A stretch of DNA of 63,825 nucleotides, counting the filler, from Choristocarpus tenellus KU-1152 (lineage: Eukaryota; Protista; Phaeophyceae): NCBI GenBank assembly GCA_964200185.2. It is 9 parts of 9 records of this genome, joined end to end, with 100 filler letters (N's around TTAATTAATTAA, not from the genome) between each part and the next. Parts side by side here need not be neighbours in the genome. Positions count along the whole stretch, not along the records: positions 48,982 to 52,459 come from CAXNAD020019764.1; 8 more parts are not named here. The stretch is one strand, 5' to 3'. Shown here one piece after another: positions 1 through 63,825 of the stretch. The notes below the pieces were generated by a model, which was not told where the DNA came from, did not search any database, and worked only from the letters and a program-made list of their open reading frames with translations. Position 1 is the stretch's first letter. Each line of letters begins with the position of its first letter. The position numbers and the translations under genes were made by a program.

Positions 1-616
1 GCCGAAACATTTCCAAAAAAAGGACGTATCCCGGGCCCTTCCAAGTGCAATAACAGTTGTAAAAAAAAACTTTTGGTACTTTTTCAAAACCGTTTTCGCA
101 GAACAACCATCCTCATAGCCCCGCTCCATCCTCAATTTTTAAAATCCACTGTTATATCAAGCACACAAACACTTACTTTCGGTTCCCAGTTAGTAGCTCG
201 AATTTGTATTAATACCTTTCTCACACCATCATTGCGACCAAATGGCACACACTCTGTATCACACCCGGTTCTACTACACAAACATATATCAACTAAAATT
301 GTTCCAACAAAGAAAATTCACAGGAACACAAGAGATCAAAGCCACAGTTCAACCTGAAGTCAAAAAGGTGGCCTGGACTACAATGCAGTACAGAATAGAA
401 ATACCTTCAAATGGGTTGGCATATCCAGCTCATCACCTAGTACTTGAACCACATACTCGAAACCCCTAGTAGCCCTCAAGGCATGATACATATACTATAT
501 AGTACATCTAAATACTTGACCCAACTCCTTAAAGGGGGCACCTGAAAATTGCAACACTATACAGTATTCCATGAAAATCAAGCTTGTGAAAGCTAAACTA
601 CTCATAGAAATTAGGA

Positions 617-3600
617 TTAGGGTAAGGCCAGCCAAACAAATGCGACCAAAGGTAGGACTACCAGGATCCCAATTGCAACATCTAATCGCAGCAGGGAGGC
701 AACGTTAATGAAAGACACACGCCCTGCACCCCGGGATGCTGCACTAAGTTTGTTATTGCCTGTTGACAATGAAGATGGTACCAAAACTCTGCTCCCATCA
801 GTCGTGTCTGACAATGCACGGGCCAGAACAAATGCCATCCTGGTGAGAGATATTTGTTGTTGGGGGAAGAGTGGCTGGTTAATAAGTGTGGTCAAAATAA
901 AGTGTTCCGTGTTTAATCAAGGTGCCTCTGGAGGGGTTGAACGGATCTCGACTTGTAACATGAATGGAATGAATACTCAAAAGCAATATATCCGAGAGCG
1001 AGGCCAATATGCAGGTAAGGACATGAGGTGATCTATCTACCCTGCCACACACCTGCTCCTCTCCCAGAATCAAGATTCGGGGTAGAGTAAGGAAGTGTGT
1101 CACGAAACACCCATAAACTGGTGTTGATGGGTGCAAGGCATCAAGACAATACACCAAACCACAACTATATAGGAGGCAGGTACCTGCAGAGGCATCATCA
1201 GGTCATGTTGGTAACGTACTTGCTTTACTGCAACTTCTCAGTCCCTCCCTCTTTTCTTTAACATTGAGTAAAGGAATGAGCCACAAATGCGACCTGTTGC
1301 AGAAGACGACTTTTACACCAACTGGAACACAACCCCAAAAGCAGGCAAGATGACCCTGCAGTTGTGCACAGCAGACAAGATAACACACACACATATATAT
1401 CCAATGCATTGTTCAGTGGGGAAACAAGAGAGAAGCGAACCTATCCCACTCAGAGTCCGGGATGTTGTTGAGCAGAGGGAGATAAACAAGGGAGTCCATC
1501 ATCTTGCAGCATCGAGTAAGAACAGGTGATGACTCTCCTCCTTCGACTTCAGAGGTCCCGTTTGTGTGCTGTGATGAGGATAGCGATAGGCATCTGACAG
1601 AGGGTACACACCAAGCACAAGACTCTTGTCAGAACTGATTAATGAAAACGCGCGATTACAATGCTTGCATCTCAGATCAGTATCAAGTGTACTGGGCAGC
1701 TTGGCGTTCGATTGCACGGGTGCATTAATCCACACTACCAAAAGTACAAAAAACAACCTAAGAAGTATTTTAACGCACTCTCTGACCCTCTCTATACAAG
1801 TAGCCAACCGCATCTCCTTATTTTTCGTGTTACACACCTCATACAAGAAACCAACAAGTACCCATGGAAAACTTGTTATCTTCAATTCCACCAGCCCCTG
1901 CAGACCACAACCCAAAAGGCAAAAAAACTGCAACAGCCTGTTGATTCGCCATACCTGAGTCCAACCAAGCACCTCCATCACTACTCGGTGCAGGTGGCAA
2001 AGCACCCCTCCCCGCCCTCAACACACCTGTCTATCGGAACCAATGAGGTTGGTGCCCTTGTGGCATCAAACCCCTCATGTAACAAAGCCTCCACTACCCT
2101 GTCCACATTAGAGCCTCCCTTGGGAATAACCACAGGGTATAACCACAGTGTGTGTCGATGAGCTTTGGTGCCAGGGAGCAGAGCTCCAACTCCACCTGGA
2201 ACACCCTTAGCACCAGCACCAGCACCAGCCTCCAGGAAGTTTGGGTGCAGTGCTCGTCCAAGCATGATCAGCATGCGATTGCATAGTCGCAAGCGGACCT
2301 CAACTCCGTCTGATGTATACATTGATATCCTCCGCGCCAGCATCTACTCCACACACATGTGTACACGAGGTGATAGCTTGGGTGAGGATAGGAGGTCAAG
2401 TGGAGAGGTTTTTCGACACTAGGATGTAAGTGGTGGTGGTGGTGGTGGAGGGGGGGGGTACAATAGGAACAACCTAGAAATATGTAGGCATGGAGAGGGG
2501 CCGAGGCAATGGATAAGGAAATAACAGCAAGTAGTTTCACGCATGACACTGCATGAACAAAATGGACCCTCCAGTCTTCCAATCAAGTGTGGAGTGCTAC
2601 AGAGCATGTTGTTAGTGGACCAACCTCATTTTGTGCATCTCCCCATCCTCTGACGTTTGATGAAATATATTCTTGATCGAGGAAAACGAATCAGTGAGCA
2701 ATATCGTTCACTTAGGTCCATCAAGGTAATCACGGGCAACGAACCCACGGGGGTTAGATTCCCACCTCACCTGAAGCAGGGGCAAGGACGACCGATGCCG
2801 GATAGCCTCCAGCATACCCTTCTTGGGAAAACCATGACTAAGCTTCATGACCACCTTGGAGAGGCATTTTCAGGGAAACAGTACCAGCGGTTGAGTGAAG
2901 TGATAACAGTATAACACGCCTTCTGTATCCATCCTCTTGTTCCAGATAGGGCAACACTTGGACTTCACACAAGCAGAGGGAAGCCAAGGCAGGCTTCGAC
3001 ATCCTCTTTCACCCGTGCTCACAGGGTTATCAGGAGTGGGGTTGAGTACAAAAAGTCAACAGTATACAAATTCCCTGCCTGCAGGTATGCTTGGTGAGAA
3101 GCGCATTGGAAAAAGCTCGATGATAAGTTGTGCAGGCATGGCATACCAACAAATACTGCGGTCAATGACTAGTGGCTCAAAGTATCTGGGTGTGGGGGGG
3201 TTCTACACCAGGGTGTCCATTTAGGCCCTGACCAGGAAAGGTGCATGTACACTATCCATTCAACACATGCAACCAAATCACCCCAAAATCGCAACATGGA
3301 AAAATGGGCCCTGAATGGACAACCACCACCCCCCCTCAGATACTTCGAGCCTAGTGCTGCAAAAAGAAGCAGAAGTGAGAGCTCGCATTGTCACTTCCTC
3401 TAAACACGAAGTAGCAATTTTTACACAACTTGCAGGGAAATAGTATCAAAAGCAGAGCATCTGAGATAACATGAAGCACTACACTAGGTCCGAGGTTCTG
3501 GAACATGCCACTCAGTATCACATTTTTTTTTCCCCACAGAGATGGCATCTCAGATCCCATGCATTTTAACCTTTATCCCCCCCCCCTCACCCAAAACAAC

Positions 3601-6600
3601 TCCACAAGATTAAAACAACCAAAAAGAGAGGATCAAAAGAAACGTAGTGCATTCCAACTACGGCTACAACAATAATGGAATAGAACTCCACAACAAAGGT
3701 ACTGGCTCTAAACGTAAGGGCGCAGAAAAGACAACTCACACTCTGTTGCCATGGCTTACCTGTGTACACAAAAGTCGAAAAACAATTGTCACCAATAACA
3801 TGTATTTAGCAGAGTGAGAAACACGCAGCCAACGCCCATTGTTAAACCTGCATGGGGGACTATAATTTCAATTCCACTCCCTCCTGCACCCCACTTCTAT
3901 GGACACACCTTGTCATGGTCTACCCCAATCAGTCCCAGAGCATGGACAAGTATGCCAAACACCAGTGGCGTCGTGCAGGTTAGCAGGAGGGTGCATTTTG
4001 CTACCCTTCGCAGGTACGCCAAGGAAGATTGTACAGGGTATGTAGCCTCAAGCGCACACATGGCTATTGAGCAGGCCATGCAGTGTGAATATGCAATTGG
4101 GAAGGGGTTGTAAGAAAAGCACATTCAGGGGGACTTCAACTTCAACGAGGATTTCCATTCATTCCCCAATCCAACACCTAGAGTTAATCATATCAATTCA
4201 ATCACCAAGAGGGTGCTACCCAGGGCCACACTCACCAATGTCCAACATGTCCCTACTACCAAAGACAGCAAAGTGCTAGCGCATCAACCGAGAATGGTGT
4301 AAAACTAGTAGTGACAAAATATTGTCACGACTTAACCCTCACCTCCCTGTTCCACTAGTGTTGCACCCGTACCACACTCCACTATCTCACCATTGCCAAA
4401 GAGCTCAATGGGCTGTGAATACCTTCTGCTGGCATCAAAAAGTGACTCTTGAGGAAAGGGCAACGTTTGCCATTGTGCCTGACCACTTACAGGCACCAAA
4501 ACACCCGTGCAACACACCCCTTACAGAAATAAACAGAAATACAACGTATCATATAACCTATCCTCTTCAGATCCTGCTGTACCTTTGAGCACCGAAGGAT
4601 CTCTGGTCCTCACCACCCCGCCCCCAAGGGCCGTGGCCCGTTTGATCACTCCAAAGCTGAAAAAAGCAATGTCACTGCTGGGGTGCCCCAGATACCCATG
4701 GAGCCCGGTGAACACCTGGGCACAGTCTTCCCACACCAGTAGGCCATGGCGGGCAGCCACTTCAGCCACAGGTTCCATGTCCACCTTTTCAGTGCCCCGT
4801 GCACAATGATTGAAGTGGGTATGGATTGGTAAAGAAATGGGTGGGAGATTTCTGTCTAAAAAATAATCTCTATCTAGGGTGAGGGGGGGTAAGTTTGGAC
4901 AAAACATAATATAGGTCCCATTGAACAAGTAAAGGTACTTCTGTTAAATAATGTGGACAATGGAAGCTGTAAGAGTATGCACATCAACCCTGACAGTGCA
5001 ATTTAAACAGCGCTTAGTCTCCCACTGCATTAAACCCTGCAATAAGCAATAGCATAATGGGAACCGAACTTGGGTTTCCCCTACAATACACCCTACATAA
5101 GCAATACCTACTCAATAAACATGAACAATCAGTAAATTCAAGAGGCGCCAACCAAAGGAAGACATTATCGGCAGTTGATCCCTGCAAAGGTTTTTCTGCT
5201 CAAAATGAATATCCCTAGAGGTATAAACTACAAGCACACGACATGAGAACATGGGGCAATCAGTGCAATACCGTACCTGAGCACCAAACACATGTGCAAT
5301 GTATATGGCTCGAACTGGTCTGCATTCATTGCAGCTAATCTTGCCATTTTCTCCATCACCAAGACCACCCGAGACATTTTTCAAACGTATAATTTCTGCT
5401 TCAATGGCGCCTGGCATGGGTGCCAGTGTATCAGGGTCCATGTCTACCGGTGCAGGCAGCAGCCCGTGTTCCTGCATTATGTACACCATATCTGGGATGG
5501 TCAATGCAGAGCACACCACACGACTTCCCGGCGGAAGCGCCAGTGCCTTTAGGTAAAGATCAAAGGAAGTTCGTACAGATAGAAAGGGTGCAATGGCAGC
5601 ATCACACTCTCTCCGTTCTATACTAAGGGCAACAGGAAGGGCATCATTACTTCCACCTCGAGATGAAGGCATCACGAACGCGTTCCTGAGGAAACAGGTA
5701 TCAACAGTATCAGTGGGATTGATAGGGTGTAATGATGTAAGGCACGGGTATGAAAAGGCAATTCAAGGGGGCAGGGGAGCTAGAGAGAGCGAAAGACACT
5801 ACAACAAAAATACATATTCCAAGTATGAGACATGAAATATGAAGCATCTTCACTACCTGCATAGGTTCTGCCCCCTGTACCTAATATTGGTAAGATATAT
5901 GACCCAGGATATGTTTATATGGAGTTACCCAGTTCAGCACGTCCACTATGCTATCTTTCACGTGTCATCCAATATCTTGTCCCCGTCCGACGCAGCACCC
6001 CTTACCATCAACATTTTCTGGGGTACCATTTGCATCATCAGTATTGAATATCTTAGCAGGGGGGGCGAGTCCCTAGCATCCACACTTTGAGCAAGACGCA
6101 ACACACACATATTTGTATACAGATAAACTCAACCTCGTCAGGGTGAATTAGAAAATACCCGACCCAGGTAACGTGAAATCAACACAAAATCGAGGACCTG
6201 TTGAGTCAATAATAGCTAACTTTGGTTGAAACACAGCATTTTCACAGTGCCGTTGCCCCACGCACTCCGCACCCGAGCTACCCAGTTAAGGTTATCGAAG
6301 TGGTCTATTGTAGCAAATATGTAGATCAAAAGCTAAATATGAGGTACCGACAGGGTTGACCTCAATGATGCCAGCTCAGTTAGACAAACCTTCCGGTCAA
6401 GGCACTTTTCCACGCTTCATCCAAGACCGTCATGGCCTCATCTCGTGCGTTGTCAGTGCCTCGATCTAAAAAGAGAGAGGTCAAGCTTAGTCGCGCAGCC
6501 CTCGCCAATTCCAAGAAGTTTATGTCAAGTCGCTTTCTTGCAATGATACTCAGTTGTAGCAAGCAGGATGCACGCTCCACAGAAAGCAAAACCTGGATAA

Positions 6601-6715
6601 GAGGCGCAATCCAGTCGAGACCACACCAAAGTCTACTTTCATGGGTATCGATTGCAAGATCAGTAACCAGGGAATCAGGATCCGAAACCTTTTCCGATCC
6701 TCGTTTCCTTCCCAT
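617..6715 (-). CDS. DegT/DnrJ/EryC1/StrS-family PLP-dependent aminotransferase-like protein, 8 exons, ~622 aa, C-terminal hydrophobic segment
   Basis: Exons 6715-6390, 5685-5277, 4784-4583, 4063-3909, 2854-2771, 2343-2027, 1593-1441, 839-617. All introns are GT-AG and phase-matched (1869 nt total). Family motifs: FLSVRTSFDLYLKALALPPGSRVVCSALTIPDM, PVDMDPDTL, IAHVFG, VWEDCAQ, FFSFGVIK (PLP Lys), ATALGGG, HTLWLYPV, LVYLPL. Ends VAIGILVVLPLVAFVWLALP*. Confidence 0.88.
3174..3351. mobile_element. MITE family B (~180 bp), intronic copy
   Basis: Termini GGCTCAAAGTATCTG...CAGATACTTCGAGCC; perfect 4-bp TSD TAGT/TAGT; homologous to copies at 44007, 48662, 57512 and 59947. Confidence 0.85.
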
Positions 6716-7027
6716 CCTCCTGTCTTCCTGTTAAGTGATCTTCTACAATGTGTACTACAACGGTATACGAAAAGAACAGTTACCAATGTCAGTGCCATAT
6801 TCTATTGGATAACAGCTATATCGGTATATAATTGGAGTTGAGGATGTGAGGGAATAATAATAATAATATAATGTTGATGAGAGGGAAAATATACCATACT
6901 TCCAAGTACATACGGATACAATGGATTTTGATTTCAGAGCAACAAAAAGGGGTGAGGACTTGATTGTTCTTCACCTTTCACTAGAATTGCTGTGGTTATC
7001 GGTTTCGGCCTCGAGTCCCAGACCCCG

Positions 7028-8110
7028 ATGACTTCGGATAGCGTAACACTTCGTCGAACGGACAATATGGAGGATGATGTTCAATCGTCTAAACACGAGC
7101 TCAAGGAGCGTGCTGAGGAGAAAATCGAAGAAGGGAGCCATATTGCCTCCTTCACTACAAGGAGGATTGCAGATACGTTGTTGATGGGAAATGGGAACGC
7201 TAGTAGCTCCACCGCGTGTTCTTCAGGAATGACCAACCAAAGAGAGCGCGAAGAATTGTTGGCCGAGGCAAAGCTTTCGGAAGATGGGGGAGTCTTGGAG
7301 TCGCCAACCCTTGCGCGACAGACAAGCTTGATTTCAGCAGAGAGGACCGATGCCGAAGTTTTTGACGCCAAGACCACTGTTAGAGGAGGTAGGAGATGCT
7401 GTGGCTGGTGATAGATTTGATTGTCCTCTAGGTTTAGCTGTTCGCCCCCCAGCGGCCGCTAGAGGCCCAACTGGAAATGGGCGAACAACTGGAGGAATGA
7501 GACTTTTTTTGTAGTTGATTTGTTTTAACCTATTGTACCTTACCAGGGGGGAAATGGAAGTTACTGTGACTGGAGATAGATTTGATAGGAATCTGAGTTT
7601 GACTTTTGGTCCTCTCAGCTGCCGCTAGATGTCAGACTGGAAAGGGCCGGATGGTCATAGGAAACATGGCCCCCCGTTTCTGTAGTGAGAGGGTATAATT
7701 AAGCCGAGTAGAATGTGACTAGTTGTTTTTTCAGCGTCTTATATGTCATGTGCTGTATGTATGGGTGTCTGTAACTTTGATTCTGTGGTCCGTACCTTTA
7801 CTGGGTGTCTCGGGCTTTATCGATTGGTAACTGAAACAGAGAGTTTTACGAGTTTTTTTCATTTTGAAAGACTTCGAACTCCCTGACGATTCTAGGGAAA
7901 TGAAATTCAATTTTGTGCAATGATTTTATACTAAGATATTTGCCACGGCTGGCAACCGCAAGCCGAGGCGCTCCCCTGTATGTCACTTGTACAGTAATTG
8001 TAATGATAGGTATAAACCACAGATATGAATGGTGTCCCACAGTCGTTCTCACTTTTGTGAATGTGCACAACTATTTCAAATCCACTTCAGAGTTCTTTGT
8101 GGATGTCCTG
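7028..8110 (+). CDS. 5' exons of an uncharacterised protein divergent from the aminotransferase (3' part not resolved)
   Basis: ATG at 7028; exon 7028-7388 ends G|gtagga (phase 1); exon 8043-~8110 follows cccacag and continues in frame as ...KTTVRG-VVLTFVNVHNYFKSTSEFFVDVL. The N-terminus is acidic and low-complexity. Confidence 0.55.
7398..7720. repeat. Diverged ~165-bp tandem duplication in an intron
   Basis: gctgtggctggtgatagatttga...gccgctagaggcccaactggaaatggg (~7398-7480) recurs as actgtgactggagatagatttga...gccgctagatgtcagactggaaaggg (~7563-7646). Confidence 0.5.
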
Positions 8111-10297
8111 GTGTGAGTTGACTACAGTGGAGGTGTGGTTTGAGATGGAAGGAGAGGGATAAATTCCCTTATCCATACGCCGACATATCTGCAACCGATT
8201 AGTCCTGACACTGTTGTGCCAAAGTCTGCAACACATGCATAGATACCCATGACCATGTTCCCTCTGCACATGTTTCCCTCAAGCATACCATAGTAGATGA
8301 GAGTTGTATCATATTCTATCGCACATACCTTTCTGTTGTGTCTTACATATGATTAGGAGAATGCACTGCACAACCAGAATGTGCATGGTCTGTATGTTGA
8401 TGTGTAGCCCAAATTGAGCTGGTCTACCTCATCGGTGTTACACAATACTGTTTACCGCCATTCAATATCTCAAATCTCTGGGGTTAGATTGATGTGGTAA
8501 CGTGTTGTTCATTATGTTTTGACTTGGGATGAGTCTCACCCCACAAAGCAAAGGACCACTCAGACACAGAAGATAGATGTTTTCTTTGCCACAATAGCCA
8601 CTCCCAGAGCAAAACTTTGATGTACTGTGTTTAAATCAGAGGTCCCTACAAGTGCCTGTCTTGCCCACCACCCTTTATGTCTAACTCACTCCAAGTGTCA
8701 GTACAAGGCGCTCAGAAATATGGTCCGGTTTTGGTTCCCTCAGAAAGGGCAGTGAAAACAGAGGTGGATTAGACTAACATATTGACTTAATTTAAGGCAG
8801 ACTTGTGTCCACTAAGTACATCTCCTGCCTTTCCTCTTTCAACTGAGTACTCATGTACTAGGGTATCGTGGAGAGGAATTTCGACAGCTCAAAACTGTAG
8901 TTATGGTATTCGTGGTGAAACTGTTTTTTTATTCTGGTACTCCCTCTGCGTTTTATTAGGTAGGAGAACATTGCAGGACTAATCTGTGTAACATGGTGTG
9001 CATGTGGAAAACACAGCACCTCACCATAGGGCAATCCCTCTCAAGATACTGCTTCGAAGTATTAAGCTGTTTGCTATGTTCAGATCCTCACTCATCACTG
9101 GTTGGTGCTCCACACAGCAACTGAGTATGGCAAAACCTATTTGCTGATATCATGTGCAACGGATACAACCATTTATGTTTCATAGTCAATATTGATAACA
9201 GTACTACTACATCATTGTTCAACACATACTCCCTTGAGCCATTACATTCTGTTTACTATTTTTGAGCGGAACTGTTTCCTTGCTGCAGCAATGATTTCGA
9301 GTTGACATGTTGAAACTATGACTGGCATGGTTTGCTAGAGGGAAAGATGGTGATTTTTTGCAACGTATTCTGTTCTGGTGCAAACCACTGCTATCAACTG
9401 TTTTGAAGAGAACTTTGATCAACCTTTTAACTGTTTTACCATACTACACTTGGACTTGTCAGGTTCATGTGACCTATGTGTGCCTTGCACCCAGTTTCTG
9501 AATTCCTGCTGAGCAGGCAATGCATCCTTCCGCATCATGGATGGCACTTGCCCAAATTGTATTCTTCATTGTGACCTTGCTATCGAGGAAGTCATGGAAT
9601 GATTGGCAATGAACTTAAACTTACACTATCTATTCTTCGAGGAGGGCAAGACAAGAAGACCTAATTTGCCCCTAAAATGCTCTATTTTGAAGTAGCACTG
9701 GTTGTGACCCTGGCCTTCAAGTAGAGAATCTACGGGTTATTTGCAGTTATCGCTAAACCAAATGCGCTCTTCACATTTCACACAAAATACCCGACAGTGT
9801 CCTTTGACTCTCACAGCATGCCCCAATTATCCCACCCCTCGTAGTCACCTACATTCCATCATCTATCCACGGTCCATTCCAGTTTCCAGCTAAGAAAAAA
9901 AATCTCACTATTATTAGAACCTAATTTGAGGAATCAGCCTCATTGATTTTCTCAATATTGGCCCACAATCTCTGCCCTTGGTTACTTGAGTATTTCCAGG
10001 TTGCAATAAGGATTCTGCTTAGTTGAACGCTAACAATTTCCTGGGTTGGGATGAAAGAATAATAATATTTACAATTACAAAAATAATAATATAGTAACAA
10101 TGATGTACTTACAGTACCTACACCGATTTTATACCAAATATTATGTACCAAATCCATTTTGTACCTATTTTTTCGACATACTAAAAAAAATAGGATTTTG
10201 TACCGGAATTCTCGTATTCGGGCGACTTGATACAAAATCGGGGAGATATTCACGCGAGTTTGGCGCGCGCGTAAACTTTTCTCGCGAAAAGTGCCTT

Positions 10298-10397
10298 NNN
10301 NNNNNNNNNNNNNNNNNNNNNNNNNNNNNNNNNNNNNNNNNTTAATTAATTAANNNNNNNNNNNNNNNNNNNNNNNNNNNNNNNNNNNNNNNNNNNN
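10298..10397. other. Artificial contig linker (N44-TTAATTAATTAA-N44)
   Basis: Identical 100-nt spacer with six-frame stops; occurs 8 times. Confidence 0.98.
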
Positions 10398-12559
10398 CAG
10401 CTGGGAGAAGCGCGTGATGGGTCTGCGTACCAAGGACGCCGCTACCGTGGCCACCGCCGCATACATCAACGAAATGGCTCGAGAAGGGGTGGCAGTGAGG
10501 TGCATCAGTGGGGATGGCGCTGGCGAATTCGGGAGGAGCGTAAGGTTCCAACGCATGCTGACAGAGTGGGGCGTGAAATGGCGTAAAACCCCACCACGCA
10601 CGCCCCAGAGCAACGGGTTTGCTGAGCGGGCAATTAAACAGGTGATGCAAGTGGCGCGCAGCCAGCTGATCCAGGCTGGACTTGGGGAGGAGTTCTGGTT
10701 CTTCGCGGTGGCAGACGTCATATACATCATGCGAGGCATGCCACACGAGTACCTGGGCGGTGAGACATCATGTGAGGGCCTGACGAGCAAGCCATTCAAC
10801 CACCAGCGGCTCCGTGTGTTCGGGACGGAGTGTTGGTGCATCAGACCTAGCAACAGTGCGGCGCGATCGCCAAGTTCGAGGAAACGGACATGAACCACTT
10901 CATGTCAACCCTCATACAGGAGAATAACAACAACATGTACTGCCTAATGGGTCTCATGGGGGAGGTGGCAACAGGTGCAGACGAGCAGTCTGCTACCAAG
11001 GAGGCCTTGAGTGGGCCGGAGGCCATGGTGAAGGAAATGACAGGGTTACAGCAGAAGGGGACTTTTGGTGACAAGGCCCTGCCCCAAGGGAGGAAGGTGA
11101 TCAAGACGCGATTCAATTTCAAAATCAAGCGCTCGGTAGACGGGACGGTGGAACACTGTAAGGCACGACTCGTGGCCCGCGGGTTTACACAAAACGTAGG
11201 TGTGGACTTCTTCGAAACCTTCAGCCCGATGGTTGGGTACGACACACTACGGTGCGTCATATTAGTCGCAGCGTACAGAGGTTGAAGCATCAATGCCCTG
11301 GACTTCACACAGGCCTACCTCAACGCAGACCTGCAGGACGTCAGGCTGGAGCTTCCTGATGGCCGCATCCTCAAGGCAGAGAAGGCAATCTATGGGCTGA
11401 AGCAGTCAGCCATGGAATGGTATCATGAACTATGCGGCACCATTCTGTCAGAAGGGTTGACGAGCAGCCAACACTACTACGAGTGCCTCTACTTCAGGAA
11501 GAGTGAAGACGAACGCATCACCATCCTCACCACCTACGTTGACGACACTGCCTCCACTGGGGAATTCACAGAGGATATCCAGAGGATGAGGGCATCACTG
11601 CTGGAGAAGTACGAGGGGCGGGACCTTGGCACACCAGACCAGCTGATTGGGGTGGGCATCACTGTGGGTGCGGACGGCATCAACCTGGACCAACAGCTAT
11701 ACGCAGAAAGCATTGTCATGGAGGGGATGCGCTCCACGGAAGTGCGAGACACATCCATCGACACAACTCGACCCCACCATGGACCTCTCTGCCAGGCACG
11801 ACAACGAGGAGGAACTGAATCCCACCATCTACCCCTATGCCAGCATCCCCGGCCAACTCATGTTTCTAGCAGGCATGACTCGCCCGGACCTGGCCAACAG
11901 CGTTCGTGAACTGGGGCTCAGGGCGGCGTCTCGATGCATGCGGCATTGGCACAGACTGCAACACGTTCTGCACTACGTAGCAGGCTCACTGGACGTGTGC
12001 ATTCACTATGGTCGGGGGAGTAAAGATATGAATGAAGGGGGCGGAGAGCTCCTGGTGGGGTATGGGGATTCCGAGTGGGCACCGACTCCCAAACATGCAG
12101 GAGCGTCACAGGTTACCACCTACTATTGTTCAACGGATCGCCAATCGCCTGGCGATCCAAGCTTTAAGGCACTGTCACCCTCTTCAGCTCGGAGGCAGAG
12201 TGGACGGCAATGGCATACGGCATGCACCACTGCATTTTCCTTGGAGGCATTCTGGGGGAGATCGGCGTACTACAGGACCAGACTCCCTGGTTTTGTGACA
12301 AATGTGGTGCTTGCTATCCAGGCGGGCAGCATCACAGGTTTCAACGGGAGAACGAAGCACGTGGACATGAAGCTGAAGTGCACCCGAGAATACATGGAAC
12401 AGGGTCTGTTCCCTGTAGAATACATTCCAACATCAAAACAACTGGCCGACATTTTGACCAAGTCTTTGCGCAAGAGTCTTACTTCTAATTAGTGTATTCC
12501 GTGCTTTCGCGTCAGGGGTGAGCTTTTGTCAGCAACTTTGCTGCCCGCTTATGGGGGAG
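10398..12559 (+). mobile_element. Decayed Ty1/copia LTR retrotransposon, internal pol region (integrase-RT-RNase H), 5'-truncated by the contig edge
   Basis: Integrase ISGDGAGEF...TPPRTPQSNGFAER and LRVFG; RT KARLVARGFTQ..GVDFFETFSP, ALDFTQAYLNA, KAIYGLKQS, TYVDD; RNase H GYGDSEW, RTKHVD, QLADILTK. Copia domain order, with stops and frameshifts. Purine tract ATGGGGGAG at 12551-12559. Confidence 0.92.
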
Positions 12560-12970
12560 TGTGCAATATATAGGCTGCTAGTCTATAGGTTCTTATCTGA
12601 TAGGTAACCAGAATTCTATAACAGAAATGTTGACTGAGTGGATTAATTGTCGATCACTTGTTTCTGTAGGCTTAGAGCAATAGGTTCGAATCTCGATAGG
12701 TTGATTTCTTATTGCTGCTTGTTGTAAATGGCTGACCCAGGATGACTGACGCAGCTACGACTGACGCAGCTACGACTGACGCAGAACGGTTGTTGCCAGT
12801 GACGCAGAACGAATGACGTCGTGCGACTGACACAGACACGTTCTGACGTGTCTGCTGACGTACGCAACAGATAACGAGGCAGAGCACCCCCAACCTCGAG
12901 GGATGATGCTTACTCCACTAATAAATTCATTCATACCAACCACACATAAAGCAAAAACTCTATTCGAACA
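12560..12970 (+). repeat. 3' LTR of the copia element
   Basis: Begins TGTG immediately after the polypurine tract and ends ...CTATTCGAACA; contains a 15-bp GACTGACGCAGCTAC tandem repeat; aligns with 13261-13642. Confidence 0.75.
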
Positions 12971-13260
12971 GCTTTTTTTGTACAGTAATGCTATATATCA
13001 GTAGATGGGACAAGAAGGTGTGAAGCCTCACACGACCCCCTTTGCTGAACATGAAAAGAATGGGAGGAATTAGAAGAATGACCTTTGTGGGATGTCTTCT
13101 CATTTCTTGTTTTATTATTATTTGTGCTAAGTCAACAATTATGTCAAAGTTGTTGAATGCAGAAAAATAATCGATACGTAATCCCATTCATAATCTGGAT
13201 GTACTTATCTCATTAGTTACATCTCATACACAAAATAAGGTACACCTCACTATTGTCCTA

Positions 13261-13642
13261 TGTGCACAACAATATAGGCTGGTAGTCTGTATGTGTTGCA
13301 TAAGGTATTTGATGGCGAAGAGCATGTAACAAAGCCTTACTTGAGTGGCTTATTAATTGTTGATCACTTGTCAATGCATGAGTGGAGCCATGGTTTCGAG
13401 TCTCTTCGTACTTGTTCGTTTGTTTTTAGTTTGGTACAAGTGACTGACGCAGCTACGACTGACGCAAAACGACTGACACAGTGCGACTGACGCAGTGCGA
13501 CTGACACAGACACGTTCTGACGTATCTGCTTACGTGCGCAGTAGGTAACGAGGCAGGGCACCCCCCTCCCCTCGAGCGATGGTGCTCACACTCTGCTAAT
13601 TAATTCATCCGTACCACATAAAGCAAAAGCTCTATTCGAACA
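13261..13642 (+). repeat. Second, diverged solo-like LTR of the same copia family
   Basis: TGTGCA...ATATAGGCTG start, shared GACTGACGCAGCTACGACTGACGC and GACACAGACACGTTCTGACG blocks, same ...CTATTCGAACA end; no internal domain follows. Confidence 0.75.
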
Positions 13643-15289
13643 GCTCTAATGCACGGTGATCTACCTTCACAGTAGGTGGTGTGGCCGTACAAAGGAAGGT
13701 TACAGGTAGGTTGATTTTCAAGTTCAAATCCAGTGTTCTTCAGATTCAGAAGCATATGACTGGATTGGGGCAATCTGACTCAAGAACATATTCACATGAT
13801 GAAGCAAAAGAGGGTATGTTTTAGCTTTTAGCTTTCTTGTCCCTCCTATAAGCATGGCAACTAGAGGAATCTGCTTGCTATTCTTACTATTCCTCAACCT
13901 TTTCCTTGGTCTTCATTGTCCTGTCGTGTTTGCTGGTTGTGGTTACTCCACACCCTTGAAGCAAATTTCAAAAAGCCACAACTCTATGGCTCTCTAACAT
14001 TCACAATCAGGAAATCAACTCTGGGCACTTCAGTCTTTGCCACAGTTGCATCCCACCACTGTTACTATATTGGCATGATGTTTACACCGTTTTCCAAGCC
14101 GCCAACTCGTTCGTGCCAAAACAAAACATAAAACATTCCTTTGCCACATCCATCAATATTCTCTTGGGCTTGACTAATTCTGACAACTGGGACTGCAATC
14201 ATGACCTTTCGACGCTTCGTAAACTGTTCATTGCATGTAGCTTCCCATGCACACCACATGGATTCTGTTCAAGCAGCAAACACCTCTCTAGTTTTTCTTC
14301 TGTCACCTATTAAAAGAGGCAAGGTCCATGCACAGAGAGAGAGGCTTCCAATCATAGAGGAAAGAAAACAAGCTTTTCTTTGGTTGTCAAGAAAGCATGG
14401 TGAGCAAACATACAAACACAATGCATCCATTATTGAAATATGCCCCTATCTTTGCATGAAGCATCCAAACGCCATAAACCTATACAAATGTTATGGTGTT
14501 ACTAAGAAATGCATAGATTACATGGTCAACTCGTTCACCTCATCTGATAAACGAAATCAAAATTAGCAGTTTAGTCTTGCACCATACCCCAAAATAACTC
14601 TCACTCTCAGCAGTCAAGATCCAGTGCCAATTTTGTGGCACTCATGCCTCAATCCTTTTGCCTTTTCAGCACAAGATGGTGTGGGTGCATACGGATGACA
14701 ATATTTCTTGGTTGTTACATAAATTGATTTCATACCTTCAACTTTCATCACTCCAGAACAGAGAATCCTGATAGAGGTCAATATTATAAAATGTCACGTT
14801 TACTCAAAAGAAAGTACTCAAAAGACCACATATTACAGCAACTTTCTGCACCTCTCAAACCATGATACCAACAATCACTAAAAATATTTACAAATACCAC
14901 CAGTACGTACAGACGTATCATGGTGAGGATGTAGACAGGTCGGTGTGTCCAAGCCACATAATAACCGTTTGAAAATGTCTCTGCGTTTGGCAAGGGTCTA
15001 GGAAACTATCTGTATCCATATACTGCGAAGACCCCACTGATGATCTTTGAGGGGACACCCACCCAGAAAACATCTCGTACCCGTTGACCTTACCTATCTA
15101 CCACTTTCAGTCCGTTTTATTCTCATTCTTGGGTGTGCGTGCTGAGTTGAACTTGGAAAAGGCACAGTATGGCTCATATTTTCTGGGATTGCAGGAATCT
15201 GCCCTACATTTTCAACTCTAGGTCTTAGATGATGATTTGTTCAAGGCTCAGCACAGTGTCTCATATGCTACACTTCACATTTCTAGGCC

Positions 15290-16300
15290 AGTCTCAGAAA
15301 CATATATCACATTTTTGGTGAGCGAAACAGTTGGGAGGTTACTGTCTAGTTGGGTGGATGTCCCTGTCTGTGGTGACTGTTCAGAGTATGACATGGATGC
15401 TTTCAGTGGCAGCAGGGGATGCCACCCTGCCATGATGGGCATTAAGCGATGCAACAAGCGATCAATGTGACTTTTGGGGGTGTGGCACCAGTAGCAGGGG
15501 AAATCGTTTCTTGATGGGGATAGAACAATGTGCGGTGGTGCGGGGAGTGAGGCCCCTCTGTGGTTTATTCCTGACACCCTTCTATGGATCCCTGATGATG
15601 ATCAGGGTCTGCAAAAATGCCGGATGACATGTGCTTAGGAGGATAGTATGCCTGGGCTGTGACAATACAGCAACTCAATGGACACTATACCTGTTTATCT
15701 AAGGAGGCAGATGTGGACGAGTTTGTGCATCACTGTTCTATCTGCATGGATTTAAAGGCTGGTAAGTGTTGTATCCAGACCTTGCAGGGAGATGGTACAT
15801 GTCAAGATTACTGGGCAGGTTCGTCTTGATCACCATCATGTGGGAGAAAGTGAGGCACCAGAATGAGTTGACAAGTCAAGTCTAAGTACTTTTTTGTCGT
15901 GTTGGATAATCTGAGCAGCTTCACATGGCTAAATCCTGCTACAACATGCATTGCTGTTATCACAGCAAAGGATTTGGACAAGTGGTGGCTGTGGTACAGT
16001 TGGGGTACAGTGAGGTGTCGGTGAGTAACAGAGCATCGCATTTTAGGAACAAGGTGCTGAGGATGATGCAGGATTTGTTCGGTATAGCCCACCATTTCCA
16101 TGTGGTCAGCTCTGCGTGGTACCACTGTGCTCACGGTGGTATGGATGTTTAAAGTCATGTTGAATGAGGTGTGACGCCTCTTTCTGCGTGGGTGGATTAG
16201 GTGCCAGCACTTCAGTGCCCCTTGGATACGGATCATCGTCAGCACATGGGTGCTAGCCCATATAAAGTTATGTTTGGTAAACTGCCTCTTAACATGATCT
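15290..16300 (+). mobile_element. Heavily decayed Ty3/gypsy pol relic (RNase H end, H2C2 linker, integrase core)
   Basis: Fragments across frames: GRLLSSWVDVPV; LWIPDDDQGLQ; EADVDEFVHHCSICMDLKAGK; YFFVVLDNLSSFTWLNPATTCIAVITAKDLDKW; VSNRASHFRNKVLRMMQDLFGIAHHF. Many stops and frameshifts. Confidence 0.7.
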
Positions 16301-18371
16301 CAAGTGTGGGTAGCTCAAGCGACAGCATATTTTCTGCTCTGCCTATGATCCCTAACATGTGATACTCAAGGAGCAATTGCCTAGGAGGAGATAGTTACAT
16401 AAGGCGGTGCTGAAGAGAGTAGAGTAGTCATTGAAAGCACTGTGATACACAGAGTAGGAGTAAAAGATACCCAACTTTCTGCAGATTTTGTGGGACAAAC
16501 CTACTAAGAGGGGGGGCCAATACATTTTGAGGGTCCCTTTGATTGCCTGGTGGCCAATGTGTTAGAAAACACTATGGGTCCATTTTCACTGATTTGTGGG
16601 GATATTCAGTTTGTAGAAGCAACATCATCTCCATTTTGATGCCCTTTTTTTCGTATCCCATATTGTCTTTGGTCTGTTTGTTATGTGTGTGACTATGGTG
16701 TGTTTTATGTGCAACTTCGCTGATTTAGGAACTTTTTCTCAAGACATGTATTTCTCTTGGGAGGTGTGGTTTCGATGTGTATTGTTTCTGGCATGAAAAT
16801 TTTGTGAGAGATAAGGGTTCAAAGCTTTGCTGCAAATTTGAAATGCAGAGTTTGTTTGTGGCAGCATTTGTTGATGTAGTTGGAAAATGCATGAAAACAA
16901 ATATGGAACGAAAAGAGTACTTGAAATATTCCTGTATCCAAGCACCATGCTGTTAATTATTTAGGTTGATTGATGGTTAAATACTACCATGTATATTAGT
17001 GAAGAAAGTGCGACGTAATCCATCATATATATATATATATATATATGATTGGGCATGTCCAACTTCAACCAAGTGTACACATTGAGGCTAAGGAGTTCCA
17101 ATAGGATGGAGGAGATGCCTCCTACTACCTCAGACATCGAATGAAATTTTCCCGCCTACCTCAAACATCAAAATACACTCACACCCTGTGTTGTACAGGA
17201 ACACATAAATGTCCTGTGGTACCTGCGATACAACGTAACATGAAAAACATGCCCTTACGTCACTAACTGCTCTCATTTCTCATCTTCTACAAGAGGTACT
17301 GACACCTTATTCCTGAGTTGACCCCATCATATCCAGTGCTTAATTGTAAGCAGTTTTGCCCTGTTTGATTCATCCACCAGCTTTCCACAGCCAGATATCT
17401 CTCAATAGAATGTGTCAGAGGTGTCTAGAGGATGATTTAATGTATGGTTCTGACACGAGTTTTCCAAAGGAGACAGCTTTCCTAGAATTGAGCCGGCCGA
17501 TGTCATCATCTGACAAACACCTCTATGATGTCATGCTAGGAAACCATCCATATCAGCAAATGTTTTGGTGCATTGGACAAGAACGGGTGTACCAGTGCCA
17601 TTCTAGACCAAAAACAGGTACAGCAGAAAACAAGAAAATGCCTCTGTCACCCGACCCCTGCTAAAATCGTCCTGCACCTGTTCTCAACCCCAAGTTGACA
17701 GGTACACTACACATCCCTTGCTTGTCTACTCTCCACATCGCTCACCTATTTCTGCCTCCTTTTGCTCAAATCTGTAACTGTTTTCACTCATTGTAAGAAA
17801 TACTCTAATTGGATTAACAATACAATCTTTCCGTCCAATACACCTCATACACCCACACATGATTCAAATATTCATATTTCATCTTCATCTACAGACAACT
17901 TTTACATGTCATTTCTGATGTCCATCACCATCTTATGAATAAAGAAAAAAGGGCAACCAACTAACTCACAGAAAGGTAGGTAGGATAAGGATGTAGTGGT
18001 GATGAATCATGAAAGAGCTCACTATACTCTACATACATTTGGTTCCTGTATCCATACATGGATTGCTCATTGGACCACTCATTAGTGAACATGAGCATGT
18101 CCCCATCACATACACAATGAGACCATTCTGATCACTTCCTGTGTCAAGCAAAAACATGGTTGCGAAAGGAGTAGATTGTAAAAAGGTGAATGTTGAAAGT
18201 ACCTGAATTGAAAAAGTAAAATAAATATGGAATTGCAACTATTTCTGACTCGTCAATGCATCATCACACCTACAGAGGCATGGTTCATAGGACTTGTTAC
18301 AGAATTTGTAGAATCCCAAGCCTTGTTATTGAAATATGTAGATTGATACCTTCTCAGTTATGTTGTAGGAG

Positions 18372-18471
18372 NNNNNNNNNNNNNNNNNNNNNNNNNNNNN
18401 NNNNNNNNNNNNNNNTTAATTAATTAANNNNNNNNNNNNNNNNNNNNNNNNNNNNNNNNNNNNNNNNNNNN
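18372..18471. other. Artificial contig linker
   Basis: N44-TTAATTAATTAA-N44. Confidence 0.98.
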
Positions 18472-18954
18472 CCCCACCCACCCAGATACTTCTAGCCAAA
18501 ATCAAGCCTAACTTGCCACCATGATGCAGGTTTTTTTACACAATTTTTTGGTTTAGCAATATCCTGGAGATTGCAGGTGTACTGTTCTGGTATTACCATG
18601 TTTATTGAAAAGAAAATCTGATTTGGACGGGGTCTGATGAAACCCACACTTTCACTGACTATAGCTGTCAGACTAACATTGAGCCACAAGGAAACCTTGG
18701 ATCATGTGTAAGCGCATTGTGTTGGTAGAACATTGCGTTTTGTATAGTAGATCTCTTGAGCTCTGATTGCGTTCAAGAGTGTTCCTATGTGTTAACCATT
18801 GTTGTGTTGTCCATTCTGCACCAATTTTTCAGTCAAGTTATGACAAGGAACATGCCTTACATCTACTTACTCTTCCCCTCCAAATGCAAATTAATCCAAC
18901 TATATTCCTTCTGCCTGTTTGGATGTCGATGTGCTACTTGTGCACTTTATGCAG

Positions 18955-21900
18955 TCCTTTCTGCATGCAGAGGACTTCCGCACTGTCTGCATCGACGGAA
19001 AGCTCAGTAACAAGCAGCGAAAGGAATCCCTGATGAACTTCAGCAGCACTAATCCTGACAGCCCAGAGGTGAGAGACTGGGACAGCATTTCAGGGTCACT
19101 GTGTTGCCTCTGCTCCGCTCAAGCATTGCATTTACTAGAGGCTGGAGTTGTGTTGTTTTGAGGTTTCTTCTCCTTACTTCAGGACTTTCCAGTTCTAAGA
19201 CTTTTTCTCTCAAAAGTGTTCATTCATCTCTAGCAAAAATCCTCATCCAAAATTCACAACAACAAAATATGTACTACTTTCGTTTTTTTAAATTAATTTG
19301 CTGTGTTTGATTTTTCTGGGAAGGGGCGGCCTGAAGGCACAAATGCCTATTGCACACTGTAGGAATAAACAGTTCTCTGCGTACAAGATAAATCTTCCTC
19401 CTCTTGGTCATCAATCTTGCCAACACTTTGATTAATAAATCAGTCCATTCCCCCCAAACATCGTACAACTCAGGTGATGCTGGCAAGCCTTACGGCAGCA
19501 GGCACTGTCATCAACCTCACATCGGCCAACCACCGTTTCATCAGTGATTGTAAGACTCCCCTCCCTAACATCTCACCAAAATGATGTGCTTTACCTCAAA
19601 ATTCTTCACCTCTCTGTATACTCTTCACTATGCATTTATATATTTATATACTTCCTCCGTTCGGAATTAAATGTAACATAACTTTTGGAAGACCCCTTCT
19701 TGCCCGGGAATGACCCATGCCATAAACCCTCTGGACGAGGCTTTGTCCTCATATAGATTGTGAGGCGTGCAAAGTTTGAGATAGTGGGCTTGTTAAGTTG
19801 TCCTTGACGATCTGTTGTCCCACACAACTAGTTATATTATTTTTTATTAGCTTGTACCACAGTTGAGAAGAGAGTGAGATACCTTCACTAGGTGGGGCTC
19901 ACCAGTCCTTACACTTAATGACTCAGAATACCAAATGACTCAACGTATCTCTAGTACACGTCAGAAACACTCCGACTATAATAGTCCGCCGATTACTTCT
20001 GGTCAAACACCCCGCCTAAATATCCCGAATGTTCCGCATTATCTTCTGTGCGTACATAAAATAATACTTCAAATCATATTCTCACAAATGGTCAAGCATA
20101 ACTTGACAGGGCTGTCATTACTGTAGAGAATCACCAGTGCAAAGTCGACCAAGTCACATTTGACAGGGTTCAAAAACCTCATCAAACTGTCAAAACAGAT
20201 ATTTATTGGGATGCCTACGATGAAGAACCCATCGTTTAAGGAACTCGCTCATCCCATCGTCGATCGTCAGTCCCAATTCTTTGACTCAGAAGTATGTCAG
20301 GGGTCAGGACTCAAACACCCCAACAAAGAACAGCATGGTGGTGTGAAGCCTAGAGGCAAGAGAGTGTGAGACTTGGATGCATCAGGGACGGCAGTTGTCA
20401 TTGTGGAGAACCTCAGAATTTCCTGAATCACCCATGTTCTGTCATCTGAAGGATGAAGACAGTCAGATTGTACTGGGTGAATATATGGACCTTGTATGAC
20501 GTCGCAAGGGATGATGTGGCCGCAATAGAAGTACCCTTGACGTTTGGGATGTCCCATCAGTGCACCGCACATCCTTCCACAAATGGAAACGCGAGAAGGT
20601 CAAGTGATAGATAAAGCCAGTCCTCTCAGACCAGCAGAAAGTCAACAGGGTGGGTTTCATCATCAGCCATACATACAGGAGGGGGGGGAGTGGGATATTA
20701 GTGGACGATCTGTATGACTGGGTACGTGTGGACAAGATGTGTACCTGCACCCCAATGAGGACCCCCCCCAAACCCCCATGAGCACAGAATAAGTGTTACA
20801 TTATGGAGGTGAGTCGAATTAAAATGAGGTACCCAGAGCTGCGTTTTAAGGATACCAGAACATTTTCCGAATTGTGTGAGAAAAGTATCAAGGTGCTTGT
20901 GCCAGCCACGGTGGACAGGTTGAGATGTGTAAGAATCTCATAATCAAGGATGCCATTCAGGTAATCGATAGTCACATGCCTAGGCCGGAAGGTCACACCA
21001 TCTACATGCAGCAGGCGGGGAAAAGCCACACACCAAGGGGGGGGATCATGAAGGCAATTCAAGGAGGCGACAGGTGACGACATTGTCATAGAGATCCAGT
21101 CAGCCAACTTACCTGACCTCAACGTCAACAACCTGAAATTCTTTCATTCCATCCAGCAACTGAAGGAAGACGTGGGGGCAACCAACACAGAGGAGCTGGT
21201 GGAGGCCACAATGGAGGTGTTCGATGTGTACCTCCGGGAGACGCTAGAGCACATCTGGTAGAGCCTCTTCAGTCTATGGTGAAGTGCTGGGGTCCAAGGG
21301 GGACACTGTCTTCAAATTTCTCCATCTTAACAAGGAAGGGCTGAGAAGGCGGGCAAGCTCCCCCCAAATGCCCCAGTGGATGTGGGCGAAATACAATGCT
21401 CGAATGGAGTTTTGGAGTGCTTTGGGGGCAGAATCATAGATAGGTGTAGGCTGCCCCATTTTGCTTGATATTTTGGTGGGCAACCTTTTTTAGTATCTGC
21501 ACAATGCACCCATAAAATATGAACATGTGAAGAAAAAGTCTCTTGCCTTTTTTATCGGAGCTGCAAAACTCATGTTACATTTCATCCCAAACGGAGGAAG
21601 TATGTATATGCCAGCTAGAGAATAAAACATCCTTGAGAACCCTACTGCAAACCCTACCTCCCCCTCTCCCCATAGCATGGTGGAATGCAAGTGTGGAGCA
21701 GCAGGCCATGGACCGTGTGCACCGCATTGGCCAAACCAAACCTCTCCAGGTTGTGAGACTGGTAGCTGCTGACAGCGTGGAGGAACATATTCTAAAGATA
21801 CAGGAGGCAAAGCAGGCACTTGGCACAGGTGTACTGAGAAAGGTATGTTGTGTGTTGTGTGTGTGTGTGTGTATGCATGTTTGGGTTATGTTTTGAGTTG

Positions 21901-22513
21901 AGATATTTGCCCATATATAGTGTGCCCTCTACTGTCCGGGTCCTGTTCTATCAGATGCAAGTGTAGAGAAAAAAAGGTTTTTACGACTCATCTGTGATCC
22001 CTATCTCTCCTTCTCCATGGTTGCACAAATATGGTTTGTGTTACTGGACACTTCCATCAACTTTTTCGACAGTTCAAGTTTGGAAAGTAACACAATAATG
22101 TGGGTGACTCTCAATCACAACAACTTTTGGGCCTTGATTGATCTCTTGTACATGTGAACCCTGAATTCAGTCTGAGTACATGTACAGTACTACTTAGGGA
22201 TAGCAGGAAAAAGGAACCCTAGAAGTTCACCCAAATTATCTGGAAGTTGCTGGGAAAGACATATGAAGACTGTCCAACTGTACTACATGAATTGCTTATG
22301 CTGCACTCACCTGTTGCCTCCATTGTTCTACACTTTTGTGTTGTGGACTCTCAGCTATCGCCTGAAGAGCTACGTGCCTCACGCATTTCTGACTTGCGTA
22401 ACATTTTTGAGTGCTCAACTATATCATGCAGTGGTATCTCATTGCCCACACCAGCCTCCCAGTCCTACACATGTGGAGCTCAACAATGTGCATGCCCCAA
22501 ACTGTTGCTCTAA
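18955..22513 (+). CDS. 3' exons of a SNF2-family helicase (Rad5/Rad16/HLTF-like), HELICc domain; possibly decaying
   Basis: Exons 18955-19068, 19474-19549, 21676-21842, 22355-22513, GT-AG and phase-matched: ...VCIDGKLSNKQR..., VMLASLTAAGTVINLTSANHRFISD, SWWNASVEQQAMDRVHRIGQTKPLQVVRLVAADSVEEHILKIQEAK, ISDLRNIF. Confidence 0.85.
19651..21600 (+). mobile_element. Full-length but decayed plant-type (DD39D/Stowaway-related) mariner transposon inside a SNF2 intron
   Basis: TA|CTTCCTCCGTTCGGAATTAAATGTAACATAACTTTTG at the left end and CAAAACTCATGTTACATTTCATCCCAAACGGAGGAAG|TA at the right end (imperfect ~37-bp TIR, TA TSD). Relic transposase fragments: LYDWVRVDK, IYMQQAG, IQSANLPDLNVNNLKFFHSIQQL, EELVEATMEVFD. 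Confidence 0.85.
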
Positions 22514-24850
22514 CAGTACATTAAAGCACACAGGTTGGGCAGGATGTTAGGGACTGGAGTGAGGGAGAGGAGGTAGAGCTGAGAGTCGGTGACGGCTGTC
22601 CTCAAAGTCAAGAGGGTGTGTGCTTAGGACAAGGGCAACGGATGATGATCTGTTTGTAATTGTTGACCTTTCCGCTTCCATCTACTTCCAACTTTATTCT
22701 ACTCAATAGCCACGGTAGCGAGGTAGGGTGTATTCAAAGCAACCATGAGGAGGACTGTCTTTTTCATAAAACTATTTTTTTACATTGTGCCCTTTCTTGT
22801 AGTTTGTCTTCAAGAGGGCGACATCAGATTCCTTTTCAGTGAAGAGTGTATCATGTCATTTGTGTAACAATGTTTTGCGATAGAGGTATACTGGTTATTG
22901 TTATTACAAGCGTGTGAACGGGTTTGTCAACATCAAGGAAAGGACAGAAAAGAATAGGAAGTCAATCGCTAGCACAGGTGGTGTTGAAGGCTCCTAACCT
23001 TGGTAACTAATCTCAACATATCACTTCATAATTATTCTCAAACAAGTTCAGTAAGAAATTCATGCCCTTTCATTGAATGATGACCTCGGATTTCGCTCCA
23101 TCCCCACACAGCTTTAATAGGAAATATCAGGTCTACACCAAAATACACATGAAAAAGCAAGCACTTGCAGGCAACAGGGTAAAAAAATATAATATTGCCA
23201 GGATTGGTGGGATGGGTGACAGACGAATTTTAGGAGATGTATCGATTTGGTTGCCATATCCTGGAGGAAAAGGCAAAACATGGGGTGTGATGTGATGCCT
23301 TTTTTCTTTTGTCATTTATTCATACAATCATCAAAAAATTGCATGCTGTCCTTGGTAGCGCTGGGGTGACACTATCCCATAGACTACATTCCCATCCATG
23401 GTTCCTCAACACCAAATTCTGATAAAAAGCTGAGAAAAAATTCATAGCACATGCTGTTCTATTGTCTGTGTTGCCACCAAAACTTCCAATTTCAATTGAC
23501 ACCAATCTTCGGTTTGACATCAAAATCGCCAGTTTGACCATTTTTCGGTTATAGATTTGTTGCAATGGTATGCAACTGAAACTGTCACAATTGTAGTTTT
23601 GTCTGTATACCAACACATCTCTGTGTCCCCCAAAATTGTTCATGGTATTTCACAGCATGGAGACCTCTTGTGTAGTTTGCAAATCAGTGGCAGGATTAGT
23701 TGGCGTGATAAAATAAATGTATATTGTTTTTGTAAGTAATATTAATAAATGATCAGAGCTAGAACTAATCTTTACCTGGTGCAAAACCTATGTATTGTCT
23801 GTAACCAACAAGAACACAACATGAAAAGCAGTTCCCCACAATGAAAACACCGACACACCACCACCACTTGCAAGCTGCATTGGACACCTTAAAGATAATG
23901 CCAATATGAACTGGAAGATTAAAAAAACCTTCCCCTACAACCACAAGCAGCGACCAAGGCCATTTTCTCAAGTAACACAAACCAGAAGGAGATAAACCCT
24001 CACAAAATGCTGCCTCTGACAAAATCCCTCCCCAGCATCAACAGTTGGAGGTATCAAGTGCCTACAGTAATGGTTCCACAAACCACTATTAACAAAGTCT
24101 GTCAGTCAGGTAGTTCATGCTTGACCACCTGCTAAGACTAAAAGCAATTCTTTAGTCAGCACTCTGCAATTTCCAATCTCGGGTCACAAACCAAGTGAAT
24201 CTATTCATATTCACAACACCCATTACGTAGAGAGCTCTAGACTATACCCCCAGAAAAATTGGTTGCTTCTTCAGCAGCAACAGACCTTGCAAGGTAGGGA
24301 AGGGCTTGTGCATAACACGGTACGACCACGTACAATAGCATTGAACACATTATCACATTACTTACACCACTACCGGTACATATCGTAACGTCGTAACCCC
24401 CAGCCACTACCAATTTTTTACTGCACAGATATATTGAAAATACTCAGCCTGTGCGGAAAAAATACTTGGAAGTCTTAACCAGCGGTTAAGACTTGGCGTA
24501 TTTGCATATTCATGAAGACAGATCGTATCTAGAACTGGGATCATCAACAATATCATATCAAAGCCGCCCTCACCTAATAAAGCTACATGCATCTGCCTGA
24601 CCGAGTGTTGTCAATTTATCAGATAAGCATACTAGATGAGCATACTGTGAGGGTACAAAAACAGGAACAGAGGTGGAATGTTACATGCACACAAAGGTGT
24701 GTAACTTATTCCTAAGCGTGGTCAACTGAACTCAGCAGGGCATACCAAACCTTTAGCACTAAAGGGAGGGGCATAAAAATGGAAGATAACAATCAATCAC
24801 AATTAAGATAGACTTGGTACACATTACCGGTTGAGAGCTGGGTACCAGGA

Positions 24851-27800
24851 TCATGACACCCTGCAATTTCTCTCACGATTCTGGTCACTTCCTCCCCAGT
24901 GGTTATTGCCACTATGAAAGCTTTCTACATGTGCCACAAGCTCAGTAGGGTCAGAGATAACCACCTCACAGAAGGGGCATGAGCCTCCTTGTCCTTCCCC
25001 TGCCCCCCTGCCTGATCCAGCCCTTGCCTGCTTACCCTCTTCTTGTTGCTGGATAGGCAAGGAACATGGCAGATGGGGGCTTCATGGGTAAAGAGATGTG
25101 GTCGCATCATTACCTTTTCATTTGAGAACGTCAACCCTATCCATTACCCTGAACCCAACCTAGAAAAGATGTCTCACCAATACCTGGTTATGATATTGGA
25201 GTTCAAGAGAGTTCACACATCGCACATGAGAATGGAAGTCGTCCACATGGGCAACCAGAGCAGCGACATCCCCAAAGCTGGCTCCACATTGAGGGCAAAC
25301 TTCCTGTCCAATTCCATCTCCACCTCCGCCACTCGTAACTACTCCACCAACCCTAACCTGTTCTACCCCCCCCCCAATGCACCTGCGATCTGCTGTGCCC
25401 TAAGGAGAGGTTGGGAAGGAAAGACCAAGGTGGAATAAGGAGCACAAACCTGCAGTCTTTCCCTACAGCATTGCATGTAGGAAGAAGACCTGCTCTCACC
25501 CTCTTAAACCATGCCACGAAACTCTGAAGATAGTGCGTGAGAGTGGCCAGAAAAGTCAAGCACTAGACACAGCATAGTAGGTGTGAAGAGGTTCCACTTG
25601 TGGATATGGTCCATCAACTCGAAATCAATGAGCAGTGATGAGGACCATCTCACAACCATAATATGTACCTACCAGAATGAAAATACAAGAATGATCATAC
25701 AAGTATTGTTGAAGTGAAAGAGTCACCAAACAACGAGCGAACCAAGGGCCTTGCAAGAACTGGAAACACTGAACCCATCAACCATTTCAGACCAGAGTAG
25801 ATGTGGGGGGGGGGGGGGTGGAGGGTGTTCTTATTTTCATGTGATTTGTGTTACTGGGTACAGCAGGCGTAGAGACACCTTGCACAATGTTTTTCTCCTG
25901 CCAGATGTCCTTGATCCTTTCACACTGGATGGTGGGTACCTGAAACAAGGGCACAGGATCTACAGTGGATGTCACATGTGTCCCATCTCCTAAGCTGCAA
26001 GGGGTAGGGTACATCGCTCATGGCCTCATCCACTTGTGCAACAGGTTCATCACAACAGCAGATCCAGGAACATCCGGTGCAGTTCCTACTTGAAACTGGT
26101 GCACTGAACTATCCCCTGGCCATCAATGTTCAACCAGTAGGCACTCCTTGGTCCACCGTAATAAACCATGGAAAGCAATACTCTATGCACTACAGGCTGG
26201 CACTCAGCATAGATGTGCAGATGTAGTTACAAAGGAGGGGAAGGCCTGCAAAGCATGCTCCAACCTCACCTTCAACTCTAATGTCACTGGCATCCTTGAA
26301 TGTGCGACCTGGTCCATGCAAGACAAAGCCTAGCGCCTCACAGACAGACAGCTAACCCACAGATGGTTAGCTAAAAACACTACACCAGCTCTAGGAAATA
26401 CTGCCTCTGCAATATGTCAATTCAGACAAGTTGTTACATACGGCCAGAGATGCAGACATCTAATAAACGCACAACAACTGCCATCCTAATCTCTATGGAT
26501 AACATTCCAGATGTGAAACATATCCTGTGCTACATGCCTTGCATTGACTGCTTCAGCAAGTCTAGGATTGTTAAAGAATGCCTCACTCCAGACAGTACTT
26601 CGGCAAAGAAATCGTTCAGGCCTGGAATGCTATCCTTAGATATTGGAAGTGCAATACATTCTTACACGTCTACATGTTAGACCATCAGCAACAGCTTCTT
26701 ATCCGCATTGAAGTACTCCAGACAGTACATGCTTTGCAATTACACACACTATCGATAGAGTATTAATGCTCCCTTAAGAATAGGTTCTATGTCTACCATG
26801 GATGACAACAGACAAGAACAGAGGTGAGTGATCAGCCCCCACCCTGATTGATGGAGATAATGGGCAGTTGAGTCTATATTGAGGAGGCTGATACTAGCGG
26901 GTGATTCGGAATACAAGAAAAAATTATTTGGAAACATATGTGAACTTCTCCAGTCTGAGGAGACTAAGAAGGAAATCTCAAACAGACCCCACAAGCTCGC
27001 TGGGTCCACCAGCTGGTAGCAGTCAGGAGTGGTTTCAACAATGTGCAGTGACAGTTACCCACTGCAAGCATCTGGAATACCTTATACAAATGTACTCTAG
27101 TACTCTTTCCCGGGACTTTGACATATGCATAGCATTTTCAAGTGCTTGGAGAAATACACAGACTGTTAGTATCTAAACCCATATAGATGCATCTAAAATA
27201 GAGTAACCTACACCAAGAGTTTCCTTGGTCTGCAGGAGGAGAGCAAGTTTTATTAAAGATACTCTTGACACACACGCGTGCGCGCGCGCACATATACATA
27301 CACACACACACACAAGTGACATTGAATCATTCAACATTGCAGTTCAATGAGAAGACTTTGGTTTGTACTGCATCTATTTTCAACATATTTTTGTGCCACT
27401 CCCAGAGGGTAACACAACGCTTTCCATAAAGTTAGGAATGTGGAGGCACCCTGAACCATGGGCATTCCAGACCAGGGAAATTACACAAGTCGACCTCGAT
27501 GCACAGTATTAATGTATTTCACAATGTAGTAACCCCATAGAGGGTAACTCCTGCGGCCTTGTTGTGAGCAAGAACATGGTAAGATCCCTTCAAATTGCCC
27601 TCATCAATATTCAGATTGTTCTAGAGCATTCTGGTGCATTAATGAGGACTCCTGTTTAAAATCATTGGAAAAAATTACTCTTACTAAAGATGGAAACATA
27701 AACTTTCATCACTGTGCAAATTTAACCTTCAAAATATTACAGTATCCTCCCTGATGAAGGTTTGTGTCTCACTCAGTTTCTTAAAAATAGCCAGCCTCTC

Positions 27801-30800
27801 CAGGCTCATCTCATGTATGTTTTCCTGAAATATAATGAGTTAGTTATCACTCACTGCCCCTCATGGATCTCTAATTCAATCGATGACTGATTCAACCTTT
27901 GGAAAAAAATGTGAAGTCTTTTTTGCTCTCTTGGATTTTCCCTGGGAGGAGGCTGTCATGATAATTCCACCAGTCAGCATTCAATGCACTTTACACCAAC
28001 TGAAGTGCTGATTGCTTAGAACCAGCTCAGGAATTACTACCATGTATTGACAAATGATTACCCAAAGATTTCAACGCAAAAAAATGAACAGTGACACACA
28101 TGAAGGCCATCACATCTGGGTCATACATATCAGGGGCCAGAAAATTGTAAATAAGTCTCATCCTTTTTCTATGCAATGTGTGTAGTGTAAAGGCAATAAA
28201 CCAAAAGAGGAAGGACCTGATCCTCCAAGGCTTTGGGTTGTCATTAAAGACAAAACTACAGCATACACAAGGATCATGAATGGTGAACAGGTTATGCAAG
28301 GTGACAAGACCCCTTCGCAATGGACCATTACTACAGTGATACGACCAGACTCCTCTAATGATAGTAAATCCTGTCCTTTCTTCATCAAAAGTGAAGTCCT
28401 CTTTATGATGTATCATCAAGACATGAAAGGAAATACTGGAGACAAGTCAAGGTTACACTAGATCAATTCAAAAAACAAAAAACTCCATAGTTTATGCATC
28501 TAGCAATGAAAGTTTTCCCAAACCTAGATCACATCCATTTCATGCTGGCACAAGCTCAACAACTGCAAAAACATTCATGGACTCAAATGGTGACTTTAAA
28601 AAGTGGACACAATACATTGTACACAATTTCATCCCTTAACTCAGCTAGTGCACAACCTAAAGTAATTACAACCTGTCTCACATGTCACACAACCCATCAT
28701 GGCAGTACACCTACATTTTGTACAGCATAACCCAGCAGGTAAGGCATCATCTTGCTTCTCATAAAAATAAATCAACAGCAATGTAGAACTAGTAGCAGCT
28801 ACCAAGCTATGCCCAGTGATACAAGCATAAACTGCAAAATACAGATGAAAATGAGGGGGCTTCACTCAATGACTAGAACAAACCCCCTGAAGTAGGGGGG
28901 ACATTTTTCCGCTCAAGGATATACAACTTGCCATGGACTGTGAATGACACCCTCCTAATTGCATATTAAACCATCTGCACAAAAATGAAGATAGAGACAC
29001 AGAAGATTTAATCCTGCAAGATAAAAACGATCACTTTCCAGCGACACTGTAACCTCTAATCACCGGGGAATGACTGCTCAGCACAGACATGTAAGTTTTA
29101 TCTACATGTATGTACTGGTATTACTACTTCATAATATAATTTACATAGTACACGCATTTTTATCTGACTTATCAACCGTAGGGAGGCTGAATGAAGGGAA
29201 GGATAGCTATCTTTCAGCACTGATACTTCTGCTTCAGCATGTTGAGCTTTCACTGACATGTTTGCAGATGTATTTTTTCACTGAAGCTAAGCACGAAACA
29301 AACGATCAGAGCTTGTAGGTAAAAAAAACTTGCACAATACCACCAGACAGAGGTAGAGTACAAACTCAGAACAAACAAACAGAAAATCAAATCCAAAACC
29401 GCCTCAAGGCAAGACCAGCCCTCTTGTGCAAACACAAAGTACTTGTGAAGTGGTCTGTAGTCACAGACCATCATCTCCAATTGCTTCAAACTATTCCAAA
29501 TTGATAAACTATTCTCCAAGGACGAAAGACGAACACACGAGATTGAGAATTATTTGAAGTAACTCAGTTCGTAGGGCTGATGCACCAAAGAATTCGAAAT
29601 AAATATACATTTTTACATGTATATAGATGAATATAGGACAAAAGGGGACACTTCCGGTTCTTTATTCCAACAAGCTCACAAGCTGCGGACATCAAAGCTT
29701 CACAAGACTGACAAAATCTCACCCTCACTGTGTCTTGATAGGAAGTAGTAGCAGTGGTGGCAGCCGTCTTCCTTGCAGCAACCTTCTCCCTCACCGTTGG
29801 TCGCCTAGCACTAGTGCTGACCCCTGTCTGTACTGCTCCTGCTCGTTTCATGGCAGCTGCTGCAGCTGCTGATTGCCTGCCTCCAGCAGACCAGCTCCCT
29901 GTAGAAGAGCAGTCATGACTTGAATACCAGACACACATGGATGGCGTATTCAGCAACATCCGGCAAAAGAGAAAAGGAAGAAATTGTTACCTTCCGCCAA
30001 AGCTTCAGAGCTTCACTTGGTATCTGTCCCTGAAAAAAATATCAACTCCTGTTGTCATGTTGTCTTTTGCCCCTCTTCATCTGTGCATACAATTAGTACT
30101 CTGCAGTGACAGCTATCGTCAGCTCTTTCCCAAAGCGTTAGATCACCTGATCCAATAGGTAATACAAGTGCAAGCAATTTCATGGGAATGCTGACAGCTT
30201 CTATGTGCATTGAACAATACATAGGTTCAGTTCGGCACAGTGAATTGTCCTGAAAGAATGGCACGCCACTTTGAGATGAAATTATATACAGGATGAAAGA
30301 ACCGATTCTGACATTCAACCAGGTCCAGACATCACAACAGAGCATTCTTTGGTGCGTACTTCGAGGTGTACACTACACGTCCATAGCAACAGTCCCTCCA
30401 ACCAGTGTTACCAGCCATGTGAGCTGTTGAAGTCTATCTGGTGTCAACGCAACACCCCTCACGGTTGGCAGAAACCATGCCCACGACTTGATAATTACTA
30501 GCTACATTACGCAAACCAGACGACAACCCATCTCAAACTCAAACTTTAAAACGTCATTCCGATCGACCAAATTATACACCAAGACCCTACTGGCATAATA
30601 TAATTATAATATGCAATGTCCAAGAGAATTTAATAGTAACAACAGCATGCATGCTACTTGTTTTTATTCAGGAGTGCCACGCACTTGTCTAAGGATCTCT
30701 AGCAACAGAGACCACAGTTCAAACATACACATATAGACATACAAGCTCCAACTACCTTGCCTACGGGTTCAAGGCATAATGGAGAGAAGACTACATGCAC

Positions 30801-31002
30801 GAGGTACTTGTGAATATCTGTACAGTGCACACTACCTGCACACACAATCTTCAGTATTGAACATTGGTTTGAAATATCCGAAGTACTGCTGATCACTAAC
30901 CTGTCTGGGAACCTGTGCGCCAAACACACAGACTTGCCACATCGAACACAGAGGTGACTGTTTACATGCCCCAAGGTTACTCTACACTGTGGCGCCATAC
31001 AC
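24851..31002 (-). CDS. AN1-type zinc-finger protein with two C2H2 fingers and a C-terminal CaaX (ZFAND2/SAP-like); 5' end off contig
   Basis: Exons 31002-30901 (CMAPQCRVTLGHVNSHLCVRCGKSVCLAHRFPD), 29918-29723 (SHDC...), 25399-25226 (CPQCGASFGDVAALVAHVDDFH; alternative in-frame donor at 25184), 25048-24851 (CPFCEVVISDPTELVAHVESFH...NCRVS*). Phases are consistent. Confidence 0.82.
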
Positions 31003-31051
31003 CTGTTTCCTTACAAACGACCACGTAAGGAGAGCACCAGGTTACGACAGT

Positions 31052-31087
<36 letters not shown>

Positions 31088-31119
31088 AAGAAAAAAGGGG
31101 GGAGGAGGGGAGGGGGGGG

Positions 31120-31219
31120 NNNNNNNNNNNNNNNNNNNNNNNNNNNNNNNNNNNNNNNNNNNNTTAATTAATTAANNNNNNNNNNNNNNNNNNNNNNNNN
31201 NNNNNNNNNNNNNNNNNNN
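31120..31219. other. Artificial contig linker
   Basis: N44-TTAATTAATTAA-N44. Confidence 0.98.
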
Positions 31220-32949
31220 CCTTTGTTCTTGAGAGCTGGATGGCTTTTGATGTCCTTTCTTCCAGGTCTTGTCCTGATGGACCCCCCCCCCCCCCCCCCC
31301 CCCCACATACTTTGGGTCAGAGGCAGATAGGACAAACAGCAGAGGTGTAAAACCTCCAGAGTTTACCATGTCATCTTTTTCACAGCACCACACTAGTCAG
31401 TGATGATCCCGACCAATGGTCAGAGGCACTACAAACTGCACTACTCTCCTCATTATAATGCTATTATTGTCATTTGCTCACTTTAGTCTGGAACTTCTCC
31501 ACCACCTCCACGCCACCTAACCCCCTTGACCCGTGCTCTAATGGCAGTGCACGCTGCTCTATTTATAACCTACGAACTACTGCAACCGTTACACTACAAC
31601 CAATTGTGTTGCCCTGTGCATGCCTTCATCCTTTTCTTGTGTGTTGGATCCAGCTGTCATGCCGCTTGTCACTCCACCTCCTCCCTCAAATCCGATGTGT
31701 ACTCATCCGTTTGCAATGAATTTTCACCCCCACGATCCAGGGCTTTCTGCATCCCTTCTTGTGGCTCAGCTAGTGGTGGACCTCAACCTAAATATAATTT
31801 GTTTCAGACGATTTATGGGGGAAAAAAACATGTGCATCGTATCAAACAAGGTTGAAAATATTTTGATACTGAAATATCAAATTTGAAAAAAAAATGATTT
31901 TTGATACTTGAAGTATTTGTTGATACTTGTCTCTGCCATCTCTATTACTATAATTTACTGCTACCTATGCCTTCCCCAGTTGGCACCACAGTAATCCCCA
32001 CAAGCGCACAGCACCAGAGTGATATCAGCTACATCCCGAGAGAGGTGGTTGCACTTGGCAGCTACTATGTGTTGCCAGTAGAGAAGAATAAACTTTCAGA
32101 TTCAAATGATACTGAAGTGGCCTGTGCAGGCAATACTTCCATGCCACAACTACTCAGCTCTCAAAAAAACTCCTCATTTGCCTGCCACCATTTGAGGGGA
32201 CTATCTATCTCCTCCACCATGCCTACATCCGTTGGTTGCATACCACAATGCACCTCCCGCTGGAATTGCAGTTTATCCTCATAGGTAATCTCCAATCATG
32301 CCCTCTTGTGGGCACTTCCCTCCCCTCCATCTCCAAAGGAGGGCACCCCATCACTCCACTGCTGTGTGTGACGTCTTGATCGCCTTCTTGAACAGTTTGG
32401 TCATGCTAAACTGCTGGATGCTCTCGTCAGACTAGGAGGAGGTCTCTCCCCCCTCAAGGTCGCAATTATACCCAAGTATTTAGGTCTCAACCTGAACACC
32501 TGCTGACATCTGTGAAAGAATTTCTAAACCCATGACCTTCCTTTGGTGTTGGGAAAAATTCGCAGCCAATACCTCATCTTCACCATCAACTTCCTCACTG
32601 CCCCCCATGTTGCCTTCTGATATGTCGTTTTCTCTCTTCTTGTTGTTGCTGCCTTCGGTTCCATAGTCAAGTCCATTGTCTGGCGCAATCACCAGACCCT
32701 CATCTGCCGTATTGACAAGCAGAGCTAATATGTAGAAGTATTGACCAACAGAAAAAGTGGTTATGTGAAGAGTAATTCTCCATCCCTCTCAGACACGCAA
32801 TGTCTATATCAACATCACCCAGCGAAATAGTCATTGTGGCAACATGTAAATTTCTACTGGTGTGTGACAGTGTTTAGTAGTAGTGACTTGGTTTCTTGGT
32901 CACTTATTTTTCAGTTTTGAGAGGCAAAAATTCAGTTTGTATATCACTA

Positions 32950-33880
32950 TCTACTACATCACTAGCAAAGCCTCGACAACCTGTCGACATATAGTGGTGG
33001 TGCATTGGAAAGATCAGGATCCCGGTGTTATTACACAGGTGTACTTTTTGTTGGGAGGGCAACTGAGAAATTCAACAGATTCTTAAATGCGATACCTGCT
33101 AGCACCTAAAATCCCATCGACAAGGGGGTTTTCCACTGTTCAAAGTTTCTTCACGAGATACTTGCAATCCTACACAGGAGTGTCATAATTGGGGTTCTGA
33201 GGACCTTGCGACAGGGTGGGTCATGGCAAAGCGCGAGCCTGCCCTCACAATATATCAACACTAAGTGGTGCATTGGGAAATATTAAGGTCCTGGCATTCC
33301 ACCGGTACACAATTCGTCTGCAGGGTAGTGTTGGCAGTTGCACAGTGGCACCTAGAAGTTGAAATGTTGGTTCAGGGATTGACCGATCAGGTTGGTAATA
33401 ATGTTAACCTGATGAGGTCAAATGAAGCAACGGATTCTTACATGCTGTAGCTGGGAACTTTGCGCGGTGTTCCACAGTCTCAGATTCACACAGTTCGAAG
33501 CCATTTGCGAGATACAAGTGACCCTGCGCAGGGGTATCATAATTCGATCCTGAGGACATGCGACAGGATAGATAATGGGGAAGCAAAACTCGGAAAGAAT
33601 ATGGGTAAGGGGTTGAATGCGCTGATGGAGAAGAAGACAAAGATCGAGTTGCTATCATTGAGCAAAGCTGTGAATTGTGCCTGGATGAAGAAGTTAAAGC
33701 TGGAGACAACAAAAGGAGGATGAAGAGAGCGAGGTGAGGGAAGAGAATACCTCAATGCTCCCCGTGGGGCTGTTGATGACATCCTCTGAGTGTTAGAGGT
33801 TGAGGATCATGTAGATGAGAATGAATGAGAGCATGAGGGGGATGTGAACGAAGAGATGGATGGTGACATGGTAGCCTGTG
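32950..33880 (+). pseudogene. Degraded coding-like relic, possibly a hAT-type transposase C-terminus
   Basis: Interrupted frames (MRYLLAPK; ...RIDNGEAKLGKNMGKGLNALMEKKTKIELL...) followed by an acidic tail. The resemblance to a hAT dimerisation region is weak and is my inference. Confidence 0.25.
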
Positions 33881-33933
33881 TAGAGATTCAAAGGAACCAG
33901 GAGCCTGCATAGACTCAAAATACTCAAATTCTT

Positions 33934-34006
33934 GAGTGAAAGTATCTTAGAGGGTACGAGTTTTGCCCTGTTTGTCCATTTGGGGCTTGGCTTCCCGTGG
34001 GGTTTT
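33934..34006. mobile_element. MITE family A, truncated by the contig end
   Basis: GAGTGAAAGTATCTTAGAGGGTACGAGTTTTGCCCTGTTTGTCCATTTGGGG matches the family A terminus. Confidence 0.85.
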
Positions 34007-34106
34007 NNNNNNNNNNNNNNNNNNNNNNNNNNNNNNNNNNNNNNNNNNNNTTAATTAATTAANNNNNNNNNNNNNNNNNNNNNNNNNNNNNNNNNNNNNN
34101 NNNNNN
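34007..34106. other. Artificial contig linker
   Basis: N44-TTAATTAATTAA-N44. Confidence 0.98.
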
Positions 34107-34257
34107 AACAATCACCACCCCCCCCGGGAAAAAGGCTACGTCTAAAGGAAAAAAAAGAAAAAAAAAAAAAAAAAAAAAACGAACGAAAAATACATCACAC
34201 AGGTTCCCCCCTCACGACCAGTATTGTAAAGAACGGGAAGCATAACTTATTGCTAAC

Positions 34258-34808
34258 CTGTCCCTGTCCCGATCCCGGTGCCCTCCCCGTGGAGATGGTG
34301 AACGTCTCCGGCGACTTCCCCTGTCGCCATATTCTTGGGGCGGTGGTGGTGCCGACTGCTGCTGCGGTGGAGGGACATAACCATGCTGCGGCGTGGGGTC
34401 AGAAAACTGACCGGGCGCAGGCACCATGCCATTGTACCCGGCACCGTTACCATGATCTGTCGAATTTTGCGTAGGAGGGTGTGAGAGGATAAAGGACACA
34501 CAAAGTGAACACTCTTCACAAGTCCCGGAAAAAAAGGACACAACACTAAAAAAATAGGTTGTGAAAGCTCGTGCAAAGCCTCTCCTCAGAGGATCGGACA
34601 GGGCGACGAAAATTTTAATAGGATATGTGATTGGACCAAAGATGGACGAAGGTCTAAAAAAGTGACGTTCTCGGTTCTCACGATCTTGCCCAGGAGTTCC
34701 GCCATTAAGACCACCAGGCATATGAGCACCAGCATCCATCAGAGGTCCTCCACCTCCCTCCTTTGTCATCCATGCCGGAAGCGTCATTCCCCTCCCACGG
34801 CCCGCCAT
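34258..34808 (-). CDS. 5' exons of an RS/RD-rich splicing-factor-like protein (possibly U2AF large subunit); 3' end off contig
   Basis: Exon 34808-34682 MAGRGRGMTLPAWMTKEGGGG... ends C|gtgaga; exon 34456-34258 ...PPPQEYGDRGSRRRRSPSPRGGHRDRDRDR ends AG|gttagc. No RRM is visible before the contig end. Confidence 0.6.
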
Positions 34809-35167
34809 CTTTTCTAGGGTGCTTCGTTTCTCTCTGCCAATACCTCTTCCACCAGACAATCGCTCAAGAAATTCCCCAAACCAACAATTTTCTTATCCAA
34901 TAAACACTGGTTTCGACTCGTCGTTCGACTCCCCAATACACTTGCACCTTTCGACTTCAGTGATGAAGTCGTTGGAATGATCCTCTTTCTTCTCAAACTA
35001 CTACCAGTAGACTTTTTTTCCACGGTCGTGAACGCCACCCCTCAAACTGTATTGTGTTATGTACGGACATACCTATTTTCCTTGGAAGGCCATACTCAAG
35101 GTGACCTGTGGCGCCACAGAGTGAACACAACTTCAACAAAATCTAGTTTGGTGTTCAGTCTTCCACC

Positions 35168-38100
35168 ATGTCAACTTCTGGTACAGCACTGCTAATCGTC
35201 GACCCACAGAATGACTTCCACCCAGGGGGGTCCTTGGCAATTCCTGGAGCGGATACTGATGCAGAGCGTATCGCCTCATTAATCACACAACATGGTGGCA
35301 ACATTGATGAGATATTTGTCACTCTTGATTCCCACCATGTAAGAAGCATCTCATGGACATGTATAGTGTCTGATATGCATGACCTTGGTCTACTGAAGAA
35401 ATGGATACTTAGGAAAGTTGATCACTGAACTGGCTACCGATGGGCAGCCAAGTTGGCCTCTTCTCAGCCTCTTGTGAAGTATTGTTTTTGTCTCCACTTC
35501 TTACTCCGTCCAGTCCCATCAGACGGCATTTTGTCTCTGCGACATCTTGCCTGCATTGAATTTTATGTGCACCCCTCAACCCTATGTCATTCCTCCAGAA
35601 AATGGATATTGCTCACCCCAAGTTCTGGAAGAATTCGGAGGGATTCGCGCCTTCTCCGTTTACTCTCATTACCACTGAGGACATAATTGCTGGTCGCTGG
35701 GTTCCTGTGCAGGACCAATACCTGGTGCAGTATATACACTTGCAACTTACCTTTGGGCACTTATTTATATACCGGAGCACAACTATCAACACAAAGTGCA
35801 ATGTTAGTTTGTTCCTATATGCATCTCATGTTGAAAACCCATTTGAGGTGGGAGACCTTTACACTATCTTTCAACGTGACAATGAAGCAAGAACGCGGGA
35901 AAATATGTGTTCGACATAGGCTTTACTGACTTATCATGGAAGTCTCAAACCTCGCCCAGGAATATTGCAAGACTTATACTCAGCAGCTAGAGGAAGGCGG
36001 ACATTTCACACTCTGCATTTGGCCCGAGCATTGCCTGGTAAGGTTGGCCTCTGTCGGTGTGTCCCAATTGCATTGTTTTCCCCTACCCCACATATTGCTT
36101 TGCGTGTCCATTCTTTGGCTGGCCCATGCAAGACAAAATAATAGACCAAGAAAGTATTGTTACGTGTAACCATTGACGTTTCTCATCTTTTGTGATACAA
36201 TGTCGTGGGAAAAATTCAAATTGCGAATCAAGATATGGAGATCGAACTCGGCGTATCCATCCCTCTTTCCATCGTGTGATGTTCTGAATACCAAACACTG
36301 TAAAGCAGGCTTTTCTTCTTCCGTCCAGTGTGAGAAAGGAAAACAGAAAAAAAAAATCAATTTAAAGAGCGAGAACAACTCGCGTGAAAGCTGCCATTAT
36401 CATGGCAAACTGTTGGAGCAGAATAATAGGGAGTGCAACCAGCATAGCAAGTGCAGAATGTTAGCAAACACTTTATGTATGTGTTGGAAATGACCCGTAT
36501 ATTCTACTCTTCTCCACAGATTGGGACAATTGGGCATGCTGTCTACCCATGCATCAACCAAGGTGAGCTTTGTGTGCGCTCCCCCCCTCTGATCAAGTCC
36601 AGGTAGCAGAACGTATGTGGATTCCCGAGGTGATTCTGTGTAAAATTTTGGGGCATTGACATCGGCAATGTTAATGGAAGCGAACAATGATGGATGACAG
36701 TTATATGCTGAGAGAGATGCTGATCAATTCAACTCAGTAGAGGGTAACAATTTACCTTTGTGCTTGGTGATGTATTATCTAGATAGTGTGTGCAAGGGCA
36801 AGTGCATCAGGTGTGCATGAAGGTACTTACTGATCTCAATGACTGATGTCATCCGCTTGCATTGGGTGTGAGCTCTTCTTTGTTCAGAATACTATGTGTG
36901 TACCTCAGGAGAACCAAGGATGGTGTAGCACCGGTCAATACCATGGACAATAGCAAACCTTCATGTTTGTAATCACCTTCCCCACAATCTTCCATTGCAA
37001 CTTACAACTTGGACAGCTCTGCAGAACTGGGCCGCAACACAAATGAAGAGGGTAACCTACGTGCACAAGGGAGAAAATGCCCTCACTGAGCACTACAGGT
37101 AGTTAGGGTTGTTCCCTCGTGTGGACCAATGCTAGGGTCAGTCAGTACAGCAGTCAGGGCAACAGTTCCGATCTTCGTCGCCAATATTGAAGACATGACT
37201 CCAAAATGCAAGCTATGAAAGCATTAGTCTGAGCAATGTGGGGACAGTGCAAGACCGATCAATACGTGTTACAGGGTAGTGTTGGAGTGTGTAGTTATTT
37301 CAATATTTTTGTGTGTAATCTGTAGGTTTGTCTTTGTGTGTCCTACTCCAGATGCTAAGCTCTGTAAATGCTAGCTATTGATTGCAGTAGCTTTTTCAAG
37401 GCCAGAGTTCGCAGCTTTTGATGTAGGGAGCACTGCTTGGGAGTATTCTACACTCAAGCAAATGTATCTCAAACATGTACAGTAGCCCTCGTGTATATTT
37501 ATAGTGTTCATAGCATTGTGTTAGTGTTGGAGGTCTTGAACACAGTGGAACTTTTATTCACCATGCCCTTTACCAGCTCCATTGCCTCACTCTGATAACT
37601 GATGACGGCCTGTGTGGTGCTTCCAAACTGCTAACTTTTTTTTTGTAATTGCAAGGTGTGGACAACACAGGATCCTAGGTACTGAGTACTTTGAAGTTGC
37701 CTCATGCCCATAATACCCTGATACCTTATACAATGTAGTACTGTGGCTCACGCCTTATTACCACTAGAGCACAATATCTACATTCTACAACTTGAAATTT
37801 CATAGTATGCCTTAGTATTGGCGACTAACTAGAAGTAGTGATGCTTTATGCTGCTGACCAATAGATACTGCACTACCTATCAGGCTTTATTGCAACTGTT
37901 CCTTCCACGTTATAAGCTGGTAGGTCATTTTTGCAGTGGGGTTTTTCTCAGTGGCAAAGCTCGCACTCATTTTTGTTTTGTGTGCGTCCAAGAATGTGTG
38001 CTCTTGTCGTATATTACATTTTCTCTCTTTCTTTAGCTGTTCATGTTTGTCCATTCTGCCATGCTGAACTGTTGGCTAGGGCACCTCCTCCAGCAATCAC

Positions 38101-38803
38101 CACCTCTTGTGCTAGCTTCTCCCTGTAATATCACCAACCACTGCTCCCCCTAACACTAGAACTCTTGGCTCTCATCTGCTGTCCACACATAACAGCTGCT
38201 TCCGTGCTGAGGTCCTGCTGGAAGATGACCCCTCCACAGGACTTAACAAGACCCTCTTGTCTGACTTGAGGTCTTTTGAGCGTGTTTTGGTGTGTGGCCA
38301 GGCCCTCTCCCACTGTGTCAACTTTTCTGTACGTGACCTAGTCAAGGCGTGGGACCTCTCACGAATGTCAAACTTGGTAGTCATCAATGATGCTTCAACT
38401 TCTGTGCCAGGTCACGAGGTAAGATGCTTTCCAAGTAACGGGTCTGTAGCTACAGAGCTCTGAAAGTGTGCTACGCTAGGGGGAAATGGTGAATTCATGG
38501 GTGGAGCAATGTATCACAGAAGATATGGATACTACCTTCATATTTTGGTGGAGAGAGTACCGTTGTTGGTGTTTTGTTTCAGAATCTATGTAAGTATGAT
38601 GAAGTATGTAATCGATGAAGTCTTGGAACTTTTTCTTTTCCTTTGAACTGCTACTGCTGCTTGGAGGACGACTCTGTTGCACTGCTCTCTCTAATCTCCA
38701 CTTCAACTCTTTTGTTTGCACTGAACAGGATGTGGGAGAGACGTTCTTGAAGGAAATGGAGGACATTGGGGTGACTATCACAACCGCAGACAAGTCTTTT
38801 TAG
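35168..38803 (+). CDS. Nicotinamidase / isochorismatase-family cysteine hydrolase, 7 exons, 265 aa
   Basis: Exons 35168-35338, 35599-35724, 35960-36037, 36520-36562, 37017-37098, 38196-38418, 38729-38803 (798 nt, all GT-AG). Motifs LLIVDPQNDF, TLDSH, WPEHCLIGTIGH, HKGEN..TEHYS, VCGQALSHCV (Asp-Lys-Cys triad and metal ligands). Confidence 0.93.
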
Positions 38804-39765
38804 TATTTTGATCTGTACACACGCTCAGATGTGCCCTGTGGTCATGTTACGTGGTTGCATGTGGTCGAGCACCTGTCAAATTCAGAACTATTGTAAATAG
38901 GAATAATTGGTGAGTATCAGTGTATCATAAATCGATTCAGAACAACTTGATGGAAATGATTGAATCGAACCTTGCACACCAAGGCAAGCGGGCCTCTCAC
39001 AGTTGACTGAGAGAAAGTCTGCCATTACGAAATAATACTGAGAGCGACAAGGAAGTTCAAAGCAAATCAAGCAGCACACATACGCCTGAGGAATTAATCG
39101 TCCAATGGAACCATGAGAATTCTAAATATATAATCTAAACTCCACACACTCATACTACCTGCTTCGTATGCTGGTTGGTGTAGAACAGAAATATGCTCTG
39201 CTAGGACCGTCACTTACTCTAGGGTAACGATTTTCGTAAGACTTGCCAGTGGCGAAAGAGATTAACGTATGCTGTGCGAAACAACTCACGTTGATTAGTC
39301 CGCTCTATTGTTCTCACGGCTCATCTGCTTTTTTTTTCAGAGTGCATTTAGTGGGTGATTTACTGCAGTTTTATTTTTGTTTCATATTTTTGTTGCAAAC
39401 TGTGCAAGGCTTGAAAGCCTCCCATCCGCACTCACTCACATGCACATCTGCTCATTCACATTCTCCCATTTCTTAGCAATGTTTCAGGACTCCAAAATGG
39501 TGATGTGAAGCAGTCGATCTTAACTCGACAAAAAATGGAAGAACTAGCCAACACCAATGACACCCTTCAGTCGAATCATAGGGAGCAGAGGAAATAGTGG
39601 TCTCCAATGTGGCAGCTGTGTAGTAAATGTGTTACTCTTGACTTGACAGGAATTGAGGAGTGGTAGTGCCCGAAAATTCGAGGAGATGAGTCTTCGGCAT
39701 TGTGAAGGTCATGACGCCTGTGTCCGCCAATTTGCTATGGCGTAGTTCTCAAAAGTAGATGCAAA

Positions 39766-40028
39766 GAGTTGAAGTAAAGTAGAGGTACCCAGAGTTGTGC
39801 TTTTAGGATGCTGACAAATATGTCAAAAATAATTCGACTTTTTAACAAATAATGTCTGAAGGATATTTTCTGAAATCTGTGGAAAAGTCTTGACCAACAG
39901 AGAAATTAACCCTCTCAAGTCAAACTTAGCTCTTCACTCATATTTCTATGGGTAAATTGTGAAGATCGAGAAACTGATTTAAAATTCAACAAGGTCAAAA
40001 CCTGGGTACCTCTCGTTTGCTTTGGCCC
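39766..40028. mobile_element. MITE family C (~263 bp), diverged copy
   Basis: GAGTTGAAGTAAAGTAGAGGTACC...GGTACCTCTCGTTTGCTTTGGCCC; internal CTCAAGTCAAACTTAGC shared with 60844-61106. Confidence 0.65.
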
Positions 40029-42279
40029 GAAGCAATTAATCCCTGCATCCCACCAGTTCATACATTTATAGATGCATTGCTTCTGCACACCACTAGAAAT
40101 TGGAAGCCCACATAAAGGTGTGTTCAACATCTCCAACAGGTCATGAAAGCAAAACAGAGATAAGTGTATGTTAGGTATACAGTGAGGGAATGAGGCAAAC
40201 CGAAGTTGAAGGATCAGTATTGTTGTTTTGAAGTAGGTGCTGCTGGTTTCGAATTATTCACACAGACAACGAACGCAAATTCATGTAGTAGTTGTATTGT
40301 GAAGAATTTAATTTGGCTCAAGAGTTTACAAGGTTGAGTGTTTGAATAATCAGGTGGAAATGAGGTTAGACAACTTGATCGAGTGAAGGTATGGTGCCTT
40401 GCTTCTGTATCGCGCACCAGTTACACAGATAGATCCTGTTGGTGTCTACGATAATATTATCTACAGGAGCTCTAGATACTGCAGGTTTGTCAGGAACGGA
40501 GCAGGTGACTAGTCCAGTGTTCTCATAAGACTTTGGAGATTTTAAAGCCATCGCACTATGTTGTCTCGTAGTACAAGGATACAATATAGCCTTTTGTATT
40601 ATCCCATAATGTGTGTTACGTTAGAATTGCAACATACACGTGTTATTATGTTATGGACCAATTGGTACGAGCATTATTACACAAAAGTAGTGTTGTGTGT
40701 GTTTTGGTCTAGAGTGTAATGGACACAACGCAGAGTTGTGTATGTTTTGGACTGGAGTATTACAGGCACAACTTAGCGTCGCATATGCTTTCGTCGTCAG
40801 TGTTACGGCCATAACAGTCATAAGTGTTAAGTTGTCCAAGGTGTGTGTGTGTGAAAAATATGGAAATACTCACCAACACGGGCTCTATACACCTGCGCTT
40901 TCATCTCTCATGTGACGTTGACTTAGGGAAGATATTGGAAGACCTTGAGATGAAGGCTGGTGAGCTCTTGACCAATAACAGGATCGGTAGGGCTAAGAAA
41001 TGAATACAACTGAAAGGGCAAGGAGGATGTAGTTGAGGCCTTGGACGTCAGGGATGATGGGCTAATGAAAGTAGTTTGTGTTACAAGCACTGCGAGTGGC
41101 ACCCTTTTTTCCTTGATTCAGGGGCAAAGTCAACAGAGTGGATTAGGTTGACCCTGCTCATTCCTGCACAAGGCAAGAAGGGAATTTCGAGTTCTTTTGC
41201 TTTGAGATCTTCGATGCAGACAAATATATGATATATTTCGACCAGTGATGGGTGCTGTAATATGTGGATATGTTTTCCGTATAAGAAACGTTACATGGAT
41301 AAAACCCCATACCTTTACCTGAGCGAATAAGTCAACTCATAATAAATATATAGGTCAAAATTTTCGTTTAAATGTAGTGGGGGTTTTCCTTTATTTGTCC
41401 ACTTTAACCCTTCCTTGCCGTGTCAAAAACAAGGAAACTTGTCTTGAAGTAGTCTTTCAGCAATAACGTAATGGATGGTGTGTTGACAAAGGGCCGCCTT
41501 AAAAGGAGCCATTTACTGTAATAATTAATCTCGTATATGTGTTTTTATTTCTATGCCCTCTAACATTTTGAAGATGTGTCTGATGAAACACCAATGAAAA
41601 ACATTCAAATGTCAGAACCCAAAAAAAGTAACAGATTTCGTAAATGTCCAAGACATTTTTCCTATTTTACTACGAACGATGCTACACCCTCCTGAGCCTC
41701 CAACCTAGCTTAGTCCTGCACCCCAAGGTGAGGAGCTAGGGAAGCATCCCAAGAATCTAACAAGCCCCTCCTTGCCCATCTCGTGTCTCCAGCTTAGAAC
41801 GCATGACACGTCTAGATAGAGTTACTTGTGTTGTGAGAGATACATACATGTACTACAAGTCGGTTTCAGAATAATAAGACCCAACACAGTTCTAGAAGTG
41901 AACTTCACAAATATCCATGTTCATCTCTCATTCACTTCTCTCTGCCCACTCTCCACCAACAAATTCAATCTCGATACCCAGTACTGTCGATCACGGAGTT
42001 TCAATTTACCACACACGACTACTCCATACACATTGCTACCACAGCAAGATAAGGTCAACCACCAATTTGTTATGGATAGGTTGAAGGTATTCTGTGGGGG
42101 AATCGAAGCGACAAGTAGAGGAGTTTTTGCCTTGCTTTTCTTCTGTTGGATCTTCTCAGAAACGGAGTCGGCCACTTTTGCAATGCTTCTACAAGTTAAG
42201 ATTTCTATCTCTGTTTTTTTCAATTTAGATATTACTCTACAATCTTCAAAGTGTCTTTTGAAGGCGACTGCAACGTACT

Positions 42280-45200
42280 ATGATGAGCAAAAGGACGGGT
42301 GCATGGAAAGCATCGAGGAGTCATGAAGACGATCCTGTTATAGCCCCTTCATCACCAGGTGCAAGCAGGATCGAGGAAGACAGAGAGGGAACAGCGTCCG
42401 ATGATGAAGAATCGTACGCATACAGTCAAGACTTCGAGTTTTCTCCATCAAGGTCGCGAAATTCGCGATCATCATCACCGTCTGTGTGTCGAGGAATTAC
42501 CGACGAAGGATGTTTTGCAGAGGGGGACTACAATGCCTCTGGAGTGTTGCTGTGTCGCTCAGAAAGCAATGCAGAAAGAGCTGACATCGAAGCTTCCTCC
42601 GAGAAGGAGTTTGAGACGGTCCTCAAGACTCAATCTCCGACGACAGATGCTCAAGAAAAACCTATGCCATGGTCACCTGGGACTGTTAAGAAGGACTTGA
42701 CACCAAAGCAGGTCAAGCGAAGCCCGAGTGTTCTTGCTTACATGTTGGGGTGTGTGCTTTTGTCGCGACAAAACGCAGGGCTGCGCTCTGGTACGGGGGT
42801 GTTGTGGTTGTCAAGGGCAAAAACAGTTGTTCACCACTGTCCCAACGTCCATAGGTGTACCTGGAGCATCGGCGCAAGGTTGCAGAAGTACGGGAAAAGG
42901 CTTTGACCTTAGCAAAAAGAAGGCAAGAAATATAGCTTTGGAAGATTTACTATTGCCAACTGCATAAGGTTTTGCTAAGGCACTTGGCTTCTTGAGAAGT
43001 ACTGGCAAATTAGACCATGCCCCTCCCTCTAAACCTGTCGCTTCTTTCGGTGCATCGCCTTGTATCAATGAACAAGTAGGAATCGCAAGGAGCACCAATT
43101 GCTTTTGCACGCTCAAGAGACACTAGCTTCCTGGGAGTTGCGGATACACCAGCACCCCACCGTGCAACAGTGGCATCACAGTGTAGCACACAAGACGGCA
43201 GAGAGTATCGTGGCCATGGCACTCAACAGGTTAATATATCATCAGATTAATATCTAATACAAATATTATTGATCCCCCGATCGAAAGTGATGGAGTTAAG
43301 CTATTTGACATGTCTTCCACAGCACAATATCGAAGTTTGGAACTATAAAGTGTTTCTACATGGCTGGAAAAATAGTAATGTACTTGCGACTGCAATGTAT
43401 GTTGGGCTAATGCCTTCAGGGAGGTGTGGGGCATAGGTTTGGCAAGAGCTAAGGCTGATGCAGAGGCCAGAGATCGTACATTCTTGTCTGCGTACAAAGC
43501 CCTCATGGATGAGGTTGGCCAATACAAGGAGACGGCTGCAGCTGCTAGGCATGTTCAGATTGCAGAGGCATCTGCTTCTTGTACCACTGTCTGGGATGCC
43601 TCAAGGATTGCAGTACCAATAAACAAGCTGAGGCATCTTATGGCCGAAAAAATAAAACAAACATGGTGAGGGGATGAGGAGTGCTTTATAGTTTTTGAAC
43701 ACATATTCTAAAATGTGAGCATGGACCAATTTGGTCTGTGCATGAATATGTGAAACAAATTTACTTCAATCCCTCAGAAAACCACCATATTCATAGATTG
43801 ACTATCTCCTTAAAAAGGAGCAAACCACTCGTTTGTTGAGAGGAAAATTCAATTGCCCTTGCTCTTCAACTCCAACCTCAAACAATGAGTCTGATCATGT
43901 ACTATTTCTGATGTGGTAAGCCTATTCTCTTCTTCTGCTCGTGAATCTTGCCTAGGAGTTCAAGGTCAATAGAGGCCTATCCATTGTTCCTCATACCTTG
44001 GGTTGTGGCTCAAAGTGTCTGCTGGGGAGGGGGGGTTGCGACTGTCCATTTGGGGCCCATTTTCCATGTCGCGATTTTTGTGTGATTTATTTGCATGCAT
44101 CAGATGGATAATGTAAGTGCACTTCTCCTGGTCAGCGCCTGAATGGACACCTTGGTGTAGACCCCCTCCCCCCATATTCTTTGAGCCTGTACAACACGGT
44201 CTCTTGCTCTGTGCTATATATATAAATATACAACCGTTTATTTTTTAAACTGTGCACATGCTGGCAACCCTTCTTATTCCAAGGCTAGGAAGATGCTGTG
44301 TTGTACTCATGGCTTGTAATTTATTGTTGTCCATGCATACATGCCAGTCAATAGTAAAACTTCACCACTGAGCCACCTCAACTCCTTTTGAGCAAAGGCA
44401 ACAGGGTGTCTTTCACACTCCACAATCCAATAAAAGAGAGGTAGACTTACCTTAATTTATTTTCATTTCACTTGAGCTTTTTCTTATGGCCTCCATTTCC
44501 ACTTTCAGACCAGATGCATTCAAACTGCCAGAGGAGTTTGGAAAACATCACAGTGCTTGACCAATCACATACTAGAAGCTTATACATCTTGGAATAATGT
44601 TCCCCATATGTTTCAGGCTCAAGAATCCATCAGAGCCCTTTGAACAACTTTGTCGACAAACAGAAGGAGTTATCGTTGAAAGTCGCCATCCCTACCCAAA
44701 GGTATGATATGTTTTGGGCAAAGGTTGTGCAGGATGGTTGTCTCAAGTACATACATCACATCTCTACTGACACCAACCTCTCCCTGACGGACAACACGAC
44801 TGTTCCTCACAACAGAGTCCTCTTGACGATATTCCGCACATACCCTCTTTTCCTCAATTTTGAGGTGGAGAAGGACAAAGAGTTAGGACAAAAAATTCAG
44901 GGAAGACATTTGTCCCAAAAGAGACAAATTAATTCCATGTTCTGCCCATTCACTTTTGACACTGCCTCTATCAAATGTTTCCTAAGCTTTTCTTTGTAGA
45001 GCTAATGTTGGAATGTCAACTAAACCGTTTTGTTCCTTTCCCATGTATTAAGTCTTTTTGTCAGAGGATAATTTTGTTTGTAGAATCGTGTGGATTTGCC
45101 CAAGTCAAAATATCTTAGATCTTAGAGGGTAGAGCCGTGTCCGTTTGGGGGTCAAAATCCAATGTTGCGATTTTGATGTAATTTTGGCTGTCGTGTTTGT

Positions 45201-47085
45201 TAGGAGGTGTCAATATCCTTTTTCCGGACACACCTTTTCATAATGTATATATTTTACCTACTCCGAAACATTTCAGAGTAGAAAAATGTCATTTTAAAAA
45301 AACGTGGGAAGCCAAGCTCCAAACGGACAAACAGGGCAAGACTCGTACCCTCTAAGATACTTTCACCCTCTAACATCCAATCCAATATGAATCCCTAGCC
45401 GTTAGGAATTGAAATGTCTCTTTTCCACTCTTAGCAGAAAAAACAGGTTACTGACGCATGAAATTTGTGTTGCTAGGCATGAGCCTATCTGAGAGATTCG
45501 TGTCCAAGAAGAACATTCATGTTCAGTGGTGAGCTCCTGGAGGAGTTGAGCTCGATCTTGCATGCCAAACAGGGGCAGCCCTTCAAACATAGAATGTCAG
45601 CATACAAGAGAGTCGATCCCTTCCAGCACAGGCTAGATAATCAACTGTTGACATGGGAAAATGATTTATTCGTTTGGTTGCCATCCAAATCCTCATCCTA
45701 GCCTTGCTCATTACCTGCAGGGCAAGAGGATGGAGGTGGAAGCCTCGATCCCCGGTGCAAAGGGTCTCTATGTAGCCTTTGACGCTGCATCAAACTCAAC
45801 CGCTGGAGATGGGAAAGTGTCAATCCAGAAGCCACGAGGAGGAAACCCTGCCGTTTTTGCACCGAGGTGTTTGGAAGAGTGGGTTTAAGAGTGGGTTTAA
45901 GGCAACCCAATACTTGTTGCACGTGCTAGTCAGGAATTGGACACAAAGGGTGATTGTGCTCTTCAAATTTCTTGATATATATATATATACATAATCCTGA
46001 TGTTGTCCTCTTCAACCTGCAATGCGATGTAGCAAATGTATGACAACTGTATCAAGTGAATGTGGGGGGTGCTTGCAATCATGTTGTGATGGAGGTCATG
46101 ATTGAAGCTAGGAGTGAAAGTATCTTCGAGGGTACGAGTTTTTCCCTGTTTGTCCATTTGGGGCTTGGCTTCTGTCGAGGTTCTTATGACATTTTCCTAC
46201 TCCAAAAAATTTCAGAGTAGGTAAAATGTATGTGTTATGAAAAGTTGTGTCCGAAGCATAGATGTTGACACTTCCTAACAAACACGATAGACAAAGTTAC
46301 ATCAAAATCGCAACATTGGATTTTGGCCCCCAAATGGACGCGGCTCTACCCTCTAAGATACTTTGACTCTAGGTATCAGTAACATTCAGGGACTGCTCTT
46401 TGTGTTACTCATGAAATGAATAATTTTACGTATGAGTTAAGTTTAGCCCTGAAAAAGAAACGACCGAAATATCTCCGTACTGATTAGGGTTTGAATTATT
46501 CTGAAAGGCTTCTGGTCTAATGGAGACCTTACTGTGTTCATGCTCCAGATCTGTGCGCTGGGTGCTCTCTCTCACACAACCAACTGCCTGGAAATGTTTT
46601 GCCTATACTTTACAATTGCTCGCAGGTTGCCCCACAAGCTCTCTTACCATGCATACCTTCCCCCCCTATCAACACAGGCAAGTAATGCATTGCTGCAGCC
46701 AGGTATAATGAAGAAGAAAAGCACGCTCCAAAGTAAAATCGTAGTAGGGTATTATTGAAATGTATTTTGTAGGCAAGTATGTGAATCTGGTATTTCTTTG
46801 AAACTTTTTCTTCTTCTCGGTGTATGAGGAATACAGGGGGGCCTACAGCACTCCATCAGAAAGCCTTCCTGGTGTAGGAGGAGAACCTCCCCTGTACTTG
46901 GACGGGGACTCCGTGAATGTATCTTTCTCCGCCAACCACTGGGCTGGAACGGCTCCCGCTGGAACAGACTTTGGGTGGCGCCTGGTGTGCTTTGTGTCGG
47001 AGATTGAGCCTGGGGCCAGGGTAGTGGAGGAGGCCACTATGGCTGCCAATCGAGCGGAGGCTGTGAATGCCAGGAATACTCTTGG
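42280..47085 (+). CDS. 5' seven exons of a large protein with an acidic N-terminus, a helical region and a CUB-like beta domain; 3' end not found
   Basis: Exons 42280-42711, 42855-42922 (GC donor), 43080-43229, 43420-43665, 44617-44701, 45721-45866, 46837-47085, all phase-matched. Motif IVESRHPY...ASIPGAKGLYVAFD...LPGVGGEPPLYLDGDSVNVSF...FGWRL. Confidence 0.75.
44007..44187. mobile_element. MITE family B, intronic
   Basis: GGCTCAAAGTGTCTG...TTCTTTGAGCC, flanked by TGT/TGT. Confidence 0.82.
45102..45368. mobile_element. MITE family A, intronic, diverged ends
   Basis: AGTCAAAATATCTTAG...TACCCTCTAAGATACTTTCACCC; internal CCTACTCCGAAA..TTTCAGAGTAG hairpin. Confidence 0.8.
46112..46369. mobile_element. 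MITE family A, intronic
   Basis: GAGTGAAAGTATCTTCGAGGGTA...TACCCTCTAAGATACTTTGACTC, flanked by TAG/TAG. Confidence 0.88.
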
Positions 47086-47551
47086 GTGAGTATGGCACTT
47101 GTTGATGCAAGACATAAGTTTCCAGTGAGAGCACCGCCCATCCAATCTCGAGCTAACCACATCCATCATCGCTACTAGACCAAATCTCGCCCAACTCTGG
47201 TCCTTACTCTCAGCGACGAGTTGCTCAGCTCAAAAAGTAAATGATGTATCTCTAACCAACGATAACTCGTTTCTGGCAGTTACAAGGTTCTCTCACTGCT
47301 TCTAGCAACATTCAATTTTTTGGGGGAAAGAAAATAATACCCGTTGTTCTTACTGGTCTAGTCTTATACACAGTAAAATTATCATATATTCCATACTGCC
47401 TGTCTCTGTGGGACCCTAAATTGTCCGCCTGTCACCCATATTTGGGAGAGGACTTCCAGTGGTGGTATCGTATAGTAGGAACTAGAACCTGTGGAGAGCT
47501 TGACTACAATAGAGCTGGGTTCATGAGGCGGTCAATATGCAAGCAACTGTT

Positions 47552-47814
47552 GAGTCAAAGTATCTTAGGGTTAGGGTAGAGCTGCGTTCGTTTAGGGGCC
47601 AAAATCCAATGTTGCAATTTTGATGTAATTTTGGCTATCATGTTTGTTAGGAAGTTTCGATATCCTTGTTCGGACACACCTTTACATAACATACACATTT
47701 TACCTACTCCGAAATATTTCGGAGTAGGTAAAATGTAAAAAAAAAAATTGTGGGAAGCCAAGCCCCAAACAGACGAACAGGGAAAAACTTGTACCCTCTA
47801 AGATACTTTCACTC
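47552..47814. mobile_element. MITE family A
   Basis: GAGTCAAAGTATCTTAG...TACCCTCTAAGATACTTTCACTC; flanks TGTT/TGAT; perfect 42-bp palindrome at 47695-47736. Confidence 0.88.
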
Positions 47815-48160
47815 TGATTACAAACAGCAAGAGGAGCAGAAAGAAATTAAGTGTTCCCGTGTGTCACACACACTGGAAGTCAAATGACACTGCCACACAA
47901 ACATGAATACTTCAGTAAACCGGGAAGTACTTGAATGTATAAAAACATTGAGCTATGCAGATGATATATTACTCATCTAGAGAATACGCAGAGGACTGAA
48001 AAACCTTGACCTCTGCACCCTCCCAAAAGAAACACAACACCACCCTTAAATGCATAACTAAATGGGATTTCTCAGGCTACCCTTCCGTTACATCGATTGG
48101 TACTTGTGTTGCAGCGGTGCCATCTTACGAATTTGTCCAACAAAAATATGCTGAGTGTCA

Positions 48161-48418
48161 GAGCCAAAGTGTCTTCGAGGGTAGAGCGGCGTCAATTTGG
48201 GGGCCACAATCGAATGTTGCGATTTTGATGTAACTTTGGCTACATTTTTGTTAGGAAGTGTCTATATCCTAGTTCTGGGCATACTTTTTCGTAACATGCA
48301 CATCTTACCTACTCCGAAATATTTTGGAGTAGGAAAATTACAATAAAAAAACTGTGGGAAGTCAATTCCCAAACGGACAAACAGGGCAAAACTCGTACCC
48401 TCTAAGATGCTTCCACTC
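48161..48418. mobile_element. MITE family A
   Basis: GAGCCAAAGTGTCTTCGAGGGTA...TACCCTCTAAGATGCTTCCACTC; perfect 4-bp TSD GTCA/GTCA. Confidence 0.88.
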
Positions 48419-48545
48419 GTCACCTTGTAGTGACAAGTGTTCTTCTACTTGCATTCATCTATGCCCAAATTGGTGCCACATGCATATAGGAGAACTACAA
48501 GCATCATACAACAGCAAGAGGATAGCCAAGAATTTATATGACAAA

Positions 48546-48881
48546 GAGCCAAAGTAAGCAAGAGATACCCAGGTTTGCCCGTGTTGCATTTTAGGTCACG
48601 TTTTTCCCACACTCTTCTATTGGCTCTTCTTTCGAAGGTTGAAGTGCTAACATTGACGCGAGGCTCAAAGTATCTGGGGGGGGGGGTTGCGGTTGTCCAT
48701 TTGGGGCCAATTTTTTCATGTCACGATTTTTGAGTGATTTTGTTGCATACATCGGATAGAATAGTGTAAGTGCACTTTTCCGGTTATAGCCCAAATGGAT
48801 ACCCTCGTGTAGAGTCCCCCCCCCCCAGATACTTTGAGCCTTGAGAGCGTTAATATCTCTATAGTTTGAAAAAAACAACGG
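48546..48881. mobile_element. MITE family C copy interrupted by a nested family B MITE (48662-48840), truncated by the contig end
   Basis: Starts GAGCCAAAGTAAGCAAGAGATACCCAGG (reverse complement of the family C end). Family C sequence stops at 48661 and resumes at 48841 (TTGAGAGCGTTAATATCTCT) around GGCTCAAAGTATCTG...CAGATACTTTGAGCC. Confidence 0.75.
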
Positions 48882-48981
48882 NNNNNNNNNNNNNNNNNNN
48901 NNNNNNNNNNNNNNNNNNNNNNNNNTTAATTAATTAANNNNNNNNNNNNNNNNNNNNNNNNNNNNNNNNNNNNNNNNNNNN
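48882..48981. other. Artificial contig linker
   Basis: N44-TTAATTAATTAA-N44. Confidence 0.98.
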
Positions 48982-49350
48982 GCATTGGAATGGTCCACCT
49001 GAACGACTTTATCCCCCCGTGCATCCACATACCCCCCTCCCTCCCCCTGCTCCCCCTCCACTGCCAGGATTATGCACCTTCCATCACCTTCCAACTGTTG
49101 CAAGATTCAAGTAGGGTGGGGACCAGTAGGGGGCGGGAAGCATGCCCCAGTACACAGACTCAGCATATTTCAATGTTTACTTGTGCATCACATGATGAAG
49201 AACAGCCCCCCAAAAAACAACTCACCAGAGCTTCATATCTCCTACCCTTATCTTTACTTGATTGCAATGCCCTCCTCTCAACAAGGGGACTATAGCAAGT
49301 GAAACAGAATCCTCCTTAGTGATCCCTACAATATATCGTCTCTATCGCAC

Positions 49351-49995
49351 CTCGATCATAGTGCCCTCTTGATGGTTGTACTCCCTTGCGATGGCGGCGG
49401 CCTCCTTTTCACCCACTAGTCCTTCGGGAAGGAGTTTACGGACATCTGTTCACTCGCCAAACGTGTTGTGCACGAGGGGATGAAGTCACGATGAAATGTT
49501 GGCTACAGACGGCTTGTGCAGTGAAATGGTATTCGTGCATATATTGATCGTTTAGAGTGCTTGTTGGAGTGGTTTCTTGAGTCTTGTAAACTCTATAGAT
49601 ATTGAAAAGTGCGGTAGTGACCTCGAAGAGTGAGGGAGGTCGTGCCTCGAACAAGGAAGGGAAACGACTAATTGAAGCAGGTTCAGTGTAGGTTCTTCGT
49701 TAAGTTGCGTGCATCTTTAGCAACCGATGCGAGGGAGACGTGCGAGAGGACCCGAACAGGTCATGTATTAGTGAATTTCCACAATTAGCATTAGGTCGTG
49801 CATGGTGCAAACTTAGAGCGAGGGGGTAGCGGCGGGGATGGGGGCGACGCAGTCATGTGTGACTCTCTTGCCTGCCAAGACGTCCAGGAACTGCCCTGGA
49901 GGGCTGCTGAGGAGCATGTTCCTGGCGATCTCCATTTTTTCTTCGTCACCTACAGGCCCCATCTCGTCCTCATACTCTCCTGCAAAATCCGCCAT
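49351..49995 (-). CDS. CAPZA: F-actin capping protein alpha subunit, first two exons (3' end off contig)
   Basis: Exon 49995-49872 ...DEEKMEIARNMLLSSPPGQFLDVLA ends G|gcaaga (GC donor); exon 49445-49351 DVRKLLPEGLVGEKEAAAIAREYN. Matches the CP-alpha N-terminal signature EK..IA..F...PPGE...V..DVR.LL...YN. Confidence 0.9.
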
Positions 49996-50992
49996 ACTAC
50001 TAGAGTCGAGGGAACGGAATGGGGGGTCCATCAACGTGGTTGGGGCTGCGGTATGAACTGGGTCGTAGATGGGCTTGGGGGGTGGGTTCAATTGTCAATC
50101 ATAGGAGTCAGTGATGAGCTGTGATGAAGTGGATATCCCCCAGAAGGAGAAGGGCAGGAAGAAACACAGAACCAATATGCGTTGGCAACGCATGTGCAGG
50201 TGGAGGCAAGGTGGAGCGCCAAGAACGCAACGCAAGAGGAATCGCAGAAGCAGTTCAGTGAGAAAATCACGGAAGAAAGGTGATAATGCAAAGATCAAGT
50301 AAGAGCTGGTGTTTACACAGCAAGGGCAATGGAGCCCATATGACACACTAGGGAAGTCATGGGCATCAGTGTCTGGATACATTCCTCGATTTGTCCACAG
50401 CTTTGAGGATGTGCCCACAGTAGAGGTGACCAAGAGCAAGCAAATCGATGCCCTTTCCCACACACCCCCACCATCCAATTCCAGAGCTGGGTACACCCCG
50501 GGGCTATCTCACCTCTCCTACCTACAATATTGTGCAGGGTCGTCGTCTAAACGTCTAATCGTAGTGATGATCCGTTCCAATCTTTCCGGTGGTTCAATGG
50601 CAAGTTCTATATTTCTTGGTAGGAGTTGAAAATTGTTGATATCTTTTTTGGTTTTATCAAGTCGAATGAATATGTCTACATGCCAACAATTAACTGAGTT
50701 GGGGTAACCAAAGAAGACACCATCAAGATACCGATTACGGAATCGCCCACATCATCGAGTTGGTTGACGTATTTGGGCGTGATACAGTGCATTATTAGAA
50801 ACGGTGGTGACTGAGGAAGTGCTCGGAACGGAAGACTTGTTTGCTGAGATAAACGATTGGATTCTTTCAGGCAAAGGAGGGTCTACATAGTGATAAGTTT
50901 TTAGGGGATGCTGGAGGGCTCCACCAGAGTCACAACGTAATTTAGCAATTTGGGGAGCTATCAGGGAAATCTGCCACTACTGAGGTGCAGAC
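49996..50992. promoter_or_regulatory. Putative bidirectional promoter and 5' UTRs between the capping protein alpha and beta genes
   Basis: 997 bp between divergent ATGs (49995 on -, 50993 on +), with no credible CDS in between. Confidence 0.55.
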
Positions 50993-52316
50993 ATGTCGAC
51001 GACGAATGTCCCTATCACGTCCTGCCTTAACCTCATGAGGCGCTTGCCTCCAAAGGACATCGAGACGAGCCTAACTGGCCTGCTTAACCTCGTGCCAGAT
51101 GCAACCGATGAACTGCTGCAGAGAGTGGATCAGGCAAGTAAACTAGCCCTTGGAGACACACGAAATGCTCGATTTAGCGTAGTACGGAAGCTAAAAACCT
51201 GCCTAATCTGATGTAGCTATCGCCCTTCCCATTCTTCCTACTCATGTAATGCCGACCTTGGATAGCACCAAAGTCCCAAAGTGCGTACAACTTCATGTGC
51301 TATACCTCTGGGACTCATGGTGTGCCTTTCGACCCTAAGCCTATCCATGAAACCATCCCGATACTTGTGGCGTCTCTCACACCCAACCTTCACTCTTCTT
51401 CCCACCATGCAAACTAAAAACCTCTCCTCCCTTCCCACCTCCTCCATCTTTGTATAGACAAACGATATGAGAGTGCTGAAAATATGATCTGATCCTCAAT
51501 ACTACTAAGCCACCCCTCTTGCCCATCTTTCTCTGCCGCAGCCTTTACATGAGGCGACTGACACTGACACAGGGAGGCGATTCCTAATGTGCGAGTACAA
51601 CCGAGACGCCAACTCCTACCGGAGCCCTTGGAGCAACAAGTACTATCCACCACTCGAGGACGGCTACACTCCGGGAGACAGGCTCCGTAAGATGGAGGTA
51701 TATGTCTCAACCCTTTTTGCTTTTTGTAGGACTCAAGTCACCCTTACATAACGTATATATATATATATATATATATATATCAAACAGGTGGAATAGGGGA
51801 CGACATTCACAGGAGTAACATAACCTCGTATAATTCGCTCTTTCAAAGGCTAGCTTGCACCTTTGAAAGCAGTATTCCCCATAGTACACAATGTGATTCT
51901 CATGTCAACATGTCTTGGAACCTCCAGGTGACATCGCTGGCAGTGCCAAAAATTGTTGTGCCACGACCAAGGCTGGAACGGTGTGGATCACAACTAACTT
52001 ACTAGTGCCTTTTTGCTTTTTTGGTCCAAATACTATTCTTTTCAAAACAAATGATAGCAAATTCCACTTTCTTTACTCCCCTCCTTTCCTACCACTAAAG
52101 GAGGATGCTAATCTCTTATTGGACGCCTACCGTGAGCTCTACTACGGCGGAGGTGTCAGCTCTGTGTACCTGTGGGACCTTGAGGATGGAGAGGGGGGTG
52201 GGGGCAGTGCAGGGGCAGGGAGCTTTGCAGGATGCTTCTTAGTGATGAAGTGTGTGGGGCAGGAGGGGGAAGGGGAGGATCTTTTGGGCTCTTGGGAAAG
52301 CTCTCATGTGGTACAG
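50993..52316 (+). CDS. CAPZB: F-actin capping protein beta subunit, first three exons (3' end off contig)
   Basis: Exons 50993-51133 (CLNLMRRLPP...LLQRVDQ, ends CAG|gcaagt), 51542-51697 (PL...FLMCEYNRDANSYRSPWSNKYYPPLEDG), 52101-52316 (AN..LDAYRELYYGGGVSSVYLWDL...FAGCFL...WESSHVV). Confidence 0.95.
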
Positions 52317-52459
52317 GTCAGAAGGCATCAACATAGGGAGGCGGGTTTTTTGGGACTAGTTATGCATTCAACAGCAAGAAGTGGGGGAGGGAGGAGCAGG
52401 GGGGGGGGGGGGGAGGTGCTTGTTTCAGGAAGATGTTTTTCTGTCTGAATAACAAAACA

Positions 52460-52559
52460 NNNNNNNNNNNNNNNNNNNNNNNNNNNNNNNNNNNNNNNNN
52501 NNNTTAATTAATTAANNNNNNNNNNNNNNNNNNNNNNNNNNNNNNNNNNNNNNNNNNNN
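52460..52559. other. Artificial contig linker
   Basis: N44-TTAATTAATTAA-N44. Confidence 0.98.
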
Positions 52560-52836
52560 AAAACGATTATGTTATAGTTACGGAGTTGGGGTGGTACGAC
52601 CTCAATTGTCATGGACGTGCTTTCTTCAGTGATCCTGGGTGTATAGCAGGGGCGGTGTAGTTCATATTTTCGATTTGTTCTCTACACCGCCTTTTTCTTT
52701 CATCTATGTCCCTCATCTGCCACATCATCACTCCTAAAGTGAAGCACTTAACATATAGTCATGTCTCTTTTATCCAAATCCCTGATGTGCTACATACACC
52801 TTGCGCTTGTGCGGTGTACATGTGTCCATTGTTCAG

Positions 52837-55025
52837 GAGGACGCTGTTGCTCGCGCACGTTCTGCTTTACTTTCGTCTTCTAATATGGCTCAAGCTGAGA
52901 TTGACCAGGGAGCTGCGGAGGTTGCCACTGGGGAGGAGGATAGGGCGAAGCTAAGGGGGAAGGAAAGTGTTGAGGTTGCGTTGACAAGGGCCTACCCAGC
53001 TCTCAAGGATGAGATTTCTCCAACTGGACGAGGATCATTGCTGCATCAGGTATGTGCTGAAGAACTAGGGATGGGGTGTAGAAACGCAGTCTTGAAGTCG
53101 TGCCGATGATACATAAAACTCACATTCATACTTTCTCCTAACACTGCGACCAGGAGCTGTTGAACCATGGGGAGATTAGCGCTATGGATCTTGCCTCTTG
53201 GTGTGTAACGGAATATTCCTGCCAAGGTGTACTGAACTTTGTTGCCGGCTTTACCGGGTCTACTCTTCAGGAGAAGCAGGGAACGAAGATGCGCTTTGAT
53301 GTTCCTCCCCAGGTGATTGGATTAGCTAGTACCTTGTGTGTCGTTATTAGTTAACACTAGATTGGACAGGGTGTATGATATGGTGGCAGGATCGAAAAGT
53401 GAAGAATTGAAAAGACTGGAGTTTGGGTTGTTGGTTGCAATTGGTATATATTCTATTGTCCCATTGCAGGAATGACTCTCTACATTGGCAGTCGATTGTA
53501 CGTTGATTGGTTGTCTTTACACGAAAGAATTGGGACAGGAACGTGTGCTGGGGTATTTATTTTTGTCGAAAAACTGAACTCTACTATACGAAGGTGTTAG
53601 GTTCGATAGGTGTATATACACCCATGTTATTCTTGCATTTTGTACATTGCACCTCTTCCGCATTTTGCTTCTTACCAGGGATGAAAAAACGCCGCCAAAC
53701 ATGCACTTTTGGTTCACCTGAGATGGAAAACTTTTCAGAAGTAATCTTGATCGAAAATACGCTGCTACGGCACACCTTTTTTGGTATTATTTCCACAGCT
53801 ATGCATAGCTGATTCATGACATGATTCTTTCTCAACAAACAACTTCGAAGTACGCGGCTCTAATTTCCCTTCCTTTTTCTGCCTACACCCACTTATCACA
53901 TCTGCTTATTCCACTATACACTAGGAGGGATTGAGCCTAGGCAACATCTTTGGCTTGCTGGAAGATCACCGGCATGAGTTAAGGATCTCAGACTATGCCC
54001 TCGGGCAGACATCCCTGGAGCAGATATTCAACTTCTTTGCCTCGCAGCAAGTGAGTGGATTTCGCCAGTTGTGTGTGTAAGTTTGGGAGGGGTATATTTT
54101 CGTCCAAGTTCTGCACCAGCACCTTGTCATCAGATTATCTGAACAACCCTGTATTTCCTAGTCTTCATCGCTACAGTGGTATGGTTGAAAGCGAGAGGGA
54201 AACCATCAAGGCTGCATGCTTGATATGCCTTATTACTCGGCCTATTCTTGACTTCAAAGGGCTGTGATAGATTCGACAAATTTCATGTTTGTGACCTCTG
54301 CCAGTAGGGTGTCCAGTGGAGTAGTTAGTAGTGTAAACAACAGTCTGTAGCATTACACCAGTAGTACATCTAAGTCTTTCTTATTTCTCGTCACTATATG
54401 GCACAACATAAGAGAAATTCTGCGGATACGTGGGGTTGGTGGCAGTAACTTCATGAAGTGCGCTGTTTTGAGAAGTTTCTTCCAGAAGACAAATGAGTGT
54501 GCGATAGGTGATTGTTGTTGAATTCCTTTAAGGGGTCGAGTAGAATCTGTAATTGGCCCCAATCCAAGCACACTTTCTTACAACATCAAAGTGTGGGTAT
54601 GCGGTTTCGATTAGTTGTTTTCAATTCCTGCCGACCAAACGACGCAAGCATGTATAGGACGTCGATATCATTTCATACATATATCTGCAGACTGTACGCA
54701 AGAACATTCTTCAGTGGTCCAGCAAGTAACCAATTTTCCAACCCGATGGTTACAATGTACTCCTAGAGGTTGCTTCCTTGAATCCATGTGATCAACATGC
54801 GGTTGTCACAATAATAAAGTCAAGTTGCATGTTGCAGAATCATCAACAACTCAACATTGTACCCATGCCACTCCATTTACCCACACTTCACAGGAGGAGG
54901 AAATGGACACAGCGCCCGGGATGTCTCAACCCTTCTCCATTCAAAGGATGAATTCTCAGGGATCTGTCCTGCAGGCACCTACAGCAACTGAAGAAGAAAA
55001 GACAACAGCAGGCACCATTGTATGA
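52837..55025 (+). CDS. 3' exons of an ABCA-subfamily transporter (C-terminal regulatory domain)
   Basis: Exons 52837-53049, 53154-53312, 53925-54050, 54894-55025, all phase 0: FTGSTLQEKQGTKMRFDVP, SLGNIFGLLE...LRISDYALGQTSLEQIFNFFASQQ (ABCA Y.vsQTtLEqiF signature). Confidence 0.88.
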
Positions 55026-56364
55026 AGTATCCTTGGACACACCGTGATATCGTTAGTAGGAAAAGGTCTAGTATTTGGTGCATATAGAAGGAGGCATGAG
55101 CTGATGTAATCTGTGTGGAGTGGATGAAAAGAGAGAGGTATATGTTGAAACATAGGCTGCTCCTACTGACACATAGGTACAGTTCAGCATCATCACCTTC
55201 TCATGACTGCCCTGTTCTCTAGTATTGCTCCCTTAGTGTATAACGGCACAGCCACGTCCAACCCTGCTGTACACGGACCTGTACTTTCGTCCTCATTACT
55301 CACTATGCACTCTGTTGTTTTGCTTAATCATGGATTAGTGTCTGTCCCTGGCATTGAAAAATCGGTATGCCGCCACCTACCTGACGCATTGTTGGACGCA
55401 GACTTGAGACTTGATTCATCCTTTTGTAGATAGGACAGTTGATGACTATATCGACACCTTGAGGTGGTTGCCCCAACACTTGGGCTCAATTTGCGTGAAG
55501 TGCACATCCAGTGCACACTGGATGGATTATATTCCGAGTTCATACAAGCATAACCTTCACAAGTTAAAAGCTTCTAACCAGAGCATGCGACTCTACCCAC
55601 TTTTACAGCACTGATCAGAGCTGTACGGTGCAATATCAACAAAGTCTCTTCACAGAGCGCAAACTATATTTTTGACATTGCACGTCATCAATGCTTCAGT
55701 GCATTGGGTCAACCTCTTCACTATCACGAGATTCCAAGTCTCTACACAAAGCATATTATCTGAATCCACACAGTGTTAATCTGTACTTCAGAGTACAACT
55801 TCATCCAATGCAAGACTCCAACGTTATGGTGGTATGATACATCCTTTAAATGCAACCCTTGGTACCTCTTATTTAATTCGACACGTTGTCGTTACACCTC
55901 GTGAAGAACTGTAAGGCTTTGTCACGAGGGGAAAAGAAGGGATAATGTGCAGCAGGAAGACTGTCTTCTGGTAAGTTACACTTGCAGTTTTTTGTAGTAC
56001 TCGGCTACACGAGTGTTGGTGTGACTTCCAGTGAGAGGTGGGAACGACTTACTGTGTACAGGCTATCCAAGGCTTTGCCATGCGGAGGAGAGAGCGGGGA
56101 GCATTAGCGCTGTTAGGGTGGACAGTTCTTTGAACAGAATAATTTAGTTGAATTTGCGGCACTCTCGTTTTTATTGAATGACCTGTAGTTAAGTAACTAT
56201 TACGTTCTTTATTGAATATGTATCTCCTTCCCCAAGTGGAAGTCCACCAAAGCCACTCTCAGCTAAGAATTTGTCAGATTGTGTGTGGCAGCAATATTCT
56301 GCAAACAATGAAATGTAGAGGATTACTGTTCAACAGTCATAAAGCACTTCATGGCTCTCGATCT

Positions 56365-56366
<2 letters not shown>

Positions 56367-56416
<50 letters not shown>

Positions 56417-56426
56417 TCTCTCTCTC
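56367..56426. repeat. (CT)n microsatellite
   Basis: About 30 nearly perfect CT units. Confidence 0.9.
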
Positions 56427-56879
56427 CAAGATACTTGTCTTGTTAGGTTGCACATGACCTTGTCCTTTTGTTTGCAAATCCGTCGAGCATAACTCCCAGA
56501 ACAGTTAAGTTGCCGTCTATTGCACTTGGTTCATATATGGTGAACATATCTACGGGCTCATGAATCCTTCAAACCTGTGCACATGTTTGCGACAATATCA
56601 ATCTGATACTTTTGTGCTGTGAATCGGTGGATGAACTTATTCTTAAAGCCTGGGACACTTAAGTGGATACTGTGCAACACTTCTTGGTGTTCACTCACAG
56701 CTCACTCATGGCAGGAGGGGCTTTGGACCCTATTTACATCTACTGATACACACCACCCACCCGTTCTTACTTGAGTCCATTGCCTCCCTACCCCACTTTC
56801 CAAATATTCTTACCCCTCTGAACCGTATACACGTCTCCTATTTGACCCTCCATCAATCCAAGAACTGCCCCCCCCCCCC

Positions 56880-56912
<33 letters not shown>

Positions 56913-56941
56913 CCCCCCCCCCCTGCCTCGCCCCCCCCACT

Positions 56942-57041
56942 NNNNNNNNNNNNNNNNNNNNNNNNNNNNNNNNNNNNNNNNNNNNTTAATTAATTAANNN
57001 NNNNNNNNNNNNNNNNNNNNNNNNNNNNNNNNNNNNNNNNN
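56942..57041. other. Artificial contig linker
   Basis: N44-TTAATTAATTAA-N44. Confidence 0.98.
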
Positions 57042-57511
57042 CTTCATTAAAACACCATAAAAGCCGCGGGTCCAGTGTGGGATAGTTCAACAGGTATCCC
57101 ATCGAGGGATTGCCAGTTGGATTCTGAGGCGAACCTCTGGTATTGACCAGGCAGGATCATGGATGTGTTGTCCAGGCGGTTGTGGTGAATGTCTGTGAAG
57201 TTCGCGATGATGATAGTCTGAAGGGGCATGACGCGGGGACCCGGTTGTGCGTCCTGCATCATCATCACAAAGATGTTCGTTGCAAGGGCTGTGTTGGTAT
57301 GTAGGACTATTGGCATGTGTTTGCGCGTGATGGCCTTGTGTGGTTGTATGGGGGTGTTTGTTTTGGTTTTGAGGAATGGGAACTATTATGTAGGATAGAG
57401 GATATACTTAGATAGCGAAATGAAGGAATAGGATACGCTTGTTTGCCCTATGGAACTTGTGAAATATTATGTGAAAGTTTATGAATGCAGTTGTAGAGTA
57501 AGATAAGAAAT

Positions 57512-57687
57512 GACTCAAAGTGTCTGGGGGGGGGGGGTCTACACCATGGTGTCCAGTTGGACGAAAATCAGGAAAAGTACATTTACATTATGCATCCGAC
57601 GTATGCAACCAAATCACCCCAAAAATCGCAACATGAAAAAATTGATCGCGAACGGACAGCCGCCACCCCCCTCAGATGCTCTGAGCG
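57512..57687. mobile_element. MITE family B
   Basis: GACTCAAAGTGTCTG...CAGATGCTCTGAGCG, flanked by AAT/AAT. Confidence 0.8.
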
Positions 57688-58024
57688 AATGACACCAAGA
57701 ACAATTGTGGTTTGGATGTCAGGTTTGGACGTTATGGGAGGATTTTATTGTATGTGAGGGGATATCACGGGATATGCAACATCTGTATATGGACAGCACG
57801 ATTTCATTTGTGTGGAACATTGTTCTCTTAGTAACGATAAGAAGCGTTTCTCACCTTATCCGTCCGTGACATGCGAATAGTTGGTGCTCCATCAACAAAG
57901 CTAGCACTCAGCACCTCGAAGTCCTCAGTGACAAAGACCACCTCATCTCCAGCACGGAGCATACTCCGTAGCTGGAGTCTTGCCTGGCATTCCATTGAAT
58001 CGTGTCCTTGCAGTGGAAAGTGAA

Positions 58025-58283
58025 GAGTCAAAGTATCTTAGAGGGTAGGGACGCGTCCATTCGGGGGCCGAAATCCAATGTTGCGATTTCCATGTAATTT
58101 TATCCGTCGTATTTGTTAGGAAGTGTCAGTATCCTTGTTCCGGACACATCATTTCATAACATATACATATTACCTACTCCGAAAAATTTCGGAGTAGGAA
58201 AAATATCACAAAAACCCCATGGGAAGCCAAGCCCCAAATGAACAAACAGGGCAGAACTCGTACCCTCTAAGATACTTTCACTC
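58025..58283. mobile_element. MITE family A inserted into a coding frame
   Basis: GAGTCAAAGTATCTTAGAGGGTA...TACCCTCTAAGATACTTTCACTC; perfect TSD TGAA/TGAA. Confidence 0.9.
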
Positions 58284-58858
58284 TGAACGGCCAGAACTCT
58301 ATACCATTGTACTCCGATGGCTGCGTCAGCACAATGCATACATTCCCCCCAGCGAGCTGTCTCTTCTTCCTCGACAGCTGGCTCCTCAGATACATATCGC
58401 CAGTTCCTGTTTCCGTGGAAAATCCGAGGTCTCTTAAGCGGGGGCACATGGGTTAGTTGCCACCTGCATTGGGCCAGGTTGCCGATGGAACTGTTCGTGC
58501 AGTAGCAGGACAGCTCGGTGTATATCAATGTACGGGAGTCTCCGGTGGTGAGCTGACCAGTGAAGAACCTGTGCATGGACTTTATGCCACCGAGGTTTGG
58601 GACACGTGGGTCGTGTCGTTCCGCGCGGTCGATCTTGTAAGCCAGAAGGTGGACTATCTCCTGTGTTCAGAACATGTCGATGTATAGAAATTTCGTAGAC
58701 GTGTTACTGTGCGGTCTGCCGTCCCTATCCGTCCAATCCTAAGGGTTGTGGTGATTGTGCGTATACGGGGAGGGTGGGTACGTGTTGGAGTCAGTGTTGG
58801 TACCAAGGCGGGGTCCTGTGACCAAATCGATGTTATGGCATTTTCTTTGGGATGATAT

Positions 58859-59933
58859 GTGCTACCTATTCCTGTCACAAGTGTTTGGTAAATGACAGAT
58901 GAAAGTATGGGGAGGAAAACAATAACTTAGAGTTTCGGGTTAGTTTGACGGTTGGCAGACTTCTGTGAAATAGAGGGCGAGATGATTATAAGTGTGCACG
59001 GACGGTGTGCGGTCGATTAAGAAGTGTGTATGTGCGATTATCATGTCGTGCGTGGTGTCGACGTGAAGGGAAGGTACGAATGTGACATAATGGACCAACG
59101 ATATTTATTGCGTGTTTAGTGTATGGGTTGTTGAGGGGCGGGAGGGGGAGTCTGTCACCAGTGGCAAATAGAGGCCGATTATTGTGAGTGGGGGGAATCG
59201 TGCATGTAGTACATGTGCTACCTATTCTTGCAACAAGCAATGGGTACATGGCCGACATTGATACGGGAAAGAAAACAAGACTTGGAGTTTTGCGCGAGTT
59301 TTCCGAATTGGCAGGCTTATTCAAAATGGAGGGTGATGATTGCAAGTGTGCACGGACGGCGTGTGGTTGATTGAGAAGAGTGTATGTGTGATTAGCGCGT
59401 CGCACATGGTGTCAATGAGAAGGGTAGGCACGGATGTAACATAATGGGTCAACGATATCTATTGCATGTTTAGTGTATGGCAAGGGGCGGGAGGGGGGAG
59501 TCTGTTGCCAGTGGCAAATAGAGGCCGATTATTGTGAGTGGGGGGGACCATGCAAGTCGAATAAGAGCTACCTGCTCCTGTAACAATTTTTGGTAAGCGA
59601 TTGATGTTAATATGGGGAAGAAAACGATAATATAGAGTTTTGGGTTAGTTTGTCGGTTGGAAGGCTTATGCAAAATAGAGGGCGATGATCGCAAGTGTGC
59701 ACGGACGGTGTGCAGTCGATTGAGAAGCGCGTATGTGCGATTAGCATGTCGCGCGTGGTGTCGATATGAAGGGAAGGCACGGATGTGACACAATTTGCAA
59801 CGATATCTATGGCGTGTTTAGTGTATTGGTGGACAGGGGCGTACAGGTAAGGGTTGTGGCCAGTGGCAAACAGAGGCCAATTATTGTGAGTGGGGGGGAC
59901 CATGCATGTGTTATATGTGCTACCTATTCCTGT
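58859..59933. repeat. Tandem array of three diverged ~352-bp units
   Basis: The anchor G(T/A)GCTACCT recurs at 58859, 59215, 59566 and 59917; each unit contains AAGTGTGCACGGACGG and CCAGTGGCAAA.AGAGGCC.ATTATTGTGAGTGGGGGG. Confidence 0.9.
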
Positions 59934-59946
59934 AGAGTTAGGGTTA

Positions 59947-60116
59947 AGCTCAGAGTATCTGAGGGGGGGTGGCGGCTGTCCATTCGCGGTCAATTTTTTC
60001 ATGTCGCGATTTTTTGGGTGATTTGGTGACATACGTCGGATGGATAATGTAAATGTACTTTTCCTGATTTTCGTCTAACTGGACACCATGGTGTAGACCC
60101 CACCCCGCCGCGAAGC
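59947..60116. mobile_element. MITE family B, truncated at the contig end (further terminal stubs at 18472-18497 and 60217-60236)
   Basis: GCTCAGAGTATCTGAGGGGGG... is a near reverse complement of the 57512 copy. Confidence 0.8.
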
Positions 60117-60216
60117 NNNNNNNNNNNNNNNNNNNNNNNNNNNNNNNNNNNNNNNNNNNNTTAATTAATTAANNNNNNNNNNNNNNNNNNNNNNNNNNNN
60201 NNNNNNNNNNNNNNNN
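60117..60216. other. Artificial contig linker
   Basis: N44-TTAATTAATTAA-N44. Confidence 0.98.
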
Positions 60217-60711
60217 CCCCCCAGATTCTTTGACCCTGACGCACGGAAAGTGAATCCTCTTTTGGCTCAATCCGACATAGAACCAAAGTAAACGAGACAT
60301 ACTCAGTTCTTGGCCATTTTGCATTTGTAAGTCGATCTTTCATTCTTCTGCACAATTTACCCATAAATAATTCTACGGATCAAGTGATAGTTTTTTTACT
60401 CGGGAGAGTTGATTTCACTGTTGTTTGTGAAAGTTTTCAACACAGTTAGGAAAATACTTCATACGCATTAAAAAGAAAAAAGAGTAAAATGTTGCACGTA
60501 TTTTCCGGCACCCTTAGAATGCAACACACTATTGGGTGCCTATTGTTTACTTTTGACTCATAAGCTTATTTTCATATGTAGCCAACTAATCGCCCTCTAC
60601 ATCAATCTTAATGTGACGATCCCTTTGTAGTTCCTCCTCGGTTTTCACGCTATTTACTCACCATGTGTGTGTTGTTCCCTTGCGGGATGTGAAATTCTGT
60701 TGTTGCAACAG

Positions 60712-61888
60712 AGGTACGGCAGTTTCTTGGAGCGGGCACGATGCACCTGGGCAATAAGGGAGTAGAAGAGTGTATTTGCCTACCATTTCCCATACATAAT
60801 TAAATGTTTGATGCGCATCCAAGGATGCATTGTAAATGGAAAAGAGTCAAAGTAATCGAGAGGTACCTGTAGCTGCATTTTTTAAGGTTGCTGACGACTA
60901 TGTGTAAAATTCATCAATTTTTTTCAAATGCACTAGTATATTTTTCGGATCTCTTGTCGAAATTCTTCAAGCAATGGAGAAATCAATGTTCTCAAGTCAA
61001 ACTTAGCGCTTGGTCAATGTAAATATTGGGCGAATTGTAAAAGAAATAAACCTGTCTTAATCTGCAAAACGAACAAAACCTGAGTGCCTCTCGCTTACTT
61101 TGGCTCAAAGATTGATGGACAGGAATATTCTTATTACCTTTCCTTACTCAAGGACAAGAAGATATTCTCCAGTTCTTTTGAATCCTCATTTGGTCAAGTA
61201 TTGCAATATTTTAAGGCTTCTAGATTTCCTGGTGGTACGGGTTTGTGTGTGTGCATGTTTATGTTTATGATTGTGTGAATGTTTATGCCTGTGGCCTTCA
61301 TGCTTCTACCTGTTTACATCTTTTCCACAGTCCATGATACTTTGAGCGAATAAGATGTAGAGTCAAGAAATATCACTAGACACTAACCTTTGAACCCTGT
61401 ATCATTGTGTACCTTCAGGTAACTAACTGCTTGTTCCCTTTTGTCTGGCGCATTGCTATCAGTAGCCACGCACAAGTTTCTTTGCAAGACCACCCTGAGA
61501 CAAAACGACCCTGCAAGGGACGAGATTGAACAGGGATTGATTGTATTGTGTGCCTTACATGCAACGTTTTTGCATTACCTTGGATATACCAAGGGAAATT
61601 CAGTCGAAAAAATGCTCTATCTGAAATATAATATGTAGGGTGTGGAATCATAGTAAGAGGTGTACATGTCTGCCTAGTTCTCCCAGGAAGAGTACTGAGT
61701 TCTTGTAAGAATTCACTTTTGAAGGTGCCAGTGATTTACCAGACTTTAGGAATTGCAGAAATTTTGACACACGGCGAAAGGGTCATGTCGGATCACTTCA
61801 AACACATACTACATATTCCCGCACACACATCCCTCCTAACCATTGACAACCCTCACTTCAATCACTCCTGTTAAATAGTACCACATGC

Positions 61889-61924
<36 letters not shown>

Positions 61925-62536
61925 AAAGCCAGTCTCCCTGTTCCAAATCCATTGTTCTACCTGATGCTACGTCAATTACACGGACTGAAAGGTTCATTGG
62001 CCTCGAGAGTAAACAGCAGCAAGAAGAGGTCCAATATCGGTCGAAGTGTGAAAGAGAAAAGGCAAGCTCAATGCAATGCTAGCACTCCTACAATGCATGG
62101 AAGTATGCAGACCTTTATCCTTAATATCTGACAGATATATATGTATATATATACATAATATATATACAATGGTTCAGTTGATCAACACTCATCTGCGTTT
62201 CCTGCTTAAATGGATAAGATCTGGAGACTTGCCAAATGGCATCAGTCAACTCCAGTCGCCCTCCCATGTATGACTTGGCCATTCAACCCCAAGTTTAGCT
62301 ACATATACGTACCATCACACTGCAAGCATGCGTATTCACAATTCACCAGAATATGCTGGAATGCTGCACTACGCCCATACACAAGAGCACTCACAAACCT
62401 GGTCATATTATTGTTACTGTCCCCTAATGCTTCCGTTGTTGCCCAGGAAGAGCTTCACATGAAGCACAAGCGGGCGTATGATCTCTTGATCGAGGAGACT
62501 GCACAACGAGCCTATGGTGGTGTCAGTTCGTGCCAA
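60712..62536 (+). CDS. Internal exons of an uncharacterised coiled-coil protein
   Basis: Exons 60712-60771, 61463-61542, 62017-62061 (GC donor), 62447-62536 join in phase to give VRQFLGAGTMHLGNKGVEELATHKFLCKTTLRQNDPARDEIEQGLIQQEEVQYRSKCEREKEELHMKHKRAYDLLIEETAQRAYGG. Confidence 0.55.
60844..61106. mobile_element. MITE family C, intronic
   Basis: GAGTCAAAGTAATCGAGAGGTAC...GTGCCTCTCGCTTACTTTGGCTC (imperfect 23-bp TIR); flanks AAA/AAA. Confidence 0.75.
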
Positions 62537-63726
62537 GTAAGGACCAATGAGAAGATTTTAAAAAATACGCGCAAGGTTTTCCATTGGTAAAATATGCATT
62601 GACCTTAAACTGAGTGGTTCTACATTATGTTGTGGGGGGAGGAAATCCAACCACAAAAAGTCATAGAAGCAGTTGGGACATTGACTCTTGAGCGTTCAAC
62701 AGCTGCACTGTACCATAGAATTTTTATATTATTGTTTAGCTAGACAGGGCGACATTAAGTCCAGGTTAAAATATATATAAAATATGCCTTTTTTCAGGTA
62801 GGCCAACGTAGTGTGACACCTTCGCCTCTACCCATATCGAAAACTCATCTCGCCTGTCCCCCTCCCAACCTGTGCGGCGTTTGCTCAGTGCCAGAAGACT
62901 TACTTGTGTCGGCACAATAAAACAGCGTCCTACAATACCCGAAAGCCCACAAGGGAGGTGATCCGATTGCGCCAGGTAAGGGGGAGTAAGGGAAAGGCAT
63001 AGCCACGCAGTACCCAACTTGTGAGGAGAAGGGGCATTTGGGTGCAATCACTGAGGTGCGCATGGCACTCAATTGTTTGAAAACCATCTTTACCTCAACA
63101 TTGCCTCAGAATTTCCTCCTCCCTTCCTGATGCTGCTGTTGTAGATGGCAACCACTATAGATGTAATCCAGGTCCAGCGTTGAAGCCCAACCCCAGCCAG
63201 TGTCACCCTTGACTTCACTGTGGAATGGCCACTACTTTTTTGGTGTATAATTCTTCATCTGTTCAGCATCAACTCAAACAGTTTGAGGGAAAATGTTGTG
63301 TTGGGAAGTCATTTCTTGTCACTTCACAGCAGGCGATGCAGAATAGGTACACTAAGTGTGATTTTGCTGAGATTTTGGGATATAACTTCGTAGGTAGGTT
63401 TTTCAAATGCCCCCACACAAAAAAAATAAAATGTGGTGCTATCTTGTGCGTTTATAGCTGCCCCACAATCTGTTGGAACTGATGCCAAGCAGTGGAAGTA
63501 CTGCCTTGTACTATGGAGTACTCAGAACGAACAAGAAACTGCTTGTCCTAGACATCCTGATTCTGCTCCTCTTTTTGACCAAGAATTCCTATTCTCACCC
63601 TCAAGCCCAACCTGCATCTTTGCTCTCTCCGGATGTATAACTCTGTTTTGTTCTCCTGGCCCCAATCCTAACACTAATCTTGTGGTCAGGTACAACAGTA
63701 CACCCTACACCACACTCAAAGGTATA

Positions 63727-63825
63727 GAGTGAAAGTATCTTAGAGGGTACGATTTTTTCCCTGTTTGTCCATTTGGGGCTTGGCTTCTCATGGGGTTTTT
63801 TGTTACATATTCCTACTCCAAAATG
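63727..63825. mobile_element. MITE family A, truncated by the window end
   Basis: GAGTGAAAGTATCTTAGAGGGTACG...TTTGTCCATTTGGGGCTTGGC. Confidence 0.85.

Follow-up and report, generated by a model that had tools for sequence, protein, structure and literature searches.

Head-to-head genes for both F-actin capping protein subunits (alpha and beta) in Choristocarpus tenellus and other PX-clade algae

F-actin capping protein (CP) has two subunits, alpha and beta, which are obligate 1:1 heterodimer partners. Histone gene pairs (H2A-H2B, H3-H4), which are multi-copy, widespread in eukaryotes and equipped with demonstrated shared cell-cycle elements, resemble the CP genes described here in that both halves of an obligate heterodimer are encoded head-to-head over a short common spacer. 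Unlike them, the CP genes occupy a single locus, restricted to one algal clade, in which no shared element was found and co-regulation is hypothetical. Collagen IV gene pairs of the COL4A1-COL4A2 type in animals likewise encode chains of a heteromer head-to-head and are conserved across a large clade, but they are paralogues of recent origin, multiplied in pairs (PMC12141075), whereas the CP subunits are ancient, very divergent paralogues that appear to have been joined secondarily. In brown algae, M1PDH3 and M1Pase1 are head-to-head in all species with a spacer of about 0.5 to 10 kb (bioRxiv 10.1101/2024.02.19.579948). This pair shares lineage, functional coupling and orientation with the CP pair; however, it comprises two enzymes of one pathway that form no heterodimer, and its arrangement already changes in the sister taxa Schizocladia and Heterosigma, whereas the CP pair reaches Xanthophyceae and Phaeothamniophyceae. 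The mammalian CAPZA3-PLCZ1 pair also combines a capping-subunit gene with a bidirectional promoter and conservation among vertebrates, but the neighbor is phospholipase C zeta rather than CP-beta and the pair is testis-specific (PMC7138945; PMC2871058). Finally, generic divergent pairs of Ectocarpus match the CP pair in orientation and, if the spacer is short, in a likely shared nucleosome-depleted region, but their members are mostly functionally unrelated and uncorrelated (PMC7784034), whereas the CP genes encode cognate subunits and are conserved across classes.

A full-text literature search retrieved no published report of a pairing of the capping-protein subunit genes. The brown-alga genome preprint nowhere mentions capping protein, and a gene-order survey of 64 species lists only CAPZA1-ST7L and CAPZA3-PLCZ1 as capping-protein pairs (PMC2871058 supplement). 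These sources agree with the sequence-only reading, which knew of no earlier description for capping protein; the arrangement seems undescribed. In kind, comparative analysis places the CP pair as an old lineage-specific instance of conserved divergent gene pairs, a known category. It would be among the few known non-histone cases in which a universal obligate heterodimer is encoded as a divergent pair over hundreds of Myr.

Gene models on the Choristocarpus contig

The window is the whole stretch of Choristocarpus tenellus DNA analyzed, 63,825 nucleotides in length, in which positions 48982-52459 are the 3,478-bp contig CAXNAD020019764.1. This contig carries the 5′ parts of single-locus CP-alpha and CP-beta orthologues, divergently transcribed from a 997-bp spacer. 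Sequence searches were run per exon or with a stop-free reference, and exons were joined only for the comparison with the NCBI model.

The first exon of the minus-strand gene, including the start codon at 49995, lies at 49872-49995. Its 10 PDB matches are all CP-alpha N-termini (residues 1-34), at a weak E value of about 0.14, and tblastn recovered it in Ectocarpus (E = 4e-14), Pylaiella (1e-13), Phaeothamnion (3e-9), and Tribonema (2e-7). Intron 1 (49446-49871, 426 nt) is a predicted GC-AG intron (CAG/GCAAGA), called from homology rather than RNA. Its position and phase are the same as those of GT-AG introns in Ectocarpus, Pylaiella, and Phaeothamnion, and the acceptor of exon 2 (CAG/AY, completing an Asp codon) is kept in four species. 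For exon 2 (49351-49445, 95 nt), tblastn found counterparts in the alpha genes of Pylaiella (E = 2e-13, with flanks), Ectocarpus (2e-11), and Phaeothamnion (1e-5), and a weaker one in that of Tribonema. Intron 2 (49095-49350, 256 nt) is of the GT-AG type, with donor GAG/GTGCGA and an acceptor ending in CAACAG. A third exon (49094-48982, partial, 37 codons plus 2 nt, truncated by the contig end), absent from the sequence-only reading, extends the gene to the contig edge. It begins at the acceptor caacag/TTGGAA in phase 0 with exon 2, matches Ectocarpus alpha exon 3 (BLASTP, E = 2e-5), and terminates in a conserved ...VDH motif. Neither exon 1 nor exon 2 (41- and 31-residue translations) gave a match to Pfam PF01267; exons 2 and 3 gave no CP-alpha match in the PDB, and exon 3 alone also gave no Pfam match. 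Since these exons are silent in Pfam, their identity was settled via orthologous loci: exons 1 to 3 are collinear with PF01267-positive genes of Ectocarpus, Pylaiella, Tribonema, and Phaeothamnion. In addition, the PF01267 protein P0171 matched the window with E values of 1e-4 and 3e-3. Orthology, exon order, and intron positions identify the minus-strand gene as CP-alpha (PF01267, CAPZA orthologue).

On the plus strand, three exons tile positions 2-151 of PF01115, each passing the gathering cut-off of 26.3 bits alone: exon 1 (50993-51133; PF01115 positions 2-40, 36.3 bits), exon 2 (51542-51697; positions 41-92, 77.5 bits), and exon 3 (52101-52316; positions 94-151, 59.3 bits). They are separated by a predicted GC-AG intron 1 (51134-51541, CAG/GCAAGT) and a GT-AG intron 2 (51698-52100) containing a (TA)13 microsatellite at 51754-51779. 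The PDB matches are CapZ-beta chains, with exon 3 at E = 2e-8; exon 1 is 72 to 77% identical to exon 1 of Ectocarpus and Pylaiella, and the donor of exon 3 (CAG/GT) is kept in both of these species and in a brown-alga-like contig (L009). The plus-strand gene is thus assigned as the F-actin capping protein beta subunit (PF01115, CAPZB orthologue). As the contig stops at 52459 within intron 3, of which only the beginning is present (52317-52459, with a G15 run at 52399-52413), PF01115 positions 152-237 are off the contig; the C-terminal actin-binding “tentacle” and the remainder of the CP-beta fold lie beyond its end. The NCBI model differs in placing the end of exon 1 at 51137 and the start of exon 2 at 51510, with a GT-AG intron 1, and inserts 12 residues found in none of nine orthologues; the homology-based translation aligns with these nine without indels. 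The locus reveals errors of annotation, i.e., wrong gene models in Ectocarpus and likely GC-AG introns missed in Choristocarpus, which matter to users of these new genomes.

The spacer between the two start codons (49996-50992, 997 bp) presumably contains the 5′ untranslated regions and the promoter region. Scans of this interval came back empty for ORFs with a Pfam hit, for tRNAs, and for Rfam families, and no Rfam, tRNA, tandem-repeat, or inverted-repeat feature was detected in the whole contig piece. Were the alternative in-frame ATG at 50031 the start, the spacer would measure 961 bp, but orthologues begin at the equivalent of 49995. The sequence-only reading had CP-alpha starting at 49995 (-) with exons 1 and 2, CP-beta starting at 50993 (+), and nothing coding in the 997 bp between the head-to-head genes. 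All of these features were borne out, respectively by the relatives' orthologues and the PDB N-termini, by the tiling of PF01115, and by the empty scans.

The pair in related genomes

A survey of relatives, a check proposed with the sequence-only reading, recovered the pair in the same orientation in four other PX-clade genomes, the PX clade being taken here as brown algae, Xanthophyceae, and Phaeothamniophyceae. Head-to-head PF01267/PF01115 genes were found in Ectocarpus, Pylaiella, Tribonema (Xanthophyceae), and Phaeothamnion (Phaeothamniophyceae), so that Choristocarpus brings the tally to five genomes in three classes (5/5 informative PX genomes). After re-mapping of the Ectocarpus start codons, the ATG-to-ATG spacers measured 148 bp in Tribonema, 263 bp in Phaeothamnion, 997 bp in Choristocarpus, 1,602 bp in Ectocarpus, and 5,073 bp in Pylaiella. 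In Choristocarpus and its relatives alike, the genes diverge with no coding sequence between them, and even the 5-kb Pylaiella spacer contained no Pfam-positive ORF. Upstream of CP-beta, the Chrysoparadoxa locus (L004) and contig L009 comprise 341 bp and 2,243 bp, too little to be usable.

No gene besides the CP pair was common to the flanks of different classes when all flank ORF fragments were compared by tblastn over ±10 kb or less, corresponding to one to four genes per side. Within these flanks the CP pair behaves as a conserved microsynteny block: its adjacency has outlasted deep splits over which the gene order around it was lost. Given about 10^4 intergenic regions adjacent to transcription start sites (TSSs) in Ectocarpus (PMC7784034), the chance of finding one specified gene as divergent neighbor is ~1e-4, and the pairing recurs in five genomes.

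A possible shared promoter and retention of the linkage

The suggestion of the sequence-only reading that a common bidirectional promoter may hold the two genes to 1:1 expression is only partly supported. Bidirectional-promoter pairs are operationally defined as head-to-head genes with TSSs less than 1 kb apart; against this definition, the ATG distances are below 1 kb in Choristocarpus, Tribonema, and Phaeothamnion and above it in Ectocarpus and Pylaiella. With only 148 and 263 bp between start codons in Tribonema and Phaeothamnion, the TSSs are necessarily closer than those distances, and the two promoters would be forced to overlap. We lean towards one shared or overlapping promoter region, with a nucleosome-depleted region in common, and a linkage kept by constraint. 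A compact ancestral spacer would have made overlapping promoters physically unavoidable, a state that the two shortest spacers may still show. Constraint could then act for two reasons: a break in the spacer would harm one of the promoters, and linkage would give obligate 1:1 partners a common chromatin state and copy number. The brown-algal spacer would later have widened to 1 to 5 kb, so that each gene may now own a separate core promoter. Closely spaced divergent pairs of Ectocarpus do have one nucleosome-depleted region and common histone-mark peaks (PMC7784034); the 1.6- and 5.1-kb spacers of Ectocarpus and Pylaiella exceed the limit of roughly 600 bp for a shared region of this type. Persistence of the pair for more than about 450 Myr despite the loss of flanking synteny counts in favor of a shared promoter, as do the two shortest spacers. 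Against it count the widening of the spacer to 1.6 and 5.1 kb in Ectocarpales, the lack of a conserved spacer motif, and the uncorrelated transcripts of divergent partners in Ectocarpus (the last two detailed below).

It is also plausible, if somewhat less likely than not, that a chance ancestral rearrangement created an adjacency which has survived with no benefit from co-regulation, because short-spacer divergent pairs offer few harmless breakpoints and divergence is the default orientation. Such survival would fit a genome like that of Ectocarpus, where divergent pairs take up 61.7% of genes and divergent partners are uncorrelated in transcript level (r = 0.042 over all pairs and 0.054 for those less than 600 bp apart, which share a nucleosome-depleted region; PMC7784034). 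It would also fit the spacers themselves, whose length has varied freely between 148 bp and 5 kb and among which no conserved motif or block was detected in the five species, nor any on comparing Ectocarpus with Pylaiella (BLASTN at word size 7; shared 7-10-mers compared with shuffles). Moreover, CP stoichiometry may be set after translation: Drosophila CP subunits mutually stabilize their protein levels (PMC4008575), and if balancing is post-transcriptional, linkage is not required for stoichiometry. Purely neutral survival is harder to reconcile with a pair that is present in every informative PX genome of three classes after more than about 450 Myr, while no other adjacency within the flanks compared is shared by different classes. 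Brown algae have, in addition, retained the pair despite the growth of its spacer to 1 to 5 kb, and the partner is exactly the obligate heterodimer subunit, an outcome of about 1e-4 a priori.

The most far-reaching proposal, in which selection would maintain the locus as a module of co-expression and co-dosage, with a single bidirectional promoter setting the 1:1 ratio, one origin in the PX ancestor, and the value of a clean synapomorphy, appears doubtful as a whole. With spacers of 148 bp to 5 kb in a single clade, the pair provides a natural experiment on whether linkage of the genes helps to set the ratio of the subunits and to balance their dosage. For algal engineering, the Tribonema spacer of 148 bp is a candidate for a compact bidirectional promoter.

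Origin and age of the pair

Outside the PX clade, CP-beta had no CP-alpha gene within 10 kb in Thalassiosira profunda (diatom), Phytophthora (oomycete), Coprinopsis (fungus), Chrysophaeum (pelagophyte), a pinguiophyte-like alga, or several further eukaryotes; in unannotated contigs, absence was assessed by tblastn with P0171 and by Pfam scans of neighboring ORFs. A metagenome scan yielded 80 loci, mostly on transcript contigs of about 1 kb, and none of the dozen or so with usable flanks had an alpha gene. Presence in three PX classes and absence in the other lineages point to a single origin in the PX-clade ancestor. A single relocation in this ancestor, dating back more than about 450 Myr, most likely created the pair; the split between brown algae and Schizocladia is dated to about 458 Mya. 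The sequence-only reading had left the linkage as either ancient or lineage-specific; the second option is the one sustained by this distribution, with five other lineages and several more lacking the pair, and the first is not.

An ancient linkage would be a remnant of the alpha/beta duplication that preceded the last eukaryotic common ancestor, lost since in most lineages. The two subunits do share a fold, and the sample comprised no more than about a dozen lineages, but the pair is lacking from the genomes of the oomycete, diatom, pelagophyte, pinguiophyte-like alga, and fungus as well as from the 64-species survey of conserved gene pairs, many independent losses would be needed versus one gain, and duplication normally yields tandem rather than head-to-head copies, which together make such a remnant very improbable. 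A chimeric join of two unlinked genes, conceivable on a contig of only 3.5 kb with low-complexity G-rich runs at its ends, has a negligible probability, since the same arrangement is repeated on contigs of 13 kb to 1.1 Mb in four independently assembled species.

A second CP-beta paralogue labelled E. fasciculatus (P0153) was set aside: it falls outside brown algae, its 90% cluster includes environmental sequences, and it is probably a contaminant. The PX-clade CP-beta sequences form one clade (support 99/97). For the PX clade, the CP pair is a candidate marker of the rare-genomic-change type; if a true synapomorphy, it could help to place the disputed lineages Chrysoparadoxa, Schizocladia, and raphidophytes relative to brown algae.

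The divergent gene pair in Choristocarpus

Choristocarpus tenellus belongs to the Phaeophyceae, inside the 'PX clade' (NCBI taxonomy), and the contig under study (window 48982-52459) comprises 3,478 bp with 49% G+C and zero N. The beta subunit of F-actin capping protein (CP-beta) is encoded on the plus strand from an ATG at 50993, as proposed by the sequence-only reading. Its exon 1 (50993-51133), exon 2 (51542-51697), and exon 3 (52101-52316) cover positions 2-40, 41-92, and 94-151 of PF01115, respectively, and each exceeds the Pfam gathering score singly; all exons were queried singly. Exon 3 additionally matched CapZ-beta chains in the PDB (E ~2e-8). The NCBI-annotated Choristocarpus CP-beta (P0001; partial, 186 aa) is 100% identical to translated exon 3, and its matching blocks span all three exons; its annotation lies on a contig of 3,478 bp, so the stretch studied here is that contig in full. 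CP-beta runs beyond the contig, with a CAG/GT donor at 52316 that is kept in three other brown-alga loci. Within exon 3 (at 52149-52316), a glycine- and serine-rich insertion, GEGGGGSAGAGS, lies between conserved WDLE and FAGCFL; such an insertion is found in brown-alga CP-beta, is longer in Pylaiella, and is shorter or absent in non-brown stramenopiles. Intron 2 holds a (TA)13 microsatellite (51754-51779). Both contig ends lie near low-complexity sequence, namely, a G15 run and stretches rich in G/C (52399-52413 and 49033-49056), which may be the reason for the assembly break there.

The alpha subunit gene (CP-alpha) occupies the minus strand, with an ATG at 49995, exon 1 at 49995-49872, exon 2 at 49445-49351, and, after a 256-nt intron, a partial exon 3 at 49094-48982 (E 2e-5 against Ectocarpus exon 3). 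This third exon falls outside the interval first assigned to the pair, 49351-52316, and reaches the contig edge, so the feature is the entire contig. No Pfam match was obtained for the exon 1 and exon 2 translations (41 and 31 aa), and 10 of 10 PDB matches to exon 1 (E up to 10) were CP-alpha N-termini, each weak (E ~0.14). PF01267 is found in the gene that lies upstream of CP-beta in each of four relatives, Pylaiella, Ectocarpus, Tribonema, and Phaeothamnion. Exon 1 matched these genes with E values of 1e-13, 4e-14, 2e-7, and 3e-9, respectively, and exon 2 matched those of Pylaiella (2e-13), Ectocarpus (2e-11), and Phaeothamnion (1e-5). The Choristocarpus exons follow the order of their matches in the relatives, and intron 1 splits the same Asp codon (G/AY) in four species. 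Orthology to the PF01267 genes is decisive for CP-alpha identity. Tribonema CP-alpha (L003:9760-9852) is without intron 1; its coding sequence continues uninterrupted as …VLEDLLKLVP… across the site of a phase-1 intron in brown algae and Phaeothamnion.

Spacers and distribution of the pair

The 997 bp between the two start codons (49996-50992) had been described as noncoding, and we found there only ORFs without Pfam match, no tRNA, nothing from Rfam with E of 0.1 or below, and no notable repeat. An in-frame ATG at 50031 could lengthen CP-alpha by 12 residues; orthologues start at the equivalent of 49995. A search of relatives, limited to 12 genomic retrievals, recovered the same pairing in Ectocarpus sp. 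(L002; CP-alpha ATG at 6413, CP-beta ATG at 8016, spacer of 1,602 bp), Pylaiella littoralis (L001; 4927, 10001, 5,073 bp), the xanthophycean Tribonema minus (L003; 9852, 10001, 148 bp), and the phaeothamniophycean Phaeothamnion confervicola (L012; 9220, 9484, 263 bp). Spacers in brown algae have enlarged to 1-5 kb. The five spacers compared have no common motif or block, and that of Pylaiella contains no Pfam-positive ORF. The latter does contain an interstitial telomere-like (CTAACC)6, a rotation of CCCTAA, adjoining a 26-bp tandem array (L001:8865-8901), and Ectocarpus carries TTAGGG twice near the CP-alpha start, 12 bp apart (L002:6494-6511); such repeats were not found in the short Tribonema and Phaeothamnion spacers.

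No CP-alpha was present within 10 kb of CP-beta in Thalassiosira profunda, Coprinopsis cinerea, Phytophthora fragariae (divergent neighbor, RNA polymerase I A49), Chrysophaeum taylorii (divergent neighbor, thymidylate kinase), a marine alga with a CP-beta sister to that of the pinguiophyte Phaeomonas, or several metagenomic eukaryotes (neighbors including fumarase, TFIIA-gamma, an Xrn1-like protein, and PIG-M). The upstream sequence of Chrysoparadoxa and of one brown-alga-like contig was too short to be informative. One CP-beta from a 199-kb contig labeled 'Ectocarpus fasciculatus' (P0153, CAM9097102.1) groups with chrysophyte and bolidophyte sequences, not brown algae, and its 90% cluster includes sequences of a JGI metagenome and of an unrelated sequencing run; it is probably the gene of a contaminating organism within the culture assembly, not a second paralogue.

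Retention and origin of the pair

The start codons lie so close in Tribonema (148 bp) and Phaeothamnion (263 bp) that both genes' promoters must overlap there, and they may form one functional bidirectional promoter. Ectocarpus divergent pairs less than ~600 bp apart share their nucleosome-depleted region as well as histone-mark peaks (PMC7784034). We lean toward a shared-promoter unit retained by constraint. The pair would have arisen as such a unit and would still be one in compact genomes; a break would harm a promoter, and linkage would hold two obligate partners in a common chromatin context and copy number. There is, however, real counter-evidence to a strong co-expression claim, namely, the lack of a common spacer motif and the 1-5 kb brown-alga spacers, together with published data. 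In Ectocarpus, 61.7% of genes lie in divergent pairs, and transcript levels of the partners are uncorrelated (r = 0.042; 0.054 under 600 bp) (PMC7784034). Each Drosophila subunit stabilizes the protein level of the other (PMC4008575), and stoichiometry is therefore possible without linked genes. Because of this counter-evidence, a neutral relic keeps substantial weight as a plausible, if less probable, account than retention by constraint.

PX-clade CP-beta sequences form a single clade (support 99/97) and are therefore orthologues, and a single gain in the PX ancestor most likely accounts for the distribution among the lineages sampled. Of the two origins initially considered, the lineage-specific one thus stands; an ancient linkage is very improbable, as it requires many losses and as, among conserved gene pairs surveyed across 64 species, capping protein genes appear only in CAPZA1-ST7L and CAPZA3-PLCZ1, with no alpha-beta pair (PMC2871058). 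The brown-alga/Schizocladia divergence is dated at ~458 Mya, and the pair is older, since the lineages of Xanthophyceae and Phaeothamniophyceae lie outside this divergence. In tblastn searches with all ORF fragments of 30 aa or more from the retrieved, short flanks, no further gene was common between classes, and flank synteny (a PhyH gene) was kept only between the two Ectocarpales. The pair would therefore be an isolated conserved microsynteny block, a suggestive reading based on short flanks and not on a genome-wide statistic.

In agreement with the initial impression of novelty, no report of linked capping protein genes was found in full-text literature searches. A brown-alga genome preprint (bioRxiv 10.1101/2024.02.19.579948) does not mention capping protein; it describes the head-to-head functional pair M1PDH3-M1Pase1 and generally short divergent spacers. 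The capping protein pair resembles known conserved divergent pairs of functionally coupled genes, the case itself being apparently new.

Splice sites and deposited gene models

By homology, Choristocarpus would have GC donors in CP-alpha intron 1 (CAG/GCAAGA, 49866-49871) and CP-beta intron 1 (CAG/GCAAGT, 51134-51139), where orthologues have GT. The CP-beta intron 2 donor is GC in Ectocarpus (L002:9236), Pylaiella (L001:14241), and a brown-alga-like contig (L009:6025) and GT in Choristocarpus, Tribonema, and Phaeothamnion. Judging from homology, the introns with GC donors are likely GC-AG introns. In CP-beta intron 1, the P0001 model bypasses the GC donor in favor of a GT located 4 nt downstream, combined with an acceptor at 51509/51510 (window 51134-51541), thereby gaining 12 residues, ATTPLAHLSLPQ, at the conserved VDQ/PL junction; a second shifted junction (51698-52103) adds one extra residue. 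Neither insertion was found in the nine orthologues compared.

The deposited models of Ectocarpus sp. CCAP 1310/34 are also wrong at this locus (L002:1-11731, CACKRE030004556.1). A 396-aa 'alpha' model reaches 8059, taking in CP-beta exon 1 (8016-8156), and a 157-aa 'beta' model begins only at exon 3, with the last exon (about 13775-13960) left outside. The 670-aa Nemacystus decipiens protein g16314.t1 (P0176) shares a 90% cluster with the 306-aa Cladosiphon CP-beta and is probably a gene model fused to an adjacent gene.
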